This document shows positions 1 through 27,419 of a stretch of DNA of 27,419 nt, in pieces (within the stretch, counting starts at the first letter, position 1; each line of letters opens with the position of its first letter). Below the pieces are notes generated by a model. The model was not told where the DNA came from and ran no database searches. It saw only the letters and a list, made by a program, of their open reading frames with translations. A program made the position numbers and the translations under genes. The stretch is from the IMG/VR virus record IMGVR_UViG_3300020045_005886, positions 1 through 27,419 of that record; one strand, 5' to 3'. The DNA is from a virus (Duplodnaviria > Caudoviricetes).

Positions 1-129
1 CAATACAAGTCCGAACATTTTAGTTTACCCAAAGCATATAATAATTCTGATTGATAAAATTGAAAATATATCTCAACAGGGGGAGCAATGTTAGTTACCC
101 CACCACTAACACTTAAAAACAACAGGTAT

Positions 130-321
130 ATGGAAAAGCAATATGATGACAGAGGAATAACAATAGCAAATGAAAAGTGTATGCTCTCAGACCTGACAGA
201 ACGGGAACGATCAATTTATTTTGAAGGTGTTGGCGAAGGGTTAAATGAAGCTATAAAAATAGCTGTATTCTTTGCCTGTGTTATAGTTTTGCTTGTTTTC
301 TGTGTTGTGCTGTTAAATTAA
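130..321 (+). CDS. Hypothetical small protein with C-terminal hydrophobic helix
   Basis: ORF track gives 88..321; the ATG at 130 (MEKQYDD...) follows an A-rich leader and is the likelier start. C-terminal IAVFFACVIVLLVFCVVLL is TM-like. Converges on the lysis cassette. Confidence 0.55.
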   Translation: MEKQYDDRGITIANEKCMLSDLTERERSIYFEGVGEGLNEAIKIAVFFACVIVLLVFCVVLLN

Positions 322-344
322 TTGTATAGCTTACCAGGTAAATA

Positions 345-788
345 TCAAACATACCTGAGATACCCTACGATCTTATTACGTGGCCGTTGCCGCCTGCAGA
401 CCTCAATACCCTCACGGGACCCTGAATCGTTTGTATTGCCGTCAATGGTATAAATAAAGTTGTCATCTACCTTTTCAACAATCCCAGTATGGCCAAGTCC
501 TTTGCCGAAATTCATAATAAAAATATCTCCCGGCTGTGGCTCACCTGTAACCCGGTATTTCTTATCAGCTTCATTCCAGGCACGTAATACCCCGCCTGTT
601 TTAACCAATGGGTTATTTTCGGTACCATAGCACCAGTAAACAAATGCCATGCACCATGAAGCCGGGAACCCGATACCAACAGCCTTTAAATAATCCTGTA
701 CGGGCTTACCCCAATTACTGCCCAATGGGTTTTCATGTTGGCCAAGTTGACTTATGGCTACCTTAAGTGCTTTTTGTTGGAGTGTCAT
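345..788 (-). CDS. CHAP-domain endolysin
   Basis: WCMAFV (catalytic Cys), PQPGDIF, GHTGIV (catalytic His) and TIDGNT motifs; last gene of the lysis cassette. Confidence 0.9.
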   Translation of the reverse strand: MTLQQKALKVAISQLGQHENPLGSNWGKPVQDYLKAVGIGFPASWCMAFVYWCYGTENNPLVKTGGVLRAWNEADKKYRVTGEPQPGDIFIMNFGKGLGHTGIVEKVDDNFIYTIDGNTNDSGSREGIEVCRRQRPRNKIVGYLRYV

Positions 789-1309
789 ATAGATTTCATT
801 TTAATAGTTGTCATACGTCCCCAAAGTTTAATTACCTGCCACCCAATCAGTACCAATGCAATTACCCTCCAAATCCAGTTTTCCTTTGATTTCCGGCTTA
901 TTTTAACAGCCTGCTTATCATTGGACTCGGTGAGTTTTTTAACCGAGTCCAGGCAGGCTGTGGCCTCCACGTTAAGTATTTTCAACTTAGCACTATCCTC
1001 ATACCACTTAGTTATCGTTTGTGTCCTAACCGGCATATTTACTGGAACCTTAACGATGTTGGTCACTACGTTGTTTATGGTATCAAATCGTACCGTTTCA
1101 AAGGTTGTTGCAGTTACTTCCGGGCAGTCAATATAAACCAGGCTGTCTTTCCAAATAACGGCTGTATCAGGTTTAAGCAGGTCTGTGCATGGGTATTTGT
1201 CCCTGGCATACTTTGCTACAATAGCCGGGTCTTTCTTTTCGGCTTTATCTAAAAGTTCTTTAGCCGTGCTGCAGCCGGTAAGGATGAGTATTAATAGTAG
1301 GTATTTCAT
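785..1309 (-). CDS. Lipoprotein with C-terminal TM helix; putative unimolecular spanin
   Basis: N-terminal lipobox MKYLLLILILTG-C; C-terminal hydrophobic WIWRVIALVLIGWQVIKLW; ATGA overlap with the endolysin. Confidence 0.7.
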   Translation of the reverse strand: MKYLLLILILTGCSTAKELLDKAEKKDPAIVAKYARDKYPCTDLLKPDTAVIWKDSLVYIDCPEVTATTFETVRFDTINNVVTNIVKVPVNMPVRTQTITKWYEDSAKLKILNVEATACLDSVKKLTESNDKQAVKISRKSKENWIWRVIALVLIGWQVIKLWGRMTTIKMKSI

Positions 1310-1323
1310 AAATAAATATTATA

Positions 1324-1355
1324 TTTGGTTACTCCTTTATCACACTATAATTTTA
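1324..1355 (+). promoter_or_regulatory. Bacteroidota-type housekeeping promoter upstream of the tRNA-like element
   Basis: TTTG (1324-1327), 20 nt spacer, TAATTTTA (1348-1355), one base off the TAnnTTTG -7 consensus. Confidence 0.45.
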
Positions 1356-1395
1356 CAACAACGAAAATATCAACTTCCGAAAGGTCGTACAGGGT

Positions 1396-1466
1396 TGCGG
1401 GGTGTTTTAACGGTAGAATATCTGGCCCGTTACCCGAAGATGTAAGTTCAATTCTTACCCCCGCTT
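1396..1466 (+). tRNA. Degenerate tRNA or tRNA-like RNA resembling initiator tRNA-fMet; anticodon position reads CGT
   Basis: Acceptor GCGGGG/CCCCGC with a T1:T72 mismatch; D-loop GG; anticodon arm TCTGG-CCCGTTA-CCCGA; perfect T arm GTAAG-TTCAATT-CTTAC; followed by CCCA. Confidence 0.65.
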
Positions 1467-1473
1467 CCCATTT

Positions 1474-1722
1474 TCATGGTTTAGGATTTTCCTGTTCTTC
1501 CAACCTGCTTTTAGCGACAATATTCTTAGCCTGTTTTATATCATCTGTAAACAGGTTCTTTATCAGGTAAGCAACTAAACCGGATATTGCCGCAATGGTT
1601 ATCTGTGTCCAGTTAAACACAAGATTACCAGCCTCCAGGCTTGACTGAATGATGTACAATACCGGAACCAGTACCGCCATGATAGCTCCCTTTATGAAAT
1701 CTCTTAAATGTAGTTTGAACAT
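1474..1722 (-). CDS. Holin-like membrane protein (2 TM, charged C-tail)
   Basis: Two hydrophobic segments and a highly charged C-terminus; lies in the lysis cassette. Confidence 0.65.
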   Translation of the reverse strand: MFKLHLRDFIKGAIMAVLVPVLYIIQSSLEAGNLVFNWTQITIAAISGLVAYLIKNLFTDDIKQAKNIVAKSRLEEQENPKP

Positions 1723-1727
1723 GATGT

Positions 1728-2078
1728 TTATTTTTTAGTTTTATTATTAGTAATACCCGAAATGAATCTAAAAGTTAATGCTTTCCAGTGTGTCATAAGA
1801 TAAACAATAATACTTTCACCCAATAAAGTTGCAACAGGGCAAATCCAGCCTATATATGAAATATGCCCGGTTTGTTCGCAAATCTGAGCTGCAACGAAGC
1901 CGCAGAAAATACTTAGCACTGTTTTTATTATGATGGATCTTCGTGTCAATTTTACCTGTCTGCTGTCAAAAGCAAGTTTAGCAAACACCCCGATTGAAAT
2001 ATAGGCAAGCCATGTAAGTATCTTACCAGCTCCCTGTACTATTTCCTGCCAGACTGATGGTTCGTTGTGGTTGCCCAT
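1728..2078 (-). CDS. Holin-like membrane protein (about 3 TM)
   Basis: Three hydrophobic segments and a basic C-terminus; lies in the lysis cassette. Confidence 0.65.
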   Translation of the reverse strand: MGNHNEPSVWQEIVQGAGKILTWLAYISIGVFAKLAFDSRQVKLTRRSIIIKTVLSIFCGFVAAQICEQTGHISYIGWICPVATLLGESIIVYLMTHWKALTFRFISGITNNKTKK

Positions 2079-2380
2079 TTGATTATTTTATAAATTAAAA
2101 ATATTGTAACAATGCCACCCCAAACGTAATCATTTATCTGTTTTAAAGTATCTGTATAAAAAACCTGTTTTACCAGGTTGCCATAGGATAATAAAACAAG
2201 GTATTCTAAAAAAATATGGTACACCTTATTGTTTTTATCAACATTACGCTTTACAAATGTCAACAGGCTTATAAAAAATACAGCCTGTGGTATATACAAT
2301 ACTTTCTGTTCATCGAACAATGGCCATGTTGCATTACCTACAACAAAACAAATACCCGAAATGATAATAAGTTTTATCAT
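2039..2380 (-). CDS. Membrane protein (about 4 TM), function unknown
   Basis: Four hydrophobic stretches; overlaps the downstream holin-like gene. Confidence 0.7.
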   Translation of the reverse strand: MIKLIIISGICFVVGNATWPLFDEQKVLYIPQAVFFISLLTFVKRNVDKNNKVYHIFLEYLVLLSYGNLVKQVFYTDTLKQINDYVWGGIVTIFLIYKIIKWATTTNHQSGRK

Positions 2381-2556
2381 CTCGGAGTTTTAGGGTTTGG
2401 CCCTACGAACTCATGACAAACACCTGTCGAGGTTGAAAAGTAAGTGGCCATATTTGCCGCTTCCAATTCCGTTGCGTATTCCAAAACCTCACCGGCTTCA
2501 TTTTCTACAAATGATCCTGTTTCTTTGTTTCTGATGTTGTAAACTTCGTTTGGCAT
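2377..2556 (-). CDS. Small acidic protein (59 aa), absent from the ORF track
   Basis: Manual translation MPNEVYNIRNKETGSFVENEAGEVLEYATELEAANMATYFSTSTGVCHEFVGPNPKTPR*; fills the gap exactly, with an ATGA overlap with the next gene. Confidence 0.7.
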   Translation of the reverse strand: MPNEVYNIRNKETGSFVENEAGEVLEYATELEAANMATYFSTSTGVCHEFVGPNPKTPR

Positions 2557-2573
2557 AACATTTATTTTAAAGA

Positions 2574-3941
2574 TTAATGAATACTATTTTTCCGCCTTAC
2601 CCTGTTTATATAGCAGTTATTGAACTCGTAGGCCCCCAAATCCGGCGCTGTAGAACAATAAGGCAACTGCTTATAAACACCGGCATTTATAAGGTCGCTT
2701 GTGCTGGCCAGCCTTAGAAACGCTAACCCGGGTAAGCTGCCATCTGCATTCCGGGCCCCGTCCATGCCGGTTGAGCTCACACTTTGAAAATCTGCATCGG
2801 TTACAGTAACACCTCCATCCCATGTGTTATTTGAACCACCTACATTACCGCCCGATTCATCCAAATCCCCGGCAACATTGTCGTATGAAATATTGTTATA
2901 AAAAGGTTGTGCGTAGCTTGGATACCAGTCAAACCAAAAACCAAGATTGCCATTTTTGTATGCTATACAATTAATAATGCTCATTTGCGTTTCGGCTGTT
3001 TGTTGTGAGAATCCATCTGTTCTGTTTTCAAATGCCAGACAGTTGGATAATATTCTTGTTACCTGTACTTTTGGAACTGTGGTAGTTGGGCCAAGTTTCC
3101 AACCCTTACCGCCGCCTGCCCCACCGGTGGTGAATGTGCCGGGGATATAGCCATTCCAAAAAGACTGGCAGCCAAGGTATGTAATAACCACATCGGTATT
3201 AAAATTATCGTACCCGTCATCACTATTCCATATTGCCCTGCATGCTATAAAAGTTGCATCTATATTAGTTACACCTCCGTTTATTCCAAAACCATCGGCT
3301 CCACCATATTCATCACCGGGACTATTGGGATCTGCATTGTTATCGCTGTCGCAATTAATAAACACAAGGTTTAATGTATTGCTGCCGACCTGGAATCCGG
3401 TACCACCCATATGGTCTGCCCTGCTGTTTTCTATACGAATAAAATTAGATTCCTGTATTGCCCACCCCCGGCTTACCCCGGCTCCGGTTGAGATTTGATC
3501 TAAACCTGTAACCCTCAGCCCTTTTACAATTAAGTAGCTGCAAAATTCTATAAATATAACAAACGCATCATTGGTTGTTATTACCGAATCGTTGAAATTA
3601 AAAACAGGCGTTTCGCTTGGGTAATTCTGTATGGTTATAGGCAGGGCCGCCGTACCGTTAATGTTATCCCAGTAACAATGTTGGAATACACCCATGCCTT
3701 TTGTTGGGTAATAATCGCCACCACGTATGTAACCGATATCTCCGGGTGTAAGTACATCACGTAACTTCTCCCATGTTTTATATGGGTTACCAATACTACC
3801 GTCTCCTGTTGCATCATTACCGGTGGTTGCTACATACCAGGATGAAAAAACATATCGCCCCGATTCAAACGGGTTATTATTGGTATGCCTTGCAGTTGCG
3901 GTGAAGCTGGTAAGTAGTAATATGGTTAGTATATATTTCAT
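2574..3941 (-). CDS. Right-handed beta-helix protein, polysaccharide lyase family 9-like, with signal peptide
   Basis: YVATTGND..GDGSIGNPYKT start of domain; GADGF, NSDDGYD and GKGWKLG motifs typical of PL9; C-terminal PDLGAYE; N-terminal MKYILTILLLTSFTATA. Confidence 0.75.
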   Translation of the reverse strand: MKYILTILLLTSFTATARHTNNNPFESGRYVFSSWYVATTGNDATGDGSIGNPYKTWEKLRDVLTPGDIGYIRGGDYYPTKGMGVFQHCYWDNINGTAALPITIQNYPSETPVFNFNDSVITTNDAFVIFIEFCSYLIVKGLRVTGLDQISTGAGVSRGWAIQESNFIRIENSRADHMGGTGFQVGSNTLNLVFINCDSDNNADPNSPGDEYGGADGFGINGGVTNIDATFIACRAIWNSDDGYDNFNTDVVITYLGCQSFWNGYIPGTFTTGGAGGGKGWKLGPTTTVPKVQVTRILSNCLAFENRTDGFSQQTAETQMSIINCIAYKNGNLGFWFDWYPSYAQPFYNNISYDNVAGDLDESGGNVGGSNNTWDGGVTVTDADFQSVSSTGMDGARNADGSLPGLAFLRLASTSDLINAGVYKQLPYCSTAPDLGAYEFNNCYINRVRRKNSIH

Positions 3942-6900
3942 TAATTTACTGATCCCTGTGTATGAAATGTATTTGTTCCCAATTTAACAAACTGTATAAA
4001 AGACCCGGCTTTCATCAGGTTTGTACCGCCGGGGTTTGCACTAAAATTTATTTGCGGCGTAACGGTACCGCCGGCATTCATGTATATTCTGCCTTTAAAA
4101 TATATATCCACGCCTGCAGTTGTTGATGCTGCCGTTACAACGGTTGAAGCTACTTGCTGCATAGATGCCATCCCTTGCGCTGTTGCTGTTGCATTGGCTA
4201 CAACGTTTGCTCCGATAACTGATATATTTATCAGCGTCACAGATGCACCGCCACCCAAGGCAAAGGCAATACCTGTGGTTTTTGAGGTGGTACCTGTGGT
4301 CATAAAGTAGTGCCCCTCTATCTCGTATGCTGTGGAGGCGCTTAGTGTCCATACATCAGCCGTTGACGGAAAGCAAGTCTGTACACCACTGGCAGCAGAC
4401 AGCGTGAAATCTGAGGTTAATGTTGCGCCTTGTGTTGCTTTAACAGCAGCGTTCTCTGTTGCATTCAATGCCAGTGTAAATACCCCGGCCGCATTACGTG
4501 AAAAATCACCGCTTACCGGCGTTGTTTGTGCCACACCAACCGGGATATTTAAAGCCACCTGCGTTGCTGTAGGGGCTTCAAAGTTTATCGTTTTGGCAGT
4601 GCCTATGCCTATGTTAAGATTAGTAGAATACGATGTTTTCCATACCCCTGCTGCTGTACTCACGTCGGTTACCTCTACAAATAATTCGGCATTGGCTGCA
4701 ACGGTTTGTACTAATGTACCACCATTTTTATTAATGGTTATAATACCTGTGCTGGTATTGGGGAATGTGTAACTCATTCCGGCAGTTAACGTCGTTGCAT
4801 CCGGAAGCGTGTAGGTGTGCGTTGTGGTTCCGGTTGTGTATTGAGTTTGCTTACTGGATACGGTTAATGTGGTTGTTCCGGCGCTCGACACTGTGGTTGC
4901 ATATGTACCAGTAACATTGTTAAATGCCAGTATATTATTTGCATCCCTTTCAGCTATTGTTGAAGCTGTATTGGCTGATGTTGATGTAGTGAGTTTGGTT
5001 AACTGGGCCGCTGTAATATTTGCAGCCGGGGTTTCAAAGGTATAATTACTTGCTGATGTATTAGCTGTTGAATAAGTTGTAATACCTGTGAAGGTACCTT
5101 TCATTGCCAGCTTATCTTTGTCGAATGTTTTCAATCCGGTAACAGATTGAACAGATGCTAAAACCATATCACCGCCACCGGCAATGGCTGTCCATGTTCC
5201 ATCTGCTTTAAGATACTTATTTGCTGCTGCATCACCTGCTGCCGGTGCTGGCACTAATCCCTTTGCCCCGCCAGCCCCTGCATCACCTACCACGTTTATT
5301 AAAAGTGCTGTTGCCTGTGTTGGGGTACGGCTGGCCCAGGCACTTGCATTGGCGATCATAAAATTATCTGATGTTGGTGTAAGCCCTGCAATGGTTGTTA
5401 AATTGCTATTTAGAGGCTGGTATAATGAGCCAAATGTAGAACCCCCGATAGTTGTGCTGGTTGATAAATCAAAAGTTGGTGTATTACCTGCTGTCAAAGT
5501 ACCAAACGTGGTATAAGCAGCACCGTCAACATCATAAGCCTGTAATAGTAATGTATTGGCCGCTGATGTCCTAGTTCTTAATCCTGCCCCTGTTGGCATT
5601 GTTAATCCTGTAGCCTGCAATGTTTTCACTCCATCCATGTAAAGGCTTGCACCTGTCATGTACACATCCCTCCATTGCTTTGTTGCGCTACCCAAATCAA
5701 TGGCATCATCTGTTGCCGGTAATAATGATGTGTTGATTGCAACGGCTGAAAGATTTGAAAGGGCTGTATTTGCGCCTGATCCGCCTGCGGGTATAGCCCT
5801 CATTCCAACATCCCCGGTTGACTTACGCCATACCATCATTGAATCATCGGTATTGCCTGAATAGTTTAAAGTGTCATAATTAACAATACCTGTATTGGGA
5901 GTTTGTATAATACCTGCATCACTTACTTTTATTGCCGAACCATGTGAAGGTCTTCCTCCCTTTATAGTCGTAGATGAATCAATGCCGGCTAATATAACAT
6001 AAGCTAAATCGGCACTTGAATTATCTCTTAATTCAATACCCATTGTGCTATCAGGTAAACTTTTTATTAACTGTTCTTTGGCACCGTTCTCACTATATAC
6101 TTGAAATTGATATCCACTATGCGTAAATGACCTGTTCTGTGCGGCTGTTGCATCTTCTCCGCTTACACCGAATCTTAAAGAAGAACTACCTGCTGTACTA
6201 TCAGACCTGAAAACAGTGCCGTTTGCATCCATCATAAGCCTGTAAGCGGCAACGCCTGTAGGTAGTCCCGAAAACCGAACACCACGTTTACCCCAAATGC
6301 CGTTTAATACCTGCAATGAGCTATCGGCTGTTACATCGCTCCCAATGTTAAGTCTTGCGCCAGCCCGTACATCATACAGGTAATGTTTGTTACTGCCATT
6401 ATCATAACTACCGTAATTATCACCTGTCGCTTTTGTTAACGCATTCCAATATAAACCATACGTGTTTGACACCAAAGAGCTGGATCCCTCATATTCAAGG
6501 ATCCTAATACCAAACCTGTTACTTGCTGACCCCCCTGCGTAGATGTATGGGTGGCTTTCAATACCTACTAAGCTGGTTACGGGGGAAATAACCTGCGTGT
6601 TATCTAAATGAGCCCATGCAGTAGCTAATGTGCCTGAAGGCTTATTAATTATCTGTCTTGACTGAAATCCAACCATTTCTACTGAGGCGCCGGCTGACCC
6701 TAATTCAGCTTCTGCATCAAAACTGGCAGTACCCGTTACAGTACCCGTTATAACAGTTTTATCCCTTACTCCATGGGTGCCATTGGGTTCATTTATCGTT
6801 CCTTGTATCAATATTCTTGCATCATTTGTACCGCCTCCATCTGTATTTGAATTAACTATTAATTTAGGTGCTGTAACAATACCTGTACCTACAGCAAAAG

Positions 6901-7453
6901 TTAATGTTGAAGATCCTGTTAATAAGTTGCTTCCATCCCCATAACCCAATCGTGTTGCTGTAAGCGATGGAACATTATTTGTTAACATTGTTTGCGTCGC
7001 CACCTTACCCGCCGATGTGTCAACCGTTAATGTCTGGGATGACTTTATAAGTCCCCAGCCTGCAGTATTTACATAAGGCCCAAGCATAGCAGCGGTATCG
7101 GAAATGTTTACCTTTAAATTTATCCGGTTGCTTAGTGAGGCGGTGTCTGTGGAGCCACCGGAACCTGTGCTGTCTTTGACTGGTATTATATTACCAGCAA
7201 TTATATAATATATTGAATCAATGCCCTCCACCCTGTATATAGTATCAACTGCTGCACCGGTACCAACAATCTTTTTCATAATAAGTTTACCCTCTGTATT
7301 GGTACTAAGTACAGAATCCAACAGGCCGTTATTTTTATAACGTGACATTTGAACGCTGTCAGTAAATCGCTGTTTACCTACAATTTTTTGCGGGAAATCC
7401 TGTGCTGATGCAAAAACACTTATAAACAACAATAATATCGTTAGCCTGATCAT
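3941..7453 (-). CDS. Large mosaic tail-fibre-like protein with Sec signal peptide
   Basis: Thr/Gly/Ala/Ser-rich; fibre-type modules ANTALSNL...DLGSATKQWRDVY and KGLVPAPAAGD..KYLKADGTW; follows the baseplate genes; begins MIRLTILLLFISVFASA-Q. Confidence 0.7.
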   Translation of the reverse strand: MIRLTILLLFISVFASAQDFPQKIVGKQRFTDSVQMSRYKNNGLLDSVLSTNTEGKLIMKKIVGTGAAVDTIYRVEGIDSIYYIIAGNIIPVKDSTGSGGSTDTASLSNRINLKVNISDTAAMLGPYVNTAGWGLIKSSQTLTVDTSAGKVATQTMLTNNVPSLTATRLGYGDGSNLLTGSSTLTFAVGTGIVTAPKLIVNSNTDGGGTNDARILIQGTINEPNGTHGVRDKTVITGTVTGTASFDAEAELGSAGASVEMVGFQSRQIINKPSGTLATAWAHLDNTQVISPVTSLVGIESHPYIYAGGSASNRFGIRILEYEGSSSLVSNTYGLYWNALTKATGDNYGSYDNGSNKHYLYDVRAGARLNIGSDVTADSSLQVLNGIWGKRGVRFSGLPTGVAAYRLMMDANGTVFRSDSTAGSSSLRFGVSGEDATAAQNRSFTHSGYQFQVYSENGAKEQLIKSLPDSTMGIELRDNSSADLAYVILAGIDSSTTIKGGRPSHGSAIKVSDAGIIQTPNTGIVNYDTLNYSGNTDDSMMVWRKSTGDVGMRAIPAGGSGANTALSNLSAVAINTSLLPATDDAIDLGSATKQWRDVYMTGASLYMDGVKTLQATGLTMPTGAGLRTRTSAANTLLLQAYDVDGAAYTTFGTLTAGNTPTFDLSTSTTIGGSTFGSLYQPLNSNLTTIAGLTPTSDNFMIANASAWASRTPTQATALLINVVGDAGAGGAKGLVPAPAAGDAAANKYLKADGTWTAIAGGGDMVLASVQSVTGLKTFDKDKLAMKGTFTGITTYSTANTSASNYTFETPAANITAAQLTKLTTSTSANTASTIAERDANNILAFNNVTGTYATTVSSAGTTTLTVSSKQTQYTTGTTTHTYTLPDATTLTAGMSYTFPNTSTGIITINKNGGTLVQTVAANAELFVEVTDVSTAAGVWKTSYSTNLNIGIGTAKTINFEAPTATQVALNIPVGVAQTTPVSGDFSRNAAGVFTLALNATENAAVKATQGATLTSDFTLSAASGVQTCFPSTADVWTLSASTAYEIEGHYFMTTGTTSKTTGIAFALGGGASVTLINISVIGANVVANATATAQGMASMQQVASTVVTAASTTAGVDIYFKGRIYMNAGGTVTPQINFSANPGGTNLMKAGSFIQFVKLGTNTFHTQGSVN

Positions 7454-7794
7454 AAAGTGGTTTTTTTAATTTTGTAAATAATACTTACTAATTGCCCCTG
7501 GTACGTTTCAACATAAGCCGGGTCTGTTGGCGAAACAACCGGGTTACCAAGTACCAATATCCTCGATGTACCATTCCAACTCCACTGAGCTACCCTTAAC
7601 GGCTTTACTTCAAGCTCTACCTGCACAATCTCAGCACCGACCGGGATTCCAGGCAAAGATATTGTGTTCTCGCCATCAACAGTGATAACATAATCATACG
7701 GGTAATCTTCAGAATAGTAAATCATGTTGTCAAAGTTTGTGGGATTCTTTTCCCGTGTTGCATATTTAACAGGTATATCATTCGCTTGTAGCAT
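7450..7794 (-). CDS. Hypothetical beta-rich structural protein
   Basis: Overlaps both neighbours in the tail module; no recognised motif. Confidence 0.6.
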   Translation of the reverse strand: MLQANDIPVKYATREKNPTNFDNMIYYSEDYPYDYVITVDGENTISLPGIPVGAEIVQVELEVKPLRVAQWSWNGTSRILVLGNPVVSPTDPAYVETYQGQLVSIIYKIKKTTL

Positions 7795-7999
7795 ATTTTA
7801 TTGTTGCATTTTTTTGAACTGCCAGCCCGTAAACCAAAGTATCATCATAAACAAATACCTGTCCCGCCGACGGGTAAGTATTAACCCCTTCAAAATTATT
7901 ATCTACCATAAGCTTTACAAGGTAATCCAGGTTACCGTATGTATTTAAGCAAACGTCATAAATGGTACTCATATCAACAGCCCTGAATTCTCTTATCAT
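7778..7999 (-). CDS. LysM-like baseplate protein (P2 gpX-like)
   Basis: TIYDVCLNTYGNLD..VKLMVDN pattern; 73 aa; follows the wedge gene. Confidence 0.65.
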   Translation of the reverse strand: MIREFRAVDMSTIYDVCLNTYGNLDYLVKLMVDNNFEGVNTYPSAGQVFVYDDTLVYGLAVQKNATIKYATSE

Positions 8000-8289
8000 G
8001 ATAAAGTAGCATTTGGGTTAATAAATAATTTGCCATTGGCATCAAACCTGACCTCCGGGTTTGTAACAACATACAGGTCAGATTGAAGCTGTACTGAAAT
8101 TGACCGGGCTAATACCTGTGCCTGCCCGTCTGAGTTAAGATAAGCCCTGATATTAACCCCGTCCGATGGGTTTTCCTTCCACCACCCCGGAGCCGCATTA
8201 ATAGTGTCCTGTACATGCTGTACATCACTTAAAACATACTGTATATCGTTATTCACAACTTCAATTAATATATCTTTCCGGTTATCCAT
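7996..8289 (-). CDS. Baseplate wedge / sheath initiator (gp25/gpW-like)
   Basis: QHVQDTI.A.PGWWKENP..GV motif; 97 aa; follows the spike gene. Confidence 0.65.
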   Translation of the reverse strand: MDNRKDILIEVVNNDIQYVLSDVQHVQDTINAAPGWWKENPSDGVNIRAYLNSDGQAQVLARSISVQLQSDLYVVTNPEVRFDANGKLFINPNATLS

Positions 8290-8794
8290 GCGTTATTTTA
8301 TCATTTTCAATATCCGCTCTTTGCGTTGGTGTGATCGTACCTGTCTCTATCGCTGTTGTTACCGCTGTTGAACTACTGCCTGATGTAACCCCCGCATGTG
8401 TATGCGTGTTGTATTTTGTGATTAAATCGTTCAAAAGTTCCTCTAAGTTATTTAATTTTTCTGTTAATTCAATGACTTTAACCATACCGCCTAAATCGCC
8501 GCCCCTGAAAACTATTTTTTCAATTTCGCTGTACTGAATAACAGCAGGTATTGTAAAGTCTGATCCTGAAATTACAACCGTGCTCCCCACAACGGGTACG
8601 GCTAATATACCGTCATCAACTGAAGCCATAAGCCGGGCAGTAAATTCATTGCCAACTTTTCCGGACAAGGCAATAACAACGCATGTACGGGCCTGCTCAT
8701 CCACAGTTTTTACTTCCGCATCTATAAAATACAGCCTGTCCGATAAGTTATTGCCTGTCAAAATATTTATTGCGTCTTTTATATCCCTGCTCAT
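8282..8794 (-). CDS. Baseplate central spike (gpV-like)
   Basis: N-terminal OB-fold-like segment (VPVVGSTVV) and C-terminal YNTHTH metal-binding motif. Confidence 0.8.
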   Translation of the reverse strand: MSRDIKDAINILTGNNLSDRLYFIDAEVKTVDEQARTCVVIALSGKVGNEFTARLMASVDDGILAVPVVGSTVVISGSDFTIPAVIQYSEIEKIVFRGGDLGGMVKVIELTEKLNNLEELLNDLITKYNTHTHAGVTSGSSSTAVTTAIETGTITPTQRADIENDKITHG

Positions 8795-9987
8795 GCTGTG
8801 TTTATTCTGTAATCAATATGTATAATTTGCCGCAGCCCGTTTATACCACCTGAATATTCAACCTTTTTAATCTTATACAATCCATCTCTTTCAGGTAAAA
8901 CCGGATCCCTCACATCTGCATTGTCGCCCTGTTGTACAAACGGAATCCCGAATGTTGTAAAAGTCCCCCTGAAACCGTCGTAATAAAACTTTACCAGGTG
9001 GTTGTAAGCATTGTTACCAAGCTCGGTCACTGTTTTTGCGCCTGGATCAAAGTACGTCCGTCTTTCGCCCTCTATATTTTCAGGTGGTGGCTGTCCTGGC
9101 TGGATTACATAATCAGGCTGCCTTACCCCGTTCTTTATTGTAACTAAAACAGATATACGACGGCGCTTTGTCTTTGCTGATCCATCTTTGCACACACCCC
9201 CTGTATCTACAGTCAACGTATTATGAGCAATGACAGACAGAACAATATCATCTTTGCGTTGGTATTCAAGTTCATCGCTTATAATGTTTTCCTGGAATTT
9301 AAAGTACTGCGTCTGCGCTTCATCTTCAACATAAATAATAATACCACCCCTTAGCTGGTCATCCTTAAAGAAAAACTCAAATCCATATTGCTTTTGCAGT
9401 CTTTGTAAAACCTGTGCAACCGTTTCGTTACCTACCTGAAATTCACCAAACGTCGTTTTTGTAAGCGCTTTAAAAGTAAAATTTGCTTTATGTACTGAGT
9501 TTACCTTGCCAATAAGGTATTCTAAAATATCTTCCATAGTATCACTGCCTGAAAATGTTTTTGTATCAACAGGGGTCTGTTTACACAGCCACATATTATC
9601 CTCCAGTTCTACTTCAATAGGGATCTTGCTTTTTACTTTTGAAATAAAACCGGTAAAAAATATAGCAGTGTCTAAAATTTCACGCCCTGTTTTATTGTAA
9701 TACTTATACCCGGCCTCTATTTGTACTCTGTCACCCCGCAATAGTAAAGGAACTAAACCAAAACCCCCGATGTTTATATTTGTACCGTGCAATGGCTGCA
9801 TTTTACCAAAAGCATCTTTATAGTAAAGGTTTTTTGGCAGCGCTAATGTCCCGGTATCTGTAAGGTCACGCCAACAGCTTTCTGAAGTAAACTCATTCAC
9901 GAAATCGAATGTTAATACGCCGGTACGTGCCGGGTATTTATCCGATTTTCTCTGTGTGATCGTAATATTTGTTACACATCTGTACAT
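8791..9987 (-). CDS. Baseplate hub (gpD / Mu gp44-like)
   Basis: F.GFISKV...PIEVELEDNMW and GTFTTFGIPFVQQGD...GLYKIKKV patterns; synteny. Confidence 0.75.
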   Translation of the reverse strand: MYRCVTNITITQRKSDKYPARTGVLTFDFVNEFTSESCWRDLTDTGTLALPKNLYYKDAFGKMQPLHGTNINIGGFGLVPLLLRGDRVQIEAGYKYYNKTGREILDTAIFFTGFISKVKSKIPIEVELEDNMWLCKQTPVDTKTFSGSDTMEDILEYLIGKVNSVHKANFTFKALTKTTFGEFQVGNETVAQVLQRLQKQYGFEFFFKDDQLRGGIIIYVEDEAQTQYFKFQENIISDELEYQRKDDIVLSVIAHNTLTVDTGGVCKDGSAKTKRRRISVLVTIKNGVRQPDYVIQPGQPPPENIEGERRTYFDPGAKTVTELGNNAYNHLVKFYYDGFRGTFTTFGIPFVQQGDNADVRDPVLPERDGLYKIKKVEYSGGINGLRQIIHIDYRINTA

Positions 9988-10610
9988 TATATACCATTTA
10001 ACCTTAACTGTTGTGGCACATCAGATTTAAAGGTTATTGAAAAAGTTTGGTACGAATACCCCCCGGCCTGCTGCTCAAAAACGTAATCCATTACCACCAA
10101 ACTTTGTATTCCCAGGTTCTGCAGGTACGCACACGCAACATCTATAGCAACGGGAGCATCAAGCATCTTTTTTAATTGAGCGATTTCATCAACAGGGTGA
10201 ATTCCATTTGCCCCGGTTATAATCCCGTTTACTACAACCTGGTAATCATCCAGTCCAATATATTCTTTTACCGTCCCGTCCCGTCCCTGTATCTCTGTGG
10301 TTATTATTTTTTTTGCCTGCGATACGGTAATAAGAACCGCATCGTATATCTTACCGTTGGTTGTAATAACCCTGCCCTGGTTATCGGTGTATTCAACATC
10401 CAAAAAATGAATATTTGAATAAACAGGTGTATTAAGTGCCGATGTTGATAACGGTTCATCCTTTGGTGACCCTTGTGGGATATTATAATTACCGGGCTGC
10501 TTGCCTATGTTTGATTTTAATATGCTGTAATGTACGCCTGTAGCAATAAAAACACTGTCAGGTATTTTAAACGCCCGACGTATCTGCGTCAATGTGTTTT
10601 CTGATGGCAT
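9987..10610 (-). CDS. Tail tube initiator-like protein (DUF6046-like)
   Basis: KKIITTEIQGRDGTVKEYIGLDDYQV..NG motif; directly follows the tape measure gene. Confidence 0.75.
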   Translation of the reverse strand: MPSENTLTQIRRAFKIPDSVFIATGVHYSILKSNIGKQPGNYNIPQGSPKDEPLSTSALNTPVYSNIHFLDVEYTDNQGRVITTNGKIYDAVLITVSQAKKIITTEIQGRDGTVKEYIGLDDYQVVVNGIITGANGIHPVDEIAQLKKMLDAPVAIDVACAYLQNLGIQSLVVMDYVFEQQAGGYSYQTFSITFKSDVPQQLRLNGI

Positions 10611-10611
10611 A

Positions 10612-12144
10612 TTACGAGTTTGAAGCTACAATTTGAAAGTCATTTACAGCACCGGTTAAAGCGGCAACTACTCTATCGTGCAACTCCTTTGCACCCTCTT
10701 TAATATTCGTTGTGTTGATGATCGTTTCACCAAGTTTCTGAATAGTAACATTTATGGTTACTGATTTTGAACCAGTGGCTTTAGTTTTTGCATCCGGTTT
10801 AACTTTTTCACCTAACCCGGCAACAGGGGTTTTGATATCCGCTTTTGTAGGTATTAACCCCTCATCTCTGATCTCGAATAAGGCAGCCATTTTTTCGCCA
10901 AGTTTTTGGGCCTTATCGGCATCCTTCCCTTGTACCGACCCTAATTGCTGCATTACACTTTCCAACTGCATTTCTACAGCTTTCTTCTGTGCAGCTTCAG
11001 GGCTTATGCCTGATTTTTCCAGCTTTAACTTTATCCCGGCAACAGCAGCCCTTTCCTCTGCTTTTGCTAAATCTATCATTGACCGCTCTGTATCGTTGAC
11101 AGCTTTATCCATTTGCCTGGTATTCATGTCAACCATTTGGTTGTATGCGAATACAACACCACCGATAGCAGCAGCAAGCAAACCAATAGGACCTAAAGCG
11201 ACTGTTGATGCCACGCCAACAGCCTCAATCCCGGTAACAGCAACGGCGCTTGATGCACCTATAGCGGCCATTATAGCACTGGCTCCGCTAAGTACTTTAA
11301 AGGCCACCCATGCCGTGCCTAATGCAATAGCAAGGTTTTTTAAACCAGTTGCATTTTCTTTGATCCAATGAAGTGTATTCTTAAAACCATTTGCTACAGC
11401 GATAAGCACAGGCATCAATTCTTCTTTTAACTGATCCAGCATTTCACCCAGCATAACCTTGTTTTCTTCCATTGTCTTATCCAGCCTGAATGACTTATCA
11501 GCTTCAGCAGCGGCCAATGCAGAACCGCCGAATTCTACCTGTAGCTCCTTTAATATCAACGCCTGTGCCTCTGCAGCACGGTTTGTATTTACCAATGTTT
11601 TTATTAATGCCTGCTGGTCTTTGCTGAAATTTACACCGGCCCGGCGCAATGCTGTTATACCTCGTTCCGGGTCTTGCAGTGCCTTGCCTACCTGAATAGC
11701 TGATGACTTTAAATCAGTTCCTAAACGGGTTGACATATCCTGAATAATAGCCGAAGCCTCCCCGAATGTTTGTTTTGTAACGGATGGGAATGTAAGTAAT
11801 ACAGACTGCATCCCCAATATTTCAGACTGCGTGAATTTTAAATTATGTGCGGTTTCTTCAGCCCCTTTTTTTAGTTCATCAAAAGTTAAACCCGCTGCCC
11901 CGCCTGTACTCTTTACAGCCGCCTCAACCTGGCTCATTGAAAACTCCATTTTATCCCATTCCCGATTTGCATCATGTGCAAAGTCGGCAAGTTTGAAAGC
12001 AGCTAATCCGATACCAATACCACCAATAAGCCCTTTTACGGAACCCAGCGACCTTTCCAGTGCATTTACACGGCCCGTTGCCCCGTCAATACCGGCGGAG
12101 AGTTTATCCCGTAACCCTAATTCGTATATTACTTGTTCTGTCAT
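10612..12144 (-). CDS. Tape measure protein (510 aa)
   Basis: Ala/Gly-rich helical protein; AIQVGKALQDPERGITALRRAGV motif; hydrophobic central segment; follows the tail chaperone. Confidence 0.9.
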   Translation of the reverse strand: MTEQVIYELGLRDKLSAGIDGATGRVNALERSLGSVKGLIGGIGIGLAAFKLADFAHDANREWDKMEFSMSQVEAAVKSTGGAAGLTFDELKKGAEETAHNLKFTQSEILGMQSVLLTFPSVTKQTFGEASAIIQDMSTRLGTDLKSSAIQVGKALQDPERGITALRRAGVNFSKDQQALIKTLVNTNRAAEAQALILKELQVEFGGSALAAAEADKSFRLDKTMEENKVMLGEMLDQLKEELMPVLIAVANGFKNTLHWIKENATGLKNLAIALGTAWVAFKVLSGASAIMAAIGASSAVAVTGIEAVGVASTVALGPIGLLAAAIGGVVFAYNQMVDMNTRQMDKAVNDTERSMIDLAKAEERAAVAGIKLKLEKSGISPEAAQKKAVEMQLESVMQQLGSVQGKDADKAQKLGEKMAALFEIRDEGLIPTKADIKTPVAGLGEKVKPDAKTKATGSKSVTINVTIQKLGETIINTTNIKEGAKELHDRVVAALTGAVNDFQIVASNS

Positions 12145-12311
12145 TCAAATTTTACTTGGTGTACAACTTCTAAATAATATTTAACCTGCCCCCAGGCTTT
12201 ATGCCATTCATCCTCGTTCATGGTATCAGGGTCTAAATGCAAAACGCACCGGATGAAAGCGGACATCCTGCCTCTCATCTCGGTGCTATTCGAAATTTCG
12301 TATTCTACTAT
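12141..12311 (-). CDS. -1 frame extension of the tail assembly chaperone (GT-type product)
   Basis: Open -1 frame of 56 codons (IVEYEISN...LHLDPDTMNEDEWHKAW...VKFE*) from the A9 run to an ATGA overlap with the tape measure start. Confidence 0.8.
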   Translation of the reverse strand: MVEYEISNSTEMRGRMSAFIRCVLHLDPDTMNEDEWHKAWGQVKYYLEVVHQVKFE

Positions 12312-12679
12312 TTTTTTTTAAACTGATTTTGTAATCTACGCACCATAAGAATGGCATAATCAACAACACCTAATTTGTACCTATCGCACTCCGGGCTGTC
12401 CCCGTATGTTATTGCATCTGATGCCTCTTTAATTATACATGCCTGCCTTAATTCCTCCCCGGCTATGTACGGGCCAACAGTGAGCGCCTTATCCATTACA
12501 GTAAGCTTTGTTACATAGTTAGGCTCACTTAAGTAACAAACTTTGCGTTCCAATGTATCAGGGTCAATCTGTACAATAGGATGAACCTTTGATACGTTCT
12601 TTTCACGGGCCAAAGCGTCTGCTTTTTCCTGGTATTCCTGAATTTCCTGCTCTGTTAATTCTGCTGTTAATTCACTCAT
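12308..12679 (-). CDS. Tail assembly chaperone (G-type)
   Basis: Lies between tube and tape measure; ends TTT AAA AAA AAA TAG. Confidence 0.8.
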   Translation of the reverse strand: MSELTAELTEQEIQEYQEKADALAREKNVSKVHPIVQIDPDTLERKVCYLSEPNYVTKLTVMDKALTVGPYIAGEELRQACIIKEASDAITYGDSPECDRYKLGVVDYAILMVRRLQNQFKKK

Positions 12680-13092
12680 CGGTCAATACCTCCTATTATT
12701 AAAGGAATTTTTACTGTTAATTTTGTGTCACCTGATTTGCTCTCCAATGGGTCTTCCATAAACTCACAGGCCCTTAAAACATCCTTTGTTGCAAGCACTC
12801 CTGTGCCGTTGAATGTAACCGGGATATCAAACGGTGGTATTTGTAATGGATCTCTGTTTGGTGAAGCTGCGATAAATGCCTTCCATTCATCCAGGTAAAC
12901 TTCGATATCGCCCTCGTATTCACGCTGACCATACCCCCTGCTAACAGGTTCAACCCCCGCCCCGTAATTATTGGTCTTTGTCTGTTTTCTTTTGTAGTTA
13001 ATCGAAACAATACCAGTTAACGGCGTACCAAACGGGTTAACGCTTATGTTAGACCAGGAATAATTTGTACCGTTAATTAATGGAGTTGGCAT
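12676..13092 (-). CDS. Tail tube protein
   Basis: LINGTNYSW and NNYGAGVEPVSRGYG motifs; 138 aa; follows the sheath gene. Confidence 0.85.
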   Translation of the reverse strand: MPTPLINGTNYSWSNISVNPFGTPLTGIVSINYKRKQTKTNNYGAGVEPVSRGYGQREYEGDIEVYLDEWKAFIAASPNRDPLQIPPFDIPVTFNGTGVLATKDVLRACEFMEDPLESKSGDTKLTVKIPLIIGGIDR

Positions 13093-13095
13093 ATT

Positions 13096-14652
13096 TTATG
13101 AAATTGATGGCTTAAAACCGATAGGCACAACGATATATCGTGCCACCCCGTTTATTACCAATGTTACTGCAATAATTATTTGCGATGTACTTAAAACATT
13201 TTGAGCTGGGTTAATAACCACAGACTTTGCGCTTAATTCGCCATCCCTAACCATAGCATCAAGAGCAACATCTCCCTGACTTTCCAGGTATGCTACCGTT
13301 GTTTCGCTCAAAGTACCGTCTGCATTTAGCTGTAACGGACTGTTAAGCGATGGCAATAAGGCTGCATAAAGTACCCTGGTAGCCTTATCTATTGTCCTGT
13401 TGTTTTCGATGTAAGCGTAATCACTTGTTACGGCAATAGCGGTATGGCTGTCATTCCAGAATGAACCGGAAAGTCCAATAAATTTTTTAAGGAAAACATG
13501 GCGCTTTGCGTTTAATGCTTCCAGCAGGTTATCCGTGATCGCTATATCTGTAAACTTTTGACCGTTGGCAAAGCCTAAAACTTCACACTCAGTACCGTTA
13601 CTGATATTGAAATTACCAACCCAGCCAATATCCTCACTTACCTTTGATTTTGCAACTGTTCCCAGCATAGCACCCAAACATGTAGAACTTTTACCGGTTG
13701 TTAAAAACAGGTAATTACCCTGTGCGGCTCCATCCTGTGCAATACAATCACTTACTTTATTTGCCGTAAGTAAAGAAAGGTCGGTTAAGGCTGAAATATC
13801 AGCGGTGCCGCTAAGATCAGCGCCGTATATTGCCGATAATGGTTTATGAGCGGTATCATTCGTAACGCAAACGGTATTTATGGCCGTTAAATCAGCGGTT
13901 GCATATGCAGCAGCAGGGTCTTTAAATACCCCGATCTGCCTTATAGTGCCACCTGCAAAGGTTTGCATGTAAGAAATTTCAGTAAACACATAAGGCGAAG
14001 GCACTGCATAAAAACCTACGTACAAAACGCCCTGTGGCTGTAGCCTGAAAAATTCGCTGATATGGTAATGCCAAACAGCCAACCTGGAAGCAACGCCAAC
14101 TGTAGCGGCTGCAGGCTGTGTTAACGTACCGGCAATAGTACCAACAATAGTGACCGCCATCGGCGTGCCTGTGTTTAAATATATACCTAACCTTTTTGGA
14201 GCTGTTATAGTAACCGTCGCTGTGTTAACTGTTGCAGAATAACCGTGTGTTATTGTGCCGGCGTTTATTACAGCAGCTATAGCAGTTGCAACCAGGGCAA
14301 CCGTTGTGTCGCCCGCAACTTTTGTATAAGTGCCAAGATCAATAGTCTGAGCAACGCCCAATGTATCAATATCGGTAACACTTATTTGCAAGGTGTCTGC
14401 ATTAACACCAATAGCTGTGACTAAATAAGTTCCTGCAGCAGCGGTTGCATCTGAATAGTCATCTGTTACACCAGCCGTTTCTGCATCGGTTAAAGCATAA
14501 AACGCCTTAACCCTGTCAGATGTTGAAAAACCGGATGGTAGATTACCGTTAGCTGTGTATATCAACATACCGCTGATATAATCCTGCCCCGGTAGTGCCC
14601 GGCCTAACCCGCCCTGCCCTTTTTGGAAAACTATTGATGGTAAAGTTGCCAT
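13096..14652 (-). CDS. Contractile tail sheath protein (DUF2586-like)
   Basis: GQGGLGR N-terminus; SDYAYIENNRTIDKATR; INPAQNVLST...GVARYI.V.IGF C-terminus. Confidence 0.85.
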   Translation of the reverse strand: MATLPSIVFQKGQGGLGRALPGQDYISGMLIYTANGNLPSGFSTSDRVKAFYALTDAETAGVTDDYSDATAAAGTYLVTAIGVNADTLQISVTDIDTLGVAQTIDLGTYTKVAGDTTVALVATAIAAVINAGTITHGYSATVNTATVTITAPKRLGIYLNTGTPMAVTIVGTIAGTLTQPAAATVGVASRLAVWHYHISEFFRLQPQGVLYVGFYAVPSPYVFTEISYMQTFAGGTIRQIGVFKDPAAAYATADLTAINTVCVTNDTAHKPLSAIYGADLSGTADISALTDLSLLTANKVSDCIAQDGAAQGNYLFLTTGKSSTCLGAMLGTVAKSKVSEDIGWVGNFNISNGTECEVLGFANGQKFTDIAITDNLLEALNAKRHVFLKKFIGLSGSFWNDSHTAIAVTSDYAYIENNRTIDKATRVLYAALLPSLNSPLQLNADGTLSETTVAYLESQGDVALDAMVRDGELSAKSVVINPAQNVLSTSQIIIAVTLVINGVARYIVVPIGFKPSIS

Positions 14653-14685
14653 TGAATTAATTTATTATAGCCCGAAAGCTGTTAA

Positions 14686-15066
14686 TTAAGCCTGAATTGC
14701 CCGGCTCATTTCCTGCCATCCGGTGCCATCAAACATGAATTCAGCAGACACCGTTTTAGATGCTACAGTGGTTAATGTTCCTGAAGGCTGAAACCCTGTT
14801 GAAAATGTTACAATACGGATCGAGGCATCTGATTTGATCAGAAACCTTACTGTATCGCCGACAAACGGGGCCGTTGTTGAAGTACCAACGCCAATAGTCA
14901 GGGTTAAAGCACCTGTTAAGGTTATTTTAACCAGGGTATTGGAGGCATAATCCTTTGTCGCAATGGCAATAGAGGCCGCATAAGCAGGGGCCTGGTAATC
15001 ATTGTATGCCCGGCGGTCTGTGTTATCAGTACCGGCTGACCCTGTAAATCTTGCTGTAGTTGACAT
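14686..15066 (-). CDS. Hypothetical beta-rich virion protein (possible head decoration)
   Basis: Thr/Ala-rich, 126 aa, between capsid and sheath; function inferred from position only. Confidence 0.55.
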   Translation of the reverse strand: MSTTARFTGSAGTDNTDRRAYNDYQAPAYAASIAIATKDYASNTLVKITLTGALTLTIGVGTSTTAPFVGDTVRFLIKSDASIRIVTFSTGFQPSGTLTTVASKTVSAEFMFDGTGWQEMSRAIQA

Positions 15067-15088
15067 TATTTTTAATTTAAAATTTTAA

Positions 15089-15286
15089 TTATTCGGTTTC
15101 CTTTGCCGGTTTTTCCTTTGCCGGTTTTGTTTCTTTAACCTTTGCACCTAAAACCTCATTACGTGTAACGCATTCAGGATAAGCAGGGTGCCCAAAGTGA
15201 CACCACTCCCCCGCATCGTTTAGCCATACCTGCTGCAGATTTGGCTGTGATTCAAAATGAGCTTTTAATTCCGATGTAATATTCAT
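15089..15286 (-). CDS. Small hypothetical protein with Lys/Glu/Pro tail
   Basis: Follows the capsid gene; C-terminal KPAKE repeated twice. Confidence 0.6.
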   Translation of the reverse strand: MNITSELKAHFESQPNLQQVWLNDAGEWCHFGHPAYPECVTRNEVLGAKVKETKPAKEKPAKETE

Positions 15287-15297
15287 TGTTAAAAGTT

Positions 15298-16392
15298 TTA
15301 AGCTAAGTAAAGAACTGTTTCAGAGTTCCATCCGATTTGAACGTCAACCTTCATAAGCATTTTGATGAACCACAGCTCACTGTTATTTTGTACACGCTGT
15401 AATTCCAGTTTAGCGTCATCGGTACTGTTCATACCAACCCAAAGATTTGATTCAGGTGTAGGCATACCCTTTGCGATGAAATAAAAGTTATCAGGCAAAT
15501 CATTGATCTTTACAATCTCACGACCCTTAAACATTGACACGCCGTCCATTGTAATATCCCGACCCTTGTAAGTTTGTGCAATTTGATACTGCATGTACAG
15601 ATCATAGGTTGCGTATGACATAAATATTTTCATATTCTTATCATACTTCAATGCGTTTGGTATCAAAGTCCAACCACGAAGCAACTCCCCGGCAATATTT
15701 ACAGCGGTTAATGCAATTGGTGAACTAACAACGGCTGTTTGGTCAGAGCCACTGTTTGCATTTTGTGCATTTTTAATAAACCCATTCCAGTATTTATAAA
15801 TGGTAGTTAAAGCAGTAGAACTATTCCACAGCGCTTTGTTTAGATACCTGTCATGGCGCTTCAATACCTCCTGGATAACAACGCTTTCAACAGTTGCCGG
15901 TAATGTGCGGTCAATGATTGTAGGGTTTAACTGAGTTGCAAACCAGTGAGCTTCATAATCACGGGGGTTGAATTCTGTGTAAATCATGTAATCTGCAGGG
16001 GTCAATACATGGCCATCAACGGTCATAGTGCCCTTGCTAACAGGGGTGGCTGCACGATCCTGTACAAAATCTTCATAATCCGCATCCCAGCGTGGTATGG
16101 TAAATTTCTTTTTAATTCCGTCTTTTACATACACATGGCCACCCTGTACGGTTTCGTTGCCAGTTATCGCCTTAACAATAAATGTACTGGCCGCCTCACC
16201 GGCATAGGTTGTGTCGCTGATTACAAAGCCGTCGTAAATTAAACCGCCTGTAATAGGCACTTTAATAAATCCCTTTACAAAACCAGCAATAAGCAATAAA
16301 CTGGCTGTTAAAATTGCCGGAATACCTGCAAATGAAAGCAGGGTAGATACCAGGGCAATTAAAAATAGTGAGTTAAAAATTTTCTGTTTCAT
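15298..16392 (-). CDS. Major capsid protein with hydrophobic N-terminal extension
   Basis: Immediately follows the ClpP/scaffold gene; about 310 aa body beginning near DTTYAGE; size and position fit an HK97-fold capsid protein. Confidence 0.75.
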   Translation of the reverse strand: MKQKIFNSLFLIALVSTLLSFAGIPAILTASLLLIAGFVKGFIKVPITGGLIYDGFVISDTTYAGEAASTFIVKAITGNETVQGGHVYVKDGIKKKFTIPRWDADYEDFVQDRAATPVSKGTMTVDGHVLTPADYMIYTEFNPRDYEAHWFATQLNPTIIDRTLPATVESVVIQEVLKRHDRYLNKALWNSSTALTTIYKYWNGFIKNAQNANSGSDQTAVVSSPIALTAVNIAGELLRGWTLIPNALKYDKNMKIFMSYATYDLYMQYQIAQTYKGRDITMDGVSMFKGREIVKINDLPDNFYFIAKGMPTPESNLWVGMNSTDDAKLELQRVQNNSELWFIKMLMKVDVQIGWNSETVLYLA

Positions 16393-16393
16393 C

Positions 16394-17518
16394 TTATGCT
16401 GTTTTGTTTTTTAATTTGTTTTCAATGGCAAACATTATACCCTGTGCGGTTCCTGCTGCTTTTACTGCATCCTGGCTGATTGACACATCCTCGATCTTAT
16501 TGGACACCTTACTCAATGGCAGGTCTTCAATAAGTTTCTTTGTACCATCAAAATCAGTTACTGCCAGTGCTTTCCATTTAGATATTGTTTCGGCATCATT
16601 TTTAATACGGCCAACTTTTGCGAAGGCTGTAACCATTGTTACTGCTTTTTCTTCAGCGGCAACGGTTGCATCTTCTTCAGCTTTATCTGTTATATCTTTC
16701 AACTTAGCTTCAACTTCAGTAACCTTTTTTGCGCTTTCTTCCAGAGCGTCTTTGGCGGTTTTTAATTCGCCTTCAAGCTTCGTTTTTTCAGAAGCGGCGG
16801 TATTGGTAACCTCTGTTAACTTATTTTCAATGGCATCAATAGCTGAGATGATTGCATCTTCGCTGGCTTCTGCATTAAGATTAAGTTTTGCGGTAATTTT
16901 TTTCATATCGTTTGTATTTTTGAAAACATTGTTTACAATATCAGTGGCGACACCCCACATTATCCGGGCATCATTAACGGCTGCCATCCTTTTACGGTTA
17001 AGCTCATTCGATGCAACAACCTCCGTACAAAACCCTTTCTCAAAACATTCAGATGATTTTATCCATGATGTTTTTTCCATAAGGTAGCCAACGGCATCAG
17101 CAGTTAAAGAACTCTTTGCTGAAAGCATTGTTGCAATAGAATCCCTTAAAGATTCAAGTGCTTTTTTGTCATCGCTACCTGCAGGGTTATGTAACATAAG
17201 TTTTGCATAATCGGCCATGTACCTTTTACGCCCGGCCATAAAACAAACTCCACCCATTGAGGCTGCTATTCCAACATTATGCGTATCAACAGGGGTTTTT
17301 GATTTTAATATGGCATTGTAGATTGACATTCCCTCAATCACATTCCCGCCGGGGCAGTTAATATAGACATGGATTGTTTTTTTACCCATGTTATCCAGGG
17401 CTAATAATTCAGCAGCAAAAGCGCTGCCATCAATACCCGCACCGTCTTCAGGATCGAACCCGATGTGCTTATCCAGCATCATTATCGGTTCATCTATGTT
17501 GGGATTAATGCAATACAT
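16394..17518 (-). CDS. ClpP-like prohead protease fused to a coiled-coil scaffold
   Basis: YINCPGG.V.EG..IYN, GIAASMG (catalytic Ser) and LMLHNP (His); C-terminal Ala/Glu/Lys-rich helical region. Confidence 0.9.
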   Translation of the reverse strand: MYCINPNIDEPIMMLDKHIGFDPEDGAGIDGSAFAAELLALDNMGKKTIHVYINCPGGNVIEGMSIYNAILKSKTPVDTHNVGIAASMGGVCFMAGRKRYMADYAKLMLHNPAGSDDKKALESLRDSIATMLSAKSSLTADAVGYLMEKTSWIKSSECFEKGFCTEVVASNELNRKRMAAVNDARIMWGVATDIVNNVFKNTNDMKKITAKLNLNAEASEDAIISAIDAIENKLTEVTNTAASEKTKLEGELKTAKDALEESAKKVTEVEAKLKDITDKAEEDATVAAEEKAVTMVTAFAKVGRIKNDAETISKWKALAVTDFDGTKKLIEDLPLSKVSNKIEDVSISQDAVKAAGTAQGIMFAIENKLKNKTA

Positions 17519-17522
17519 ACCG

Positions 17523-17530
17523 TAAACTTA
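17523..17530 (-). promoter_or_regulatory. -7-like promoter element immediately upstream of the protease ATG
   Basis: TAAGTTTA on the minus strand, 4 nt before the ATG at 17518; variant of the Bacteroidota TAnnTTTG consensus. Confidence 0.45.
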
Positions 17531-17609
17531 GTTACGTTGTATTACTAAGGTTGAAAAGTACCGTACCTTTTTAGGACCGGACTATAAAATACACCTCATT
17601 CTCATTAAC

Positions 17610-18105
17610 CGTATCATGGCAACAAGGCAATGAAAAAAGCCTATAATTAGTCCTTATGCTAAACAGGCACACAGGCCAACATAATGTATTTAAGAAAAAC
17701 CTTTGCCACTGGCGAAGATAAAATCGGAGATTATGGAGGAAAATGAACTTTTATTAATAGCAAAAGCTCTTAGATTAGAAGGCTGTAAATTTGCATCTTT
17801 AGAAATTGCTATGCAAAAAAATAATTCAGAATTATACTCTGATTATTTAAAAGAGTTTGAAAAAAGAAAACTGTCTATACAAAATGAGTTAGATAGTATA
17901 GACACTATATTGAATGAACTATCTCTAAATCCTTAACAGCGTTTTCAAGTATTTTAATTATTTCGCCCTTGTGGGGCGATGCTCCGCAGTTTTTTTTCTT
18001 AAATACATTCACAAAACCAACGCTACGCAGCAAACCTGCTTTAACATAACGCATTTTCATTATAGTCTTTTTCATTTTATATAGTTTTTATGTTGCCATG
18101 ATACG
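17610..18105. repeat. Long interrupted inverted repeat (four blocks) flanking an inserted ORF
   Basis: 17610-17624 vs 18091-18105 (15/15); 17629-17647 vs 18059-18076; 17654-17667 vs 18035-18049; 17683-17699 vs 17993-18009 (17/17). Confidence 0.85.
17733..17936 (+). CDS. AT-rich helical hypothetical protein (67 aa), opposite to the late operon
   Basis: ORF track gives 17703..17936; ATG at 17733 (MEENELL...); lies wholly inside the loop of the inverted repeat. Confidence 0.55.
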   Translation: MEENELLLIAKALRLEGCKFASLEIAMQKNNSELYSDYLKEFEKRKLSIQNELDSIDTILNELSLNP

Positions 18106-18174
18106 ATTTTTCATTAAATTGCCACATGAAAAATCGTTATTTACCTTAGCTAAGATAACTCTTTATTCCGAAAT

Positions 18175-18202
18175 AAAAAACCCCGGCAACCAATAGCCGG
18201 GG
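18175..18202 (-). terminator. Rho-independent terminator
   Basis: Minus strand reads CCCCGGC-TATTGGTT-GCCGGGG-TTTTTT, 22 nt after the 18225 stop. Confidence 0.85.
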
Positions 18203-18224
18203 GGAGCGCAAAAATCAAGATGCC

Positions 18225-18410
18225 TTACTTATTTTGTAAAATCCTTTGTAATATTTCTGGCGGCTGACATGCTTTAAGCGCCTGGGCCGCTTCATTAACA
18301 GCCTTGCTTTCGCTGATATTATTAATCTTTGCATATCCTTTAATAAAAGTATTATTGCATGGCTTTAGATACCCTGTAACTGTTCTGTCTTTCATTGATT
18401 CTTTAGCCAT
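18225..18410 (-). CDS. Small basic protein, possibly ribbon-helix-helix DNA-binding
   Basis: ATG at 18410 (MAKESMKDRTVTGYLKP...YAKINNISESKAVNEA); strand-helix-helix pattern; last gene before the terminator. Confidence 0.5.
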   Translation of the reverse strand: MAKESMKDRTVTGYLKPCNNTFIKGYAKINNISESKAVNEAAQALKACQPPEILQRILQNK

Positions 18411-18414
18411 AATA

Positions 18415-19230
18415 TTATTTTTCAAATACAATATACTCAAATACCAATGCCTGCACAACGGTAGGGCTAACAAGCTCCCTTACACATAAAACAAAATTTG
18501 TAGTGGTTCTTAATCTTATTGTCCAGGTGGCTACACAATCATTTACCGGTGTGCCTGTGCTGACCATACATCCCATAACATAGTAGTTTGCGCTTGACAA
18601 AGTTATAGGCAGGGTTACTGTAAACTCCTGGTAAACTGTTGGAGTGATATCTCCTATTGTGTGCGTTCCAGCTGTTAATACCGGGTTTAAATTTGATGCT
18701 GCTGGTACATCAACGTTTAGCGTTGGGTAAGCTCCACTTATAACTGCCTGCCCACTGCCTGTTAAATTAAGCTGCGCCGGTATAGTAAAATTTAAAAATA
18801 CTGCTGCAGCGTAATTAGCAAGCCCGCTACCGGACGCTGCTGCTGTTAGTTGCATCTTATGAATATCATGTATATTATGAGTTGTCGCATCACTAAAAGT
18901 GCATGGGTCAGCATCGGTTGTATACTGGGTTGTAATTATACTAAATACCGCAACATCTGATCCACTCGCTGTGAAACTGGCGGCATCAATTAAATAAAAT
19001 TCACCTGCCCAAAAAACAACACCCTCAGTAGTTGTATATGTTGGATATGTACCTGAATTAACTACACCACGTAGTATGTACATCGTACTCGCACTGTATG
19101 TTGGCCCGATGAGCGATTTTATTAATTCTGTAAACCCTTCTCTGAAGCATAGCTGCAGAAATTCCAGCGTTCCCTTTTTCGGGAAAAACTGTGCACTATT
19201 GGTTATCGGTGTTACTTCTAATTTTTTCAT
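18415..19230 (-). CDS. Short tail fibre / baseplate-attached fibre protein
   Basis: Follows the J- and I-like genes; C-terminal beta domain (FTVTLPITLSSANYYV...TTTNFVLCVRE) of the kind seen at fibre tips; no signal peptide. Confidence 0.6.
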   Translation of the reverse strand: MKKLEVTPITNSAQFFPKKGTLEFLQLCFREGFTELIKSLIGPTYSASTMYILRGVVNSGTYPTYTTTEGVVFWAGEFYLIDAASFTASGSDVAVFSIITTQYTTDADPCTFSDATTHNIHDIHKMQLTAAASGSGLANYAAAVFLNFTIPAQLNLTGSGQAVISGAYPTLNVDVPAASNLNPVLTAGTHTIGDITPTVYQEFTVTLPITLSSANYYVMGCMVSTGTPVNDCVATWTIRLRTTTNFVLCVRELVSPTVVQALVFEYIVFEK

Positions 19231-19231
19231 T

Positions 19232-19897
19232 TTAGTATGTTACGATTGTGTAATTTAAACCTATTGGAATATATTTATCAACAAAATTTCTTACAGCTTC
19301 CTCATTTGTTAATGCGAATAATGATGCAAGGAAGTTTATCTGAAAATTATTTAACTGCACAAACGGGTAAGCACCGCCAATGCTATCACTGCTCGTATCT
19401 TCACCAATACTGCTAACATCTGTACCTGATTCATCCTCCCCGATTCTGAAACCTGCCAATACCGCCGCAATATTGGTAATGTAAATATCACTATCCAGCC
19501 CGGTTGCCGGTTGCCGGAATACACCATCAAACTGAGTGTTCAATGCCCACTCTAAAACAATTTTTTGCCCGTTGTATTTTATCCGTTCATCAACCCCGAT
19601 GAAATTTTCCTGTATCAGCCGCCAGTCGGTTGTATTTGTAGGATCATTGGTTGTGCCGTCTGTAATACACTCATAAATACTTTTACCATACTTAACCTGG
19701 TCATAAATGTTGTAAGCCCCGGCTGAATAAACGGGGGCTGTTGATCCTGTTTTGAAGCTACCTAAAACTAAATCACGGCACCACTGAGCCGCCGTTAATA
19801 AAGATTGCATTAATGCCAGCGGTTGCGGATCCCGTTTATCAGGCGGAAACTGGTCTATCGCTTGTTGGTTGAAATAAATATCGTAGATTTCTGGCAT
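19232..19897 (-). CDS. Baseplate wedge protein (gpI / Mu gp48-like) with inserted module
   Basis: PPDKR, YNGQKIVLEWALN..FD and C-terminal VRNFVDKY.P.G..YTI motifs. Confidence 0.7.
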   Translation of the reverse strand: MPEIYDIYFNQQAIDQFPPDKRDPQPLALMQSLLTAAQWCRDLVLGSFKTGSTAPVYSAGAYNIYDQVKYGKSIYECITDGTTNDPTNTTDWRLIQENFIGVDERIKYNGQKIVLEWALNTQFDGVFRQPATGLDSDIYITNIAAVLAGFRIGEDESGTDVSSIGEDTSSDSIGGAYPFVQLNNFQINFLASLFALTNEEAVRNFVDKYIPIGLNYTIVTY

Positions 19898-20013
19898 TAA
19901 TCTTTAAGTATTGGCGTTATAATATCTATTCCAAAAAACTGAAACGGTAAATAAAGTGGTATTGCAATAAAAAGTAAACATACCTGAAAATATATTTTTA
20001 AGAACTCTTTCAT
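19897..20013 (-). CDS. 38 aa hydrophobic microprotein, absent from the ORF track
   Basis: MKEFLKIYFQVCLLFIAIPLYLPFQFFGIDIITPILKD*; TAATG overlaps at both ends. Confidence 0.65.
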   Translation of the reverse strand: MKEFLKIYFQVCLLFIAIPLYLPFQFFGIDIITPILKD

Positions 20014-20876
20014 TATTCAGCTATAAATGTTAATGAATCTGCAAACGTATATCCAACAGTGTCCTCCTGCCCGATGTAACCAGCTATGGTCTGCCACTTT
20101 CTCTGCAATACCTGTGTACCTAATATTAAATCAATCCCGGATGCAAAAGCATCGGCATCAGCCCTCCCCCGTACATTATTTAAAACAACATCGTTTACGC
20201 CGGTAACGCCGTTTATTATTCCCTCCAGATCAGCCATTTCAACAGTACCGTTAAAGTTATTGGTTGCCCGGTCAACAAACCATGCCTCAATAGCTGCAAT
20301 AACATTAGCCTGGATAACAGCAGCGTATTGCCCCTGGTAATAAATATCAGCCTCTATAAACATCTTATCGCTTTCCAAACTTACCACAACATAATTTATA
20401 CCGGCCACGCCAATAATATTAATATACCCCTGTGCTGCTGATAATTCCGGGGCTGATAATGCAACAAACGGATTTTCCTTTGCAACCTTAACCTGCGTTT
20501 CATTCGATACGCTACTGGTAACGCTGCATGCTGTTATTATTCTCAGTAACGGGTCAACAACAGGGTATTCAGGAATGGTATTAATAAGTGCAATTATTTG
20601 CGGGTCTGTTGCCGAATATTGAAACTTAAACATCTTATCCTGCACCCACGGAGCAGATGCAGCCGGTGCTTTAGCAGCAACATCTTCAATGGTTTGTTGA
20701 AATAGATCCTGTAACTGTTCTATAACTGCCTGGCAGGTTGCAACAGTAAAGCATATTGCCCGTAACATATTTCGCTTACTCCATGTTGTCGGATCAATAG
20801 TAATACCTATAGCTGCAAAGTTGGTTACTAACTGTGCTTTTATATAGCTGTTTATTTCATCGACGGAGCGTGCCAT
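20013..20876 (-). CDS. Baseplate J-like protein
   Basis: MARSVDEI start; W......FQY, VKVAK, AGINY.VVS, NFNG...ADL...I.GVTGVNDV and AGY motifs. Confidence 0.75.
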   Translation of the reverse strand: MARSVDEINSYIKAQLVTNFAAIGITIDPTTWSKRNMLRAICFTVATCQAVIEQLQDLFQQTIEDVAAKAPAASAPWVQDKMFKFQYSATDPQIIALINTIPEYPVVDPLLRIITACSVTSSVSNETQVKVAKENPFVALSAPELSAAQGYINIIGVAGINYVVVSLESDKMFIEADIYYQGQYAAVIQANVIAAIEAWFVDRATNNFNGTVEMADLEGIINGVTGVNDVVLNNVRGRADADAFASGIDLILGTQVLQRKWQTIAGYIGQEDTVGYTFADSLTFIAE

Positions 20877-20883
20877 TTTATTG

Positions 20884-21078
20884 TTATTTTATTTGGGGGC
20901 TGTATTTTAATATCTTAACAAGCATTACCAACTCTTCTTTATTAAATTGTGAAATATCAATTCCACACCACGTAACATTACCTATACTGGAAGGTACATC
21001 ATCATGTGCCCTTTTTATCCTTTCCTTTGCATCATTAAACCTTAGTTGTTCTAAAGTATCTTCTTGTTCTTTTATCAT
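20884..21078 (-). CDS. Hypothetical protein (64 aa)
   Basis: Fills the gap between neighbours with 1-7 nt spacing. Confidence 0.55.
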   Translation of the reverse strand: MIKEQEDTLEQLRFNDAKERIKRAHDDVPSSIGNVTWCGIDISQFNKEELVMLVKILKYSPQIK

Positions 21079-21079
21079 C

Positions 21080-21640
21080 TTATTGCGGTATTAAATAATT
21101 AGGATTCTTTGTTACGTTTAATACTAAATCTGTTGGCGGCACACTGTCAATGTACTTATCCGGGTGCTCACTATCCAGTTTGCTGCCTGTTGTGTCCGTG
21201 AAGTTACAAACGAAATCAATAATATAATGATATACATTTGAGTGCTCATAATCCTGTTGTTCTGATATACAATTCAACGGCCCGCAATTTGTTGGCCGGT
21301 ATGCTGTTAGCAACGCCCTTACATGGTCCCTTAAATCAAATATCAATAAATCCTGTTCAAATGTTCCCTCATTATTATAATTTTCGTGCGATAAATGAAT
21401 TTTGAACCCAATGTCACAACTCTGGTAACCCTGCCCCAAAGTTTCGAATGTTGCAGGGCTAACTATCTCGACAAATGCAGCCGGCTTAGGAAAGTTGTAC
21501 AGTTTGCCGTCTTCTTCATAACGTATTTGGTTATTCCAAACACGGGAATAAAGATCAACGGTATTACCGTCCCCGTTAACTACCTGTAAAGTGGTTAATC
21601 TGGTCAACATATCCTGTAATGGTTGTTTTATGCCTGGCAT
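21080..21640 (-). CDS. Tail completion / terminator protein (Mu gp37-like)
   Basis: VWNNQI and PKPAAFVEI motifs; follows the gpG-like gene. Confidence 0.65.
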   Translation of the reverse strand: MPGIKQPLQDMLTRLTTLQVVNGDGNTVDLYSRVWNNQIRYEEDGKLYNFPKPAAFVEIVSPATFETLGQGYQSCDIGFKIHLSHENYNNEGTFEQDLLIFDLRDHVRALLTAYRPTNCGPLNCISEQQDYEHSNVYHYIIDFVCNFTDTTGSKLDSEHPDKYIDSVPPTDLVLNVTKNPNYLIPQ

Positions 21641-21753
21641 AGTATTTTATCAATATAATTTTTAGCTTCATTAAAAGAAAAGAATGTTATAGCAATGCCC
21701 TTAATAGTAAACGACCTGCCATTGTTCGTTATGGTATAACCATTATGTACCAT
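21628..21753 (-). CDS. 41 aa microprotein, absent from the ORF track
   Basis: MVHNGYTITNNGRSFTIKGIAITFFSFNEAKNYIDKILCQA*; fills the gap and overlaps the next start. Confidence 0.45.
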   Translation of the reverse strand: MVHNGYTITNNGRSFTIKGIAITFFSFNEAKNYIDKILCQA

Positions 21754-21761
21754 TTGTTGTT

Positions 21762-22214
21762 TTACGTCTGCCATGACTTATTTATATATTTTTTAATTTT
21801 CTGTTTCTGTTCTTCAACCAGTTTAGGACTGTTCCCCATAAACCGGCGGCGTGGCATGTTTATTTTACTATCCCCTTCATTTATTGCATTGGCCTGTGGC
21901 AGATCAACAACCAGCCTCACACTCTGAAACGTTGCCGACCTGATACTGTTAGATACTGCCCGGCGCAACCTTCCTGTTCTTACCAGTATTGGCGAAGTGC
22001 GGCGGGAAAGCCCTTTTAGTTTCGGGTACTTGTATTCATCAGTACCTGGTGTCCGCCTGTTTACTTCTTTCCATTGTTGCCCGTCCCATCCCTGCTTAGT
22101 AAAAGAACTTACAAAATAATTCTGTGCATGGTTTGCCAATATCACCGGTAATTCAGATTTCATCCTTAACAGGTTTGTACGTAACCGGTTAAAATGAAAT
22201 TTATTATCAGGCAT
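21762..22214 (-). CDS. Virion morphogenesis protein (Mu gpG-like)
   Basis: F..QGWDGQQW, ILVRTGRLRRAV and INEG....MPRRRFMG.S motifs. Confidence 0.8.
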   Translation of the reverse strand: MPDNKFHFNRLRTNLLRMKSELPVILANHAQNYFVSSFTKQGWDGQQWKEVNRRTPGTDEYKYPKLKGLSRRTSPILVRTGRLRRAVSNSIRSATFQSVRLVVDLPQANAINEGDSKINMPRRRFMGNSPKLVEEQKQKIKKYINKSWQT

Positions 22215-22476
22215 CAGTCAATATTTTTTTCTTTTCAAATTCGCATTCCAATCTTTCGTTCATAAACCTGTGCCCTTTTCGGATAAGCACGTTATTGAAC
22301 TGCAGTCCATCATCATCAAACCACAGATCAGGTTTTTGTTTACGCATGTAAACCCTGAATAAATTCCAGTACATTTTATCCAGGTTCACAACAGTAACTT
22401 TTTTGCCTTTAGCTTTCCAGTGGGCTAAGGCGGCTGCGATCATATCAATACAAATATTTCCGGTTGTTTTATTCAT
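22207..22476 (-). CDS. Hypothetical protein
   Basis: Coupled ORF in the head module. Confidence 0.6.
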   Translation of the reverse strand: MNKTTGNICIDMIAAALAHWKAKGKKVTVVNLDKMYWNLFRVYMRKQKPDLWFDDDGLQFNNVLIRKGHRFMNERLECEFEKKKILTDA

Positions 22477-22479
22477 CTT

Positions 22480-22686
22480 TTATACATTTGATAATGTTGC
22501 GTTCCTGTTTTTCATGAAAATATCTACGATAACTTTATGCTTTTTATAACTTTTTACATTTCTGTTTAATTCTTTACAAAGATTTGTGTACATATCTTTT
22601 GATAAAACAAAAGTTAAATAACCTGTATTTTTAGGTGCAGCATCTAACATTCTTTCCATTGCACTTACTGATGTTTCTTTATTCAT
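22480..22686 (-). CDS. Hypothetical basic protein (68 aa)
   Basis: Start reassigned to the ATG at 22686 (MNKETS...), overlapping the gpF-like stop by 8 nt. Confidence 0.55.
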   Translation of the reverse strand: MNKETSVSAMERMLDAAPKNTGYLTFVLSKDMYTNLCKELNRNVKSYKKHKVIVDIFMKNRNATLSNV

Positions 22687-23443
22687 CTTTATCAGGTATT
22701 GGTAATCCAAAATTATCTTTTCCAGGGCCGGTAAAATACGGGTGGTCCTTCGGAAATATCTCACCTGTTTTACCAACATTATTTTTAAACACATCCTGCA
22801 TCTTATCTTCAACCCCGGCGACCAATTCTGCATTACCTTCCGTTGGCTCATTATCCAGATCATCTAACTGCAAAACAGTACACAGGCAGTTGAAATGATT
22901 AAGCGGCATTACTGTATCCCATACCGGGTCATCTATTTTTGCGGTCATGCCATCCAGCGGCCCACAAATATCACAAGCATCGCCAACAGCAGAATATCGT
23001 AACAACGGCAATATAGACCTGTTCTTTTCAATATCGTTCCACTTAGCAGCCATAGTTCCCTGCCCTACTGCTGTATTGTATTCCGTTTTTCCCCAATCAT
23101 TATTCCATGTGTCGTATGTTTCACGGCCCAGCTTATTAAACTCCCTTTGTGTTCTTACACCTCCGTTTTCATCAACCAGTAACTTACTTACATCTTCAAC
23201 AAAGTGATAGGTTTTGCCGGCTGAAAACATATAAATATTTTCCCGTAACTCAGTCAATAATTCCAAATCTTTACCGCCTACATTTATCGCCTCCGCCAGA
23301 TCCATCCCAAAGCCTTTGTATAGCCCTTTTTTCAGGTAATCAGTAACCGTTGTGTAATAATCCAAAGGCAGATCAAACTCTGTTATTGAACCGTTGAAAA
23401 TACCGTCCAATAGTTTTTCTATCTGCTTATCGGTATATTTCAT
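22679..23443 (-). CDS. Minor head protein (Mu gpF / SPP1 gp7-like)
   Basis: KTEYNTA, LRYSAVGD.C..C..LDG and PLNHFNCLC motifs. Confidence 0.85.
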   Translation of the reverse strand: MKYTDKQIEKLLDGIFNGSITEFDLPLDYYTTVTDYLKKGLYKGFGMDLAEAINVGGKDLELLTELRENIYMFSAGKTYHFVEDVSKLLVDENGGVRTQREFNKLGRETYDTWNNDWGKTEYNTAVGQGTMAAKWNDIEKNRSILPLLRYSAVGDACDICGPLDGMTAKIDDPVWDTVMPLNHFNCLCTVLQLDDLDNEPTEGNAELVAGVEDKMQDVFKNNVGKTGEIFPKDHPYFTGPGKDNFGLPIPDKDE

Positions 23444-24716
23444 TTAGTTTATTTTTTATAGACGGCTTAAATGTTGGTGGTGTCGGCGGCACAGCCGGGG
23501 CAGATAATTTAATACCTGTCTGTTCTGTGAAATACCCTGCGTCCATCTGCAGCCCCGCTTGTTTTATTTTAATAGCCAGGTCACTCACAGTATTTGACAT
23601 TTCCATAACCTCTGCATCGTTTTTAAAACAAAATTTACAGTTATCAGGTATCACAAAACCAAGCACTCGTAATTTAGGCAGCAAAATATTATTCACAACG
23701 TTTTCAACAAACTCGCCGTCTTTGGTCTGCTTATCCTGCATAGCCTGAAACACCGGGTTATCAATACCTGTGCCGGCGCCAAGTTTTCCAGGCACACTAT
23801 CCATTGCATCAGCATGGCCAAGTATCATTTTACTTATAAGTTTCTGCAACCTTGCTTCCAGATTATCGTAACTTTTATAACCAGTGCCGCCTAATGCGGT
23901 TTCAATAAATTCAATCTCATCCTGTGGATCAGTAATGGCGTAACCACTGGACCCCATATTGATTATTGACTGTTCAAATTGCGCTCTCTCATCTTCGTTT
24001 GTTTTTGTTGTTTTCCCGTGCCTGAATGGCTGTGCAAACAGTTCAACAAACGATCCGTTAAAACCTAATAAATTACGTAGAAATATTTCAGCAACACTCA
24101 CATCATATAAAATACCGTAACCACATGGTGAGGTACCGATCTCATTTGGTGTTTCGATATAAACATACCAGTCCTTGTACAGGTCATCTTCAATAAAGTT
24201 TACCCCGTGTGGCATATACGGGAAAGTTCCTAACTCATAGCGATCAGGCGAAACATTCCAGCGCTTTACTATTTTCAGTTTTGGGAATTCGCCGTTAACA
24301 ATATCGTTTAACTGTATAAGTGAGTAACCATAAAACAAAGCATCTAAAGAGTAGTTAAGAAAATGAGAAAACCATTTGCAGTTAAACTGCTCAGTAATCT
24401 TTTCGTTTGGTGTTTCATTTTCTCCAAAATACCAGTCACGCAAAAGCGTTAAGTCTTTCCGTCTTTCCATACATGCCTTAATATGCAGGTTATCGGTGGT
24501 GTTTAAAAACAGCTGCTGCATTTTATACCGGAACGGGAAATATGCCCTTTCAGCTTCAGCAATAGCGTCCCGGCGGCTTTGCGCATCCTGGTATATCCTG
24601 GAAATCTGAATAGGGACAATGCCTATAGTTGCAGCCTTTTTAACTTTAGCGGGTAATATAGCTGCTGCCACCCTGGTAAGCATTTTAGATGCGATTATTT
24701 GTAGTTGGTTTGGCAT
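23427..24716 (-). CDS. Portal protein (DUF935 / Mu gp29-like)
   Basis: DALFYGYSLIQL, FVELFAQPFR.GKT and ISKMILG motifs; synteny. Confidence 0.85.
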   Translation of the reverse strand: MPNQLQIIASKMLTRVAAAILPAKVKKAATIGIVPIQISRIYQDAQSRRDAIAEAERAYFPFRYKMQQLFLNTTDNLHIKACMERRKDLTLLRDWYFGENETPNEKITEQFNCKWFSHFLNYSLDALFYGYSLIQLNDIVNGEFPKLKIVKRWNVSPDRYELGTFPYMPHGVNFIEDDLYKDWYVYIETPNEIGTSPCGYGILYDVSVAEIFLRNLLGFNGSFVELFAQPFRHGKTTKTNEDERAQFEQSIINMGSSGYAITDPQDEIEFIETALGGTGYKSYDNLEARLQKLISKMILGHADAMDSVPGKLGAGTGIDNPVFQAMQDKQTKDGEFVENVVNNILLPKLRVLGFVIPDNCKFCFKNDAEVMEMSNTVSDLAIKIKQAGLQMDAGYFTEQTGIKLSAPAVPPTPPTFKPSIKNKLNEIYR

Positions 24717-25600
24717 CAGTAATTATTTTGTCTTTTTATTTCACCGCCCCACCTTATACGGCGCCCCTGCATAGGCTGTATCAATGGTAATGCCGCTGTA
24801 ACTGTTTTACCTTGTGCTACATTGGTAAGCCATTTTATCACGTCATCATAACGCTTTACCCTTAACTCAGGAATATTACGGGGGGCAATGCGGCTATGTA
24901 CCGTGTATAGTGCCACATCTATACAATAGTTAACTAATTGCTGATTACGGTTATCTCCCGCTGTCCATTTTGCTGTATCTGTTGGTAACGTGCCGGCAGC
25001 AACGCTATAAGCAACACCGGTGCCCCAATACTGCAAACCTGATAACGTGTCATCAGGGAAAACATTTAACGGCGGTAAGTTTTGATAACTACCAGCCTGT
25101 AATTGCCCGGCATGGGTAGGAACAACCGTTGGTAATACACAGGTGTAAACTTTATCCTTCCAAAATACCTCATCGCCGGCGGCATAAATAGCGGCACTAT
25201 TAAATTCAGGTTCCGGTAACGTAACGTAAAACATGGAATATTGCGGGCCTATTAACGTCCATTCACCTGCATTAAAAGCATGTGCGACATTGCCGGCTAT
25301 TGAAATATAAACATTACCTGCCTGTAGGCATAAATCATTTGTTACATACACTGCTGATGCGCTATAAGCGGTTGCATCCAGGTAAACCCGGTTATTAGCT
25401 TTGTACGCTGTTGCACGGGTCCAGGGAACAGTATCTGTAAATTCTTTTGAGCAATCGTATTTTTGGATAAGGTAAGATGTTAGTTCGACAACAGCGGCAA
25501 TTTTTACCTGATCGAGAATAGTATAATCGCTGCCTATGATAGCTGCTAAATTATCCGTTTGGATAAGTTTTTTAAAATCTGACAATATTAAGTATGCCAT
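24716..25600 (-). CDS. Head-tail adaptor (DUF1320 / Mu gp36-like) with large internal insertion
   Basis: N-terminal YL...DF...ELTSYL..KYD and C-terminal RN..LV.YC.D.ALY...R.....IPELRVKRYD....WL..VA.G, separated by about 160 aa of repeats. Confidence 0.75.
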   Translation of the reverse strand: MAYLILSDFKKLIQTDNLAAIIGSDYTILDQVKIAAVVELTSYLIQKYDCSKEFTDTVPWTRATAYKANNRVYLDATAYSASAVYVTNDLCLQAGNVYISIAGNVAHAFNAGEWTLIGPQYSMFYVTLPEPEFNSAAIYAAGDEVFWKDKVYTCVLPTVVPTHAGQLQAGSYQNLPPLNVFPDDTLSGLQYWGTGVAYSVAAGTLPTDTAKWTAGDNRNQQLVNYCIDVALYTVHSRIAPRNIPELRVKRYDDVIKWLTNVAQGKTVTAALPLIQPMQGRRIRWGGEIKRQNNY

Positions 25601-25608
25601 ATTACGGT

Positions 25609-25638
25609 TAAAGGTAATTATATTTTACAAAAAAACAA
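25609..25638 (-). promoter_or_regulatory. Bacteroidota-type promoter upstream of the head-tail adaptor gene
   Basis: Minus strand TTG (25638-25636), 19 nt spacer, TACCTTTA (25616-25609); ATG 8 nt later. Confidence 0.45.
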
Positions 25639-25643
25639 TTAAT

Positions 25644-27119
25644 TTAATACGCATGCTTTGTAACTGATTTACCAACCTTAATCGGAATAAACAAATTACC
25701 ACGCTGATACAGGTCATATTCTTCAGCAAAAGTATGGCAAAGAAAGTACCTGGTAAGATCAACAAAGTGTCCAAATGGCTGGTAAGATACCCCGGTAACT
25801 GAATCAGTAACCGGCTTTTTATCAATCTTCCCGTTCTTATCTTCTTTAGTGTTTTCGTAATCAGTTATTGCAACCCTGCATTCTTTATCAACGCCGAATG
25901 ACATTTTAGGTACCTGCCCGTCGAGTATTGAGTTAAAGAAATCTGCAGACATCGTTACAGACGGGTTCGATCTTGGTGTATGACGCTGTGGTTTAAATTC
26001 CTGTAGCCCGGCCATAATAAGTCTAAACATATCATGGCCCTCTTCCAATTTTACATCTTCTTTCTGACTGGTAGCGTCACCGCCGATAAATACCCTGCCT
26101 TTGTGACCCCACTCTATTAATTTTCGGCGTATCTCTGCACACATCCAGCTAATTTTATTATTTGGATTCTTTGCTGCGATACAGTGTATCATCCGGGGTG
26201 ACTTTAAATCCGTGCCTACCTGGAATATCCCACAGGGGAAATATGGGTTTACATTTTCATCAAAATAAAGGTAAATGGCCTGATCAGGATCGTATTTATA
26301 AACACCTACATGATTTTCACTTCGCCAACATTTTAAAAACTCACCACCAAAAACAACTTTACCCCACTCACCGAGCACATTGACACGGTAACTGTTAAAA
26401 TTCTTTGTACGCAGGGATTCGTATTCGGATATTAAATTTTCATCCCTGTACCCATATGTACCACACGGGCTGCCTACTATCCAGTAATTATCTTCATAGG
26501 TTGTTTTTATCAGTACAACTTTACCACAGGATGAAATTTTTACAAAAGAATTTTCGCATGGTAACTTCCATTCCGTTGGCAGCCATTCATAATTATCAAC
26601 AAGGTTTGTTTTTACCCAGCTATTTTCATCTACAGGGTTCCATGATGCGAATATCTTTTGGCCCTCAATCCCACGCAACGAAAGATTAAATTGCTCAAAT
26701 TCTGTTTGATCAAAATGATTAAGCTCATCCAGGTAAACGTATTTATAACTTTCAATACCTTTTGCTTTTTCAGGATCATCCAACCCACGCATTACAATTT
26801 CACTCACACTGTCCCCCTGGTTTTTACATAAATACCGGCGGTCCTGTTTTTCAAACGCCGGGTACAGGTACATTAAGTCAATAGCAAGGTTAAACGATTT
26901 TTTTAATGTTGTTGGTATGATAGCTGATTCCTTTCTAAAAGCAATTGAGCTAGCTGCTTTAACATAACATTCTTTACTTAGTATCTGGGATATTGAAACG
27001 GTTTTTGTTGAAGACTTACCACCGTAAACCAGCACTGTTCTTATGGTATGTATTTTTATTATTTCATTCAGGATAAAATAAAGAGGGTTAAACCATTTTT
27101 TATCGAATGTTACCGGCAT
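25644..27119 (-). CDS. terL: Terminase large subunit (PBSX-like)
   Basis: Walker A-like YGGKSSTKT, RGLDDPEKAKG, Walker B YVYLDE, SWNP and VLGEWG motifs; ATG at 27119 preferred over the TTG at 27125. Confidence 0.92.
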   Translation of the reverse strand: MPVTFDKKWFNPLYFILNEIIKIHTIRTVLVYGGKSSTKTVSISQILSKECYVKAASSIAFRKESAIIPTTLKKSFNLAIDLMYLYPAFEKQDRRYLCKNQGDSVSEIVMRGLDDPEKAKGIESYKYVYLDELNHFDQTEFEQFNLSLRGIEGQKIFASWNPVDENSWVKTNLVDNYEWLPTEWKLPCENSFVKISSCGKVVLIKTTYEDNYWIVGSPCGTYGYRDENLISEYESLRTKNFNSYRVNVLGEWGKVVFGGEFLKCWRSENHVGVYKYDPDQAIYLYFDENVNPYFPCGIFQVGTDLKSPRMIHCIAAKNPNNKISWMCAEIRRKLIEWGHKGRVFIGGDATSQKEDVKLEEGHDMFRLIMAGLQEFKPQRHTPRSNPSVTMSADFFNSILDGQVPKMSFGVDKECRVAITDYENTKEDKNGKIDKKPVTDSVTGVSYQPFGHFVDLTRYFLCHTFAEEYDLYQRGNLFIPIKVGKSVTKHAY

Positions 27120-27196
27120 TACCAATATTTAATAATAAAATGTATTATAATACCCCAAAAAAGCAGGCCGGTAATAAAATAAAGTAAATATTTCAT
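27119..27196 (-). CDS. 25 aa single-TM microprotein, absent from the ORF track
   Basis: MKYLLYFITGLLFWGIIIHFIIKYW*; ATGA overlap with the upstream stop and TAATG overlap with terL. Confidence 0.6.
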   Translation of the reverse strand: MKYLLYFITGLLFWGIIIHFIIKYW

Positions 27197-27417
27197 TCTT
27201 CGTATTTTTCATCGGCAAGGGTTTTGCCGAGCCGGGTGGTGACTTCCATTTTTATAATTTCATCTTCAAGGCATTTATTAACGGCATCAATAGCTTTAGG
27301 GTTGCCTGACTGAGCATTTTTAATAAGGGATTCAATATACTCATCAAATTTAGCCTTATTTTCCCCGGTTAATGCTTTTATGATAGATTGTGTCAGGTGC
27401 CGCTCTTTACGCCATTC
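27193..27417 (-). CDS. Probable terminase small subunit, C-terminal part (truncated by the window edge)
   Basis: Open frame ...EWRKERHLTQSIIKAL...LIKNAQSGNPKAIDAV...EKYEE*; A..GN.KAI pattern; upstream of terL. Confidence 0.6.
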   Translation of the reverse strand, partial: EWRKERHLTQSIIKALTGENKAKFDEYIESLIKNAQSGNPKAIDAVNKCLEDEIIKMEVTTRLGKTLADEKYEE

Positions 27418-27419
27418 CT

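What the first reader, a model, noticed from the sequence alone, without database searches (positions are those of the whole stretch)
17610..18105. Gene cassette enclosed by a four-block interrupted inverted repeat (giant hairpin)
Seen: four collinear blocks pair across about 500 bp: CGTATCATGGCAACA (15/15), AATGAAAAA..CTATAAT, TTATGYTAAA(G)CAGG and AATGTATTTAAGAAAAA (17/17). The spacers differ in length and do not pair. Just inside each arm is a small hairpin ending GGCGAA (17702-17716 and 17963-17979). The ~290 nt loop holds an AT-rich 67 aa ORF opposite to the operon. One mismatch (C.A on plus) becomes G.U on the minus strand, weakly favouring a minus-strand RNA. The element sits between a terminator and the capsid operon start, and no recombinase or transposase is in the window. 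Inference: a structured ncRNA with an RNase III-type processing stem, a folded-ssDNA recombination cassette, an invertible segment, or a non-autonomous mobile element that swaps cargo genes.
Basis: partly seen in the sequence, partly recalled or inferred. Interest (0 to 1): 0.8.

Follow-up and report, generated by a model that had tools for sequence, protein, structure and literature searches.

The report
Phage-borne hairpin cassette targeting bacterial dif
The giant hairpin is a 0.5-kb, one-gene cassette whose arms are two inverted copies of the bacterial chromosome-resolution site (dif); the same cassettes lie opened up in unrelated tailed phages and, end-joined, inside host dif sites, so phages likely deliver small genes into the chromosome through a predicted folded single-stranded circle and the host's own Xer recombinases.

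Summary
The four-block inverted repeat is real. Blocks B and C of each arm form a dif-like site (XerC arm, spacer, XerD arm) with spacers of 7 and 10 nt instead of 6, the layout of the CTX phage attP1/attP2 pair. The same arms enclose different small genes in 17 other phage-type loci at several sites; close phage relatives lack them. One cargo family occurs in both states (76% identity). Crossover position and a conserved G.T wobble both point to the minus strand as the folded substrate. Best reading: a Rep-less, recombinase-less mini-IMEX that tailed phages carry and host XerC likely integrates at dif. How it leaves or enters the phage, and what the cargos do, is not shown; no circle was observed directly. 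Ten literature searches found no description.

The parts
17574..17609 (+). Left flank motif (LF), conserved beside the phage-borne form only; absent from chromosomal forms; function unknown
   Evidence: Aligned; one copy per phage locus, beside the element; also present in the element-free allele L318; absent in the L282 family
17610..17624 (+). Block A, left end of the cassette; in chromosomal copies it follows the terminal hairpin directly
17636..17646 (+). XerC-arm-like half of the left dif-like site
   Evidence: same arm forms the hybrid 6-bp dif in L243
17647..17653 (+). 7-nt spacer of the left site (attP2-like); first three bases match the host dif spacer
17654..17664 (+). XerD-arm-like half of the left site, with a conserved C that gives a G.T pair only on the minus strand
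   Evidence: 11 of 12 elements
17683..17699 (+). Block D, inner clamp of the fold (pairs with 17993-18009)
17702..17732 (+). Small hairpin and conserved leader before the cargo start codon
17733..17936 (+). Cargo gene, 67 aa, predicted two-helix hairpin, function unknown; exchangeable
   Evidence: 61% identical to the L286 cargo; no family at threshold; five distant relatives of similar length or longer; model pLDDT 89
17962..17998 (+). Small hairpin and terminator-like stem with T run after the cargo
   Evidence: motif conserved across elements
17993..18009 (-). Block D, right copy
18039..18049 (-). XerD-arm-like half of the right dif-like site
18050..18059 (-). 10-nt spacer of the right site (attP1-like); the crossover in chromosomal copies lies at its border with the XerC arm (18059/18060)
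18060..18070 (-). XerC-arm-like half of the right site (one mismatch to the left arm in this window)
18091..18105 (-). Block A, right copy
18103..18137 (.). Terminal hairpin (12-bp stem, 11-nt loop), right end of the cassette; joined to block A in chromosomal copies
   Evidence: same joint in a contig of run X2 (record 8)
18138..18157 (+). Right flank motif (RF), phage-borne form only; contains a 10-bp palindrome; function unknown
18171..18202 (-). Context: terminator of the upstream phage operon
16394..17518 (-). Context: ClpP-type head maturation protease, first gene downstream of the element

Best explanation
It is a one-gene mobile cassette of about 530 nt whose arms are two inverted dif-like sites; it lies opened at its terminal hairpin in tailed phages and end-joined inside the dif site of Chitinophagaceae chromosomes, and it likely moves from phage to chromosome as a folded single-stranded circle that host XerC would integrate, as for the CTX phage. 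Shown by sequence: the two states, the crossover position, regeneration of a 6-bp dif, tandem stacking and cargo exchange. Inferred: (1) during phage replication the minus strand folds so that the terminal hairpin abuts stem A with free tails on both sides; (2) the tails are trimmed and the nick is filled and sealed, giving a closed rod-shaped circle (favoured route: general flap nucleases and ligase, because phage ends are ragged while chromosomal hairpins are perfect; a helper HUH nickase is not excluded); (3) XerC swaps one strand pair between the folded site and dif and replication resolves it; (4) each event restores dif, so cassettes pile up newest-first like an integron array; (5) cargos are swapped by recombination in the conserved arms. 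How a cassette first enters a phage, and what the cargos do, is unknown.
For: Dif-like sites with 6-7 nt and 7-10 nt spacers in 12 of 12 complete phage-type elements; XerC arms identical between arms in 11 of 12, over four sequence variants; C/T in the XerD arm in 11 of 12, 11 wobbles on minus and 0 on plus among 31 mismatches. Chromosomal copies read dif - right outer arm - hairpin - left arm - cargo - right inner arm - long spacer - foreign XerC arm (L243, L239, L245, L242, L247, L264); the L243 unit is 528 bp against 527 predicted from the window. In arrays the XerC arm after each long spacer matches the next cassette (L239 exact, L247 exact, L242 one mismatch). The 6-bp site is single in 3 of 5 genomes tested and is the one beside the cassette; 2 of 5 gave no match. 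It lies at or near the cumulative GC-skew peak in 2 of 2 contigs. G001 has xerC- and xerD-like genes. Hairpin stems extend 1-5 bp past the core in 14 of 14 phage-type loci and 12-18 bp in 12 of 13 chromosomal hairpins. Same cargo family in phage L236 and chromosome L242, 76% identity. Window arms are 84-96% identical to chromosomal arms. Insertion status: 6 of 44 phages at one locus and 0 of 11 protease relatives carry it. The hairpin-to-block-A joint preceded by a dif arm recurs in run X2. CTX mechanism: passages of PMC3442271 and PMC5357621.
Against: No free circle, no Xer binding or cleavage and no delivery event was observed. For most elements the strand that must join the host XerC arm pairs by one base and then has a G.A mismatch, whereas CTX needs pairing next to the cut. 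No releasing enzyme was found: 0 of 5 phage records have a tyrosine recombinase or reverse transcriptase, and 35 scanned phage ORFs gave no HUH nickase, but 4 of the 5 records are fragments. The window's own XerC arms carry a mismatch and L254 has a broken left arm, so some phage copies decay. Central stems are AT-rich and the MFE structure is rare in the ensemble. Both xer hits fall just under the NCBIfam cut-offs. The direction phage-to-chromosome rests on the argument that only the unopened state can refold the site.
Confidence: 0.7

Rival explanations
1. The element is the attP of the whole phage: the phage integrates at dif through the folded site, and the small chromosomal cassettes are footprints left after the phage body is deleted at the hairpin.
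For: The 92%-complete record G405 has no integrase. The product would have the same half-sites. In G425 the host dif has the same XerC arm and about 16 further bases as the element on a phage contig of the same genome.
Against: No case of dif - outer arm - hairpin - RF - phage genes among the hits; the LF-plus-block-A scan of genomes gave 5 hits, all chance. In G425 the element sits intact and unpermuted about 16 kb inside the phage contig. 38 of 44 related phages lack the element. A precise deletion would have to recur in every chromosomal case, with only 0-3 nt of overlap.
Confidence: 0.12
2. The cassettes are satellites of an ssDNA helper (microvirus, inovirus or similar at dif) whose HUH Rep nicks the terminal hairpin; tailed phages only capture dead-end copies.
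For: The hairpin core is conserved across otherwise different cassette families; ssDNA prophages at dif are described in Bacteroidota (PMC3091885, PMC9719478, passages); the loop is flipped in L295; all phage forms are opened at the hairpin.
Against: No Rep-like ORF seen by eye beside the five arrays mapped (not scanned for HUH profiles). Phage ends vary by several bases, unlike a nick site. Copying from hairpin to hairpin in an array would give mismatched XerC arms, yet 11 of 12 phage forms have matched arms.
Confidence: 0.12
3. The arms are a structured RNA (processing stem or reverse-transcription template), and the DNA copies at dif arise through a cDNA.
For: RNA fold z -6.7 on the minus strand, which is the phage sense strand on the RF side in the loci checked; G.U and G.T wobbles cannot be told apart.
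Against: Conserved blocks are Xer arms; no Rfam match; no RT in 5 phage records; a minus-strand RNA would give the plus-strand cDNA, the wrong strand for the observed crossover; a terminator-like site interrupts the plus strand.
Confidence: 0.04
4. It is a Xer-invertible segment or a decaying one-off inverted duplication.
For: Inverted dif-like pairs flank cargo as in Acinetobacter dif modules.
Against: Arms recur in 17 other phage-type loci and in chromosomes with covariation; no inverted cargo seen; spacers of 7 and 10 nt do not match each other.
Confidence: 0.02

Closest known systems
CTX-type IMEX of Vibrio cholerae (CTX phage, attP1/attP2 folded attP+)
   Same: Two inverted XerC/XerD site pairs with unequal, non-6-bp spacers; a fold that builds one site with an unpaired overlap; crossover on the XerC side; a new dif on one side and stacking in tandem; no own recombinase (PMC3442271, PMC5357621, bioRxiv 10.64898/2026.06.12.731946, passages).
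   Different: About 0.5 kb with one unrelated cargo gene; no Rep, repressor or virion genes; carried opened inside dsDNA tailed phages of three morphotypes; extra clamps and a terminal hairpin at which the ends are joined; Bacteroidota host; weak pairing of one exchanged strand.
Acinetobacter dif modules (pdif sites)
   Same: Cargo between inverted Xer sites, same module in different contexts; a hairpin-plus-replication route was proposed as hypothetical for them (PMC7399989, passages).
   Different: Spacers are 7 and 9-11 nt here; found in phages and at chromosomal dif, with no match in the plasmid collection; long non-Xer stems and a circularly permuted integrated state.
Integron gene cassettes (IntI, attI, attC)
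   Same: Single-ORF units, folded single-strand site, replicative resolution, arrays with the newest unit next to the target (integron features recalled; PMC5027507 seen only as a search listing).
   Different: Target is dif and the sites are Xer arms; the fold encloses the gene; no integrase gene seen beside the arrays mapped; each unit has its own terminator-like site.
Bacteroidota ssDNA prophages at dif (Alpavirinae microviruses, PhiCjT23-like)
   Same: Same phylum, dif target, no integrase; some have an extra dif-like site likened to CTX (PMC3091885, PMC9719478, passages).
   Different: Those are 6-8 kb viruses with Rep and capsid genes.
Phage morons
   Same: Extra AT-rich gene with own terminator inserted between structural genes, present in some relatives only (concept recalled).
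   Different: Bounded by paired Xer sites and found end-joined in host dif.

Membership tests
CTX-type IMEX | Two inverted XerC/XerD site pairs with non-canonical spacers | tested here: met
   7 and 10 nt in the window; 12 of 12 elements have both sites
CTX-type IMEX | One strand folds to pair the two sites, overlap left unpaired | tested here: met
   Predicted only: centroid pairs both arms on the minus strand; covarying XerC arms and strand-specific wobble
CTX-type IMEX | Integrated at chromosomal dif with a regenerated dif and crossover at the XerC border | tested here: met
CTX-type IMEX | Tandem arrays by successive integration | tested here: met
   L239, L242, L247
CTX-type IMEX | Both exchanged strands pair next to the XerC cut | tested here: inconclusive
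   three pairs for the host strand; one pair then G.A for the element strand in most variants
CTX-type IMEX | Dependence on XerC catalysis, not XerD catalysis | not testable with these tools
   Needs genetics or in vitro recombination
CTX phage / RS1-type replicons | Own rolling-circle Rep and ssDNA phage genes | tested here: not met
   The unit holds one unrelated 50-166 aa ORF with no Rep family
Acinetobacter dif module | Cargo between inverted Xer sites | tested here: met
Acinetobacter dif module | dif-like 11-6-11 sites (6-bp spacer of pdif recalled) | tested here: not met
   Right spacers 7-10 nt in 12 of 12; left 7 nt in 10 of 12 and 6 nt in 2
Acinetobacter dif module | Carried on plasmids | tested here: not met
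   No match in 72,556 plasmid records
Integron cassette | IntI and attI beside the array; attC site downstream of the ORF | tested here: not met
   Arrays begin at dif; ORF lists of five arrays show no integrase by eye
MITE / IS-derived element | Terminal inverted repeats with a fixed target duplication | tested here: inconclusive
   8-bp direct repeat around L238 only; none in the alignment of other ends
Known structured RNA | Rfam match at gathering threshold | tested here: not met
   Only a tRNA at 1396-1466 in the window

The most novel reading that the evidence does not exclude
Tailed phages write single genes into the host chromosome without lysogenising it: an enzyme-free hairpin cassette peels off the phage genome, closes into a rod-shaped single-stranded circle and is fixed at dif by host XerC, so dif arrays in Bacteroidota are an integron-like record of past infections and a phage-fed gene library, possibly conferring exclusion of competing phages.
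Probability: 0.45. Interest if true: 0.92.

Novelty: new variant of a known kind. Interest (0 to 1): 0.82.

Why it matters
It would be the smallest Xer-exploiting element I could find described or undescribed, with no protein for its own movement, and it links tailed phages to gene stockpiling at dif. It gives a natural, two-state test case for the hairpin-plus-replication route that was only proposed for dif modules spreading resistance genes in Acinetobacter (PMC7399989). A 0.5-kb, cargo-tolerant unit that targets one neutral site with host enzymes could also be a simple integration tool for Bacteroidota. Every step is testable with oligonucleotides and two purified recombinases.

Tried and rejected
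Block-D scan of viral contigs: 76 loci, 4 true members, the rest chance. Gapped block A-B scans: 22 viral and 120 genome loci, new members only L104 and L123. LF scan: 53 viral loci, 6 with the LF motif in context, no LF joined to RF, so no excision joint was found. LF-plus-A scan of genomes: 5 hits, all chance. No match in GenBank phages or PLSDB plasmids. LF as a repeated late promoter: rejected, one copy per locus. A Bacteroidota -7 promoter box in the hairpin loop (my early note, motif recalled) was a misreading; no cargo promoter was identified. Helitron and IS200/IS605 end signatures (recalled) are not conserved across ends. Cargo function: 23 cargos gave only weak, below-threshold Pfam and PADLOC hits; word search found only the window protein; Atlas gave no usable hit; distant relatives are unnamed or hypothetical; no fold search was run on the two-helix model. 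Sequencing runs: no RNA holder listed. Exact left-site pattern hit 2 of 401 family genomes, too strict for prevalence. Rows dropped: duplicate records of one element were collapsed (L283/L241/L249; L282/L284/L287); one spurious L245 row and locus L442 were set aside. Literature searches with no description of this element; the library lacks most subscription papers, and no supplements were read.

Full report
Setting. The window is the structural module of a myovirus-like phage, all on the minus strand: terminase, portal, head maturation protease, tail sheath and endolysin hits. The record is a 27,419-base viral contig. A Bacteroidota, probably Chitinophagaceae, host is inferred from the near-identity of the element's arms to copies in such chromosomes. 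The element lies between a terminator at 18181-18202 and the protease start at 17518.

Observation. The region folds far better than shuffles as RNA and as DNA, more so on the minus strand. Rfam gave nothing in the element.

It is an insertion with exchangeable cargo. None of 11 protease relatives has the arms upstream (one has only 31 bases upstream). Pattern scans found the same arms in 17 other phage-type loci after collapsing duplicates, two of them partial and one broken. Most flanks were judged phage by eye; G405 genes were scanned and L231 is not confirmed as phage. They lie before ClpP-type or HK97-type proteases, beside the head morphogenesis gene, or in a lysis region. At the head morphogenesis locus 6 of 44 related phages carry the element; the closest element-free relative (85% protein identity) lacks core and flanks; 2 of the 38 negatives had under 100 bases upstream. 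L037 and L019 have almost identical arms and flanks but unrelated cargos. Among 14 phage-type cargos only two pairs are clear homologs. Run X1 shows further copies with other inserts between the arms.

The arms are dif-like sites. Blocks B and C together read XerC arm, spacer, XerD arm. The XerD arm matches the dif consensus printed in PMC12715192 (passages). In 12 complete elements the left spacer is 7 nt (10) or 6 nt (2) and the right spacer 7-10 nt. The XerC arm is identical in both copies in 11 of 12 although it takes four different sequences; the window is the exception, with one mismatch. The XerD arms differ by C against T in 11 of 12, a wobble only on the minus strand; 20 other mismatches favour neither strand. 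The minus strand has the lower DNA energy in 10 of 12. CTX has the same layout: two inverted site pairs that fold into attP(+), are recombined by XerC alone and resolved by replication (PMC3442271 and PMC5357621, passages).

The second state. In Chitinophagaceae genomes the cassette is circularly permuted. L243 reads: 6-bp dif with the element's XerC arm, right outer arm, hairpin, left arm, cargo, right inner arm, 9-nt spacer, a different XerC arm. Its length is 528 bp; the window predicts 527. L239, L245, L242, L247, L264 and L449 follow the same plan, and a contig of run X2 has the same joint behind a dif arm. The crossover is always at the XerC-arm/spacer border of the right copy. XerC cuts the strand that reads XerC arm then XerD arm (recalled for E. 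coli; stated for the B. subtilis homolog), which for the right copy is the minus strand, in agreement with the wobble. In arrays the XerC arm after each long spacer belongs to the next, older cassette, as successive integration predicts. The target is the true dif: the 6-bp pattern occurs once in 3 of 5 genomes, each time beside the cassette, and not in the other 2; cumulative GC skew peaks at about 90 kb for a site at 92.3 kb and about 110 kb for a site at 122.0 kb, on noisy profiles; G001 has xerC- and xerD-like genes just under the cut-offs. A cargo of phage locus L236 is 76% identical to that of chromosomal cassette L242. The family is wider: 11 of 12 genome hits outside the Chitinophagaceae type have the same 7-nt site within 440 nt of a second dif-like site, and a sequence model hit 10 of 101 relatives of G001, some only at dif itself and one by chance.

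How the states connect. The permuted state needs an end-joined intermediate. In 14 of 14 phage-type loci the hairpin stem ends 1-5 bp past its core and runs into variable flank; in 12 of 13 chromosomal hairpins it continues perfectly for 12-18 bp into the left arm. In the minus-strand fold the hairpin abuts stem A with no base between and free tails on both sides. Trimming the tails and sealing the nick on the paired strand would give the perfect palindrome from ragged ends without any element-coded enzyme. This step is inference. No tyrosine recombinase or reverse transcriptase was found in 5 phage records, one 92% complete; 35 scanned ORFs gave a RecT-like protein and an HNH nuclease but no HUH nickase. 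One other carrier, G425:C5, does encode an IntI/XerA-like recombinase.

Against the reading. No circle or cleavage was seen. One exchanged strand pairs poorly with host dif. No excision joint was found; L318 has the left flank without core or right flank and may be a deletion or a pre-insertion allele. The whole-phage attP rival is not excluded, but no prophage was found between half-sites and the G425 phage copy is intact and internal while its host dif has a short scar with the same XerC arm. Cargo function is unknown; superinfection exclusion is a guess.

Comparison and novelty. It works like a CTX-type IMEX and meets the site, fold, product and array features, but it lacks Rep and virion genes, so it is not a member of the CTX phage or RS1 replicons. 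It resembles dif modules, for which a hairpin route was only proposed (PMC7399989, passages; 10.1101/2022.01.12.475240, passages), but fails the spacer and plasmid tests. Bacteroidota ssDNA prophages at dif are known (PMC3091885, PMC9719478, passages). Ten searches returned no description of Rep-less one-gene cassettes at dif or of their carriage by tailed phages; the library lacks most subscription papers. Earlier AI notes of this scan reached a similar view of dif cassette arrays in Bacteroidota (seen after my analysis); they are not independent support. What this window adds is the opened, phage-borne state and its exact permutation link to the chromosomal state. Verdict: new variant of a known kind, interest 0.82.

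Noticed in passing
L438/L450, L439, L232 1490-1680, L247 3013-3210; dif sites of L437, L440, L441, L443: A second cassette class at the same dif: the crossover appears to lie on the XerD side of the left copy, and spacers match dif on the XerD side. It would still use the minus strand. Suggests both Xer subunits are exploited.
   Followed up: partly
L295 (hairpin near 2115 in window orientation); L254 left arm: The hairpin loop is flipped in L295, with a compensatory change in block A; in L254 block A is fused to a reversed loop sequence and the left arm is lost.
   Followed up: no
L233, L236, L237, L238 right flanks: The right flank is a degenerate inverted copy of the left flank, with a covarying base, adding an outer stem beyond the terminal hairpin.
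   Followed up: partly
G425:C5 (L447 11946-12779; L453 last 80 bases): A 78-kb podovirus-like phage carries a three-gene cassette, an IntI/XerA-like recombinase, and at its contig end a lone XerD arm sharing 12 bases with the host dif; it may itself sit at dif through another site.
   Followed up: partly
window 18225-18410 (-): Conserved 61-aa ORF upstream of the element, next to the protease in element-free relatives; looks like a ribbon-helix-helix protein by eye, no family hit.
   Followed up: no
window 17905-18075 (-): An antisense ORF runs through the right arm in many elements with similar N-termini but shifting frames; probably a by-product of the conserved DNA.
   Followed up: no
window 1396-1466 (+): Rfam tRNA match, 40.5 bits, between lysis-region genes and opposite to them.
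   Followed up: no
L245 between dif and hairpin: About 115 extra bases, including an inverted repeat, inserted in the right outer arm.
   Followed up: no
L010, 150-330 bases upstream of the protease: A long degenerate inverted repeat upstream of a distant protease homolog, unrelated to this element.
   Followed up: no
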